Positions 1 through 64,000 of a stretch of DNA of 64,000 bases are shown in pieces. The number at the start of each line of letters is the position of its first letter. Positions within the stretch are counted from its first letter, which is position 1. The notes below the pieces were generated by a model. It had not been told where the DNA came from and did no database searches. It saw only the letters and a list, made by a program, of their open reading frames with translations. Source of the DNA: Amoeboaphelidium protococcarum X5 (taxonomy: Eukaryota > Fungi > Aphelidiomycota); NCBI GenBank assembly GCA_023515725.1, contig JALDTO010000057.1, positions 62,001 through 126,000 of the forward strand, read 5' to 3'. Both the position numbers and the translations under genes were made by a program.

Positions 1-1
1 C

Positions 2-826
2 TCTTTTGGAGGTCCAGTAGGAGCTTAAGATGGAGGAGTCGGAGTAGCATTTCCTTTTCCAGGGCCATCAGCAGGTATTATCGATCGAGTGGGTATCGTG
101 AAAGAAGGCTTGGTGAATACTTTTGCTGCTTTTGGTATAGAAACCTTTGAGATTTATAATTTCCCCTCTCCTCCTTATGATTTCAGGCGGATTTAGAATG
201 GTAAATAGTCGGAAGATGTGGGCAAATCATCCGTATCTGGATTTGATGGACGGAAGCAGTGGCATGTTGGCGTGTTTGGATCTCATTGGATTCATAAAAA
301 TGTTCTGGTGCAGATTGTGGCCTTGTGCCAGTTTGACTATGTCATTATACATGTTCTGAAGAAGCCCAGTATCTCCTATCTCTAACACTGCCGCGCGTAT
401 ATAGTAGAGCATGGGGATTCAATACCACATTATAAATTTGTCGAGCTAATTCGAAGAATGGATGTCACCATGTACGTGTCGCTGACTGAAGGATTTCCCA
501 TGACTGTGTTGGAATCTATCAGTGTTGGCGTACCGGCGTTGACTAGTGCCACAAGCGCAATCTACTCTCTTGATCCGTATCTCCATGATGCTTTGGTTGT
601 TAATGAGGCTGACAGTCCTGACTTTATCGCTCTGAAAGTTTAGAAAGTTTTTGAGAATTACTCCACAATTACTTAGAAAATTTGTATACTCGTTCCTAAA
701 ATTCATACCAGAGCGTAGTAGTTGATGGACTCATTCATTGGTAATAAACCTTTATCAAAACTGGCTGCCATTGGTGAGAAGGAGACTCGGTCCAGATGCT
801 TAAGCTCTGCCACTTCTAAATGTTGA
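2..826 (+). CDS. GT-B fold glycosyltransferase (family 4-like), 5'-truncated by window edge
   Basis: Frame open from 2 to TGA 824-826 under code 6; GT4-type motif YVSLTEGFPMTVLESISVGVPALTS. Confidence 0.75.
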
Positions 827-1177
827 TGTCGTTTATAGTCTTTTGAAAAATACTATTATTATTTGATTATTTGTTATTGTTATACTCGACTGTATTCATT
901 TTAATGTATTTTGTTGGTTCTTAAGCATTGAGTTTTGGAAAGAGCAACTAAATGAGGTAATGATATCATGAGGGTAACACGCGTTGTCACGCTTGGCTGA
1001 GATTGAAATTTTGGAACGATCACACGACAAGGAGAACAAAACTTAGCCACTCGGAAACGGTATATTGAGGGTTGGTTAGCAGCTTTAATTTAAAAATTTT
1101 TCTATTTCTTGGCATCTCATTCTCTATATCCACACCCTTTGTGTTTAGCTATTAAAGCGGCAGTGCTGGGCAGTTCG

Positions 1178-2041
1178 ATGTCGGCAGTCTAAATATAACC
1201 TTCCGTCTCTAATGCTGTTGTGCTGGCCGCGGCTCTCGGTGATGAGCTCGATCAGCCAATGATGCATCAGTATCATCAAATCAAAGATTTCGCTCGAGAT
1301 ACTCATAAATAGACTTTTGATACTGCGGCGGTTGTTGTCGATAAAGCTGGACTACCAGACTTGAGTAGTAGTAATAGTAATAGCGTCGGAGACTGTCTGG
1401 CGGATAAGATGCGCATTAATCCTGGAGCAGTCAATGGGGAATCACGCATAACTGAGGAAATGATCTCGCTCATACACGTAACCACTCAATCTGTCATTCC
1501 AATCTAACATGGCTCGTAATCCCCTCTCAAGCGCGTCCCTCTCCTCAAAGAATATATCAAAGATTTGCTCTTAAAGTCTGGCATTACCTCGAAATTGATT
1601 GGCGTTATCTATATCTACTTATGTAAAGTCAAGGCTGCTCTTCCTCTCACCGCCAAAGGTCTTCCCTGCACTCCTCATCGTCTATTCACTGCAGCTCTTG
1701 TACTTGCGTGGAAGTTCACTTCTGATCATGGAATTAAGAATCTGCACTGGTCCCGGGTATCTGGTATATTTTGTGTCTCTGAGATCAATCTGATTGAAAG
1801 ACAATTTCTATCATTGCTGCAGTATCGTCTCTCTGTCTCTGATGGTGAATACTACGATTACTTGTCCCAATTGGATCGATACAATGACGCATTACGTGGA
1901 TCTTTCAAGTCTCTACCTTTGTCTGCAATGCTTCTCGCTTCATCCAGCCGTGAAGACCAGAGTATGAGTGATAATGTGTCCGTTGTGTCGTCAGAGTCTT
2001 TGATTTCAGTGCCAGACATGATCGACTCTAATAGCAGGTGA
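1178..2041 (+). CDS. Pho85-type cyclin (Pcl/Pho80-like)
   Basis: Cyclin box HRLFTAALVLAWKFTSDHGIKNLHWSRVSGIFCVSEINLIERQFLSLLQYRL; frame extends upstream through TAA/TAG to ATG 1178. Confidence 0.85.
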
Positions 2042-2164
2042 GTCTGTCTACCATTAATCGGGTGATTAGAAAGTTGCTTTTTTGGTAATTAAAGTAAGAA
2101 GACTTCGTGATAAAGGTAATATATAGAATAGATTTGCATTTCTTTGAAAAGTCATAGTCCATTT

Positions 2165-3520
2165 TCATGACTAATCATACTTTTTAATGTCATCCATGGA
2201 CCAGTATCTACCCTTGTTATCCTCTCCACAAGTGAGCACTCCAGTATCAGCAATTGAACTAACAACGCTGTTTATAGCACCACCATGAGTACTAAACTTG
2301 TCCACCACCTGACCAGTCCTGCTACACCATGCAACCAAAGTATTCGTCTTTTCACAGCCACTCAGCACGTAATCTTCGGTTAATGCAGAAAATGAAGCGC
2401 CAATAAGAACATTCTTCTGTGTCGCGCCAATGTACACCTACGCCGGCTTACCAGACGTGATATCCCACACCTTGGGTACAGAGTCTTTGCCAGAGGTGAG
2501 CAGGTATCGCGATGTCTTACAAAACTGAACTGATGCCACATCATGACCACCATGTGCAGCCTGGATATGTCTAATCAAACGACCATTAGTGGCATCAAAT
2601 ATCTTGACAGCACCATCATACCCACAAGTCGCATACATTCTTCCATCGCCATTATACCTGACCATACGTACACCGCCAACGTGCTATTCACTGTCCTCAA
2701 TAGCAGAGGTAAAGCACTAGCCTGTGATCACATTGTACATGCGCACGGGACTATCATGCTATGTGCCAGCCAAAATGTATTCTCCAGTAGGATGAAAGCT
2801 TATAGACTTCACCGGAAACGAGTCTTCATACGTCCTGAATGCACGCTTATTGGTCACTTTCTGCAAGTCATAGAAGCGCAGAGTCTTATCATCAGAAGCG
2901 GTGGCTAAAATTCGCGTATTTGGATGGAAACATACATCATTCACCTCGGCAGTGTGTTCATACAGAGTGCGTATAGTGGGCTTAGTCTCCTCCGTGCCAC
3001 CATCTCCAATTGTGGATCTAATCTTCATCTTTTCGACATCCAGTACTTTGATGGAGCAATCAGCAGATCCCGTGGCGACATAACGTCCATCTATGGAAAA
3101 TGAGGCCGTCTTTACAGGAGATTTGTGAACTGTAGTAAAAATCATTTATAAAGGAGGAGATTTGCACGCAGTAGATGGACGTTTACTCAGATCGATAATA
3201 CACTCTCCCAACCTCTCCTTTATCTATTGTTCATTGTACTTGGTAGATAGATCAACAGCAGTGGCGGATACCTTTGCAGATTATTAACCAGCGTCCTTGT
3301 CCCCGCCTGATGCATCTTTATTATTATCAGATAGTGTGCTACCATTCACCGACATAGTATCCATCTTGTATGACGCGTCTTGTATTAATTCCGCCAGAGT
3401 ATTAGCAGGCTAAAATTCCATAGGCTTATCTAGAGTCTCCGCTACAGTAGAAGCCAGACCATTCATCTCATAGTATTGCAACTACTTGACTATCATTTAC
3501 AGAATCTCCTACTTATCCAT
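2165..3520 (-). CDS. CSTF1: Cleavage stimulation factor 50 kDa subunit (WD40)
   Basis: N-terminal dimerisation segment MDKQEILQMIVKQLQYYEM; WD repeats ATGSADCSIKVLDVEKM, IRTLYEHTAEVNDVCFHP, YLLTSGKDS. Three annotated ORFs join in one frame at TAA/TAG. Confidence 0.9.
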
Positions 3521-3715
3521 TTCTGTTATTATGTCTTATATTTATTTAATTAAAATGGAATCAATTTATAATGTTTTTTTGCGTGAAAAGAAGAAAGAAG
3601 TTAAAGGACGGCCATTTGAATTTTAATCATCTGCTTATCAATTAACCTCCATTGAATGGAAACCAAAATGTAACAACAACAAAAAATCTAATCTTCATAA
3701 ATTCAAAAAATGCAG

Positions 3716-4342
3716 TCATTCAAACAGCCATAATCTCGGATAATTTCTACAGAGTAAAAAAGTTAATTATATATCACGTATAAGGCGTATGAATTAGGGA
3801 TAACTTACCGATGATTCGATCGCCCGGATGAGATTGTCTGAATGCTTGAAGGACGCCACTTTGAAGAAGGCTTCAAACAGAAATAGAGCAATTAGGAGCA
3901 GCAGAATCAAATGGAAACCACCACTCATCTCAACCACAAAACTTATTGTCGTGATCAATGAGATGCAGTCAATAACCAGTGATGCGATTGTCAGCTTCTT
4001 GTACAACACGAGACCTTTGACGCGTTGCATATCTTGACACAGGTAGCCGAGCATCAGCAGAATCATATCATGAGCGGATGGCTCCAGTGCCGCGCCTACA
4101 ACACTCTCAAACGTATATAACACTATATTGAGTACGACCAGGATAGCCAAGGTTATTTTGAAATGGCCAGATATTCTCAAGACTTCAAGCGAGGCAAAAT
4201 CATGACGCGCATTGCTGCTGTTGATGTTAGTTGATGTTTCAACTACTGGCACTGATTATCGCACGGATTAAGAGGATTGTGTGTTTTAACTCAGCAAAGG
4301 TGAATTATTCTCATCTTACTACGATTACTATTGAGGTGACAT
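3716..4342 (-). CDS. Hypothetical multi-pass membrane protein
   Basis: Q/S-rich N-terminus from ATG 4342 followed by ~4 hydrophobic segments; 3' end uncertain (first TGA at 3716). Confidence 0.6.
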
Positions 4343-4486
4343 ATTCTTACCCTTGACTAAGGATAATTATCAGCTATTATTACTGAATTGATGGTGTGAA
4401 TGAAAAGAGAAAGACCAAATCTATAAATACGTAAACTGGAATTACAGTCTCATAGTAGGCAAGCATCATTTCACGCCAATCAAATC

Positions 4487-5392
4487 TCAAAGTTCACATT
4501 CAATATTGACACCAAATAAAACTTTACTCCATTGCTCTGATATCAATCCAAGAGACATTTTAAACTAAGGATTCAGTCGCGTCTCGTATCCCATAGATAA
4601 GCCCGTCTGAGTATCCAGTCGGAGTAATAAAGACGCAGGACTTTATAATGATGATGGTGATATTTTCGCCTTCTATAAATCAAACTCTTAATCAACCGTA
4701 AGAGATGGTGTGTATTAGAGGCCAACAGCAAACGAGCTTTCAAAGGAGTAAACATTGAATTCAAATAATGTACTGAGAGTTAATGCATCCTTTAGCGCAG
4801 ACTATGAGAGCTGTAAAGACAAATGTCCCAACAGTGGATTTAGCTCAACAAAATTTCCCAAAGATCGGTCAGTGAGCTTCATTGAGAGTCCAAAGCCTTC
4901 CCTCCGTACGTGATAGAATTCGAAGTTGTACTTTAAATCATACTGAGATGAGAATAGATTACGCAAGTAATATCCATATCGAACTAATGAGAGTTTCCCA
5001 TCTGAAGCCATCTCTGCGGAATGGTGACCATTATCAAACTGTACACTTGACATTGCATTGAGCCAAAACTTGTCGCTACTAGCATTCACAGACTGCAGTT
5101 TGATATTCGCGTTCGTATATGCGTTGATGGCGTACTTGATGTCCACGTCCAGTTACTCATCAACCAAGAACTTGGAATCCACGGTCCATCGGCCAGATTT
5201 AGGTGTAAATAGCGACTTTACAAACATTCTGTTATAGCCCAAATAGTACCCATAGCTCATCTTTAAAACATCTGACGGCCTCCAACTGACTGACAGAGTT
5301 GTGAACACTGATTGATTCAAATCCCATCCATACCTCTCGAACGGCTCCCTTTCTAACAAATTACTATGTCCAGAATATGTACTCTTTTACAT
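4487..5392 (-). CDS. MDM10: Mitochondrial distribution and morphology protein 10 (ERMES/SAM beta-barrel), divergent
   Basis: Motifs ELNPLLGHLSLQLS and TLFEFNVYSFESSFAVGL match Mdm10 signatures (NPLMG.LS; RFDFNVYSYES); one frame to TGA 4487; start uncertain. Confidence 0.7.
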
Positions 5393-5720
5393 AATGTATT
5401 TATTGTACCTTTCAGGTGATAATCCAGAAATTACTCGTAACTAATTTACTGTGTTAGTTGTGTTATATCGCGCCGACCTGTTCCGTTATTACCGGCCTGT
5501 CCTGTGAAGAGCGCCGTTGCGTTTCGCTCCACTTTTGTTTCCTCGTCGTTTCGTCCGCCTGACAGCTTTGTTGTTCCTCTTTGTTCCTAGTGTTGTTGTA
5601 CTGCTGACATTGCTTTAACCCAACTTTAGATAAGGTTTTGATATCTTCTGTTTGGATAAATTGCTCATTCTAAATTCAATCTTGTTAACTAAAGCATTAA
5701 CGGTTATACAGTTTTGAAAT

Positions 5721-6791
5721 ATGGCATCCACTGTAACAACTTCCCATCCGTAGTCTTATATTGGATTCGATACTCTGGTGAAGTAGATTGAGAAAAAGAT
5801 TGTGTCCAGAGGATTTCACTTTAACATTATGCTAGTCGGGTAGAGTGGACTTGGAAAAAGCACCTTTGTTAATTCTCTGTTCAATACTCATTTGGTTGAT
5901 CCTGCCGTTGGTGGAGTTTTGCAGTAGAATCCTTCAAATCTTGATGCCGCCACTGGTGCTGGAGATGTTGGTCGTCAGCGTGCGTCTTCGTATTCCACCT
6001 ATGGCAACCTGAACCCAACTAAAGGTCCAACAACTGATATTAGATGTTCATCATTCCAGGTTCATGATTAGAAGCTGAGAATGAAGTTGAATGTGATTGA
6101 TACTCCTGGTTTCGGTTCTTCTCTAAATAATGAACACTGCTGGGAACCTCTATGTCGTTACATCAAGGATCAATATGCTGTGTACCTGCGCAAAGAGCTA
6201 AGTCCGAGCAGAGACGTGAAAAAAGTTGTGGATACCCGTGTGCATTGTGTGCTGTACTTTATTTTCCCGTCCGGACATTCCCTGCGCCCAATCGATATCA
6301 CGGTGATGAAGAAGCTGTCTGAGATTAGTAACGTGGTGCCCGTGATTGCGAAATCCGATGCGCTGACTGTTCAAGAGCGCGCCGATTTTAAGAAACGCAT
6401 CGCGGAAGAGATCAAGTTTCACCAGATCAACGTTTTCCCGTCGTCTCAATTTGACGATGATGAGGATCCGGAGGAGCAGTCACAGAACGCTGCCGTGCGT
6501 GATATATTACCATTCTGTGTCTCGTCTAGTGAGCATTTGTCATCTATGAATGGCTAAAATGTTCGCACTAGATTTACTCGTTATGGTGCAATAATCAATA
6601 CTGAAGATCCGCTACACTCTGACTTTACGATTTTGAAGAATTTTTTGATCAAGACTCATATGCAGTCTCTGATTGAAGTCACCTCTGTGCACCATTACGA
6701 GCAATTTAGAACTCGCCAGTTGGTTGCTTTGAAGGAGGCTACCAAGACTCAATAGTAATAGCAGCAACAACCTGGCGCCTAGTAATAATGA
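5721..6791 (+). CDS. CDC10: Septin, Cdc10/AspD-like
   Basis: YIGFDTLVKQIEKK, P-loop GQSGLGKST (Q=TAG), DTPGFG, VIAKSD; no C-terminal coiled coil; ends TAG TAA TAA TGA. Confidence 0.88.
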
Positions 6792-6928
6792 AATGTGATT
6801 AAATTGGTTTTTATTACTTTTTGACTGTTTATTTTCTTAGTTTGATTAAAGCTTCTTCCTTTGTTACTGTAGAACGGCTCGACATTTCAAAATTTATGCT
6901 TTGGATAAAGTTGAAATAGTATTATACC

Positions 6929-7387
6929 ATGTAGTAAAACTAAAGCGTGCCATAGTCTAATTAGCAAGCATCTTCTCATAGAAGGCCAGTATGGTCATAA
7001 TAAAATAATGATTACAAGTCAACGGTGCGAAAGAATTTACTATCCAAGTACAAATCTATTCAGTCTGATAAAAAGATCTAGATTCTGCAATAGCGAAGGT
7101 AATTGAATGCTGTTGATTAGGATAGCACTGATGATGATGATCTCACTCTTTATCATAAATTCTAGTTAGAGTGGAAGAGGATATGTGTTGATAATCAGTG
7201 GACGATCGATGATTAATTTGACTTGATCGATGAAGAGCAGTTTATGGCCGAGTTGAATCAGGAAATGGCTGATGATTATTTGAAGCAACTCAATTCCATT
7301 TGCCCTCAGTGTTAATATGAAGATCTTGGCTCAAAATAGGAATGCTCAACTTGTGGATATATCGTGTAATTATAAAACATTAATTGA
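6929..7387 (+). CDS. RPA-interacting protein-like, with C-terminal C4 zinc finger
   Basis: 152-aa code-6 ORF invisible in the ORF track; basic N-terminus, acidic middle, CPQC...CSTC; architecture resembles RPAIN/RIP. Confidence 0.55.
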
Positions 7388-7421
7388 TTATATAAATATG
7401 TATTGTAAATAATTGTTCAAG

Positions 7422-8402
7422 TCACAGCTTACTATGCTACTTGTCACTGGTTGCACTACGCGTGCGGATAAGTCCCTCTTACGCGCAAGTAACAACCAGG
7501 CGGCCGTCTTGTGTATAAATGCGACCAAATACAAGTCCTCTGTTTTGACCAGTCCGTGGTGACTCCATTTCATAAAGCAAATACTCATCGGCACGAAATG
7601 GTGCATGGAACCACATTGAATGGTTCAAAGTTGCCATATACTTTAGTTTGGGATGCAATGAGTTGAGACCATGAGGTAATAAGGCAGTAGTCAGTAGAAT
7701 ATGGTCACTCGCATACGCTACTACTGCTTGATGGAACGTCTGCTTAGAGTCACCCAAATCTCCTTTGGCCCTGATCCATATCATCTGCTGCGGTTCAGTC
7801 TTCTCAGCTTTGACAGACAGCTTTGGACTAACGTGTTTGATCTCAATAGGGATCGGCTGGGTCAGGCGCATACTAATGAGATCGTGATATTTAGACGGTA
7901 TCTGAGGAGTATTCAACCAAATTTTCAATCTGTCTTCTTCGCTCTTGACATCTTGAGGTGGTGGTGCTTGAGGTGGCGGCTTTTAATGTTCCAACTCAAA
8001 AGCCTCAGGTCGCTAGAAGGAAGCTGTCATTATCAAGATGGCGCGTCCATTCTACTTGGCCTCCACTGATCTGGTGATAAAACTCTTGCCATCTCTACTC
8101 TCGGCCACATGAAAAACAATAGGCACTTTAGGATCACCTGGAAGTAGAAAGTGTGAATGAAGTGAATGCACAACAAAAGGGTCAGGTACACTCCTATTGG
8201 CTGCAACGAGTGCTTATCCCAGTACTTGGCCTCCTACATTATCATGTTGTGTGAATGAGATAAACATCCATCAACAATCAATCATACCAAACACTCCATG
8301 ACTTCCGATAGGGACCCATAATTTGTTCTTACTTCTGTACAGATTTACATCAATATCCTCCAATTCCAAAGCATCACCAATTAAAGTTTACAGTTGAGAC
8401 AT
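7422..8402 (-). CDS. ACOT8: Peroxisomal acyl-CoA thioesterase II (ACOT8/Tes1), one intron ~8235-8287
   Basis: GVF/GGQVLGQAL, VHSLHSHFLLPGD, AYASDH, TLNHSMWFH, CAQEGLIR; ends in PTS1 signal SKL-TGA. Confidence 0.92.
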
Positions 8403-8819
8403 GATAATTTCTAGATTATAATAATATACCAATCTCCTCCTACGGCAGCTGTTAAGTTTTTAAAGTGGAGAAGCGTTGAATGAATGAAGAAATGATGCGA
8501 AAACAGGGCCGATCTCCTGTTCGTGCACTTCAGAAAGTTTTATTTTGTTTTTTTGGTTCACTTGATGATGGTCCGCTTGTTTCACAAGTATTTTGATATG
8601 TTATATAGCGTTACAGTATAAATGATTCTCATTGAAACTAAACTTAAATCGAAATATTCTCTCTAAACCCACGTCTTTTCCTCAACTAATAACTTACCTT
8701 ATTTGATTTTACGCTGCTAAATATCATCGTTGCAATCGCTCAAATTGATGACTTGTCTCGTCACTTTAATGTCACTGATATTGTTCTGATTCTACATCTG
8801 TAGCACTAATTGTCTGATT

Positions 8820-9260
8820 ATGTATCCAAGTCAAAGAACGTGCGCTATCCATTCCTGCAAAGTAAAGATTCTAGACTAGACGATACTTCCGATTGCTATC
8901 CGTGTGTTCAGAGTACATCAGAAACTCTGATATCAATGACGCATCGTGACGTGGTCTGATACGATGGTGTTAGTGATTGAATCATTCCTGTTGAAATGAT
9001 GCAAGTTGACGCGTTACTTCTCTTCTTGATAAGAAATTGCAAGGATTGTGATATTGTTTGATAATAGAAAGTTGCATTTACATCTTTGGGTGCGTCCCTA
9101 TTGAAACTGTCTCAGTCTTGGCGCTGGTCATTCCATATATTGTCGCGATATTATCAGTGCTTGCATCGTAATGTCATAGAGTTGTTTTAAAGGAGAAGTA
9201 ACTTTGGTTCCAGTTGACCTGGCGGAGTAGATTATTTGCTTGCAATGTGTGATGTCTGGG
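8820..9260 (+). pseudogene. Fanzor pseudogene fragments (N-terminus and RuvC-III end; core deleted)
   Basis: ATGTATCCAAGTCAAAGAACGTG vs ATGTAGCCAAGCCAAAAACGTG at 23568; RDIISACIVMSQSCFKGEVTLVPVDLAEQ vs RDNVGSYNVMSRSFSKEEVKLVTANQADQ (13/29 identical, ungapped); frameshifts and TGA stops. Confidence 0.75.
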
Positions 9261-9578
9261 TGCATATCTTGCTGAATAATATCGCGCTAATTGCAATGTT
9301 TGGTCGCTATATCAAGAAGTATTTCCGTTTGCTAATCATTATTGTTGCATCATACTGTGATTATCTTTGCGTTTTATTGGGTAAATGGAAGATGGCTGCC
9401 GTGCTTAGTACTGCTATGGAGGCGCTCATTGGTACTGCAGATGTTGAAAGGCTTATGCAATGAGTTTAAGCATGGTGTCAGACTAAACTGGTCAAGGCCA
9501 AGGTGATGGTGTCCAGTTGTAATATCAGGTTGAGTTATGGGCTTTGTTACGTCATTGGAACAATTTGAAGATTGCAGT

Positions 9579-9663
9579 TGCTACTACGGGGATATGTGGG
9601 TACCCCGATGAAAAGATCGCCGGAGCTTTTTTAAAGTGTACGAGTGATTGCTGAACCCACATG
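9579..9663 (+). ncRNA. Putative Fanzor omegaRNA scaffold, copy A (guide would follow: ATCGTGAAATATCTG...)
   Basis: 73/85 nt identical, ungapped, to 25909-25993; CGGGG/CCCCG hairpin whose loop ATGTGGG can pair with terminal CCCACAT. Confidence 0.65.
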
Positions 9664-10035
9664 ATCGTGAAATATCTGTAAAACACGCGCCATATATTAG
9701 GCATTAATACAGACGTCTGAATGGACCTAAAGAGTAGTGAACATGTGTCGAGATATTCTTTACAAAACTGATGTACGTTGTGGCTGATCTATGTTCTGTA
9801 ACTTGTCAGAACCTTTACAACGAGACATAGCAAAGTTCTAATTTCTCCAGCTGATGTGAGTCACGCCGTTTAGTTTTTACTTAACCGATGACAGTCGCGT
9901 ACAAACGTTTTTTAGTTTATTCGTACGTTGCATTTCATACCACAATCGCACTGTTTAGTTATAATCTGTTCTTTGAAGCAACTTTCTTACATAATAATTA
10001 CTGTCACTGCTGATATCTTTGTCCATTCACCTGGT

Positions 10036-10109
10036 GGTTTCGTAGCTCACGCCGGAAGAGCGCAAGCTTAACACGCTTGAGGTACCGAGATCGACACTCG
10101 GCGAAATCA
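10036..10109 (+). tRNA. tRNA-Val (AAC)
   Basis: Acceptor GGTTTCG/CGAAATC-A; anticodon arm CAAGC-TTAACAC-GCTTG; T arm CCGAG-ATCGACA-CTCGG; downstream T-run terminator. Confidence 0.92.
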
Positions 10110-10401
10110 TAATTTTTGGTTATTTACGATCCACAATGTGCTATTTGCAGTGGTTTAGTTGCTTTAATGATACAACGTCTAATGTTTGAGAGGCATGTGC
10201 ACTAAGCGACTTTTTTCCTAAATGAATATGTCACGTATTCCTTCTACTTAGAATCTGCACAATCGTCGACAAATAAAGTGTTTATGGTATGAGTCAAGAC
10301 ATAGTAGACACAAACCATGCAGCCAACTAACAATATAAAATAGCGACTCATGTGATAAATGCCACAATTTGTATGTCAAAAATAACGTATTAAAACTTTA
10401 A

Positions 10402-11592
10402 TCAAACTTCAGGTTCAAAAACTTCTCCGAGCATAAAGGATTGTAACTTCTAATACTAGATCTTGGGTAGCAAATTGCGTTTATACCAAATGACAAATCC
10501 AACGACACTCAACAAAAGACAGCTACAGACTACGGTAAGACCAATAATCCACCCAGTTTTTTTATTCGATGTAGCACTAATCTACTCCAATGTTTCTTCA
10601 AATGCCTTCTTGCCTGATCTTCCTTGGCTCTCAACCTAGGGAAGTTTAAAGTCATCGTATGGAATCATCTAAGACAACTACATTAACGGGTCTTGAGAGT
10701 CATACACTTGAATTTCTAAATGTCTAAATTTCGCGCGATAATCATTATGGTCAACAGCATACACAGCTGGATAATTCTCAGGCATCTCTTTCTCCGCAAG
10801 AGCATTGACGTGATCATATACCATCCTAACTGGTTTAGAGTTAGCATAAGAGTTCCCACGCTCGAAATGACGCTTCACAACACCAAAAGATTTGGGGACA
10901 CCTGACTTCCAAAAATCATCCATCACAGCAACCCACTAGCCATCGCTGTTCTTTTTAACCATAATTTACAGTGCATCTAATTTCAAGAAGACATCACAGA
11001 TATTAGAGTCTCTTTTATACGTTCCATACAGAAATGTCTCGCAAACAAACTCGCAGAGACGTCCTTTCAGCCCGCTCCTGACGCAAGTGCTATTCAACGC
11101 GTCCATTTATACCGTTATTGACCTGCGAAGATCAATAACGTTCTCATAAGAGTCTTTTCCAGTTGAATTGAACGGATCTCTCAGTCTAAATTACGCGATA
11201 GTGTTAGCATCTTCTTAATTCTGCGTTTAGGATACAATGCTAAACGATTAATCGACCTGTGGCGGCTAATCAAAATAAACAAACGTCTCCATGCGTTCTA
11301 CGTTAGGACTTAAATCAGAATATTTAAATTAAATCTGGCTCATATCCGGCGTATGGTAACTGGGTTCAGACTGACCATCAGAATGTTAATCATGATAATA
11401 ACATTCATGGTAAGGCCTTGAGAAGAGTGTATCATAAGGCTAATTATCTCGCATCACAGTCATGACAATTTCACGGCTTGGAAAGCAGCTTTCATTGTAC
11501 TATACTAAAGAATCATGATAAGCAACCAGAATTGGGTCCTGCGCGTATACCAGTCCTTGGAATAGAAGCAACGAGATCAACATTGTGATCAT
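10402..11592 (-). CDS. Uncharacterised type I membrane protein (signal peptide plus C-terminal TM)
   Basis: ~396-aa code-6 frame; signal MITMLISLLLFQGLVYAQD; TM WIIGLTVVCSCLLLSVVGFVIWY followed by KR. Confidence 0.72.
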
Positions 11593-11905
11593 GATTGTTG
11601 TAATATGAAGCTGTAAAAAGGGGGAAATCTGTTAGACGAGTGGGATGTGTCGAAGGTTATTAGAGTTGAGTTCATCAAGGAGTGATCAAGGAGACGCGCC
11701 TCTTTCCCAGAGGACCGATTAACATGACTTTAATGAATATTATGAGTGAATAAAATAGTAATGGAAGCTGTGTCTTCTCTCCAAGCTTGTATGCTCATCC
11801 GGGCTGTGTTTCCCAATCTTCTGGTGTCCTCACTTCTGTGTTCAGTGACCCACCTAACAAAATCGAACCACGATCATTCAAAATTTCATTCATTGATATC
11901 ACTAT

Positions 11906-12136
11906 TCACATAGCCACTTTAACGCCAGCAGTCTTCTCCTTTAGCAACTTGGCTTCATTGCGCTAAAAGTGTGCAGCCTTACACTGATCAATGTTGGCAC
12001 AAGCATGAGCCTCAACAGTGCGGTGACGACTACAGAATGACGAGATACAAAATTTGCAATCACCAACAATTTTCGCAGGCTTGCTCTGACAATCAGCAAA
12101 AGCACACAACTTCTTACTCTTAATCGCGTCAGTCAT
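11906..12136 (-). CDS. Small AN1-type zinc finger protein
   Basis: CAFADCQSKPAKIVGDCKFCISSFCSRHRTVEAHAC; 76 aa. Confidence 0.85.
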
Positions 12137-12279
12137 TAATATATAATTTGCACTTATTATATAGAGATTGAAGGGAAAAAGAGATATATTAATAATGACT
12201 CGCTGATATAGAAAGGATCAATCAGGCTAAATTTAGAAATAACAGATCTATAAAAGGTATCATTATGATCGTCAATCAA

Positions 12280-12952
12280 TCAGAGAGAATCGTGCTACTC
12301 TGCAGCATCGTCAGTGACAAAGGATGATGGAGCTTGCTCACTCTTGCTAGTAGGCGCGACTGGAATTGATGGAATAGCCTCAATCTTTTGCTGCGGAGGA
12401 GGCCTCATCGACTCGGTAGCCATTCGGGATATCAATATCATTGCACCTTCAATAACGGCAAGGAATGTACCGCCAACTACAGCAGCAGTAAGAGCAGTCT
12501 TCGGTCCACCTCGGATTGCAAGACATCCGCCTGTAAGGGTACCTGAAAGAATGCTATTCCAAGGATCTTCCTTTCTTCTCATATACGCCAAAGAGCAATC
12601 AAACGCGCTAAACATTCCACCCCAGACGGCAAAGTTGCAACCAAGCACGGGAGCTCTCGATTTCACGGCAGATAGAGCACCCAAAAATCTTTCGCCCTAC
12701 CTGATCAGTTAACGAAAGAATATTATTATATCATTAATATCTAATCCATTGATTAAATCTTACCTTTGGAGAATTCTTCGCGCCTTTAACACCGTGCCAA
12801 ATACCACCACCAATCGCACCAAGTGCAAATGCACCTCCCAAATCATCCAATATTCTCCAAGGACTACATCAAAATATGCGTCAAATAATAAAGTAATACA
12901 AAAGACAATCTTACCAAGGATCGCGTCCATGCTCAATAGTATTTTATGCCAT
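12280..12952 (-). CDS. TIM17: Mitochondrial import inner membrane translocase Tim17 (2 introns)
   Basis: [59 protein letters not shown]. Confidence 0.95.
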
Positions 12953-13171
12953 ATTATGAATGTCTTTATCTAAAATCGCCAAATCAGTGTAATGCCCACA
13001 GCTTAACCCACAATTGTGGTAAAGGAGAAAAACGTGAAAACTCGCGATCAATGATGAAATTGGCAACTACATGCCAGACAGTCCAGACTTGATAATTTCG
13101 ATCTAAATCTTGTACTATCAAGTACGCGATTCATAAAGAGAAAATATGTAGAATCAAAGAATATATAACAT

Positions 13172-14652
13172 TCATGTGGTTGTTCCGATAGAGCAAAGGT
13201 TTCCGATCGGGAGGCAACCAAAGTATTGACACGCAGGACACAGCTGTTTCGCATCTTGAACTCCGTAGAACGCCCTAAAGATTAGCACATTGAACAAAAC
13301 TATCATACTCATTCCAATGACAAAGAGGATAGATTTCCTCACAAATGGACTCAACTTAGACCATCTCCATTTTGTTCTATTCCTTCCTACATCATCGTTG
13401 CGCTGTGAAGTCAACTTCCATGACACTGAAGGCAGGAATGCCAGTGAGCCGAACAATCCCATAAAGAATCCTCCAATGTGCGAAAAGTTGTCCACTCCTG
13501 GTATTAAACCAAGAGCAAACGATACAATGATCATGGCAAGTAGCTTGGCCAACTCAATCCATGGCTTTTTCAACACGCGCCAATTCTGAAGTAGATCTAT
13601 CAGTAGCACAGCAACGATGCCAAACAGCGCGCCACTACATCCCACCGACGGATTAGACTCGATGCCAAACGCGCCGCCAAATGCAAATCCAAACACTCCA
13701 CTCAGCAGGTAGATTGGTGCTATTCTATACCAGCCAAATACCCTTTCCAAATAGGTGCACGTAGTCAACTAAAAACTAAAATTAATTAGTATATGCAACA
13801 GACCTCCATGAAGGAATATCGGAGCTATAAAGCGATACCTACAACAACAACACGCATGAATAAGATATCACAAAGATTTTTTAATTAAGCATACCATTAG
13901 TCTGGCTATTAACCGTCAGCAAGAGGACACAGATCCTGGAGAGAACACGTGGTACTTCCATTGGAGCTAATGCCTCTGGGGCACTCAAAGAATTGACCAT
14001 TCAAGGTACTGTTCTTCATACATGGCACAAAACGCGCCCCTAATCTGATGAGAGTAAATGCTGAAGGCCCAATCAAGATATTAAACGGACTAGTCTGTAT
14101 AAGCTCACCTGTCAGCTACTGATTTCTAACAAAAGCCACAATCATGAGGATCACCTGTACCACTGATACAGTCCATATAAACCAAGGGCGAAATCGCGGA
14201 TTCTATCTTCTATTCACTTGTCTTCTAACCGAAGAATCATTGATATCGATTAATGGCCTTTATTTGACTTTCCTTGATGAAGTAGGTATATCTGGTAGCT
14301 GTTTACTATTTGCCATCCCACCAAACTGGCCATCATCGTATTATTACCGCACAGGAGATCTCAGCCTGACACTTTGCTAATCTTCATTCCAAAAGTTGCG
14401 CGCAATAGCCTCATCCGAAAATGTATCATTACTATCATCGCGCCTCATACGACTCCTATCTCCATCTGGCACTATTTCATCAAGCTGATAATTACTACAA
14501 GTTATTTTAAACTAAAATATTAAGTCAAGTAACTTATTGCGACATTTAATCAAGTTTACTAACCTTTGCGAGTGTTTCAAATTATACTGAGCATCACCTC
14601 CGTAATAAGACAATGGAGCTTCATCATCATCAATATCCTACTAATAATTCAT
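13172..14652 (-). CDS. Rhomboid family serine protease (introns near 13839-13893 and ~14497-14562)
   Basis: ILIGPSAFTLIRLGARFVPCM, FIAPIFLHGGLLHILIN, catalytic GCSG and DNFSHIGG. Confidence 0.9.
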
Positions 14653-14830
14653 ATCTCCTGTTGAATACAGAGTGTCAATCTATTGAATTAATTTGAAAAA
14701 TGTTATCAAATAGTAATCATCAATTATGAAAATAAAAATCAGACTTAAAAATAGCAAGTATTATTCCAACACAACGTTAAACCACACGTTCAAACAATTA
14801 TATAGATCCACGTTCAGTTCAATCATATTA

Positions 14831-16103
14831 TCACTTAGACTTTTCACCATTCGCAGCATCCGTAGCACCTGCACCAGATTACTGTTGGGTGGTTGAAGCA
14901 TTAGCGTGCTAGTTCCAGCTCAAATAGCTATGGTCTCCCAGTTTACGTGGTGATACATACTGCTTAATTAAGAAGATGATACCCAGGAATAGACAGATAC
15001 AACCGACAACCATGTATGCAACACCCAGGAATGGATTCTTACCACCGAGCCAAGACGTGGTGCTCAACACAATACCCTTGGTACCGGAGAAGTAAGAGGT
15101 TGGGAAATTGTACTCGATATCAATCTGATAGCTACCAGGCTGCAAGTCATCAGCCGTATTCTTACCATACAACTTTCTAAATGTTGGCAGACCAGCGGTT
15201 CTCATCCACACCTGGAAATGTTCATCAGTCTGAGGATTAAAGATCATTTGTGATGGATCAGTTGAACCAACAACAGCAGCCCAGGTGCTTCCATTCAGCG
15301 ACTTGCCTCCAATTCTTCTATTTACCCAATTTCTAGGAGGTGCAATCTTATCCAATGGAATAGAGGTAAGAGCGTATTTGCTCTAGTCTGAAGGCCAGCT
15401 GATGCCCTTCTCACTGAACGTATAAGTCTCCGACGGGTTGGAAGCTTATGAAATTCTAAAAGAGTCAGCACCAGCTACAGGAGTACCAATAGTATCATTG
15501 AATAGACTGTTGGCAATGAGGCCACAAGGATAATAAAATACATCGTTAGAAGCCTTATCTAGAGGAGCACAATTAGTTGATATGGAGGATGTATCAGCAG
15601 ATCCTTTCAATTAAGTAGCATCAACACTCTTGACATAATTTCTATGATTCTGATAGAAGTTTGTAAGGCGATAGTAAAGGAAGACGGGAGCCTTGAAAGT
15701 GGAGTCGACATTAAACTAAATAGAGCAAGTACTAGTGGCAGAATTGTATCTCCACGCAGTAATAGGAGATTTATCGCTGACTGCAGTAAAAGTGCTAGGT
15801 GCATTTATACAGTCAGTGTAATCAAAAGATAATTCCTGGACACTATTACTGGTAACGTAAAGACCAGCTCCAAGAGGTACAAATATCAGACCGATGATAA
15901 AGAACGTGGGTAGCACAGTGCGGGGAGTAAGAATAGGCTACCAGGCCTTCAATCTTTACTGTTTAAAGGCAGTATCTACACATATTATGACGGACAAATG
16001 ATAATAATTAGGAAATTATACTAATGATACAAATCTTACTAGCAGGCTTTCTGGATCTTATTTTTGATCCTGTCGCTGTGTCCTTGACAGATTCTGCCAT
16101 CAT
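14831..16103 (-). CDS. CDC50: CDC50/LEM3 family phospholipid flippase beta subunit (intron ~15979-16039)
   Basis: [66 protein letters not shown]. Confidence 0.95.
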
Positions 16104-16782
16104 TTCTACTGTTATTTTCAAAAGCTTTTCTTTCAGTCCAGAGAGAGATCCTGAAGAGATTGAAGATGAAAATGTAAAAGAGGAAGAGACAAACGGATCA
16201 ACAATTGTTTGAGCACGAGAGAGAGAGAGAGAAGCACATGATTATAACACGAGAAACGTTTGCATCTGAACATGAACTCGTCTTTTAATCATCCAAGCTG
16301 GGAATAGTATGTGTCTTGCATAAAAGCATAAAGCATTGAGACGCCACCTTAATGAATTTGAAGTTTGACACATTCGATTCATGTTTAGACCAACTTTAAG
16401 CTATTTATCTGATCAATTTCGTTTCACATTTACTATTACTTTCAAACTGAACTACGATTTGTCTCAAAGTAGTCTACTACCTCTATTGCAGTTGTCTAGA
16501 GATTGACATTATTTAATAAACGGCATTTAGGAGGATTTGATCAATATTTTTATTTACTCAAGTGACTAAAAGGTATTAAATGCGTCGTGTCTATGTGGCT
16601 ATTTTTATGGTACTCATCCCGTAGCTATCAAGTCATGAAGCACGATCTATTTTTTGAGTATATCTGGTTGTTAATATTGCATTATTTATATCCAGCCTTT
16701 ACTTTAATTTTAGTCAGTAGACTCTGCCCAAGAAATTCATCAAGCTGTCACATAATTAATCCACTTAGTTTACAACATCGAT

Positions 16783-21387
<4,605 letters not shown>

Positions 21388-21408
21388 TTATTGCCTTTTA
21401 GAAGAACA

Positions 21409-22503
21409 ATGACAACTATATCAATAGATTAATAGAAGCCATCATTTAAAGTTTTGGAATCTTGTAAACGCGTTAGTAGCAGCTCGAAGCATGTTTATAT
21501 CAATGTAGAAGGCGTTGATAAAGCTGCACGCTGGATTGCAACAAAAATCAGTGATAGCGAATTCTCTTGGGATTAATGGTCGTAACATAAGCTTCATCCC
21601 AAAATAGGACAGAAATTCAAAAGTGGCCATGTACTTGGATACAAGGATGTGTTGAATTGGATATTTCTCAGCGATTTGCTCAATTATTCATTCTGGTGTG
21701 ATCCTGAATAAGTCTATAAAGTCACATATGATGGCGTCACTTACTCTGGCTATTGGACATTACACGCTTGTATAAATAGAGCTCTGGATGAAGGACACAA
21801 CTTGCTTAATGTAAAAGCAATGGTACAGCATTGTGATTATGATTTGTTTAAGAGCATATTTCGCGGCGATGATCCTGATATTGAAATGCCGCTCCTATAG
21901 ACGCGTTATGACAATGTGATGGAAGCCTACAAAATTATGGTGTAGAATTTTGATGCTCAATTTAGTAATATAGTTGCTGCTGCCAATAGAAATAGTCAGA
22001 AATTGATATCCATTATGCTCGAGCATTTTCCCACTTTTAGAGACGAGTCGCGTTACTTGTTAGATGGGAGTACTATGGATGTATACTTGTATAAACGAGT
22101 GTAAATTCTAGTAGCTGACGTATATGCTGCATTCAAAAGCTATCCAGAGTATACGAATGGAGATACTGAGTTTCTAGATATTGACAGCATCACAATGTTT
22201 GCTGATTACCGTGTTCCACAATGTCTCCTAGCTATAGATGTACTCTTATACAGCCAGCAGTTGAAAGACGTTCTCCACAAAGGTAGTCTCATAGAGAATG
22301 GTGATCCTATGGAAGTTGAAATTAGAGCCAATTCTATAATTGCAGTGGAGTAGATTGTTGATAGAATACGCGTTATCGATCCGGATCTGGTGCATAAAGT
22401 CAATGCCATCTTGGTAGACTTTTTTTTATGGGATTATGCAAAGTAAGAGTCATAAAGTATGAGCGACATTCCCATTCACAAGACTCGATGCATTTATTAT
22501 TGA
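21409..22503 (+). CDS. QNG1: Queuosine salvage hydrolase (DUF2419/C9orf64)
   Basis: WIFLSDLLNYSFW, YKRVQILVADV, ITMFADYRVPQ, EVEIRANSI, VDFFLWD, PIHKTRCIYY; absent from the ORF track because of TAR codons. Confidence 0.92.
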
Positions 22504-22595
22504 TTGATTATTGAACGAAATTAAAAGGAACTGAAATGTTAAGACAAAATTTTTCTACATAATCAATTTATTAATGCCGGGTAACCTCAAATTAC

Positions 22596-22829
22596 TCACT
22601 ACTTATCACTTTCAGCATCCTTCTTCTTCTAGACCAAGTCTGACCATCTCACTTGCAGATACTTTGAGGGCATCTTCTTTTCCCATTCTCTGTCTTCGAT
22701 GGTCTTTGCGTACCTAGAGTGAGGATCAAGACCCAGCTTGACCAAATGGAAGGTGGATAGACTAACAGCCAAGCCCATAATGCCAATGATGATAGCAGTC
22801 TCAGGCTTACGCAAAGCAGTACGAATCAT
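22596..22829 (-). CDS. Small single-TM protein, NDUFA4/COXFA4 (B12D)-like
   Basis: 77 aa; PE followed by a TM helix then DP, as in the NDUFA4 family. Confidence 0.5.
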
Positions 22830-23567
22830 TCTTGAATATATATTCTTCTAAAGATTATGTAAAATAAAAACGTGCAAGTAGACTTGGTATTATTTAGAAT
22901 CGCTATTTAGATGAAAAAGGGAGCAGGTGAAGTTTAGGATTTTAGACTGATCGGCTCACTAAGAAAGATTGCCGAGAGATTCAACATGTTCCGCCCGTAA
23001 ATATGCCGACAGACTACCTGCAACAAACACGGTATCCTAGCAACATCATTCTAGTGAATGAAATGACGTTGATAAGCGAAACCCATCAGCATGGCCTCAA
23101 CAGATAGGAATAATTTAATCTATTGGGAGCTGTTTTAAAAGCCGCATTATAATAAGATGACTTCATGGGAATTTCTTCAATATGAACTTTCGAATGAAGC
23201 GAGGCGGGAAAATAGTGGCGGATCAATCATTCGTGCACCAAGTCCTTTTGAAATTTTTTATCCATAAAGTATTTGTATGATAGTTGGTCTTATTTTAAAT
23301 ACGATTATCAATGAGATTCTATATATTTTTACATACTCTTCAATACAAGTCAATAATCTAATTACTCGTTTACTTTATTGCCAATCTTCTGAGCTTGTCT
23401 CAATACCTTAACAATACCAATAACTCCTGAGTGGTTTTAAGCTGCGACCATCCTCATTGATATCACAATGAAATGATGACTGGTCGTGTCACATCTCATC
23501 ATTGCATTGTATTCAATGCTTACTGACAGTGTTCTAATTCTTTCATCGCAATACTGATCATTAGAAA

Positions 23568-25804
23568 ATGTAGCCAAGCCAAAAACGTGAATTATCTGCG
23601 GCTGCAAAGACAGCACTAGAAGATTTCAAAACTTAAGCATATCATCAAGATATTCCCGTATTTCTCTCCGTGTGTGCTAAGGTGATCAATGAGTTGATAT
23701 TCGGATAGTCAAAGAACTTGGCGCATCATCATTTGCCGCATTTGCTCCAGTATTTGCCCCTTGGTATAATACTAAATCTGAATGGTTTGGACATTATGTT
23801 TGGAATGGCAACACAGACGCGTTCAATTAACGACTGTTGTTAAAATGCACTGACAAGGACTGGAAAATACCGTAATCTTAATAAACAGAACACTCCTTAA
23901 CAGCAAAGTTCAATCCTAATTTGAATCGTAAAGACATGGGACAAAACGTAAGTGAGAGCCAGGAGAAGTAAAGTTTTAGTCAGGTGCAGCATTAAATTGA
24001 GAATATCATTGAATCCAAAATGCGGAATCAGTAGATTGCATCAGATACAGACTCTCTAATGGCTAAATGGAAATCTAAGCAGTAATAGTCGTCATCTAAG
24101 AGTTTGAAGAAGAAGAAGAAGAAGAAGAAGAAAGTGCTACAGCTTTCGGAATAATCTCTAGTGGCGTTGGAAAACATGAAACCAAAAATCGGCAAGATGA
24201 AAAATCGGCGAGAGATTGCCGAACTGAATCAGTATGATCAGATACGCTCGATTAATATTCGTATATTCCCTGATAAGAAGTTCATACACAAATTCAATGA
24301 ATGGCTGGATCTCAAGTTTCAAATGGTCAATTTCATCATTAACATTTTGAATGATTCCAGAGATTAAGGAGAAAAGGTGTCAATACAAGCGCTAAGGAAC
24401 CATGTTGCGCTAAGTTAAGTCAAAGCCAAAAAGTGCCGCGTGCCTGATGACGACCCAAGATTGCGTTGGATGCGAATGCCATCTACAGTGCAAGATGAGA
24501 TTATTAATGCGACTCGCACGTATTACTATGCGGCTCATGAGAAGTATACAAAGGGTGATATCAAAGACTACAACTTTATGCCAAATAGAGATGATGATTA
24601 GTTTTAGATGCTCCAGTTTCAAGCGTAAGATGCCCGTGTAGATCCAGATAGCAATCGCGTCCGCCTACTGCCTTCATTCCTCAAGAGCTTTGGGAAACTG
24701 TATGCCAAAGATCCTCTATTCTAAGAGCCTGGCAAGATTGACTACTGGCCCCGTTTCATCAAGTTTGGCTATGGCAGAGGAAGAGAGTTCAAGCTCGTGA
24801 AAAGAAGAAAAAAGTTCTTTGTGATTGTTTCGTATGATGCCTCCTGTATATAAGGTCCATTCACTGATTGGTATTACTAGCAACTGCAAGATATGAATAA
24901 TGCAGATGAGAATCTTGAAGGTGCTAGATCATTTATAAGCCGCCGTGATGCGCGTTGCCGTTAAACTGGAAACACTTGCTCGGTGGATCCAGGTGTTAGA
25001 GTGAGCATGACCGTCTTCGATTTGGATCGCAGGTCATTCATTGCGATTGCGCCTGATTTCAAGTAGCTTTATAAGAATAAGAGTGAATAGATTTCCAATG
25101 CATAGTCTCTGAAAGATTAGATGGATAATCGCGCAGCTGCTTTACAGAATGGACAATTGAGTCTGGAGGAGTTTAAAGCGTAGAAGAAAGAATTATGGCA
25201 CACATGGAAGTAATCAAAGAATAATGTTGTTCCCACTGATATTGGCATTAGTCGTGCTTACACCAAATTCTCTGCATATGTATCGAATTTGCATAACCGA
25301 ATTGGCAACTTTTTGATGCGGCATTATGATCTAATCATTCTTCCCGAGTTTCTGACTATTAAGATGGTGAAGAAACGGAGAAAGCGTTTGAATCTACCTC
25401 CCGTTCTAAGTGATACGGCCGATGTACTGGTAACACACTCGCGTGGTTAATAAAATTCTGGGCATATTCTCCATAAAAATACGCGGAAGACTCTATTGGC
25501 GTTTAGCCATTACAAGTGTCGTATGAAACTTATTGCAATGGCATAAGCTAATATATTTAGATCTGGAAAGTAAGTGCTCGTGACAACGGAGGAGTTTACG
25601 TCGAAACAACATCCGTTTCAGAATGTGCTACATAACTGTCTTGGTGCTGATGAGTACTTCATGTTGGGTGATTTTCGTGCATATCGGGATAATGTTGGAT
25701 CATATAATGTTATGTCTCGAAGTTTTTCTAAGGAAGAAGTGAAATTGGTTACTGCGAACTAAGCGGATTAGACACTATACAAGGAGTTCGTGATGTCCAT
25801 ATGA
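23568..25804 (+). CDS. Fanzor2-like RNA-guided endonuclease (eukaryotic TnpB); apparent frameshift near 23693, in-frame ATG at 23936
   Basis: TGA-free frame 23693-25804 with ~27 TAA/TAG after 23936. Motifs: RSINIRIFPDK; RuvC-I CSVDPGVR (D 24986); LHNRIGNFLMRHYDLIILPEF; FSHYKCR; VTTEEFTSK (25589); RuvC-III RDNVGSYN (D 25688); K9 tract. Confidence 0.88.
24107..24133 (+). repeat. (AAG)8 AAA microsatellite encoding nine lysines in Fanzor (possible NLS)
   Basis: Directly visible, in frame with the Fanzor ORF. Confidence 0.8.
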
Positions 25805-25908
25805 AGGTCTTGCAAGAGACTCTATTGCGCCTTGCTTAACATCTGATCACTAAATCATAGAAGTGTTTTGTAATTGCTTATCGTTATGCTCGTACTATAC
25901 TGTTACTC

Positions 25909-25993
25909 TGCTATTAAGGGGCTATGTGGGGACCCCAATGAAAAGATTGCTGGAGCTTTTTTAAAGTGTACCAATGATCGATTAACCCACATG
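25909..25993 (+). ncRNA. Putative Fanzor omegaRNA scaffold, copy B (guide would follow: TTTCCCGATCCAGAC...)
   Basis: Begins ~105 nt after the Fanzor stop; conserved with 9579-9663; similarity ends abruptly after CCCACATG; hairpin plus pseudoknot potential. Confidence 0.68.
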
Positions 25994-26167
25994 TTTCCCG
26001 ATCCAGACATTACAACTATCTATTCTCACAGAAAGCCGCACTGAAACGTTTATAAGAAGTTGACGCGTTTCTCGATATCCATCTTCAGTTAACTCAGCTG
26101 ACCTGCTACTGAGAATTAAATACTGCCACGGTTTATTACTATTAATTGAATCGCTTAACTATTTAAG

Positions 26168-26893
26168 ATGAATATGCACGATTATTATCCTCGTAACATT
26201 AATCTTAATGACTATGTGCCCAATGATATGAGCACACAGGCTATTTTGACAACTTTCTTTGGTGGTTTCGGTGTAATTGCTCTGGCTGCTTACGTTGCAT
26301 CTGGCTACAGCAAGTATAGAATCTGTCAATGTGATCGCTTGGCTATTGTGTGGTTCGCTCTCTGTGGCTGTATCCATACATTCTTTGAGGGACATTTTGT
26401 GATGAAGGGCTGGAACAACCAGCTCCCTTCCGATATGTCTCTGTTTGGACAGGCATGGAAGGAGTACGCCAAGGCTGATTCCCGTTACATGACTAGCGAT
26501 CCAACTGTGCTCTTTATCGAAATGATTACCGCTGCTCTGGAAGGTCCTGCTAGTCTGTATCTGGTCTATAGTTACATGTACCAGACTCCGGCTCGCTATT
26601 TGCTCCAGCTCTTGGTCTCTGTCGGTCAACTGTACGGGTGTGTAGTGTACTATGCATCTAGCTGGTACCACAACTTTTCAGAAGTTAATCCTCATCCTCA
26701 CTACTTTTGGGGGTACTTTGTTCTCTGCAATCTGCCATGGATCATTGTGCCGATCATGTTGACCGTTGATAGTTGCAAGAAGATTTACACTGCGCTGTGG
26801 GAGAGCAATTATCGCGTTGGCTCTGTTCGTGAAGCAACTATGGCTGACAGTGCCAAGACTGTGGGAACTGCTAAAAGTAAGAAGAAGTTGTGA
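26168..26893 (+). CDS. EBP: Emopamil-binding protein, sterol delta8-delta7 isomerase
   Basis: HDYYP, WFALCGCIHTFFEGHF, QAWKEYAKADSRY, GQLYGCVVY, YFWGYFVLCNLPWIIVP. Confidence 0.95.
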   Translation: MNMHDYYPRNINLNDYVPNDMSTQAILTTFFGGFGVIALAAYVASGYSKYRICQCDRLAIVWFALCGCIHTFFEGHFVMKGWNNQLPSDMSLFGQAWKEYAKADSRYMTSDPTVLFIEMITAALEGPASLYLVYSYMYQTPARYLLQLLVSVGQLYGCVVYYASSWYHNFSEVNPHPHYFWGYFVLCNLPWIIVPIMLTVDSCKKIYTALWESNYRVGSVREATMADSAKTVGTAKSKKKL

Positions 26894-26951
26894 TTGTAAA
26901 GTGTTCAGTTGTGTTCTAAGCAAAGTCTTTTCTGAAGATTTGACTCTATTT

Positions 26952-28739
26952 TCATTTCTTATTTAGAGAACTTTCATCCCCACTTTTATCACCAGATACG
27001 GAATCTCCAGACTTGGTATCGCGATACTTTTACGCGTCAATGGCAACATTGTCGTCAATCAACTGCTAATTCTTGTCCATAAGTTCATCCCTGCTCTGCA
27101 TGGATGAAGCTTTATCCGAGTCTAACGAGTGCCTCAGCTCCTTCTCGCTACTGCTCAAGTCATCAGACTGACTGTCATCATCATCTGGTATCAATTCTGG
27201 ATGCTCACTGAACTCTTTCTCTTCCTCTTCTATCAATTTCTACTCTGCATCAATGTACTCCAGCTTTCTCTTGGTAAAATCACGTTCCAAGTCATCAGCG
27301 CTCAGCTAAGGCTCTTCCGAATCGGCAGCAGTATTACTACCGGCAGATGCAACCTATTAAGCGGCTTCTTCCATGGCTTGACGAGCAGCTTCTGCAGCTG
27401 CAGCGGCTACAGCCTTTCTATCCTTACTAGCCTCGCGATCAATCTCATCTTCCTGCAATTTCAGCTCAGTCTCTGCCAAGATTTTAGGCGGTAAAGAGTT
27501 AAGTGTCTGTTGCAGAGCCTCCAGCTATTCACGTTCACTCAGAGTCGTTCCGCCATCACCAACGGCTTCTTCCAACACGGTGATAACATCGGGCCGTACC
27601 TCAGTAGTGGTCTCTTTAATAACGGCACGTTCACTCATAATGTAAGCGCGCGAGAGCAGCACTAGAGTAAATGGGATCTTGTGCACCAGATGCAAATCCA
27701 TCCATTGACGCAACTCAAATCTCAATCTATCCGGGTCAACACCCACCGTCTTGATACCTCTAGCATGACATGCCTGGACCAGTTCATAAATCGTCAACGA
27801 GTCCAATCCCTCGGCGTGTATCATTTCATCATCCGACTTGATTTATCTCATTCTACGTCGAAGTGCAGCTCTGAGCATATTATCAGTGGCAAATGAAGTG
27901 AGAGCACTCACAGTATTCGATGTAGGATTCAAGTTGACGAACCGGGCCAGAGTGATCAACTGCGGGCGCGATAGATTATCAATTGTGATATCATCAGAGA
28001 TCTTCTTACACATGGCCAGAATCTCTTCAGTGGATGCTCTTTCACCACTAGATCGATACTTTTTAAAGAATTTGGCAAACTCTTGTGCAGATCCTGCATT
28101 ATCCACAGTCTCCAAATCTTTATTAATGGACTATCTCAACATCTTGGCCAATTTAACCTTCTCCGTCCAAGTCTGTTTGCGGATACCTTCATCTTTAACA
28201 CCACCTTTATCGTGCTCATACGTGCTAGGGAGCATATTTGGGAATATTCTGAGCACGAATGGTAGAAGCAGCTCCGTAAAAGGCACCAACACAAAAATCG
28301 AGAATGGAATCAACTTTACCATATCTCTGCTAGTTCTCAATAACTATCGATGTTCTCTACGAGATAATTTATGGCCACGGCTTTGCTTCATCAACAGCAG
28401 CGTCGATATCTTCATCTCCTTGGCCAGCAGTTTAGTACCATTCCAATAGTGCAGAGCTTCCTCTTTTATCTTGGTCCACAACGACTTTTTAGCGGGTTAA
28501 TTATTATTGGATGACTGAGATGCCAACTAATTACTAGAATACTATCTAATCCACTGCTTGGTCAGTAATAAAGACTTGGATTATGATTAATGATAGACTG
28601 GCAATAATCCATAGGTGAGCCGAGTCGTAAAACTTCTTTAACTCGCAGCATTTAACTACAACCTACTACTGGATACTAACGAATACTTTTATGTCCTCAG
28701 ACTACTGATAGTTATAATTCTTCTACCAACCGAAAGCAT
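26952..28739 (-). CDS. LETM1: LETM1/Mdm38 mitochondrial inner membrane protein
   Basis: [61 protein letters not shown]; one frame under code 6. Confidence 0.93.
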
Positions 28740-28953
28740 CACGATTAATGTACTCCAACTTTACTAATTAAAGTAAACGTGTTTTTATGAGTCTATTTTT
28801 GAGAGAAAGAGAAATGATGAACAATCGATCGGCTCAGTCAGCCAAAACTTTCACAGTCGCCAAAATTAATTAAAATTCCAGTTCGATAATAATAATAAAC
28901 ATAAGTAATTAAAGGGGGGAATTATAACCACAAAATTCCACGTTTAAGTTAAA

Positions 28954-30192
28954 TCAGAATTAAAGTTCACTCTTAACATCAACGACAATGCGCATCCGTT
29001 CGCGAGCGTCCATGATGGAATTGAGAATGGCAGCCAGTCTGACACCGCTCTTGGCCACAATCTCAATGGCAATCTTCTAATTCGCATCAACATAATCTTG
29101 GCCAAGAGTTTAGATCCCGTCCTTGGGCCACACAGATTTGCAGTTGTACTAATTACTTTCACGAGCCCACAAGTCAGGACACACGGCGCTGGTTAAATCT
29201 TGCACAGAGAGAAATGGTTCACTGGACAGCAACGGTGAGGATGGATCCTGGAATACCATGCGCGGATAAGAGCAAGTTTCCCATTTACCAACCTGACCAT
29301 CCCAGCCATCATTTATCTTGGTGATGAGATAGTCTGTCAGAGGTGCATAATCAACACCGCGGGCTAGATCATCATCATCACCATCACCACCATTGTCTTC
29401 AGACGCGTCACTTTCACCAGTGCTAGACTAATTATTGCTGTGGAACATTTGACGCACTATCTTATCCAGAAGAAGGCCATCCCAGACAGCGTGAAGATTA
29501 GACTTGGCATTGAAGAAACGCACTGAATAATCGTTACCACCACGCTGGCGGCCAGATGCATGCAGAGGCTGATGGATATCACCGACAAAGTGAACGATAA
29601 ACTTCAAAGCCTCAATCTGCACTGAGATATCATCGCTCGTCAACAGGCGCTGCGTGTAGTTCTTCAATGCACCAACAATGCAAGTACCAAATTGATCCCC
29701 TTCGAATTTGATTGGGCAATCGCGGGCATAGTTGTAGCTACACTTTTGCGGCTCATCGTCCAGAGGATTGACATAGTGCAACTGGGAAGAAAATCGGTAC
29801 TTGGCACTTCTCTTGATCTGATCAGCCCATGTTGAAATTCTCTGCAAATCCAACTGGTAATTCGGATCTGCGCCAATCAACGACGCCACACCATTGCTTT
29901 AATCATCATCATTATTACCAGCACTGACGGCTCTCACACTAATACTCTCATAGCCATCATATTTCAGTATCGCTTCGAGCTGTCTCACTGTTGACTCTGT
30001 CAGTAGAGATTAAGCAATCGCTGCAACCATTCGATGGCCTACATGAATTGAATATATATTCATTAATCAAATATCGATGATAATCATATAATGAGAATAG
30101 GTAATACCTCCGAATCCATAGCCGATAACAGAATTCAGCAGCGATAAAATAACAGCGATAACCAGCGCAAAGGAGAATTTAGATACCGCCAT
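28954..30192 (-). CDS. Secreted S1/P1 nuclease (one intron ~30039-30105)
   Basis: Signal peptide; G/HRMVAAIA, WADQIK, LHYVN, ALKFIVHFVGDIHQPLH, GGN, NLHAVWD, GVRLAAILN. Confidence 0.93.
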
Positions 30193-30684
30193 ATAAGTGT
30201 TGATGATAAATATATATATATACACACCAAGTGATGATTGTGTATATACAAAGTAGTCAATGCAATGGACGATTATCGTCTGTGGCACGGGGCGATTGGC
30301 TTGAGTGTCGTTGCGCAATAAAATGAAAAAGATTTTGTTTCACAAACCGCGGCTCGCGTCGCTTTTTTCGTTTCGCGCTTGATCTTGTTGTGGGAAAATG
30401 GCCATAAATCGATAGAGGATCAGGAGTGTATATGGATGACGTGATGCTTGATGTAGTTGTTACAGTTAGGAATTAATTGTCTGTATAAATAATGACTAAG
30501 AAGTTGTATTAAGCGAGTTATCTAAAAATTGTGAATACTTGTTATTCTGTGTACGAATCGCTGATTCGGTAGTAGGAGTGTCAAACAGATCTAAGCAGGC
30601 AGAGAAGGCGCGCGTGAAAATCATCAAGGCCTTTAAGTTGCGGGGTTCCCTGGGTATAACTACTCATTGTCAATACATCACACG

Positions 30685-31774
30685 TCAGAATAACTTTTCT
30701 AAAGCCTTATTACTCATCTCGGCTCCAAAGAATGTTGCAGCATTAGCCTACACACGAAATATAAAATTACAGTTGATCATCAGAACATAACAATCTTACT
30801 GGGAATGCACGCAACATGATCGGACCGAAGCCTTTGAACAATGCAGTTACACCTTCTTCGCGTATCAACTTAAAAAACACGTCACCCAAACCTTTGTACA
30901 TGCCTTCAGGAGCCGATTGTAATCTAGACTTTAATACATCAGGTGGGATAGCAATTGCCCAATTCATAACACCAGCAAGGCCTACAAATACTCAATTTTG
31001 ATGGATTTAACCTTGATGGGAATGTGAATGTATAAATTACCTCCAGAGAACAGAATAGCAGCCTTGTCAAGCTGTCCATCGGCAGACTTTTTGGATAGCT
31101 TCTCTTTAGCAATCTCGTAGGTGGCGAAATAGGCAACACTACCAGGGACATCACGAAGCAGAGTAGCGCCAAATCCTCTGTATAAACTTGATACACCACC
31201 AGTCTTCATTAAATGTTTAACAACATCTCCTGGTCCTTTTAAGACTACTGCAGAACTGCCCGCAGTCGATGATCCCTAAGTCTGCAAAATCACCTTGATT
31301 CTCTCAATTGGTGTCATCAAGAATGTAGTTGGCACAGCACTGAATCCACCAGCAAAGCTGACCTGGCTCAGAGTCAGCGGATCAGCAGGCTTTGAGTTCC
31401 AAAGCTTGACCGACAACTTGCGGCCCATCTCATAACCCCAGAAGCAGACAGCGTACATTGGCGTAACAAAGATCAACGGTGTGGCCATTCCGCGGTATAG
31501 TCCTCTGATTCCCTCTTTGGCCATAGTCTTTCTCACCACATCCATCGCTCCCTTATACTGTGAATCTGTCTGCAATCTAACTTTAACAGTATCAAATGGC
31601 TGACCAACCAGAACCAAACACATTCCTACAGATGCGATTAATTGATATCTCGATGGATAAAGTAAAAATGGAAATATATATTGAGTACATACCTCCGATG
31701 CCACCGCTAATAAAGCGCTTAATCCCATAAGGATCCTTGTTCACAATTGGTTGCGTTTCTGATTCCTTTGACAT
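30685..31774 (-). CDS. CRC1: Mitochondrial carnitine/acylcarnitine carrier (3 introns)
   Basis: [74 protein letters not shown]. Confidence 0.9.
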
Positions 31775-31998
31775 TTCAATTGCAAGTTGTCCTAGTTCTG
31801 TGTTGTTATAAACTTTCTACTTTCCAAAAATTGGATAAAGCCAGAAAGAGAGCGGAAAGCTTAAAAGCTGAAAGATCAAACATAAACTGAAAGTTTTGCT
31901 TAGCTACAGAATAAATTTCTGGATTTGTGCAGATTTGAGATTTTTGCAGTTTATATTCAACTCTTTAATCTTAATTTTTAAAATAATTGCTCAAAATT

Positions 31999-33071
31999 AT
32001 GCTGCCAAAAGAACTATTCAAGTTTGGAACTATACCGCGTATTCGCTCACTATTCAATGGTATGATTTGTACTCTGAAAATGTGTTATAACCATTCCACC
32101 ATCCTTTAACGATTGTAGTACCGGGAAGTAATGAGAATATGTTGTAAAAATGTATGAACCGTGGAGCGGATGCCGTAGTTCTTGATCTAGAGGATGGAGT
32201 AGCTTTTTCGGCCAAGCGGAGTGCACGTAAGATGATTGTGGACTTTCTGCAGTAGCATACGCGTAAAGAAGATGAGCGATAGAGCTAAATCTTCATTAGA
32301 ATCAATGCTTTGACTTCTGATGGCGAGTTGTCAGAGTAGAGCAAAAGTGATCTGTCAGTTTTATCGCCACATCTACATCTTGCTGATGGTATTGTACTAC
32401 CCAAAACTGAGAATAGTTAACATTTGGGATACCTAGACAAATATTTAACTTAATTTGGTTACGATTAGAAGGAAAGTTAGAAGCGTCTAAGTATATTGTC
32501 AGCTTTAGAGAGTCCGATGGCAATTCTCAACGCGTAAAGTATTGCCTAATCTTCGTCGATGGTGTATGATAATATCGCGCTCTTGGGATTAGTCTTTGCG
32601 TCAGAAGACTACACCGCTAGCAGTAGAGTGCAGAGAACGAATGATCTAAGCACGTACATTTACCCAAGAAGTCATTTGCAGTGCGTCGCTAAAGCGTATT
32701 AACTGCTCGCGATTGATCTTGTTTCAATCAGCGTGTCGAGTAAGCGCGACACCAAGAATGAAGAGTGGAGAAAATTGCTACGCTCTGAATGCCTAAATGG
32801 CAGGAAGATGGGCTTTAATGGGAAGCAGTGTATCCATCCTGGTTAGATTGACGTGATTAATAAGATGTTCGATCCCTCAGAGGAAGAGGTGTCATGGGCT
32901 CAGAAAGTCATGGACGTTCTCAAGCACAAAATGACAGCTCAAAATCTCGACACTATACCGGGTGCCTTCGAACTTGAGGGGAAAGCTGTTGATTTGCCCG
33001 TGATAAGAGATGCCATCCAAACGCTGTCTGACGCTGGGTGGGACATGGAGTAGCTGAGCTAAAAATACTGA
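31999..33071 (+). CDS. CLYBL: Citrate lyase beta-subunit-like (citramalyl-CoA lyase; HpcH/HpaI family), one intron
   Basis: ADAVVLDLEDGV, LVFASEDY, MGFNGKQCIHPGQI, GAFELEGKAVDLPV. Confidence 0.88.
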
Positions 33072-33105
33072 ATTAAATATTGACGAAACAAAACTCTATT
33101 TAGTA

Positions 33106-34342
33106 TCACATATCTGCATAGAAACTGTCAGTGACTTTATGCTTATCATCTTCCATGCTCTGTTTCCGTCTCTTTCGACGTGACTGCTTAGAATGCAATT
33201 ATTAATCGTCCGCATCTTCTGTGCCATCCAGGAAAGCACTAAAGTTATGGTAGACATCTAGATGTCCAAGCATATTAGCCGTAATCAACGTCGATCCGGA
33301 TGCATTGATCTCCATCATTTCTACATCTTGTCGGATCTTCTTCACTTCAGTGAGAGAATTAGACGATTAGCAATTTAGAGTGCGTATAACTTTGTTTGGT
33401 TGTACATTTACGAGACTAATGACACCGGCCTCATTTCCAATCAGCACTTCATCCTCATTCACTTTCACCACTGCAGTTATAGATTCTGAATTTGAGGTGT
33501 GACGCGTCGTCTTATCTGGCGCAGGCACCACGAATCTATCTGACATGTCACCCCAATTATCCCAATTGAAGATTCCCATAACGTCGTTGCTACTTTGAGG
33601 ATTCAACTGGGAATTGGATGGATTCTCAAAGCCTACTACTACCCTTTTACCGTGCTTCATCACAGCACCGCAGAGAATACCAGCTTCCATGTTATCACTG
33701 CGCGCAATAAGCCCATAGTCAGTAGCGTCCTTAGCTTATGGCTATGGTTTATGATACACTTTGCGGATATCAAATACTGACAGGTACCCATCTTCTGATA
33801 GAGAGATCACCGATTTATTATCCCCATCCCGCTGCAAGAATGTTCGGATTTCTCCTTCATGTACGTCATTCCATTGATATACGCATCTACGCTATCTAAA
33901 ATCGTGAATAGCAATGTGTCCATCAACACCACCGATAACAGACACGGCAGATCCATTCGTAGCAGACAGACCTGGGAGCGCTTTAATCACTTCAGGCTCA
34001 AAGTCCAACTGGTCATCCAAACGCGATATGACTTGAGCACTTTCACAATCATACAAAGATAGACCTGAAGCGGCATCAAGAGCATACACGCAATGATCAA
34101 AGACGTCAAATGAGCATAAACTCTCCGCTGATACTTTGATTTTACTCAACTAATGCAAATCAGACGCGAGATATCTACAAACATTAAGCAAATCAAGGAT
34201 TGATTAAGAGAAGGTTAGAAAAGATATATTACGTGTATAGATGACCAGATATGGTGGACACACTGAAGCAATCGTCATTGACAAATTTAATGCACGTAGC
34301 ACCGCGACCTTTAGGAATTTACATGGACTAACTCACAACCAT
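33106..34342 (-). CDS. WD40 repeat protein, WDR55/Jip5-like (one intron)
   Basis: GGVDGHIAIHDFR, GIFNWDNWGDMSDRF, VSLVNVQPNK-like segment, C-terminal DSFYADM. Confidence 0.72.
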
Positions 34343-34444
34343 TTTATACACCACCTTATGCAAAAATTGGATCAATTTCTATATCAAACTGCAAAATAGA
34401 AAAATTCAAATACAAAGATTTAACAACGAACACCTTTATCATTA

Positions 34445-35687
34445 TCAAATTTCATCGTTGCTTCCGTTAATGCCACTCAACTGAATAGTGTTAATCCAGC
34501 GCTGAATTCTCTCATACACCATAAATGTAATAGCCTGTCCTGGGGCGACACGTAATAGACGTGGTGTCAATCCTTTGTAGAATGCCATCACTCCCTCTTC
34601 GCGGTAAATTCCAGTTACAACACGCTTAAATCTAGTGGATGCTGACTCACCAGGCAGGGAAGTGGATCTTTGGATACGAGTCTTTATAGTATCAATAGGC
34701 GCATTACTCATTGGTCCAAGCGCGCCAGAGAGGCCACCAGCTAGAAGATGCTGATAAGATGGAAGATTATCAAGATTTTGATACTTCAACAACCAGTCCT
34801 TCATCTCCTTATAAGCAGTAAAATTCACAGCCTGATTAGTTGCTACATGTAATAATATAAAGATATCAAAATTTAACACTAACGTAATCTAAAAGAGGGC
34901 ATTATACCTTGTCTCAATGCAGTTAAGGTGACTCCTTTGTACAGCGCACCAAACCCTTCCTCTCTAATGATTGTATACGCTGCATGTCCAGCATTTCTAT
35001 ACTTTGGCACATCCATTGGATCAGCCATAGAGTGACGCTAAGCTTAAAGACGAATCTTTAAAACATCCATAGGAGTAACCACCATAATCTACAAGTATCA
35101 TCTCATAATTATTAGCTTTAATGAAATAGATAAATATAAGAATTACAGCTTCAGTAACACCCGCACCAAGACCTGCAACAAAGGTCTTTCCAACCGTAAC
35201 AACTCCATCCTTGTCTGCCATTAAGCCTTTATAAAACTCAAAAGACATGAACCTTATAGCCATCTTGGGCACAATTCCACTAACTACAGCACCCAGTCCC
35301 TTGTACAAGGCCAGAACACCTTCTCTCTTCACTATCAACTGTCCAACCCCAAAAAATCCAATATTCTTGGGCATGGACTACACCAAATAATTGGTTACAT
35401 CTAGATACTTTTAACACAGTAGTTTGATATTAATCTTACACTAGTCTTTCCTCTAAGTTGCATCCTAACCTTGATAGTGTCCAGAGGATGACAGACGCAA
35501 CTCTCGACAAAGCCAGCTCCTACACTTAATGATACTCAATTACAACGTAGACAGCGACAATGATAATGACATTTATAAGTTCAATAGACATACCTCCACC
35601 AGCGATCAAGTGCGTAGACAATGGCTTCTTCTTGTTCTTATTATTATTGTTGTTGTCTGATGACTTATTACTATCGCTGCTAGGCAT
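34445..35687 (-). CDS. SFC1: Mitochondrial succinate/fumarate carrier (4 introns)
   Basis: HPLDTIKVRMQL, LYKGLGAVVSGIVPKMAIRF, HSMADPMDVPKYRNAGHA, ATNQAVNFTAY, GPMSNAPIDTIKTRIQ. Confidence 0.93.
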
Positions 35688-36044
35688 TTTGATTTAGAAG
35701 ATGTGAGGATTTGTATGGATAAGTTAAATTGACAATGTAATGCAGATAGCAGAGTTATAAGAAGAGAGTCGGTGTAAGTGAGTGAGTGAGACAAGAGAGG
35801 GGAGTGGTCAGGTGAATAAGAAACGACGATCACCAGCCAAGTACGTTCCTGAAACAGAACAAGTCGCGGCGGTTCAACGGAAATTTCACAGCGAGGCTGT
35901 TTCGTGATTTTTGGATTATGCATTAGTGGTACTACTGGCAACTATTATTACATTAATCAGTTTAAAGTACCAAGTTTCTGGTATAAAAAGAATTGTCTCT
36001 TGATTAATAGTCGGTTTATAAATGTATTGAACAGTTTGATGTTA

Positions 36045-37966
36045 TCATTTACTCCAGCTAATGACGGGCAAGTCAAATTCATCATCAGATGAAGATAATT
36101 TGACTACGCGGATCGGAGGAGAATCTACTACGGGCACACTTCGTTTAACCTTCTCTTTCTCTTTGACGGACACTGGTTGGATGTTAGTTGCATTACCACT
36201 CAATTGCTCTTGAGGAACTTCTTCAGCTTTACGTCGTTTGTACTTTCTCTTTGAAGCAGCTTTAACACTGCCATCCTTGACTGGTTCATTCTGCATCTTT
36301 TCAATCACGGATGGTGGCTTTGCGCTCTCATTAACAACATACTATTTACGAACAGTAAGATTCAATTCCGTTGCTATAGGATCAACTGTATTGGATTAAT
36401 GTGATCTAACTTGCGATTCTACATAGGTTGGAGGTGTTGCATATTAATCATACTGCTGACGGATATCGGCAACCTTTGGCTATAGATTATTAGGGGGGAC
36501 ATTATCACAATATTGAAGATTATTATAAACTAGCAGTCTAGGATCAACAGTATGAGACTATGGTTCCTACTTAACCTGCGGATCAATCTCATTAGCAATT
36601 ACTCGAAGCAGGGAAGCAATCTATTTAGTGTCACAATCAACCGAGGAATCTGATTATAGTGCCAAGCTAGGAAGAGACTAAAGCAATTGATTCATAGTGG
36701 AGGTTACATGCTCTGAGAATTGAGTGATTAAGTAGTCATTGTTGCTTTTCGTCAACTTCTTGATTGTTTAGTGTCTCAATTCCAAATCAGCTTACCGAGA
36801 AGACAAATCATTCTACTACTTTTGGAGGAGCAATTTCTTGTTATGAGCCTGATCGTTAATTTCATCTAGAAGTTCCTTTTCTAAAATCTTCAATTCATTC
36901 TAAGCACTTGATATAATCTTTTAAATAGTTTGACGCGAGTTGAAGGAGTTTTAGTCGACCAAAGATAGTCCATTCTAAATAGCATCTCGAGTCAATCTGA
37001 TAGAATCACTCTTTTACGCAATGAGATCGGCGCTGTTGGTTAACTTTTACTTTTAAACACCAGCAGCTTCAGTTAGTAAAATCTTTTTATGTTTATCATG
37101 CTTGCTATAAATACACATAAAACAGACCATTTACTCACACTACTCACAGTAAAGCATAGCCTTTTCTCCCGGGTGATCTTTACAAATCTACAAAACCAAT
37201 TTCCGCGTTTAATATTGATAAATAACCTTTATGATATAAAAATACCTTAAACTTCTCAGATAATAATGTCAGAGTATCATCCCCTTGACCTGCCTGCGCA
37301 ACGTGATGAAATTTAGTCTAAGAACCAGAATGTAGGCGCTAATTGCACTGCAAGCATAGAAACAAGTTGCAATCGGAGCAATAACTCTAAACTTGATTAG
37401 TAGTACAGTCAGCTACACAAAGTTACGATAATTAAATAATTAAATGCGCTTTAAGATAAAGAAGAAGCAACAATAGGTAAAATACCGCAAAGTGATATAT
37501 GCTGAAATACATTGTCGCAAGCAGCGGCCAAAAATTCGCTGCTCTCCAAACCACGCTTTCCATCAGCACTAAGAACAGTTCCCGCATTGCAGACGGTGCA
37601 GATCAGATTTCCGCCAAATTTATACCAATGAGTGTAGGTATGAGGAAATTCCAATTGAGAACTAACATTAGGCGCACCTCCATTATTAAAATTCACTCCA
37701 AAAATACTCAAAAATCTAGAAACAGTATCCAACTTCTTCACACCGTTTTATTAAACACCGAGAGATTTAGTCTAATGGGTAGTCTTGGTTGCTAGCTCTT
37801 GATAGTTGAATACCGGCATTTAATCAATACAATACTGACAAAATGAATGGCCACAATTTAAAAGTCTAGGGCACCTCGATGAAGTCATCAAATTAAGACA
37901 GTTCATACACAGCAATTACTTTATATCCAGTCCATCAAGCTGAGTCTTCATACTCTCACTAGGCAT
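36045..37966 (-). CDS. TRIM-like RING-B-box1-B-box2-coiled-coil protein (2 introns)
   Basis: RING CMNC..LLNCGHSFCQYC...ICTVC; B-box YCSDCNLFLCLQCNQRLH..FHH; B-box CKDHPGEKAMLYCEQCEQMVCFMCIYSKHDKH; helical coiled-coil; basic tail. Confidence 0.82.
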
Positions 37967-38463
37967 AATGATGTATTTCAGTAGATTACAAGTTGGAGGC
38001 GCAGAGAGAGATAGTAAGTCAGAAATACTGTAGTTCCAATTGAGATGGATAGTAAACAAGGCTTTTCCGCACTGTGAGATAAAGAAAGTTTTGTAAAGAT
38101 GAAACGATAACTATCAACTGTGATCGATTGTATAGAATGGTTTATAAAAGTTTAAAGTTACTGCGAGAAATTAACTTGAGTAAAGACTTGATAAGCATGC
38201 GCACTAAAATGAGTATTTAATTACGGTTCAAGCAGGTCACTAAATCTGAAAGAATAGCGTGTTACTAATATTACACCGGAATGGAGTCAAGTGATGTGAC
38301 GTGTTGAAACGATCCACCAATCAGAAGCAGGATAATCCAGTCCAACTAGCTCTAGGACTGGTTGATCTCGATACACTCAACAATCTAGTCTGTGTGACCA
38401 TGACTTTTTATTTCTTATCTTAATTTTGAATCATTTATTTATATTGTATCTCAAATAAAGAAA

Positions 38464-39795
38464 ATGTTGCTGTTTTATAATAATAATTGTCGAGGATTAG
38501 TCTTAACAGTGATCAGCTTATTAGTATTATCAACTGCGTAGGTGGAGGCTTTTAATTACTGCACTCCAGATGGGAAAATGTCCGTGTCCACAAAGCCAGT
38601 TGCTAACAATTCACCTAATATGACTTTCGTCATCACATCGAAAGTACAAGGTTGGTGTGCTATTGGACTTGGACAGTCAATGTCTGATGCAGATATCATG
38701 ATGACGTTTGCCAATGGAAAGCGGCTGACTGTGGTGTCTGCGTATTCATCTCAGCGTCAACTTCCCGTGCCGTATGAGTAGCAATACGCGTAAATGCTCA
38801 CTGGATCTACTGCTAACAACGGTCTCTACACTTTTGTGTTTCAGCGTCCGATCAAGGCAGATCAGCCGGGGATGAAGAATATTCAGAATGGTGAAACCTC
38901 TATGATCTGGGCTTATAGTGATGCTGCGATTGATGGCGAATTTAGTACCTTGGGAATACACGCGTCCAAAGGTGTGATCCGAGCTAATCTCTTTAGTGAA
39001 CAGTCTGTAGCAGCGGGACCTGACGCTACATAGTTGGTGCTGGCTCATGCGGCCATGATGATTGTTGCATGGTTTGTGTTTGTGCCTGCTGGTATCTTTA
39101 TTGCTCGATTCCTGAAATCTGCTCTCGGTGTATGGTGGTTCAGATTGCATGCTATCTTGATGAGCTCTGCTGTGATATTTGTCATTATTGGGCTGATTCT
39201 GATTATTGTGGCATTGAAATCTAGCAGTGGTGAAACTTTGGCTGAAGGTGCGCATCCTATTCTGGGCTTTTTTATCATTGCCTTGATGTTGGTTCAATCC
39301 ATATGGGGTGTTGTGATTGATCGTCTATTCGATCCTCTACGCAAATATGTACCTTGGCATGATCAGGTTCACTGGTGGTTGGGACGCGTCGTTTTCATCT
39401 TGGCCATTGCCAACTCAATATATGGTGCCGTTTACTACAAGTTGTTTGATGTTCTTTATGCATGTATCACGCTGATGCTTCTGGCCATTATTGCGCTTGT
39501 GTTTGGTCAAGTCTTCATAGGATAATAGCATCATGTTTAAGATCAGTACAGTGGTTAGCGTGCATCGGACTTTTTGCCTAATATCGAGTCTGTGTCCACG
39601 TACAATAGCGGCAGTCTTGATAAGAGAGACTCACGGCGTAGTACGACTAGATCCGGTATTTACGGTCAGAAGGGCAATAGCTCGTTCTTTGGTGATAACA
39701 GCTACCCAGTACACGGAAGTCAGATATACGAAGGAAATCAGAATGACTCATATAGGGAATCTGAGCACATCCAACAATACTAAGATGATGAATGA
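38464..39795 (+). CDS. DOMON plus cytochrome b561 domain membrane protein
   Basis: Signal/TM; DOMON GWCAIGLGQSMSDADI and MIWAY; b561 AHAAMMIVAW, WWFRLH, HPILG, VHWWLGR; four annotated ORFs in one frame. Confidence 0.92.
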
Positions 39796-40008
39796 GTCTT
39801 GTGTCTATGAAACAATAATATCGACTTTAAATAACTTTTCCCTGTTTGATTACACATTTCTTCTGTTTTGATTAGATACGTGTCTGTCTTATATGTAGTG
39901 AATTTCTTTTTTCTCTTAATTATGGGGCAATATCTAACGCGACATGATCAATGTTGAATGGTTGGGTAATGTGAATGTGTGTGTTATTTCTGTTGAAACG
40001 ACTTGGCA

Positions 40009-40893
40009 ATGGGCGGAAAACGGCGTGGACATCGAAAGGAGATATTTAACGAAGGTGAACTGGAGTCTTCGCTATAAAAGAATGGTCTACGATTGTAATA
40101 AATTAAAGGAGATGGCAACTGCCTATTCAGAGCATTATCTGATTAGTTGCACGGCTCTGAGGACAGGCATGTCGAATTTAGATAGATGGTGTGTGATTAT
40201 ATCGATAAACATCGCGATGAGTTTGTCCCATTTCTTCTTGAAGAGGATGATGGCAATACAGACATTGAGGAATACGTGGCGAAAATGAGGTAAAATGGGA
40301 CATATGGCGGCAACATTGAATTGGTGGCATTCAGTCGCTTGATATCTGCTGAAATATGGATTTATTAGAATGAACGCGTGTATCAAATATCCTCTGCTGG
40401 AGCTTCTTCAAAGATACTAAGGATCGCATACCATTCCTATGAGCATTACTCCTCAGTTCATACATTGAATCCTGCAACTGATCTATTAAATTAAAGGCAC
40501 GGCTAGTAGCATTTATATGAGCCCACTCTCGACAGTGATAAACTAAAATCTCTGGTGAAAGTGGTGGTTTCATCTGTAACTCAAGTCTCAGATAATGGCG
40601 ATGAAGATACCATCAAAAATTTATTGAAGCAGCACAATTATGACGTAGATAAGGTAATTGAAACACTACTGACTGAATCTGCGGATATCGAATAAGTACT
40701 AGAAGTTGAAGCATCAGTAGTAGAGGAGAGCGCACCTGGAGAAAGCAAGAGCCCGCGAAGACCAGCAAAACTAACAAAGCGCGATAAGAAGAAGGCTAGA
40801 AAGCAAAGGAAGTAACAGTCTACTGCTCAAGAACATAGCAGCTCGACATAGACGCGTTAGATAGAAGACACTATGCAGAGATTGTAAATATGA
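40009..40893 (+). CDS. OTU deubiquitinase, OTUD3-like
   Basis: IKGDGNCLFRALSDQL, GTYGGNIELVAFSR, YHSYEHYSSV, CUE/UBA-like helix, basic tail. Confidence 0.88.
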
Positions 40894-41247
40894 CTACGAT
40901 GATGTTACTTGATTTTTTTTAAAATCTACTTATGATAGATTCGAAAACAAAATATTGCAGAAATGGAGACCTGAAATCAAAGATAGATGTTATCAAGTAC
41001 TATGATACTGCATTTTTATTCTCTTCTCAATAACTAAATATGAGCGTGAACTTACTCCATAGTCTAAAACAGACAGAGAGTAGATCAAATCTGCTACGTG
41101 AACGCGTCAAAATTGAATCAACGCAAAGTAAAGCTCATCAGACCGTCGGATTGAGATTGTCGTTACAGAAAAGAAAAAGAGCTGAAGGTATAATTTCAAT
41201 TAAAAATCTATCTAATCTATTCTACTCCTTCGTAATACCCAGTTTAA

Positions 41248-42495
41248 TCAATCTTCCTTCACAATTGTAGTCTCATGATAAGCGAAAAACTTCTAATCTT
41301 GAGAAGGCGGTCCATTTCCACCTACGTGTGACACATCCACCTAATCAAAAAACATAAAGCAAAACGGTTTTGCGACAAGAGTTTGCAGCAATTTACGTAT
41401 TAGATACGGAAGCTCTGCCAGAATATCTACTTTGTCCAGAGCTTTGTTTAAGTTATTTATAAACTTGATATTCAATTGAGAGCTTTCTGATCTAGCCACG
41501 GACGCAGAGCACTCTGTAGCCAACTGATACTTACTTTTGTCGTCCTCCACGCACTGACCACCTTCAACATACTTGGACGCCAAAGAAACATGAACACCAT
41601 TCTGCGTAGTCACTAAAGACTAGCAGACAGCCACAGAAGATGCCCCATTATTGCCCGGCGCTACGAAGCGCATAAATAGTGTACTCAGAGCGGCATCAGA
41701 ATCCGCCAAGTCTAAAGGGCGTTAAATGGACGCGAAATCCCAGCGTACGGCACATAAATGAGGCTTGGAAGATTATAACTAATGTACCATGGCACAGACA
41801 CCGGACAATGACAAAGCTTTACCATCCTGAACCATTTAACCGCTAAATTACATATATGGCGCCCATTTGTGAGTGATAAAGACGTTAGAGCCAACATATG
41901 TTTTACCATCACCGATTTGTATTAGCGGAGGACATTTCCCTTCTAACTACGGACATGCTGAAGCTTAAATGCTGAACACAGTAGACTGCAATTTACAAAC
42001 AACGTTATATCCAAGAAACTTACCATCATTAGACACCATCTAAGCCACTTAAATCTTCTCATCAAGAACGAAGCTGCAATTATTATTACTGCCAGTAAAC
42101 TGAAACTAACCACCATTGAATGATGCAGATTAAAATACTGTCTAACCAGAATTAACATCGAAATATTTAAAAGTCACCTGCACCGAAGATGACACAACTG
42201 AAGAGTATGCAATCTACAGCAGGACAAATCCAGTGACTTGTTGCTCAGAACCATCGCCGTTGTAGATAGTGCAGTAAAAAGTCTAACTCTCAGCACCACC
42301 GGCATGGTGTGTCCAGTTCATCTAATGCGGTTGTAAGACTGTGAGAAGATCTTTGGATTGATACTAATCTTTGGGTTTACGGACACCGTTAATTGGAACA
42401 GGCAGTCTCACCGATTTGTATCCATCCACACTAGGTTCCTGAGGCTCCACACTACTCCCAGACTCGACGCTTTCTTTACTCCCTCTCCAGAACAT
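41248..42495 (-). CDS. SVF1: Survival factor 1 (Svf1-like)
   Basis: AESQTFY, GFVLLQIAYSSV, LDKVDILAELPYLIRKLLQTLVAKPF; 415-aa code-6 frame. Confidence 0.8.
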
Positions 42496-42895
42496 ATTTA
42501 TTGCAGTGCCAGCTTATGCGCGGGAAATAACATAAATGATCCCACACTGCCTAGTTACCAAAGTTATCAGCCAACATTCTCACACTGCTGACTGATTGTT
42601 TCGTCTCGGCCGAGATGATCAAACAATCATCGACCATCGGTGCGGACGGTTCGTTTCAGGGGATCGGCTCGATCTGTAAATTTCTCACCAGCATTGAACT
42701 CTCCTATCGTAATGTTAATTTGTCGCGTTTTCGCGAAAAGTCAAAAGCGCGTTAAAAGAGTCCGCATTTTCAACCTTAGATTAACCGAAAAACGAAATTC
42801 TTTCTGGCCGTTTATCTCAACGTTGGTTCTTTTACTGTAGTAGATAACGTGGTGGAGTATTCTCTGATAATATTTAAAATAAAATAAGTAATAAA

Positions 42896-43213
42896 ATGGC
42901 ATTACTTTCTGGACCTCGTTTACACGTCAAGGGAAGAGTTCTTGGATTTAAGCGTGCAAAGAGAAATTAGAGAGAGAACACCTCATTGATCTAGGTGGAC
43001 GGTGTGCGCAGCATTGAGGATACACGCTTCTACATGGGCAAGCACGTTGCATTTGTATACAAGGCCAAGAAGGAGATCAACGGATCTAGAGTCAGAGTTA
43101 TCTTTGGAAAGATTATGCGCCCACACGGAAATTCTGGCGTCGTTAAAGCTAAATTCAGAAAGAACCTTCCTCCAAAGTCTATGGGTGCCTCTGTCCGTGT
43201 CATGTTGTACTGA
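42896..43213 (+). CDS. RPL33: 60S ribosomal protein eL33 (L35a)
   Basis: RLHVKGRVLGFKRAKRNQRENTSLI, FYMGKHVAFVYKA, RPHGNSGVVKAKFRKNLPPK. Confidence 0.96.
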
Positions 43214-43349
43214 GCGCGTATTCTACTTTGTGAGATCTCTCTGACTAGACTTGAATAATGAATAGTTCTCATGAAAATAAATATGCACTCTTTATATATC
43301 AATTTGCTTAAAGTATCTATTGAGACTTACTAGCGATCAGCCGCTTCAT

Positions 43350-44861
43350 TCACTCATTGTTACCCCGCAGATCAACTATGATCACTTTGTTCTTACTGCC
43401 TTTAACGGGATCCCATCGGCCAAACTTTTACTCTTTGGACACACCCACCACTGCATGCGTGGCATTCTTATTAATCTTGATGCTATTGATCCATCCAGCG
43501 ATCGAGATAGTCTTGATTTAAGTGATTCGCTTAGCTTCTCTATCCACTTGAAATAATCGCAGATGGCCATCACAACTACCACTGATGATTAGATCGGAAT
43601 ATCGCGCGCATGCAACAGCAGATATCCAATTTGGCTTTGAAATGCAATAAGCATACTATTTCAGTTACTCGCTGACTTCCTAGGCATTATCTCTGTTTAC
43701 CTAAACTTCTGAAGAGACTCCATCAGCGTTTTACACCGCAATAGTGCGTCCGTGTGCGTGAGGCAAAGTAAAGACTGGCTTCTTCTTTTGAGTGTTCCAT
43801 AAACACAGGGACCCAGAATCGCTGCCAGTAACCCAATATTCTTCATCTAAACATGCCAATACATCCACAGATCCAGTCTCATCTACTGCCAATTAGTTTA
43901 CTTCATCGCAATTCAAAGACTATAAATCCTCGCTCAAAGTCTTGGTTATCCTATGGCTAGATGCTCTAAAGATCAATTGCGATTCTTCAACAATCTTCCA
44001 CAGACGCACAGTCTTATCACGGCTGCCGACACTGATACATCGCTCCCGACTACCGATAGAGTCTAAATCCATGACTTGATCTTGATGACCAAACAGAGTC
44101 TCCACGTAAGTCTTCTCAGTCACATTGAACACTTTCACAGAGCGATCTGCAGAGGCAGAGTATAGCATGTGCTGATCAGATTTGAAAGCCAGAGCAGTCA
44201 CGAAATCTCTATGTTGATTAAACTTCATAGCCAACTAATCAGATGGGGTATCATACACGTAAACCAGCTTATCCTGACCACCAAAGGCAAGATATTTATC
44301 ATCATGCGATAGAGCCAACGCGAAAATTGGACCAGGTGTTTCGATGGAAGCCAACTACTTCATAGTGGATACATCAAACTTGAGGATATGCTTGCCTTTA
44401 GTTGCCACATAAATAAATTGAGCATCCGAAGATATGACGACGGCATTGACAGGCTTACTAAGAGCCTTCTGCGTCACAATAGCTGGCTGTAAAGAATCCG
44501 CAATAGGTGTGATAAGCTTGCCCTTCTTCTCAAGCGCGTCCGATTTAAGTCGAGATATGATCAATTCACGGTCAATCTCTGCAGCATCAAATTAACCATC
44601 ATTTAACTAAGATTATTAAGCCAGAGAGTTGATATAAGATTTCGCTAATCTGACGCGTTTTTACTGAGCAGTTTCTTCATCACTTTCACTTTCGCTGACA
44701 CTCACATCGACCTTATCGATATCAGAAAACACATCCTCAATATCACCGCCAACATCAGCATACTCATCATCCGCCGCTTTATCTTTATCAGAATATCTAG
44801 AGTTTCTGGCCCTCTTTTGTGAACTAGAGCCTTATGTGTTGATAAAAAATTTGTCCTTCAT
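43350..44861 (-). CDS. RRP9: U3 snoRNP 55K protein (WD40)
   Basis: ETAQQKRVRLAKSYI, YVETLFGHQD, RERCISVGSRDKTVRLWKIVEESQLIFR, LWNTQKKKP, EQKFGRW. Confidence 0.93.
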
Positions 44862-45030
44862 ACTATTTAGTGAGCGGTTTTATACTTTTTCAAGATCGAA
44901 TAATAAAGAGAAAACTAAAGAATTTTGCACCAATTCTCTGCAACATAAGATTATATTCCAGACATTATTCTTTCAAATTATTCACACATTCAAGCGATTC
45001 ATATATACACTAGTATAAATACATACGCAT

Positions 45031-46332
45031 TCATACACCAACAGGCTCAGAAGTCTTGAAAATTGGCTTTATCATACCGTGTCTTTTCTCATCAAAGATG
45101 CGGTAGCTCTCGCCAATCTTGTCGAAACTCTCAACATGAGATACCAACCACTTCAAGTCAATTTCTTTGTTCAACATCTTTTCCAATAGCATTGCCCAAT
45201 GCTTCTGGCAGTGCAGTTGACCAGACTTTAGCACAAGTCCCTTTTCCATGATGGCACCAATTGGGAAATGATTTGCGTATCCAATGTACACTCCAATGAT
45301 TGACACTGTGCCACTCTTACGAACCAACTTGATACAATCAGTCAACCCATCAATAGAATCAGTTTCAAATCCCAGACTCTACTCAATGAAATGAGTGAAC
45401 GTCTTGGAATAATCAAATCCAGTGGCATCAATCACGCAATCTGGCGCCTTTCCACCCAGCAGTTCTTTACACTTTTACAGTGGATTCTTCTCCTAGCTAG
45501 CATCAACAGTCATAAACTCTAAATCTCTCAGCGAAGGATGATCATGAACCAGTTTCAAGCGATCAGGCACGCGATCAACCATCACAACTTTCTCAGCCTT
45601 GAACAGAGTCTTTGCAAAGTATCCGGCTGCCAAACCAATAGGACCACATCCGTAAACCACCAAAGTCTTGTGCCACTCATCGCTGCCAATATCAGAAAAT
45701 AAGGCTGACTGGTACGCGGTCGGAGCAACATCTGACAACATGATTGCTTATTCATCGCTCAAGCCACCATCAGCTTCAACTTTTGACTCTGGCAGTATCA
45801 ACAGATTCACATCAGCCAGAGGAACGCGAGCATATTCAGACTATAGTCCTGGATAGCCGCCAGTCATATGCGAATATCCAAACAATGCTGCCGTGGCACC
45901 ACCGTACATGCTATCCTGCACCTTGGATGGATTAGTGCAGTCGCAGTTGCTGAAACGTCCCATTTTGCAAAAGTCACACTAACCACACGCAATCACAGCG
46001 CTGATAGACACTCGATCACCAACCTTGACGTTAGATACCTGAGAGCCAACTTCGACGACACGGCCACACGCTTCATGACCAAGAATATCACTCTTCTCAG
46101 TCTCAGACACCACGCCATGATACAAGTGCAAGTCAGATCCACAGATAGTGGACACTTCAATGTGCACTATAGCATCCCTTGGCTCAGTGATCATTGGACG
46201 TGGCACGGTGTTCACTTCAACCTTCTTCTTCCCTTTATACAAGAGAGCCTTCATCTTTTCAGTCTTGCTCCACAGCGGCTAAGAAGCAGTCACGCATTGT
46301 CTTTGATATCCCACAGTCTCTTCTAATACCAT
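45031..46332 (-). CDS. Zinc-dependent alcohol/formaldehyde dehydrogenase-like (MDR family)
   Basis: ICGSDLHLY, LGHEACG, ACGQCDFC...C structural Zn site, LSDVAPTAY, GCGPIG. Confidence 0.9.
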
Positions 46333-47104
46333 ATTTTTAGTTTAATCGTCGTGATAGTTGCAATTGATGTGAAAAAGAGAGCTAGTCATATTTAAATCAT
46401 ATCAGTTACGGGCCATGACTCTAAACTTCAAACAATGAGTCACTTTTGATGTCGCAGCTCCTTTACGCGTAAACATGTGATAATTCACTTGAAAATTCTT
46501 TTTAAATATACGTACATCAACTACTGGTATATTCCAGCGTGGGCATAGTAGTATTATACCAACGTTGTTTCAACATATTAAAACTTTGACTATATCAGAT
46601 CTAATCAACTTGTCATAAATTTTCTGCGTGCATTTAGGCTTTTTTTCTACCCATGATGTTTCATCAAACCGTTTTTGATTATTTCAACTCATGGACACTA
46701 CTGTCAATTGAAACAGTTTTATGATATCACCTTCAACTAGTAATGTGGGAGGAGAATTACGCTCACAGTAAATCAAGCCTTTATCACATGCGCAACGAAG
46801 TGAAAATGGACACCATGTACATAAGCACTCCCTCTGCACTCGACTAAAACAGAACACGCAAAAAAGCTTTCTTATCTCCCACACGCGTTCTCTATCTGTC
46901 TCTCATTCCATTTCTCTTCCCTTTCTCTCCCTCATCAAATTCTCTTTTGGGCCGTGCCGTTTTGGGCTTTCCCGTTCCATTCCTGCTGTAGAATTCCATC
47001 TACTCAGCTTTATTCCCTTCAATCACTATTGCTAATACTCTTCTGAACTTTAGTATCTTGATCTAATAATAGTAATAATATTAATTAATAACCAGAGAAA
47101 CAAT

Positions 47105-48313
47105 ATGGTTAGTACAGAGACTCAATAAAAGAAAAAGGAAGTTGTGGATGCTCCAATTATGCAATTGGCTCAGTACACCCATGTGCTGACTTTGGACAAG
47201 TAAGGCGTTGACGGTCTGGATGCAAAGAAGGTTGCTGCCCAGTAAGAATTGTTGAAATAGATTAAGCTGCATAATATGGCTCCTCTGTACCAGAAATTGG
47301 GTCAGTCAGCTTAGAAGTAGTAGCTAATTGGCAAGTATGACTAGACTCTGTATGAGAAGATGTTAAAAGTGAATGAAGAGCAAATCGCCGCGTTCAAAGA
47401 CAAGCTGTCCGATGCTGAGAAGAATTATGGTGAGAGTGAAGTGTATGAGGTGTTGATCGATACTGCCAATTACTTTGCGCTTATTGGAGATAGGGAGAAG
47501 GCTGAGACTGCGTACCATATCGCTTATGATAAGGCTGTTGGAAGTGGTGCCAGGCTGGACATTATCTTTTCCCTCCTGCGTATTGGACTCTTCTTCAATG
47601 ATCATGACTTGATTACTCGCAACCTTGTCCGCGCTCAAGATCTTATTAGCCAGGGCGGTGACTGGGATAAGAAGAATAAATTGAAGGTGTATGAAGGTGT
47701 GTACAAAATGTCAATCAGAGACTTTAAAGGTGCGATTGAGTTGTTACTGGATGGTTTGAGTACGTTCACTGCTACTGAATTCTTATCCTATTAGGAGTAT
47801 GTTGCATACACTTTGGTGTGTGGTCTGCTGACACTTCCACGTGCCGAGTTGAAGAAGAAGATTATCGACTCGAGTGAGGTGTTGGAGGTTATTCACAAGA
47901 TTCCCGACTTGCAAGTATTTGTGTCGTCTTTGTATGATTGCAAGTATGATGTACTGTTCTAGAGTCTATGCAATGTTGAGTAGATGATGTACCAGGACAA
48001 GTATTTGAGTAGTCATTATCGCTGGTACGTGAAGGAGGTGAGAATCTTGGCTTACCGTCAGCTGTTGGACTCTTACTCTTCCCTCTCACTCTCTCAGCTG
48101 GCCAAGACTTTTGGTGTGAGTGAGGATTTCATTGACCGTGACATTAGCAAGTTTATCGCTCTGGGAAGATTGAATTGTGTGATTGACAAGGTGTCCAACT
48201 TGGTTTTGAACAGGAAGAATGATACTCGCAATCATTTGTACACCCAGGTGATTAAGCAAGGAGATTTGGTATTGAATCGTGTTTAGAAGCTCTCCAGAGT
48301 GGTCAACATGTGA
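47105..48313 (+). CDS. RPN7: 26S proteasome lid subunit Rpn7
   Basis: HNMAPLY, GGDWDKKNKLKVYEG, STFTATE, PCI domain, IKQGDLVLNRVQKLSRV. Confidence 0.95.
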
Positions 48314-48560
48314 TTGCTTCTTCGCGTTGTATCAGTGGTTAGTGCTCCTTTAATCTATATGGCGTTTGATTGTATAAGAGTGAAGAGAGAGAGAGAGAGA
48401 GTAATGACAGAATATTTGTATGAAAGTTGCCCTTAGTTTAACAAATACCGCTATTATTTATCATTATTATCAATAGTATTGCGAGTACCGTATACTGTAA
48501 GGTATCTATTGAATAACTGCATCTCCACTCTCCTTCCTTCATACTTGCACTATACTGTAA

Positions 48561-51500
48561 TCATTGCTCGTCAACTACAATGCGAGGTGCAATGTTCATA
48601 GACATCAGCTCTTGGAATAGCAACTTGGTGGCATAAGGCAGGTGGATTTGACTAATCTGAGTCTTATTGTGGCAAATACGACACTCATACGAATTCTTGG
48701 ACAGGTTGGCAATGCACATTAATCCACATAGATCACAAACATGGACACGGAATGCATCAGATACGTCAAATAGACGCTCCTTCAAGAACATTGCAGCACC
48801 ATGCGCAACAATCACATCGTGCTCCATCTCACCGAAACGAAGGCCACCATCACGAGAACGTCCCTCCACCGGTTGACGAGTCAGAATCTGAACAGGACCA
48901 CGAGCACGAGCATGAATCTTGTCGTCAACCATATGCTTCAGTCTCTAGTAGAAGGTCGGTCCTATAAAGATGTTGGCAGCCAATTTCTAACCAGTCTATC
49001 CATTGTACAGCACCTCGAATCCTCTCTTCTGATATCCACACTTGGCCAGCGCATTACTAATATCTTCCACAGTCACATCAGTAAACGGTGTTCCATCTCC
49101 TTCATCCCCAGTCAGCGCAGACACTTTACTCAACAGACATTCGATCAGATGACCAATAGTCATCCGCGACGGAATGGCATGCGGGTTAATGATGACATCT
49201 GGGACAATGCCATCAGCTGTATAAGGTAAGTCTTCTTACCTATACAGCATACCAAGTACTCCCTTTTATCCGTGGCGAGAGCAATGCTTGTCTCCCACTT
49301 AAGGAATCTTCACACTTCTGACTCTAGTCTTACACATTTTAAGATCTAGGTCATTAGTGGTGAGGAGTACTTGGTCCACAACACCATATTCCGTAGACCG
49401 CATGGTAGCGGAGCTATCACGTTTGACGTGACGTGCCGTACGCTGACCCAGCTCTTCAGAGTCTACAGGGATAGGTACAGTTTTTCCCACGAGGATATCA
49501 TCTCCACTCACTCTAGTGCCAGGAGGAACTAGACCGTCCGCGTCCAACTTTTCGTAATTATTTCCACGTCTAATCAGAGTATCCCGAGGATTAGGCTTCT
49601 CAATCTCTTCCAATTCCAGGGCGCCAACCTTCTTCACTTGCTCAGTATATGTACGGAAGAAGAAGGATCTAAATAGTCCACGGTCAATAGCACTCTAGCT
49701 CATGAGAATGGAATCTTCTTGGTTGTATCCACCATGACAGGCAATGGCGACAATAGCATTCTACCCGGCAGGAAGTTCACGATAATGTAAATGCTCCATA
49801 GCACGAGTCGTCACTAACGGCTTCTGAGGATAGAATAGAACAGATGACAGAGTGTCCATACGCTGCTAAAAGTTTGTCAAATACACACCAATAGTCTACT
49901 TGGACTGACTGGCAGAATAACAATTTCTAGGAGACTGGTTATGGTCAGGGAATGGAATGGTGGATGCAGATACACCAAACATTAGAGATGGATGCAGTTC
50001 ACAATGAGTCCATTTCTTTAAATCTGGCTGTCCATTCATTGCTCTCATCTTTGACTCGACTAGATCCTCAGGTGTCATACTGATCAGCGCCGTTTCCTCT
50101 TCCTCAGTATCAATATACTCCACCACACCATCGGCAAGTAACTGATTCCACCCAATCTCCTTCTTCTCCAATAAACGCACATGATTCTTGGTTAGCACTA
50201 GAGCGCCATCTTTAACAATGAATAATGGACGACAAACACGTCCACTATCAGTGTACAGTCTCAACTCTCGGTCTCTGTAATCACGTACAATCGACACCTC
50301 CTGTGATAGATCTAGGCTACGTCTCAGCTGCTTCAGATTCTCTGCGAGCATATCAGGATCTCGGTGTATACCCACCCAGACACCATTCACAAACACTTTG
50401 GTCGCACCACCAATGAAGGATGGATTCACATCGGCCAGGTTCTCCATGGCCCACTCTTCTAAAAACTCCAAGACGGGAGATGTTGGGGATCCCACAGAGA
50501 CGTAAGCCATCAGAGCCAAATTCTTCACAAGGCCGCACGCCTAACCTTCAGGACTCTCTGCCGGACACACCATACCGAACTAGGAATTATGCAACTGTCT
50601 CGGCTTGGCCAATTTGCCCTCTCTACCAATAGGTGCGTTACATCTTCTCAAATGACTCAGAGTACTAATATAGGTGTACCGATTCAACACCTGACTAACA
50701 CCGGCTCTCGTTGACATGGCTTTGGACTAATCGCCCCAATTACCAGTGGCGATAGAGTACTTGAGACCGCTAGTGATGATCTAATGCTTGACAGCCAACG
50801 GCAAATTAAACTCTCTACCTTCATTGATGCACTTTTACAAGTACTTGCCCACATCTGTGGTCAACTTGCGGAACAACATTCTAAACAGACCGCCCAACAG
50901 AGGACCAGCCAAGTCCAATCTCTTCTTTGCAAAGTGATCACGATCATCCAGCTCTCTTCTCTCAAGAGCACATTATAGCAGACGATTGATCATGTAGCCA
51001 AAGAAGAAGGCCTTCTTACTCTCTGAATGCTCTTCCACTCCAACATGGGGCAGAAACTCCTTCTACAGAATCTCACGCGCATACTTTATACGCTACTCTC
51101 TCCTCACACCGACCGTAGTTCCACGCTTGCCAATAAAATCCAACGCTACATTCTAATCTTGAATGGTGAAAGCCTCTTCAATGCACGGCTTGAGTAGATC
51201 AAGCATTTGCGTATCCTCAGGATCATAGACAATGTGAGACAGAATATCCTTATCCGCGACAACACCTAATGCTCTAAACACAATTCCAATTGGGATATCC
51301 TACTTGATGTATGGAATCTGGCAGCGAATATACTGCCCAGAAGTGCCCTTATCAGCAAGTCTAGACAACATTTTGACAAAGACGGCTGATGCATTCTTAC
51401 CTCCACGCTCCACTGCAGATCTAATCTCGGCCGTGTAAGAGTATGGACTAGGGGGACTTTTGGCAAATACGTACACCTAGTTATTAGCCATACGCTCTTG

Positions 51501-52085
51501 GGCGATCAACACCTTCTCCGAACCATTGATGATAAAGTATCCACCCTAATCATACGGACACTCACCCATGCCCATTAGTTCATGATTCGACGAAGAGCTG
51601 AGTGCGCAGTACGATGACTTTACCATCAGCGGCACCTTGCCCAAGAATATTCTCTCATACATAACCTCATCCTCCTACTCCAAGTGCATCTCATTTACAT
51701 TTACAATACCTTGGTTCAATTCATGATTTGGATCCGCCACGTACGTAGTCTTTTTAATATCAATGTACAGAGGCGCAGCATACGTTAAATTTCGCAATCT
51801 CGCCATACTAGGCAACAATGGGGTGGACATTCCATCCTTCTCCGTATGCAGCGGCTTACTCAAATATACTTGTCCAAATTAGATAACGTGACGGCGAGTA
51901 ACATCGCCCTCCTGCCCAGAGAACTGGCTATTACTTTGCAGCACCAGTTGTGAGTGCTCATCAACCAGTTCCTGCATAGTGTTCTAAATGAACGAGTCAA
52001 AAGAATCCAGCTGCTATCTCACCAGTCCCTTCTCCTCAAAGAATGATGAAATAACCTGCCAGCAATTTTCCTGCGTAATGTCCAT
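48561..52085 (-). CDS. RPB2: RNA polymerase II second-largest subunit (intronless, ~1174 aa)
   Basis: [81 protein letters not shown]. Confidence 0.97.
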
Positions 52086-52670
52086 ATTTTTAGTGGTTAT
52101 TAAAAGGAAGGGGAATATACAATATAATAAATATTGTTGTTGGAATGGAATTGATTGTCTAATTAAGGGAGCGTTGACGCTCCAGCGGAACGAGAAAAGA
52201 ATATTTTGAAATCTGGCCCGCGAGTAATTTTTTTTTCATTCGTTTTCATGTTTCAATCTCTGCCGTTCCCGATCGGCGCCCTTTATGAGTACGGATCTGC
52301 GTCAGATTAATCTTCTTGGACGGATATGCTATTGAATTTAAATCGTAAAAATCTCGTGTTCATTAGTCAACGGTTTAAATTTTATATGGAAAACAACGTT
52401 TAGTATTAAAATGTAGTACCATGCAGAGTATCAACTGCAATGAGTTACCTGTCTTTGCAATAATTACAAGCTTTGGAGCTCGACTCTTATGGGCTCGTTT
52501 GATCCACAGAAGCGACATATCTTTTAGCGATTTACAATTGAAGACGACCGTTCGAGTAATCAGAATACATTATACCCAATTTCGGAATTTTTCCTGAAAT
52601 ACTGTAGCTTCCATTTCTAAATTTGTAGTCCGTATCGACTTTTTATTTTTTACCTGCGTTGCAAAAAACA

Positions 52671-52742
52671 CGACCGAGGCCGGACTTGAACCGACAACCT
52701 CAAGCTTCGAAGACTTACGCGCTTCGATTGCGCCACTCGGCA
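52671..52742 (-). tRNA. tRNA-Arg (TCG), possibly a pseudogene
   Basis: Anticodon arm TAAGT-CTTCGAA-GCTTG; T loop GGTTCAAGTCC; T-run terminator; but T1:C72 mismatch and D-loop lacks GG. Confidence 0.8.
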
Positions 52743-53271
52743 AGTCAAAACCACAAATATCCGGCTTCTAGACATACTATATACTCAACAGGGACTGGAC
52801 TTCTAACGAAAAATAGAGGCGAAAGGTGCAACAGGTTTAAGCACCTTATTTACGCCCATTGTAGACCTTACTAGAATAGCACACGCTCATTGCGGTACTA
52901 CCCTCAAATTTTGTCGCGATTATCCCGCGCGGTCCGTGCACTCTCACAAATGTTTAGGCACCTTTGATCACTAAGGATGCTACAACGGTACCACTAGACT
53001 TTATTCACCCATTCGGGCGTATTAAGGAGCGGATCGATTGCTCTAGCTTTAGAAAAGTTTTAGTGGGCGAGTGTCGAAGCTGTGTCCTGCGGATAGCTGC
53101 CACTGACCATCTTGCCAATCATCAACTAGAGGCCTGGTGTACCATTCCATGAACTTTTGAGAAATGATCATTGATAAACCAGAGGATGCTGACGTGTTGC
53201 TGCGACGATCTGTCATTTTGATCACGGGAGGCGACTTGAGCAACTCAACTCAACGACACGATAGTCGAGTT

Positions 53272-54780
53272 ATGTTGTACTGTAAGGGCAGCTTGTTTAT
53301 GCGTCTCATTTTTAATCTTATAGGTGGAAAGAAGCTCTTTTAATAAGCTGTGACAGAATACTCATAAAGTGAAAGTTTAATTTTGTCATGGTTTAGTTGT
53401 GAGAGTTGGGAACGTGCGATAAAAGGGTCATGGGGGCTTAGGTTGAACATATTGTCTCAATTGAAAACAGTCGGTACAGCGCTTATTCACAACAATCCTC
53501 ACAGCATTCGTGCAAAAAGTATTTTGTGTCGACAACATAATCAGTTACTATAAGATATTCATCCTGAGCTCAATCATTGTCGAATCACTTTGTTTTCTCG
53601 TTGCTTGAGCAAACACTCGATTTAATTGAACCATTATGGTGTATTGAGAAATGGGTTATTAACGCTACGAATACAGGTTCTAGCAAGAACTTTTTGTCAA
53701 GCATTAAATAAAATATACTTCCTTGATGTTGCAAAATCAATGAAAAATCTGGATTGACTTGACATAGTGCCTTTGAAGACGAATTTGCTCCATGCACAAG
53801 ATTATAAACAAACTTGAGTTGAACTGCTATACCATCATTGTCAAAGATTGACAACATGAATAGAACATACAGAGAAGATTTATACAATTTCTGCTATGAG
53901 ATGTGGAGATTGATGCCGGATGGAAATGCCATGCTTAAGCTGTATTTGTACGCATATTTTTTTGAGAGAATACTGATGTACACACCATTCCTAAGCTGTC
54001 GGCGACTACCATTGTCAAAATCTTTTAATCTGCCTCCATATAGATCGACCTGCAGTCAAAAGGTGAAACGGTCCCAGGAGTTTATAAAATTGACTAGGAC
54101 AATAAACTGCATGAGAAAGTTTAAAAAATGGTGATCAATGCTCGTGGTACTAGAGTTCCTTTTGTGCGTTCGCCTTCTAGATACAACGCTTATGTCCTGC
54201 ATTTCTGTCGCAACTATGTCAAACTGATTAAGATCTAGTTGAATGCCAATTTGCGGAATCGCTTGGTCAGATTGTTTCGTCATGCATTATTATTGATTGA
54301 CGTTGGCAAGATTTTGGATTCTAAAAAGCTGATCAAGGCTATGATTGATTCTCCGGACCTCTTGCTGATGTTTTAGTTTGATAGTGATAATCTGTCTGTT
54401 TACATCAAAGTAGCTGATGCAAGGATGTCGTCACAGAAAATGTAGGAATTACAGGTAGTTTTTGAAAGAGGCTTTTGCCTACTACAAATAAACTCCATTA
54501 ATATATCTTGGCAATGAGCAATTTAAGTACTAGTGGTTCCCCTTGGAAACGTTTGTACGAAATTGCTGAAACCAAGGTTATTGAAGAGTGTATATATATA
54601 AATAGACTCCCTAGTAACAGAGAGAGAGTTAGGAATCAATGAATGTCGGATCACACTCCTTATCAGTAGATGATTATAGTGATAAATAGAATTAATATGT
54701 CTCGTAGACAACGTATCAAGAATTTTTCTTCTCCTTAGCAATAGAAATCAATGCCTTCGATGTTTACAGCCGTAATAGAT
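53272..54780 (+). pseudogene. Decayed Leu-rich coding-like sequence, family not recognised
   Basis: Long code-6 open stretches interrupted by TGA stops (e.g. ~53755, ~53815); no diagnostic motif. Confidence 0.3.
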
Positions 54781-54922
54781 AGTGCGCAGTCTTTAGCGAC
54801 CAAGAGTTCACTCAAAATTGGGTTGTTTCATCTGCCTGCACCATGGTTATGCTGTACAGCGCGCGTCCATAGTCAACCACACGAAAGTGAACCATGGTGT
54901 AACTGTTTCTGTGGAAAATCTG

Positions 54923-56557
54923 CTAACCCACTTCTAAATTGATGCTTCTGCATTCATCGAAGAGTATGCTTATGACCCTGCTGATATACCACACGAAGCC
55001 TATTTTGGCCTCAAGGTCGAAAAAAAGTCTTTTTGCGCTGACTGCACTGTCCTTGTCTACCACGACTCTGCCCGTAAAGACCATGGCTCCCATATTGTTA
55101 CGCAGGTTGACGCGCAAACTATCTATTAGGGTATGCAGAACACTTCTTACTTCCGTGTAGCTATCCCTGATGTCACCACAGCTATTGCTGCAGCTGACGC
55201 CAAAATACTGTAGATTCATTCTTCATCGTCCTCCTCACTTTCAAAGATCAGATTGCCGATGTGATCCCGGATTGGAATAAAAATACTGTTCTCAAGGACC
55301 ATCTCCAGAATCTGTCTGTTAAGTATTACACCAGGCTACGCCAGCAGCGCCTTAGCCTTGCCAGTATATTGCTCATTCTATTTAGCAATCTCTTCGTGCA
55401 GTTCTTTCTACCGCCCTGCCCAGTCTGCATTGGTGATTTTCCCTTCACGATGCTCTTGTAACTTGACACGCCACTGAAGACATTTCTTACTGGATCAGCC
55501 CTGCCAGCTGCCACCATAAATTTGCCTTATACCTCCACTCTATACATGAGAGCAGCTATGTACACTGCCAGTTCACTGATTACATGAGATTTTGCAGCAG
55601 CTACAGACGAAGCAGAGAAGCCCAGATTTTTGCAGCAATCCAACGCGTCCACCACGTCGTGTTAGATTGCAGTCGTGAGCACGAAAAACGGAGCATAGTC
55701 AAACTTGCCGACATCGACACGGCGCAGGCTGCCAAAACCCCAAGTCAACTCAGATTCGGTATTGACGTGCTTGATAAAGACTACTGCATCATCAGCCTAG
55801 CGTTGCTTAAACCTTAAGACGCGTTACTACTCCCTACTCGCACTTTCACGGTCGCTCTTATCTTCTGTGTCGACGGCCAGAGATTACTAAGTGGATGGTT
55901 CGACAGCAGGATGTGAGGTAGCAGGCGTGGGCAAATTTGAATGTGGATTGGACTCTACAGTATTAACAAACCAGCACGTGACAGTTGTAGACCCTCTTCT
56001 GGCTGCACTGCTTCTTGCTACTCTACCTCGTGCTGCAGCCGCCAGTCGAATTGAGGCAAGTCACTGGAATCATCACTACTTTGGAAAGTATCCTCCCCAG
56101 ACGAAGAATCATCCTCTTCCATCTGGTCCTCTTCCATCGATTGCTGTTCCTGCTCAGCATCAGCCCTGCCATCTTCTAGACTCACATGGACCGGTCGATT
56201 CGATTAATCAGCAACACTTCTAGGAGCCTGGGCAAAGTCTGATGGCTTTCTTGCCCTTCCCCAATTCTACCTGTGGGTCTACCCTTCAACTTCGTCAGGA
56301 TTGGGAATAGGATCAGCTGCAGCCGCTGTGGAAGTCGTAGCCTGCATGAATGCCACGTCTCTCCCAAGTCTTTCTGCTATCAAGGTGCTGTTATATAGAC
56401 GCGTGTCATCAGACGCAGATGGGGCTTCCTGAGGATTTTCGCTAAACTGCGGATACACATTCCATGTACTTGCTGCCCACTTGCCCGCCTGTTACTGGAC
56501 AGGGAAGATGTGACTTCTGCTATAATGCCATAATGGAGTATTTACAACTTGATCCAT
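54923..56557 (-). pseudogene. Frameshifted hypothetical gene with acidic low-complexity N-terminal half
   Basis: Protein-like segments (MDQVVNTPLWHY..., EQEQQSMEEDQMEEDDSSSGED, AKSHVISELAVYIAALMYRVE) lie in different frames. Confidence 0.4.
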
Positions 56558-56636
56558 CGTGACAGTGATTGGAGTTTGGAGCAGACTGAATATTCCAAGA
56601 AGATCCAGATTGTTACAACCACAAAAAGACGTTTGA

Positions 56637-56710
56637 TTCGTCACAACGGTCATTCGTCACAGCATTACTGGTAGTGTAAAAAGTTGATGGAGTCACAATG
56701 TCTCGTCACA
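56637..56710 (+). repeat. Clustered (TC)GTCACA motifs, candidate MULE subterminal repeats
   Basis: TCGTCACA three times plus AGTCACA within ~75 nt, ~400 nt upstream of the OTU-MULE ORF. Confidence 0.45.
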
Positions 56711-57092
56711 TAGTATTTATTACCGCTATGAATGCATAAGATGCCAATTTAGTTCAATTTTGAATGCAATTTTTTACATCTGATTTTACCAGTAATTTAA
56801 TTAAGGCGTTTTGAAGACAGTTAATACGACTGTTCCCTAATGTAATTATCACGGTCCGAACTATTGCATTCAATTGGCTGAGTTCTAAAGCTTACAACTC
56901 AGAGCTCTGAAATGATTAAGTTCTTTTTTGATTTACAGCTGTAGTTGACTCTTAAAGATTGTGCAAGCTTTGATTGTTTCATAGAGTTACATCGTTTCCA
57001 TCTAATGATTGCGCATTGAGCGTTTCGCGAACTCCTTTGTTTCAACTACCATAACTAGTCTGATAAAATTACTCAAATTTGCAGTGTATAAT

Positions 57093-60000
57093 ATGGTTGG
57101 TACAAGATCATAAATCTATCCGTTAAAGCAAATTAGTGCGACTCAAGCATCGAAGAAGAAGTAGAAGTTAAAGTTGAAAGAAAGAAATGTGTATGAGTAT
57201 GCAGAGAAAGAGAACAATGCTTCGTGCGCTAATGAAATCAAGAATGTAGTCGAATCCGTTATTGCTGGGTTCTCCGCTGAAGAGCAAAAATGCATGTCTA
57301 CTTTGGATGTATTAGGCGACGGCAATTGCTTGTTGAGAGCCATTTCTTAAGGATATCATGGAGATGAGAATCGTTACATGAACATTCGCGAGATGGCTGC
57401 TAAAGAGTTGAAAGAGAACTGGTCCTATTACAAAACTGATCGTGGATTGAATGATTTTGAGTTGACAGAGAGTTTAAAACAATTGAGCAACGATAGGCAA
57501 TGGTATGGCACAGAGGAGTTAGAATTTATTGCAAATGGTATAAAGGCTGTGATAATGCTGTACATCAAAACTCGTCAGCTTAATGATGGAATGAACATTA
57601 AAATCAACGCTTAGAGATTAGATATACCTTCTAGACATGTGTGGAATAAAGATATTGTCTATCCTATTATTTGTATTACTTGGGATAAAGTTGAAACAAG
57701 TGTTCACTTTCAATCTGTTCAACTGAATGGGGTGCGTCCACGTCTACTAAGCTTTGATAATGTTGTTCCTATAAAAAAGAGAGCTAATATGGATGAGTTT
57801 TGCGCGTTTTTGTAGAGCTAATATCTTCCAATTCTAGAGTACAATGCATATGATGATAATATTTAAAGAGGTATTGCAAAATTTCTGAAAGATTACATTC
57901 CTACTCCTGGTGTTGATCCGGCTGATTTTGTTCAGATGGCTGTTAATTACATGGTTTAGGAACGGGATTTTAACGGCTCTCGAAGAGTCATGGTGCATTC
58001 TTCTAACTTGAATAAAGTTGATGAAGTTTGGAATAAGTGTAACGAGTCCTAGTCAATGTCCGATGCTAATCTGCTGCTAGATATAAGCAAGTAAGCTGAC
58101 GGCCAGAAAAAAAGCGAGTAGACAGGAGCTGGTGATCAGAATGTGAAAGAAAGTGGCGCCCAATAGGAGGTGGCGTCTATTGTTTCAGTCGTCGATCCAT
58201 TGAAACAGTTAGTTAAATCGGAAGGTCATGAGCACATTGAAGAATCTATCATATCTACCCAAGATGTGACTTCTCATCATGAATCTGCATAAGAATATAC
58301 TACTGTTGTCTAAAATGCTCGTCTCAAAGCTAACAATGACGAAGAGCCGGCAGGTGCTATCACTGGTATATACGATGATGGTTCTGAGTTCTTCTAAGCT
58401 TCAGACTCTGAGGTTTCAATGCCGAAATCTTAGTCTAGATTCAGTGTGGACTCTGAAACTTTGACTGTAACGACCGTAGAAAAATTTAGTAGGAAACGAA
58501 AGAAGATTGCATCGTCGTAAGTATTGCCATCTTCATCAGGAATTACATTCAAGGTGAATAAAAGCTAAATTGCTGAATTGCTGATGTAATAGTTGAAAGA
58601 GTAATTTGATATAGAAGATTTTTTGACAATGTTAATTAATGCATCTGTTGGTAAGGGTGCGATAAATAAGTAGTCGTTGAAGAAGAAATCGCGTAAGCGT
58701 GAATAGCCACCAGATTCTGTTGATAGCGATTTTGAGTCATGCTCATAGTCTTCTAACTCTATTTCAACTGATAGTTCCTCTATCTCTGGAGATTCTACTT
58801 CTGATGACGCGTTAATTTAAGGCGTTAGTCTACGCAGTATTTCTAAGATATCATCAACGCGTCTGATGCCCAGAATATAGAGCAAGCCTACTCAGCATTA
58901 TTTAATCACGATTCCAGTACTCGTGGATTTATTATCAAGAAGAATGGAAGCTACAAGAATGCCTAGTATGGAAAAATTAAATAATAGTGTGTGAATTGTC
59001 TGGCAGTAGAAAGTCAGTACTGTAGCAGCCTATCAGATAAACTGCAAAGTACTCAAAGCTGACTTAATATCCTTTTTAGTTGGCGGTCTCTTATAACGAT
59101 CTGACTGTTATATCCGTGTCAAATGGTCATAGCCATTCACCGTACACCTAAGATGAGGTGAGATTGAATCCAAATTACGTTAAGCAAATGTCGCAAAAGG
59201 CTTCTGGAAAGTTTGATGTTGATGGAGAAATCTGCTGTCTGTATAGAGCTGGTACTGGTGCGGCTTCAATTATGGCGATAGTCAAACGAAAAGTTGAAGC
59301 TGGCTGGTTCTAATCATCAGCTTAACGCGCAGTAGATTGCTTACAAGATTCGCTAGAAGTGCCCAGAGAGTACCCCATAGTCTGCAGAAGACGTTAGAAT
59401 ATTCTTATAGTAGAAGAGTGAGTCTGAAAATTGGATAACTGAGTGCCGACTTGATTCAGAGCATAGATTGCATTCCATTTACTGGCTTACACTTCAGATG
59501 ATTGAATCTCTATAGAAGTTTGGAGATGAAGTAGTAATTGATACAACTTACAACAAGAATAATTTTTATATGATTTTAGCTATTGTTGTTGTGCAAGACT
59601 AAGATGGCCGATTACGATTCGGTGGAGCCGCCCTGCTGTCAAAGGAGGACTCTGCGTCATTTTCTGCTTTCATATTTTGGATGCGAGAGAAAGCTGACTG
59701 GAACCCTTCTACTGTCTTTACAGATGGTGATTTAGCTCTCGCTAATGTTCTAGACTCTATATCTGGAGTCAATCACTATCTATGCATGTTTCATTTAAGG
59801 TAGAATCTGGCTCGTCATTGTCGCAAGCTAGTTGCAAATTATTATGCATTCGAGCATGAGTTCATCCGTTTGTCACATATTAGAGATGTAAACCAATTCC
59901 GGCGTTAATGGGAGTAATTGCTTTCGGATTATCCGCAATGCTCTGCATATCTAAAACGCGCATTGGGCGGGCGTAATATGAAGAAGTGGCCTAAATGGGC

Positions 60001-60631
60001 GATGAGCTCGGCTTTCACGTTAGATTTGACGAGTACCTCTAGGGCAGAGAGTCTCAATTCTGTGTTATCTAGATTACTTAATGCAAAAAGTAGAGTCACT
60101 AAAGTTATAACATAGATTACATCCCGCTAATTAAAGTTCGATTATGAGCATTCATCTGTTTGGCGCTAAAAGGATGTGAGTAAAACCAAGCAATCTTTAA
60201 ATAGATACTTTAGTAGGTTTGGAGAGCTATTCTCAAAGAGCATTCTCGATTTGTATACCAATTTTGCGCTAAATCTGGTTCTGGTTTAAATGGGCGATGC
60301 TGCTATGTTTTATCGCTCTGTGTCTCCTCATGGTAATTAAGTGACTTTAGTTTAGCCATCTGAAGTTTTTCTGTCTGATGCCTAGGACGATATTTAAAGT
60401 GGTCATTTTGATGATGATGGAGTTCTATTATCTACCGAAGTATCAAATGTTGAGTCTGTTATATCTATCGCTCATAACGTTTCTGGTAAAATTAATACCA
60501 TCTCCGTGTATGATGATGGCACTTATATATCCACCTGTCGCTATGAGACTAATAAAGGATTGTCATGTCGTCACGTATTGGCAGTACCTTACAGACATTA
60601 GTCTTACGTAGAATAGATTTATTTAGTATGA
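57093..60631 (+). mobile_element. Mutator-like (MULE/FAR1) transposase with N-terminal OTU protease domain; frameshifted
   Basis: OTU VLGDGNCLLRAISQ..WYGTEEL..VHFQSV; FAR1-like segment ~58860-59140; DDE core FGDEVVIDTTYNKN, VFTDGD, HYLCMFHLRQN, TSTSRAESLNS; SWIM-like TCRYETNKGLSCRHVLAV; frame changes ~58850-59330. Confidence 0.88.
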
Positions 60632-60791
60632 AAAGAAAGATAAATACAGATCTCATAGTGATATAAAGGTTCAGATGGTAGTAGGAGAAGCTAATACAAC
60701 CGCCAGACTGTACAGTATACTTAATCTGATTGGCGCTGTTGTAATCAAAGAGCTCTGAAAATGGCCAAATTCTATTCTACAGAAATACAAA

Positions 60792-61683
60792 ATGAATTTA
60801 TCAAGAGGAGATCGATGAATCAAAAGCAGCAATTGTAGCTACTTAACAAGAAATCAATGTAGCAAAACAGAAGGTGGAGGAAGCAAGGCTGCGACTGGAA
60901 AAGGCTATAGTAAAAACTGAAATTTTGGAGTCAAAAGCACTGCTGGAATCCGCCACTGCTTAGCTCACCAGCCTGCGCAAAATAAATGACAGATTGATGG
61001 AAAAGAAGATTATTCTTTTAAGCAAACTGGCGTCTATATCAAACGGTACGTTTTTATTGATTCTGGGTATTCTAATTGTGAATGATTCATCTAGTTTTGT
61101 AGAAGCTAAAGAATTTTCAGTAGCGTCGTACTATTCGTGTCGCTGACGGTCAAACAGTGGGATTTGTGCATCTGGCAGGCATGTCAATCGGCTTAAAAAT
61201 CCAATGAAGAAGATCAGGTAAGCACTGCTACGCCGAGATAAATGTTGTGTTGCTACGGGAGAGCAATATCATATAAATTTAACGGCTGCACACATCGTCC
61301 CTCTGAACTAATCACAGAGGATACCTGGCGAACAGCTTTATTCACCTAAGAATGGTATTCTGCTGAGGAAAGATTTGGAATAAAGTTATGATTTGTTTCA
61401 GTGGATGTTTGAGGCTGACGGGCGCGTGATTGTTTTGTATGAGCATTGGATTTATCGAAATAATATTAAGCACTTGAATATATCTTCCGACCCTGCGACG
61501 AAACCGTCAGCGGATCATATCTAAATTCATAACGAACTTGCTAGAAGCAGAAAGGCCGATTGTTGGAAATTGGTGGGAAGGAGCAATACTCATCAGAAGG
61601 AATCATGTGAATATTTGGCGTTTGATGATGACGCGAGCATTGACTCTACAGATGATGATGATGATGAATAAAGAAGTCATTGA
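60792..61683 (+). pseudogene. Coiled-coil plus HNH_2 endonuclease (Crinkler-effector-like), disrupted
   Basis: LLRRDKCCVATG..LTAAHIVPL..SPKNGILLRKDLEQSYDLFQW; N-terminal coiled coil; ATG 60792 out of frame and TGA at 61144. Confidence 0.72.
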
Positions 61684-61970
61684 TATACATGTAACAGAAT
61701 GAACTTGCAGAAGAGCAGAAAGGCAGTGAAGATCAGAACGAAAGAAGTTGCTAATGATTAGATCAATGTTGAGGATGAGATAGTTGCCTTGATTAAATAG
61801 AGTATTTTTGCATGTGTTACATTGAATTGTTCGTTCGGCGGATTCCTTTCGGTGTTTTCGTTTCGCTCTATTTTCTCTCAATCTTCATCTCTGCAGCTCT
61901 TCATCAGCGAATCAATTCAAGGAAGCAAGTAATACATTCAAAAACATAGTAGAAAATCAATAGTAACAAA

Positions 61971-63389
61971 ATGACCAAGTCTAAAGTTTCATACTTTTAC
62001 GATGTCGAGGTGGGAAATTATCATTATGGTCCGTGGCATCCAATGAAGCCGCACCGGATTCGAATGACACACTCGCTCCTGCTCAACTATGGTCTCTATC
62101 AGAAGCTGGACATTATACGCCCGCGCAAGGCCACTGTGAAGGAGATGACCAGATTCCATTCTGACGAGTACATTGACTTTCTGTACCGCGTGACTCCGGA
62201 GACTTAGAATCAGTTTGTCAAGGACTAGCACAAGTATAATGTGGGAGAAGATTGCCCGGTGTTTGATGGTATTTTTGAGTTTTCATCCATTAGTGCTGGT
62301 GGTTCTATACAAGGTGCTCAGCGACTCAACAGGGGAGACTGTGATGTGGCTATCAATTGGGCTGGTGGATTGCATCATGCCAAGCGAAATGAGGCTAGTG
62401 GCTTTTGTTATGTGAACGACATTGTGCTAGCTATTCTGGAGCTGTTAAAGTACCATTAGCGCGTCTTGTACATTGACATTGACATTCATCACGGAGATGG
62501 TGTGGAGGAGGCTTTCTACACTACGGACAGAGTTATGACGGCGTCCTTTCACAAGTTTGGCGAGTACTTCCCTGGGACTGGTGACCTGCGTGATATTGGA
62601 CATGGTCGCGGTAAGAATTACTCTGTCAATTTCCCACTCAGAGATGGTATTGATGACCAGTCCTACAAGTCTATATTTGAGCCGGTTATTCAGGCAATCA
62701 TGGACTGGTATAGACCGACGGCTATTGTGCTACAGTGCGGTGCAGATTCCCTGGCTGGGGATAGACTCGGCTGCTTTAATCTGTCTATGAAGGGACATTC
62801 GCAGTGTGTAGAATTTGTGAAAAAGTTTGGCGTTCCCGTAATGTTACTAGGTGGCGGTGGATACACTATACGAAATGTGTCCAGAGTGTGGGCGTATGAG
62901 ACTGGTTTGGCTATTGACACTAAACTGCCATAAGAGCTACCGTACAATGATTACTTTGAGTACTTTGGTCCGGACTTTGTACTGGATGTGCCGTCTAATA
63001 ATATGGACAATCTGAATACTCGAGAATATTTGGAAAAGACCAAGAACATTATACTGGAAAATTTGAGGCACATTCCACATGCTCCATCCGTGCAGTTGCA
63101 GCCACTAGTTGCCGACAGTTACAATGACGCGTTGGAGGAGATTGCAGAGGCTCGTGAGCGTAATGCTGATGAAAGAATTTCCATTATGGATAGTGACAAG
63201 CGGGTGGTGAGAGATGATGAGTTTTCCGACTCTGAGGATGAAGGAGATGACAGGCGAGATGTGTAGTCGTTTAAGGATGGTGTCGATTCTTCTAGTGTCT
63301 AGTCTGTTAAAGAGGACAAGAAGGTTAAGGATGCGGCGCTGATGAATGAGTATGGCGATTTGCTTGACGATACTATGGACATTGAATGA
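61971..63389 (+). CDS. RPD3: Class I histone deacetylase Rpd3/HDAC1
   Basis: [58 protein letters not shown]; one frame to TGA 63387. Confidence 0.97.
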
Positions 63390-64000
63390 CTTTTGTGGTG
63401 TGTCCTCTTATGTAAGTTACTTCTACAGTATTATGGTTCGTTTTGAAGCTTTATTTGGCGTCTTTCCTCTTTCTCTCTTTGCTGAGCTGATTTACAACTT
63501 GTCTCTACTTGAGATATCACCTTATGTACTAGTTCGGGATGTCTCGCAGTAATCAGAGACTAATGTATGGTGATTTCTTTATTTACAGGGCCCAAAAAAA
63601 TTGAGTTGCATGACAGACGAGTATAAGGGGAGAAAGTGCATTTTATTATTATTAAAATTCTCCTCAGCTAGGCATAATCAAGTACGACTAAACGTTAATG
63701 AGCAATTAACTTTTGATATGTGCAGAGCATTGATAGTGTAAGCGCAGTCTTTAGACAAACTGGCAGTGACATTCTTCTGGGAACAAAGGCCCGCGCTTCA
63801 CATGGTCGATATCCTTAATGTCGGGGTGAGGATCACAACAAGCGGAAGCAGAAGAAGAGTCTGTAGAAGCTAAGACAGATGAGGCAGAAGAGATCCGGCA
63901 GATGAATACCACTATTTAGAGGACGACTACTTACACACATTTAACGTCTTTATCTCAGTATAACGCGTTCACCTCATTGGATAGCACCTTTACCATCTTA

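Follow-up and report, generated by a model that had tools for sequence, protein, structure and literature searches.

Ghost loci, which keep the omegaRNA scaffold of a Fanzor element and lack its nuclease gene, are already known, because Saito et al. 2023 reported 134 such Spu-1 loci with conserved scaffolds, found that ghost RNAs support editing and proposed their use in trans (PMC10432273). The Spu-1 ghosts of Spizellomyces punctatus retain both ends and the omegaRNA scaffold without a Fanzor ORF, and they constitute a family of their own, set apart from the coding loci by fixed differences, with many guides and with no transposase inside (PMC10432273). In the Fanzor2 and IS607 TnpB RNAs, a pseudoknot reaches the 3′ end and the flanking base is part of the scaffold (PMC11832414, PMC10711439). 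A homing role has been proposed for TnpB and Fanzor generally (PMC13565253, PMC10530073). Amoeboaphelidium protococcarum has a duplicated genome and two sequenced strains (PMC10608142). A literature search returned no paper whose main text mentions Fanzor together with Amoeboaphelidium, and in the accessible part of the Saito 2023 supplement the Amoeboaphelidium entries are from A. occidentale only (PMC10432273).

Here, we analysed 64,000 nucleotides of A. protococcarum X5 (contig JALDTO010000057.1, positions 62,001 to 126,000, hereafter the window) and describe a ghost element together with a sister element that carries a Fanzor2 gene (Table 1). Like the Spu-1 ghosts, the element has both ends homologous to a Fanzor-coding element and no Fanzor ORF, and its omegaRNA region and ends are conserved, the right strongly and the left moderately, while its guides vary. 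Spu-1 belongs to Fanzor1 and has 30-nt terminal inverted repeats, a CATA TAM, no pseudoknot, a length of about 550 nt and 134 copies (PMC10432273), whereas the present ghost belongs to the Fanzor2/IS607 lineage and has a pseudoknotted 85-nt scaffold, offset imperfect inverted repeats, a length of 1.16 kb with gene remnants, and about 18 loci. What is new is a ghost family in the Fanzor2/IS607 lineage, a selection signal measured with the left end as internal control, and odd left junctions without a detectable transposase. We regard the ghost not as a host gene but as a selfish passenger, for which a chytrid fungus already provides a precedent, and its scaffold is most likely kept so that it can borrow the cutter of the sister element, as judged from the comparisons below.

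Table 1. Features of the ghost element and its sister element in the window.
Feature	Position	Strand	Description
Target-site motif AAAACA-G (consensus RAAAWW-G), candidate TAM	8500..8506	+	Single G in the empty site; found at each junction when filled
Ghost element, family A	8506..9663	+	1157 bp plus shared G; non-autonomous, IS607-derived Fanzor2 transposon; at least 13 two-ended copies; empty sites
Ghost left end	8506..8536	+	Begins GG; carries imperfect inverted repeat of the right end; aligned to the reverse complement of 9621-9663
Decayed 5′ non-coding block of ghost	8565..8819	+	Homologue of 23277-23567, by sequence comparison
Fanzor N-terminus remnant in ghost	8820..8900	+	6/20 aa identical to the start at 23568
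RuvC-III and C-terminus remnant, plus 3′ untranslated stretch, in ghost	9144..9364	+	13/29 aa identical (9144-9230 vs 25685-25771)
Ghost-specific spacer	9365..9578	+	Approximately 215 nt, without counterpart in families B and C; among fetched loci, found in ghost copies only
OmegaRNA scaffold of ghost	9579..9663	+	P1 9587-9607; pseudoknot 9594-9600 with 9656-9662; linker TGAAAAG; P2 9615-9649; terminal G
Predicted guide	9664..9683	+	Host DNA flanking the ghost right end; differs at every copy; assigned from TnpB/Fanzor architecture (PMC10432273, PMC10711439)
Sister element, family B	23217..25993	+	2777 bp; 2-nt GT duplication; one of 23 full-length copies; candidate nuclease source family
Fanzor2 gene (TAA/TAG = Gln code)	23568..25804	+	745 aa in intact copies; DPG, TTEE and RDN motifs; zinc-finger cysteines lost
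Family B omegaRNA scaffold and right end	25909..25993	+	Repeat match to ghost scaffold

Self-comparison of the window returned a single significant internal repeat, the ungapped 85-nt match between 9579-9663 and 25909-25993 (73/85, 85.9%, E 2e-21), which ends at 9663/25993 as the preliminary description of this DNA had reported; relaxed scoring added 8685-8862 and 9143-9358 at 62-64%. The same description had read 8482-9683 as colinear with the locus at 23.2-26.0 kb, and the 5′ and 3′ blocks confirmed this: 8565-8900 aligned with 23277-23668 (233/401 columns, score 155 vs a maximum of 80.5 in 100 shuffles) and 9141-9364 with 25682-25909 (143/231 columns, score 135 vs 63 in 100 shuffles). Taken alone, the left-end block and the middle block each scored no higher than the maximum of 100 shuffles. 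No match above shuffle was obtained between approximately 9365-9578 and the 23.2-26.0 kb locus. The N-terminal and RuvC-III remnants that had been pointed out were both recovered, and RuvC-I, RuvC-II and most of the Fanzor gene are deleted from the ghost.

The two loci belong to two distinct multi-copy families. With about 58-62% nucleotide identity in alignable blocks, the idea that the ghost descends by decay from the 23-26 kb locus was rejected. The ghost family contains 10 uninterrupted copies of about 1.16 kb each and three further two-ended copies that carry a Helitron2 insert, an insert of an element with an 8-bp duplication, and a deletion, respectively; there are also two 5′-truncated copies and fragments. 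Pairwise identity between copies is 81-98%, with some copies at 95-98%, which indicates a family that is old yet was mobile recently. The longest ATG-started ORF in any copy spans 75-150 aa, and none exceeds 150 aa. The remnant is nearer to family B than to a third family, C, and a search for an intact Fanzor gene with a ghost-type scaffold found none. Within the ghost interior, 8934-9061 and 9364-9491 are 92-93% conserved across copies, above the remaining interior, and might be promoter elements or the product of recent conversion. The inserts are elements in their own right: a Helitron2-like element of 7.5 kb that has terminal hairpins and long open ORFs lies at C207 ~35.8-43.3 kb, and a hAT-like element of 2 kb, whose terminal inverted repeats are GC-rich and which is accompanied by an 8-bp duplication, lies at C214 ~206.0-208.0 kb.

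Family B comprises 23 full-length copies that are mostly 97-100% identical and thus young. The locus at 23.6-25.8 kb reads as one long ORF when TAA/TAG are taken as Gln; the copy in the window is frameshifted by 1 nt missing near 23691, and an ORF of 728-758 aa with the DPG, TTEE and RDN motifs is intact in ten B copies. Family C has one intact copy of 738 aa, 49% identical to B, and the same locus is occupied in the other strain. The ten intact copies show the Fanzor2 active-site signature, namely DPG, a Glu shifted to just before the zinc-finger motif, and RD; the zinc-finger cysteines (C4), present in most relatives, are absent from the B and C proteins, so nuclease activity is not certain. 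Pfam, NCBIfam and Rfam recognised neither protein nor RNA, with no match of PF07282 in the C protein and none in Rfam to the ghost scaffold. The modelled partner protein had its best Foldseek match in 9b0l (mimivirus Fanzor2, E 6e-11), and a profile search also matched 9b0l (E 2e-17); judged from these best structural and profile matches, the protein appears closer to Fanzor2/IS607 TnpB than to Fanzor1. It resembles its best match ApmFz2 in the DPG and shifted-Glu active site (PMC10711439, PMC11832414) and differs in the lost zinc-finger cysteines, a length of about 745 aa and a scaffold much shorter than the 205 nt of ApmFz2. All 14 named members listed for the family B protein cluster are from this strain, ghost-like sequence occurs in other samples too, and the family B burst is younger than the ghost family.

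Several further observations concern these families. Homologous Fanzor2 proteins occur in Tilletia spp. (smut fungi) and Borealophlyctis (chytrid), and the Tilletia protein also lacks the zinc-finger cysteines. The first 120 aa of the B and C proteins (window 23568-23935) align with an alternative frame of a relative's IS607 tnpA that overlaps its Fanzor gene, and an APVF-x-x-W motif ahead of an M-x-x-NVSE start is common to the B/C N-termini and this alternative frame (pairwise E ~0.02-0.2). Homologues from the aphelid, smuts and metagenomes retain the overprinted frame, although the tnpA frame itself is dead. From these weak pairwise alignments it is possible that the Fanzor2 N-terminal domain was born from an overlapping frame. 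An intact 743-aa B element with a ghost-type left end lies at C142:714946-717719 and reflects either an end swap between families or an ancestral B end. One and the same B insertion on two contigs (C233:101446, C207:599768) with flanks 99% identical may be a segmental duplicate, an allele or a long conversion tract. A public environmental sample (JGI 3300048833) contains a 1.8-kb contig 99.3% identical to family B, and a Crypton-like tyrosine recombinase ORF (~680 aa) lies in the omegaRNA region of a dead family-C-like remnant (C154 ~269.3-271.9 kb) and is missing from the duplicate chromosome.

A comparison with orthologous loci, as the preliminary description had suggested, revealed empty sites. 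The duplicate chromosome (C249) joins the ghost flanks without the element, and in another sample of the same species both haplotypes are empty at the ghost site, one of them joining 8505 to 9663 over a single shared G. The site is thus empty in three of the four haplotypes seen, with no fixed orthologous locus bearing a conserved guide among them, which indicates a polymorphic insertion and excludes a fixed domesticated locus. The B site (23217-25993) likewise lacks the element on C249 and, in the other strain, on both contigs, one of which gives a 19/19 match to the predicted guide, and empty counterparts were also found for family C and two further copies. At the homologous site of the ghost on C249 (C249:646624; window 8500-9671), a 14-nt deletion removes the target motif and the first guide bases; absent from both haplotypes of the other sample, it is possibly an excision footprint, an escape from cutting, or chance. 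A cleavage scar at the empty B site was considered and rejected, as the other strain shows the same mismatch cluster. In that strain, two copies of the sterol-isomerase (EBP) gene that neighbours the B site flank a 5.5-kb block of other genes, and the empty target is duplicated as well.

The proposal that the 85-nt block represents a Fanzor omegaRNA scaffold, with a guide specific to each locus behind it, was supported. The 38 distinct right flanks share prefixes no more than expected by chance across 703 flank pairs; this exactly chance-like sharing led us to reject guide-directed choice of new sites. Targeting of tRNA genes, a candidate prompted by the tRNA-Val at 10035, was rejected as well, with one tRNA among 60 other loci. 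The target search that the preliminary description had called for was carried out on the aphelid genome and gave no excess: 22 matches to motif plus ghost guide, one being the locus itself, vs 34 in the control. On this analysis, the guide of the ghost would simply consist of the DNA next to it, and the site of this element in its empty state would be the natural target.

The preliminary description had seen no terminal inverted repeats, which proved wrong: both families have imperfect subterminal inverted repeats. In each family the repeat lies flush with the left terminus but is set back by 5 nt from the right terminus, and both ends change together; such an offset arrangement at unequal distances from the ends is a feature of IS607 (PMC6188088). 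Across 38 junctions of the three families, the target motif has A/G at -6 (37/38), A at -5 (34), -4 (34) and -3 (32), and A/T at -2 (33) and -1 (35); its G was fixed by the junction alignment procedure. The right junction is exact in all copies but one. At the left junction the target is repeated by 1 nt in 19 copies, 2 nt in 9, 3-4 nt in 3 and 6-10 nt in 6, the short classes being ambiguous within G runs. In six copies, 6-10 nt of the copy's own right flank replace the first left-end bases at short microhomology, and one possible source of this long class would be incomplete repair of a Fanzor-cut empty site. The elements share with IS607/Fanzor2 the pseudoknot to the last scaffold bases, the terminal G in the scaffold and the imperfect inverted repeat at unequal end distances (PMC6188088, PMC10711439, PMC11832414), and close relatives of the partner protein carry a TnpA overlapping the gene. 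They differ in having no TnpA, in a target of RAAAWW-G, where any base follows the G, instead of GG, and in duplications of 1-10 nt instead of none; because classical IS607 makes no duplication, either the mobiliser or the repair is different here.

The scaffold is under real constraint in the ghosts. Among 13 ghosts its mean pairwise identity was 96.7%, vs 81-93% in other 85-nt windows, and 9/85 of its columns were variable vs 418/1044 in the interior (Fisher p 9e-9) and 37/100 directly upstream, where p-values are indicative because the copies are related. The scaffold is therefore better conserved than neighbouring non-coding DNA, which is the comparison on which the preliminary description had staked its own refutation. 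The most serious alternative, which we nevertheless think unlikely, is that conservation of the 85 nt reflects only their role as the DNA right end in transposition, as a binding array or a single-strand hairpin with transfer starting at the right end, and that the ghost has inherited the RNA fold but makes no further use of it. The 3′ part of the scaffold is indeed also the right-end inverted repeat, which co-varies between both ends in each family; IS607 TnpA covers subterminal repeats (PMC6188088), one-ended, 3′-precise movement is known for other Fanzor elements (PMC3627910), and with right junctions exact and left ones fuzzy a stronger constraint on the right end alone is conceivable. However, the constraint also covers P1 with the pseudoknot loop, a part that lies 50-85 nt from the end and beyond the inverted repeat and in which only 4/36 columns vary (p 3.5e-4, again indicative), and it ends where the homology between families A and B ends. 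Moreover, the left end, which transposition needs too, drifts, with 12/25 columns of this DNA-only end variable among ghosts, and ghost variants at paired sites are mostly wobble-preserving.

The predicted fold has two stems, P1 and the long P2, connected by a TGAAAAG linker, and a 7-bp pseudoknot that pairs the P1 loop with the bases just ahead of the terminal G. Paired cells reached 91.7% vs 34-48% in slid controls, with six pairs changed on both sides, and all 91/91 pseudoknot cells pair across the 13 ghost sequences. After a one-column re-registration of family C, every pseudoknot pair is kept and 3/7 switch identity relative to A/B, and four P2 pairs show compensatory change between A/B and C; as a point against RNA use by the ghost, this covariation lies mostly between families, may predate the loss of the ghost gene, and draws on three families with few independent events. 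Minimum-energy folding without the pseudoknot was no better than shuffles (z -1.2) and not significant for A or B, which also counts against it, and a scaffold covariance model found nothing in the loci of distant relatives. A broken B copy that is 6.4% diverged shows 0/85 scaffold differences, and in dead family-C remnants that did not spread the scaffold has decayed (33 to 10 bits vs 106). We consider it improbable that the scaffold is uniform through gene conversion or recent common ancestry of right ends instead of function. Ghosts do look mosaic near the right end, and the B copy at C142:714946 suggests that exchange between ends can happen, but about 10 fixed scaffold differences persist between A and B, several of them compensatory and including an A-U/C-G swap in P1, and variability jumps directly upstream of the scaffold. 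The preliminary description had named gene conversion as a possible cause of the conservation; conversion from the sister family was rejected on these fixed differences.

The mobiliser was sought in the elements and the genome. Four queries found no IS607 TnpA (serine recombinase) in either; the tnpA frame is dead in B and C and intact in a relative's locus, and metagenomic relatives of the protein have an IS607 TnpA overlapping the Fanzor gene. By inspection only, the Crypton (C154:269-272 kb) and the Helitron2 (within a ghost at C207:34.7-43.4 kb) were rejected as mobilisers, their ends being unlike the present ends. Among known elements, Fanzor2* in cut-and-paste transposons of Chloropicon and molluscs (PMC10711439) similarly has no TnpA, degenerate inverted repeats, target duplications and a duplication base inside the scaffold; here, by contrast, duplication length is variable, the right end lies 5 nt past the repeat and no partner DDE transposase was identified. 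The Fanzor1 elements CRe-1/2/3 and MCi-2 (Bao and Jurka 2013, PMC3627910) share precise 3′ ends, fuzzy 5′ ends and variable duplications in non-autonomous elements; unlike ours, they are Helitron2-derived or unclassified, with 7-19 bp duplications after TTTT, and the present ends do not resemble this genome's Helitron2. It is conceivable, with little probability, that the elements spread without a transposase: the Fanzor RNP would open RAAAWWG sites unguided, the right end would be joined exactly and the left end finished by host end-joining, and ghosts would need the scaffold for mobilisation. The 1-10 nt duplications and microhomology joints could reflect such end-joining, and the very recent bursts without a TnpA leave room for it; it is weakened because an undetected, lost or virus-supplied transposase is simpler and because the inverted repeats co-evolve like transposase binding sites. 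Host domestication, raised in the preliminary description, as a guide gene aiming Fanzor at foreign or host targets is highly improbable. In its favour, no transposase was found in the genome and family C keeps an intact gene at one locus in both strains. Against it, the ghost insertion is missing from the duplicate chromosome and both haplotypes of another sample, each copy's guide is different and random, genomic matches to the guide fall below the control, and the family has transposon ends and recent mobility.

The reading that we favour, and hold to be probable, is that Fanzor protein from another element takes up the ghost RNA in trans and is directed by it to the empty site of the ghost itself, which would let the ghost freeload on homing. 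The ghost would have arisen by internal deletion from an IS607-type Fanzor2 element and would be moved passively by a transposase supplied in trans. Transcription through the right end into host DNA would yield an omegaRNA made of the scaffold and a guide of about 15-20 nt, which Fanzor2 from the intact B copies, or from the single C copy, may load. The loaded nuclease would cut the empty site (RAAAWWG plus flank) after excision or on an empty allele, and repair from the filled copy would restore or spread the ghost. Since this benefit would be limited to ghosts with a loadable scaffold, the scaffold would stay selected while the gene rots. This reading is favoured by the multi-copy families, sharp ends, empty sites, scaffold constraint, pseudoknot pairing and compensatory changes, by the unchanged scaffold of the broken B copy and the decayed ones of non-spreading C remnants, and by the six long left junctions, which incomplete repair of a cut empty site could leave. 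Use in trans is further supported by a partner protein that is predicted to fold like the mimivirus Fanzor2, whose RNA has the same 3′ pseudoknot (PMC11832414), and by the S. punctatus ghost omegaRNAs, which work with their protein (PMC10432273). Against it, the right end has a second function as an end of the DNA element, and subterminal motifs are where IS607 transposases bind (PMC6188088); a search of RNA sequencing runs recovered none that contains the locus; the zinc-finger cysteines are missing; and family B is only a candidate for the long-term partner, given its younger burst, the strain-specific B proteins among those listed and the ghost-like sequence in other samples.

The earlier suggestion of one nuclease family serving many guide loci in trans is plausible in light of this analysis, and a host-domesticated guide repertoire is not demonstrated by this genome. 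The A. protococcarum elements extend ghost loci from Fanzor1 to the pseudoknotted Fanzor2/IS607 lineage and offer a ready test set of ten intact nuclease genes, three scaffold variants found in nature, which at 85-88 nt are compact for a Fanzor2, together with naturally empty sites and a TAM predicted to be A-rich. For the natural role of Fanzor in eukaryotes, these families contribute population evidence that the scaffold is selected in a protein-less family while the left end and interior drift, which is what use in trans for self-homing would predict.

Follow-up and report, generated by a model that had tools for sequence, protein, structure and literature searches.

A multicopy mobile element of the aphelid Amoeboaphelidium protococcarum carrying a Fanzor2-like gene that lacks the zinc finger, with a predicted omegaRNA at its right end

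In this study, a stretch of 64,000 nt from Amoeboaphelidium protococcarum (the window) was analysed, and a multicopy element carrying a Fanzor2-like gene was delimited in it. The protein almost certainly belongs to the Fanzor2 lineage. The element is probably a non-autonomous transposon derived from a fungal IS607EU element that lost tnpA, kept its Fanzor2 OMEGA module and homes by a predicted RNP. Together with relatives from Tilletia, the family made up a Fanzor2 subclade, apparently not described before, that has lost both the zinc finger and tnpA and is still spreading. Judged from sequence, it would work like a Fanzor2 OMEGA system as a member of that lineage; the zinc finger was absent, and the element departed from a canonical IS607EU element. 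Ghost loci and Fanzor2 genes located outside IS607 elements have both been described already. No paper naming the family was found in the literature covered by the search. The element and its junctions were located as follows:

23217..25992, + strand: mobile element of 2,776 bp, non-autonomous, present in at least 23 full-length copies
23215..23216, + strand: 2-bp target duplication GT, second copy at 25993-25994, one GT at the empty site (G000:C249)
23209..23215, + strand: RAAAWWG target motif on the left side of the element, where the TAM is predicted
23222..23238, + strand: left subterminal box, imperfect inverted repeat of 25966-25982

The copies were 92.6–99.8% identical to each other (median 99.2%), and 5' truncations were rare. 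The ORF was full-length in 10 of the 23 copies and broken in 13, and all three catalytic motifs were kept in 22. At a related locus of another contig (G000:C249, 72–87% alike), probably the homeologue, the element was absent and both flanks were joined. The right end was precise and the left end was ragged. The base after the right end was G in 34 of 35 junctions, and the base following it was free (A12 T10 G6 C5). At the left junction, duplications of 1–10 bp began at G and often replaced the first element bases nearly in register; a few copies had non-target bases there that matched junctions of other copies. The motif RAAAWWG, for which the anchoring G was chosen by the duplication where one existed, was matched fully at 15 of 20 insertion sites and at each position by 17–20 of the 20, against a background of 0.5% of G's. 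Apparent tandem copies split by N (G000:C244:154859-160457, C154:389715-394240, C207:599600) were probably scaffolding artefacts.

The imperfect inverted repeat lay near both ends at unequal distances, as in IS607EU elements. The subterminal boxes covaried in three aphelid families, and a chytrid IS607 element had them as well. Insertion of IS607 takes place at GG and leaves no duplication, and the imperfect inverted repeats of IS607 are unequally distant from the ends (PMC6188088). Therefore, the ends of the aphelid element were taken as IS607-derived and its junctions as not IS607-like: the target was a single G with 1–10 bp duplications in place of a GG crossover without duplication. Terminal inverted repeats with a fixed-length duplication, the mark of cut-and-paste DDE elements and Fanzor2*, were not found at the ends. 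The junctions are best read as a single, precise transfer of a strand at the right end, with a left end that the host would have repaired.

The host was identified as Amoeboaphelidium protococcarum by the names of the NCBI proteins, in agreement with the aphelid origin given in the initial annotation, and host genes lay on both flanks of the locus. The coding region comprised two parts:

23568..23690, + strand: family start codon and first 41 codons, interrupted by a 1-nt deletion at ~23691
23693..25804, + strand: rest of the Fanzor2 ORF in code 6, with the internal ATG 23936 from which the 622-aa NCBI model P0059 starts

As annotated initially, the frame 23693-25804 was free of internal stops in code 6: 703 codons in 23693-25801 held zero TGA (chance ~7e-7), and the stop was at 25802-25804. 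The window's long ORFs were open under code 6 only. The frame contained 31 TAR codons in all, and the earlier count of about 27 was reproduced from ATG 23936 (27). Read in the standard code, the frame broke into stop-free pieces of which the longest had 78, 70, 62, and 60 aa, which corrects the former statement of two fragments of under 70 aa. The ORF of the family was 745 aa long and started at ATG 23568. The A at ~23691 was carried by 21 of 23 copies and by contigs from two other runs and was absent in the window copy, which therefore was frameshifted after codon 41 and read 118 aa from ATG 23568. In a tblastn search with a 743-aa NCBI paralog, the match split at ~23691 in the window copy. 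The window copy would probably contribute no more than a guide or a protein shortened at its N-terminus. TAR made up 58% of the Gln codons in the family. The share was 54% for host ORFs and 23% for a Fanzor1 family resident in the same genome. Since the share in the Fanzor2 family was near that of host ORFs, unlike that of the Fanzor1 family, the long residence in this host proposed earlier was supported. The downstream host gene at 26168-26890 (EBP/sterol-isomerase-like by eye) had 1 TAR codon, and the element lay ~175 bp upstream of it.

The 78-aa stop-free piece was compared with 1.8 billion representative sequences, which gave 30 proteins; the closest were hypothetical proteins of Amoeboaphelidium protococcarum. 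NCBI held a cluster of 31 hypothetical proteins translated in code 6, including members of 743–745 aa and the window's own 622-aa model, so the family protein was public but had no name. NCBIfam profiles found nothing on the family protein. The Pfam zinc-ribbon PF07282 missed the family, yet matched ~40 other loci in the genome; PF01385 was reached by a C-terminal paralog below the cut-off only, and no family profile passed its cut-off. The family was hidden from family profiles mainly by the loss of the zinc finger. The description of the gene as cryptic was overstated, since code-6 translations of the family already existed at NCBI; mining by profiles misses the family. Little was gained by Pfam searches with the stop-free pieces and a single-sequence PDB search, and the ESM Atlas returned generic TnpB-like or unnamed clusters only.

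The lineage was determined by profile and structure comparison. The following residues and tract were assigned in the protein (numbering of the 745-aa protein):

24986..24988, + strand: RuvC-I Asp of DPG, D474, aligned with D324 of ApmFz2 (PMC11832414)
25343..25345, + strand: Pro in the canonical RuvC-II Glu position, P593, almost invariant (PMC10530073)
25589..25591, + strand: relocated RuvC-II Glu, E675, aligned with E467 of ApmFz2 (PMC11832414)
25688..25690, + strand: RuvC-III Asp, D708, aligned with D501 of ApmFz2 (PMC11832414)
24107..24133, + strand: poly-Lys tract, 4–22 K among copies, probable NLS by analogy with PMC10530073

A clade profile searched against the PDB matched the mimivirus Fanzor2 9B0L (ApmFz2) with E=6e-38; the next match was at 7e-10, and no Fanzor1 was matched. 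An AF2 model (pLDDT 77.7) was made for P0050, a full-length paralog in which 613 of the last 622 residues equal the window protein. Its best Foldseek match was 9B0L (E=8e-12). VIA gave Z 15.2 and rmsd 5.3 over 408 residues for 9B0L, with the N-terminal extension included; ISDra2 TnpB was a close second (Z 14.3), and the Fanzor1 GtFz1 reached Z 7.2. The top rank of 9B0L in profile, Foldseek, and VIA, the distance to Fanzor1, and the nesting of the family among tnpA-linked relatives in the tree agreed with the Fanzor2-like assignment in the initial annotation, and a TnpB-like REC-WED-RuvC fold was thus present at a eukaryotic genomic locus. The six motifs listed there were located at 24245, 24980, 25334, 25502, 25580, and 25685, and the K9 tract at 24107. 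The replacement of the canonical RuvC-II Glu by Pro is a substitution described in PMC10530073; both it and the relocated Glu were found as annotated, and E675 was the sole invariant column in an alignment of 39 sequences. The triad residues D-E-D were present, but the word intact did not fit the frameshifted window copy.

The C4 zinc finger between RuvC-II and RuvC-III, which is part of Bao and Jurka's motif, was absent here:

25610..25684, + strand: degenerate zinc-finger region, all four Cys gone in the alignment

The loss was common to aphelid subfamilies A and B, Tilletia, and one metagenomic protein, which formed one branch (support 96/94). This branch was nested in a clade of chytrid and metagenomic proteins (support 100/99), in a tree whose only named Fanzor reference was one host Fanzor1. 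The chytrid and Tilletia relatives (KAJ3300409.1, CAD6944024.1, others) belonged to the same clade as the aphelid family at 25–29% identity. The chytrid relatives shared the pseudoknot topology of the aphelid family and, unlike it, retained the C4 finger and tnpA; the Tilletia relatives had lost the finger as the aphelid family had. In chytrid loci, the N-terminus of the Fanzor overlapped the IS607 tnpA in a different frame; no trace of tnpA was seen at the aphelid and Tilletia loci. At L057:2900-3500 and L058:2550-2950 (chytrid), the Fanzor2 N-terminal region was overprinted on tnpA, and the homologous stretch was retained in the tnpA-less aphelid protein. The relatives L067 and L068 lay on metagenomic contigs densely packed with genes, including BTB, KilA-N, F-box or ankyrin genes, which suggested large DNA viruses as carriers. 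The protein of subfamily B (L056 / L060, G000:C179:334124-336337) was 49% identical; one full-length copy was seen, at the same site in two strains, with the ORF open in both. A TnpB/Fanzor-like ORF at G000:C179:251068 (L050) had the zinc finger and lacked the relocated RuvC-II Glu.

The protein without the finger could be an RNA-guided binder or nickase and not a double-strand cutter; its role would then be to occupy or mark empty sites or to control transposition. This is an unlikely explanation, suggested by the loss of all four Cys across the subclade, by the contribution of the ZnF to the active-site region in ApmFz2 (PMC11832414), and by the survival of the near-matching empty site at C249. 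The three catalytic residues were nevertheless conserved in aphelid A/B and in Tilletia even though synonymous sites were saturated, and the finger region was modelled as ordered in P0050 (pLDDT ~78–90). It is moderately probable that intact copies cleave DNA as the predicted nuclease.

The right end of the element was then considered as a source of RNA. The features below include a decayed sister element in the same window:

25918..25993, + strand: compact omegaRNA scaffold core of ~76 nt, delimited by covariation; the actual 5' end may be located further upstream
25994..26008, + strand: predicted guide in the unique right flank, by analogy with PMC10432273 and PMC10711439
8506..9662, + strand: ghost copy, a decayed and internally deleted sister element with both ends and the omegaRNA core kept

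A pseudoknot was recognised in which the loop 25923-25930 of the stem 25918-25936 pairs with 25986-25993, and the final U-G pair uses the fixed flank G. The middle stem 25945-25979 folded in all three aphelid families. Subfamily B kept the pseudoknot pairing although both partners had changed in 4 of 8 pairs; the pairing was also kept, with yet other letters, at two loci each from chytrids and metagenomes, which amounted to covariation over six loci. In the pairing control, 1 of 100 shuffles scored equally well. The pseudoknot scan recovered none in Tilletia, Rfam had no match to the core, and the MFE z-scores of the 3' region were not significant. The RNA of Fanzor2 and TnpB has a pseudoknot and that of Fanzor1 does not (PMC11832414); in IS607 reRNAs, the right-flank base is fixed and built into the scaffold (PMC10711439). 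The pairing pattern makes it very likely that the right end encodes a Fanzor2 omegaRNA, with binding by the protein predicted; the candidate omegaRNA of the initial annotation gained support from the covarying pseudoknot in aphelid, chytrid, and metagenomic relatives. The right flanks were unrelated among 33 copies, and the empty site at C249 had 2 mismatches in 15 to the guide of the window copy.

The ghost copy at 8506-9662 matched element positions ~2-515 and 2450-2774 by nhmmer (E down to 1e-20) and had no Fanzor protein signal left. The ghost family was 1.15–1.18 kb long and represented a deletion derivative keeping both ends and the scaffold. A full-length Fanzor copy with a ghost-type left end (L023, G000:C142:714946-717719) indicated recombination between the families. 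Another ghost copy (L030, G000:C214) was interrupted by 2 kb of inserted DNA, probably a further DNA transposon, which had terminal inverted repeats and a target duplication.

Three RNA-like runs were available as contigs only and were not recorded as RNA; such contigs cannot show RNA ends or true levels. In these runs, the multicopy ORF had a depth of 5–26, from ~23435 in all, against 1,200–2,000 for the neighbouring single-copy gene. The very deep coverage of the host gene 26168-26890 was seen in the same kind of runs. A contig over 25918-25980 had a depth of 1,000–1,600, but its letters were ghost-type and not those of the Fanzor family. These contig-only runs of unrecorded type suggest that the Fanzor family is transcribed in a related strain. 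Retrotransposition was considered and rejected as unlikely: the RNA-like coverage began ~215 nt inside the element, yet the copies kept full left ends.

Selection was compared between old and young copies. Older subfamilies were under purifying selection (pN/pS ~0.3–0.4); between subfamilies A and B, synonymous sites were saturated and pN was 0.35. Young copies drifted neutrally (pN/pS ~1). The many broken copies and this neutral drift would fit a dead relic, with the ORF and RNA fold as passive cargo of a MITE-like element. That reading is very improbable given the 10 full-length copies, the selection between subfamilies, and the covarying pseudoknot within the element end, and copies of transposons normally drift neutrally once inserted.

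In the favoured model of a transposon that homes by its Fanzor2 RNP, intact copies would make a 745-aa nuclear protein that binds RNA from the right end of the element. The pseudoknot would close on the fixed flank G, and ~15 nt of flank would serve as the guide. The RNP would recognise an A-rich TAM ending in G (~AAWWG) together with a guide match, which is the empty allele. It would cut this allele, and repair would copy the element back; such restorative homing is described for TnpB (review PMC13565253). Ghost copies would give extra guides in trans, and new insertions would be made by a trans-acting enzyme. The absent zinc finger, the 13 broken copies of 23, and the persistence of the near-matching empty site at C249 counted against this explanation. 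So did the pN/pS of ~1 among young copies, the negative search for an IS607 transposase with three queries, and the RNA-like runs, which were not recorded as RNA and whose abundant 3' contig had ghost letters.

The enzyme for new insertions was searched for. None of the element's reading frames encoded a serine transposase, and none was found in the genome with NF033518, PF00239 or the TnpA of the closest relative; the controls matched for the two families, and parts of the genome may be missing from the assembly. It is a tentative possibility that a serine transposase of IS607 type moved the element in trans and is now lost from the strain, unassembled or too diverged. The subterminal inverted repeats and fixed G inherited from IS607EU relatives (PMC6188088) and a left end that starts with GG are consistent with it. 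The failure of the three queries in the genome, the absence of a GG target (second base A12 T10 G6 C5), and duplications as long as 10 bp (IS607 makes none; PMC6188088) argue against it. Serine-recombinase mismatch repair was rejected as the source of the ragged junctions, since it predicts that G is overrepresented two bases beyond the right end, which was not seen.

A HUH Rep enzyme of Helitron2 or Replitron type that mobilises the element in trans is a comparably tentative explanation. Precision at one end, a fuzzy other end, and seemingly parent-derived bases match the Chlamydomonas elements CRe-1/2/3 (Helitron2-Fanzor1, PMC3627910) and Replitron-1 (PMC10288648), as do the orientation of insertion and the variable duplications by a fixed motif; those elements differ from the aphelid one, with its rare 5' truncations, in nuclease clade, target motif, and end structure. 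RepHel genes were present in the genome. However, the one RepHel locus, out of four, that could be read to its ends had different ends and was merely nested in a ghost copy, and the 3' hairpin beyond the subterminal repeat was absent from the aphelid element. Its target was A-rich then G, not T-rich as in Helitron2/Helentron elements. The RepHel at C207 was accordingly dropped as a partner sharing the right end, being a separate element with its own ends. This Helentron-like RepHel (G000:C207:35816-43309; L063, L055, L033) had HUH and PIF1 helicase domains with a frame break near 38550, palindromic subterminal repeats, and a 3' hairpin, and short relatives of its 3' end occurred elsewhere.

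Spread with no transposase, in which the Fanzor RNP and host repair select or open new sites, is rather improbable. It would accord with the lack of a partner, with the sharp 7-nt target motif at the expected place of a TAM, and with duplications whose first base is that of the protospacer and which take the place of left-end bases almost in register. Against this, new right flanks were unlike existing guides (mean identity 0.264 vs 0.260 shuffled), no integrase chemistry is known for the Fanzor family, and other DDE or tyrosine enzymes of the host remain candidates. Guide-directed choice of new sites was rejected because the flanks were unrelated. There is equally little reason to expect that the RNP picks the RAAAWWG site and that host repair or a borrowed Rep enzyme yields the junctions, with no transposase of the element's own family. 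If true, Fanzor-picked RAAAWWG sites would mean RNA-guided-nuclease-assisted transposition in a eukaryote, and the same reading would address an open question on Chlamydomonas Helitron-Fanzor elements. The remaining probability fell to other host enzymes that mobilise the element.

The element was compared with known systems. The aphelid protein shared with ApmFz2 (9B0L, PMC11832414) the fold and N-terminal extension, DPG, the relocated Glu, and the D-E-D triad. The two differed in length (745 aa vs 520 aa) at 16% identity, and the aphelid element lacked the zinc finger and tnpA. The pseudoknotted right-end RNA and the fixed G after the right end were as in Fanzor2 of IS607EU elements (PMC11832414), whereas the single-G, A-rich target with variable duplications differed from the clean GG junctions of IS607EU. 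Fanzor2* (cut-and-paste capture in Chloropicon and molluscs, PMC10711439) also spreads without an IS607 transposase and has a flank base in the scaffold; unlike Fanzor2*, the aphelid element had no terminal inverted repeats or fixed-length duplication, and its ends were still IS607-derived. The Spu-1 Fanzor1 (PMC10432273) is likewise multicopy and transposase-free, with ORF-less ghosts that keep the omegaRNA, but it is a Fanzor1 with terminal inverted repeats and an RNA without a pseudoknot, whereas the aphelid protein is of Fanzor2 type.

The family offers an exceptionally complete natural data set of 10 full-length genes, ~40 right ends, a TAM-predicting motif, a ~76-nt scaffold core, ghost guides, and an empty site. 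It bears on whether Fanzors need a zinc finger for cutting and on the way in which Fanzor elements without a transposase are mobilised.

The genome also contained a second Fanzor family with multiple copies, which was of the Fanzor1 type (L041-L049, e.g. G000:C154:217828-220989). Its zinc finger was intact, and it ended in TA as a Mariner element does. With TAR at 23% of its Gln codons, this family was concluded to have arrived more recently.
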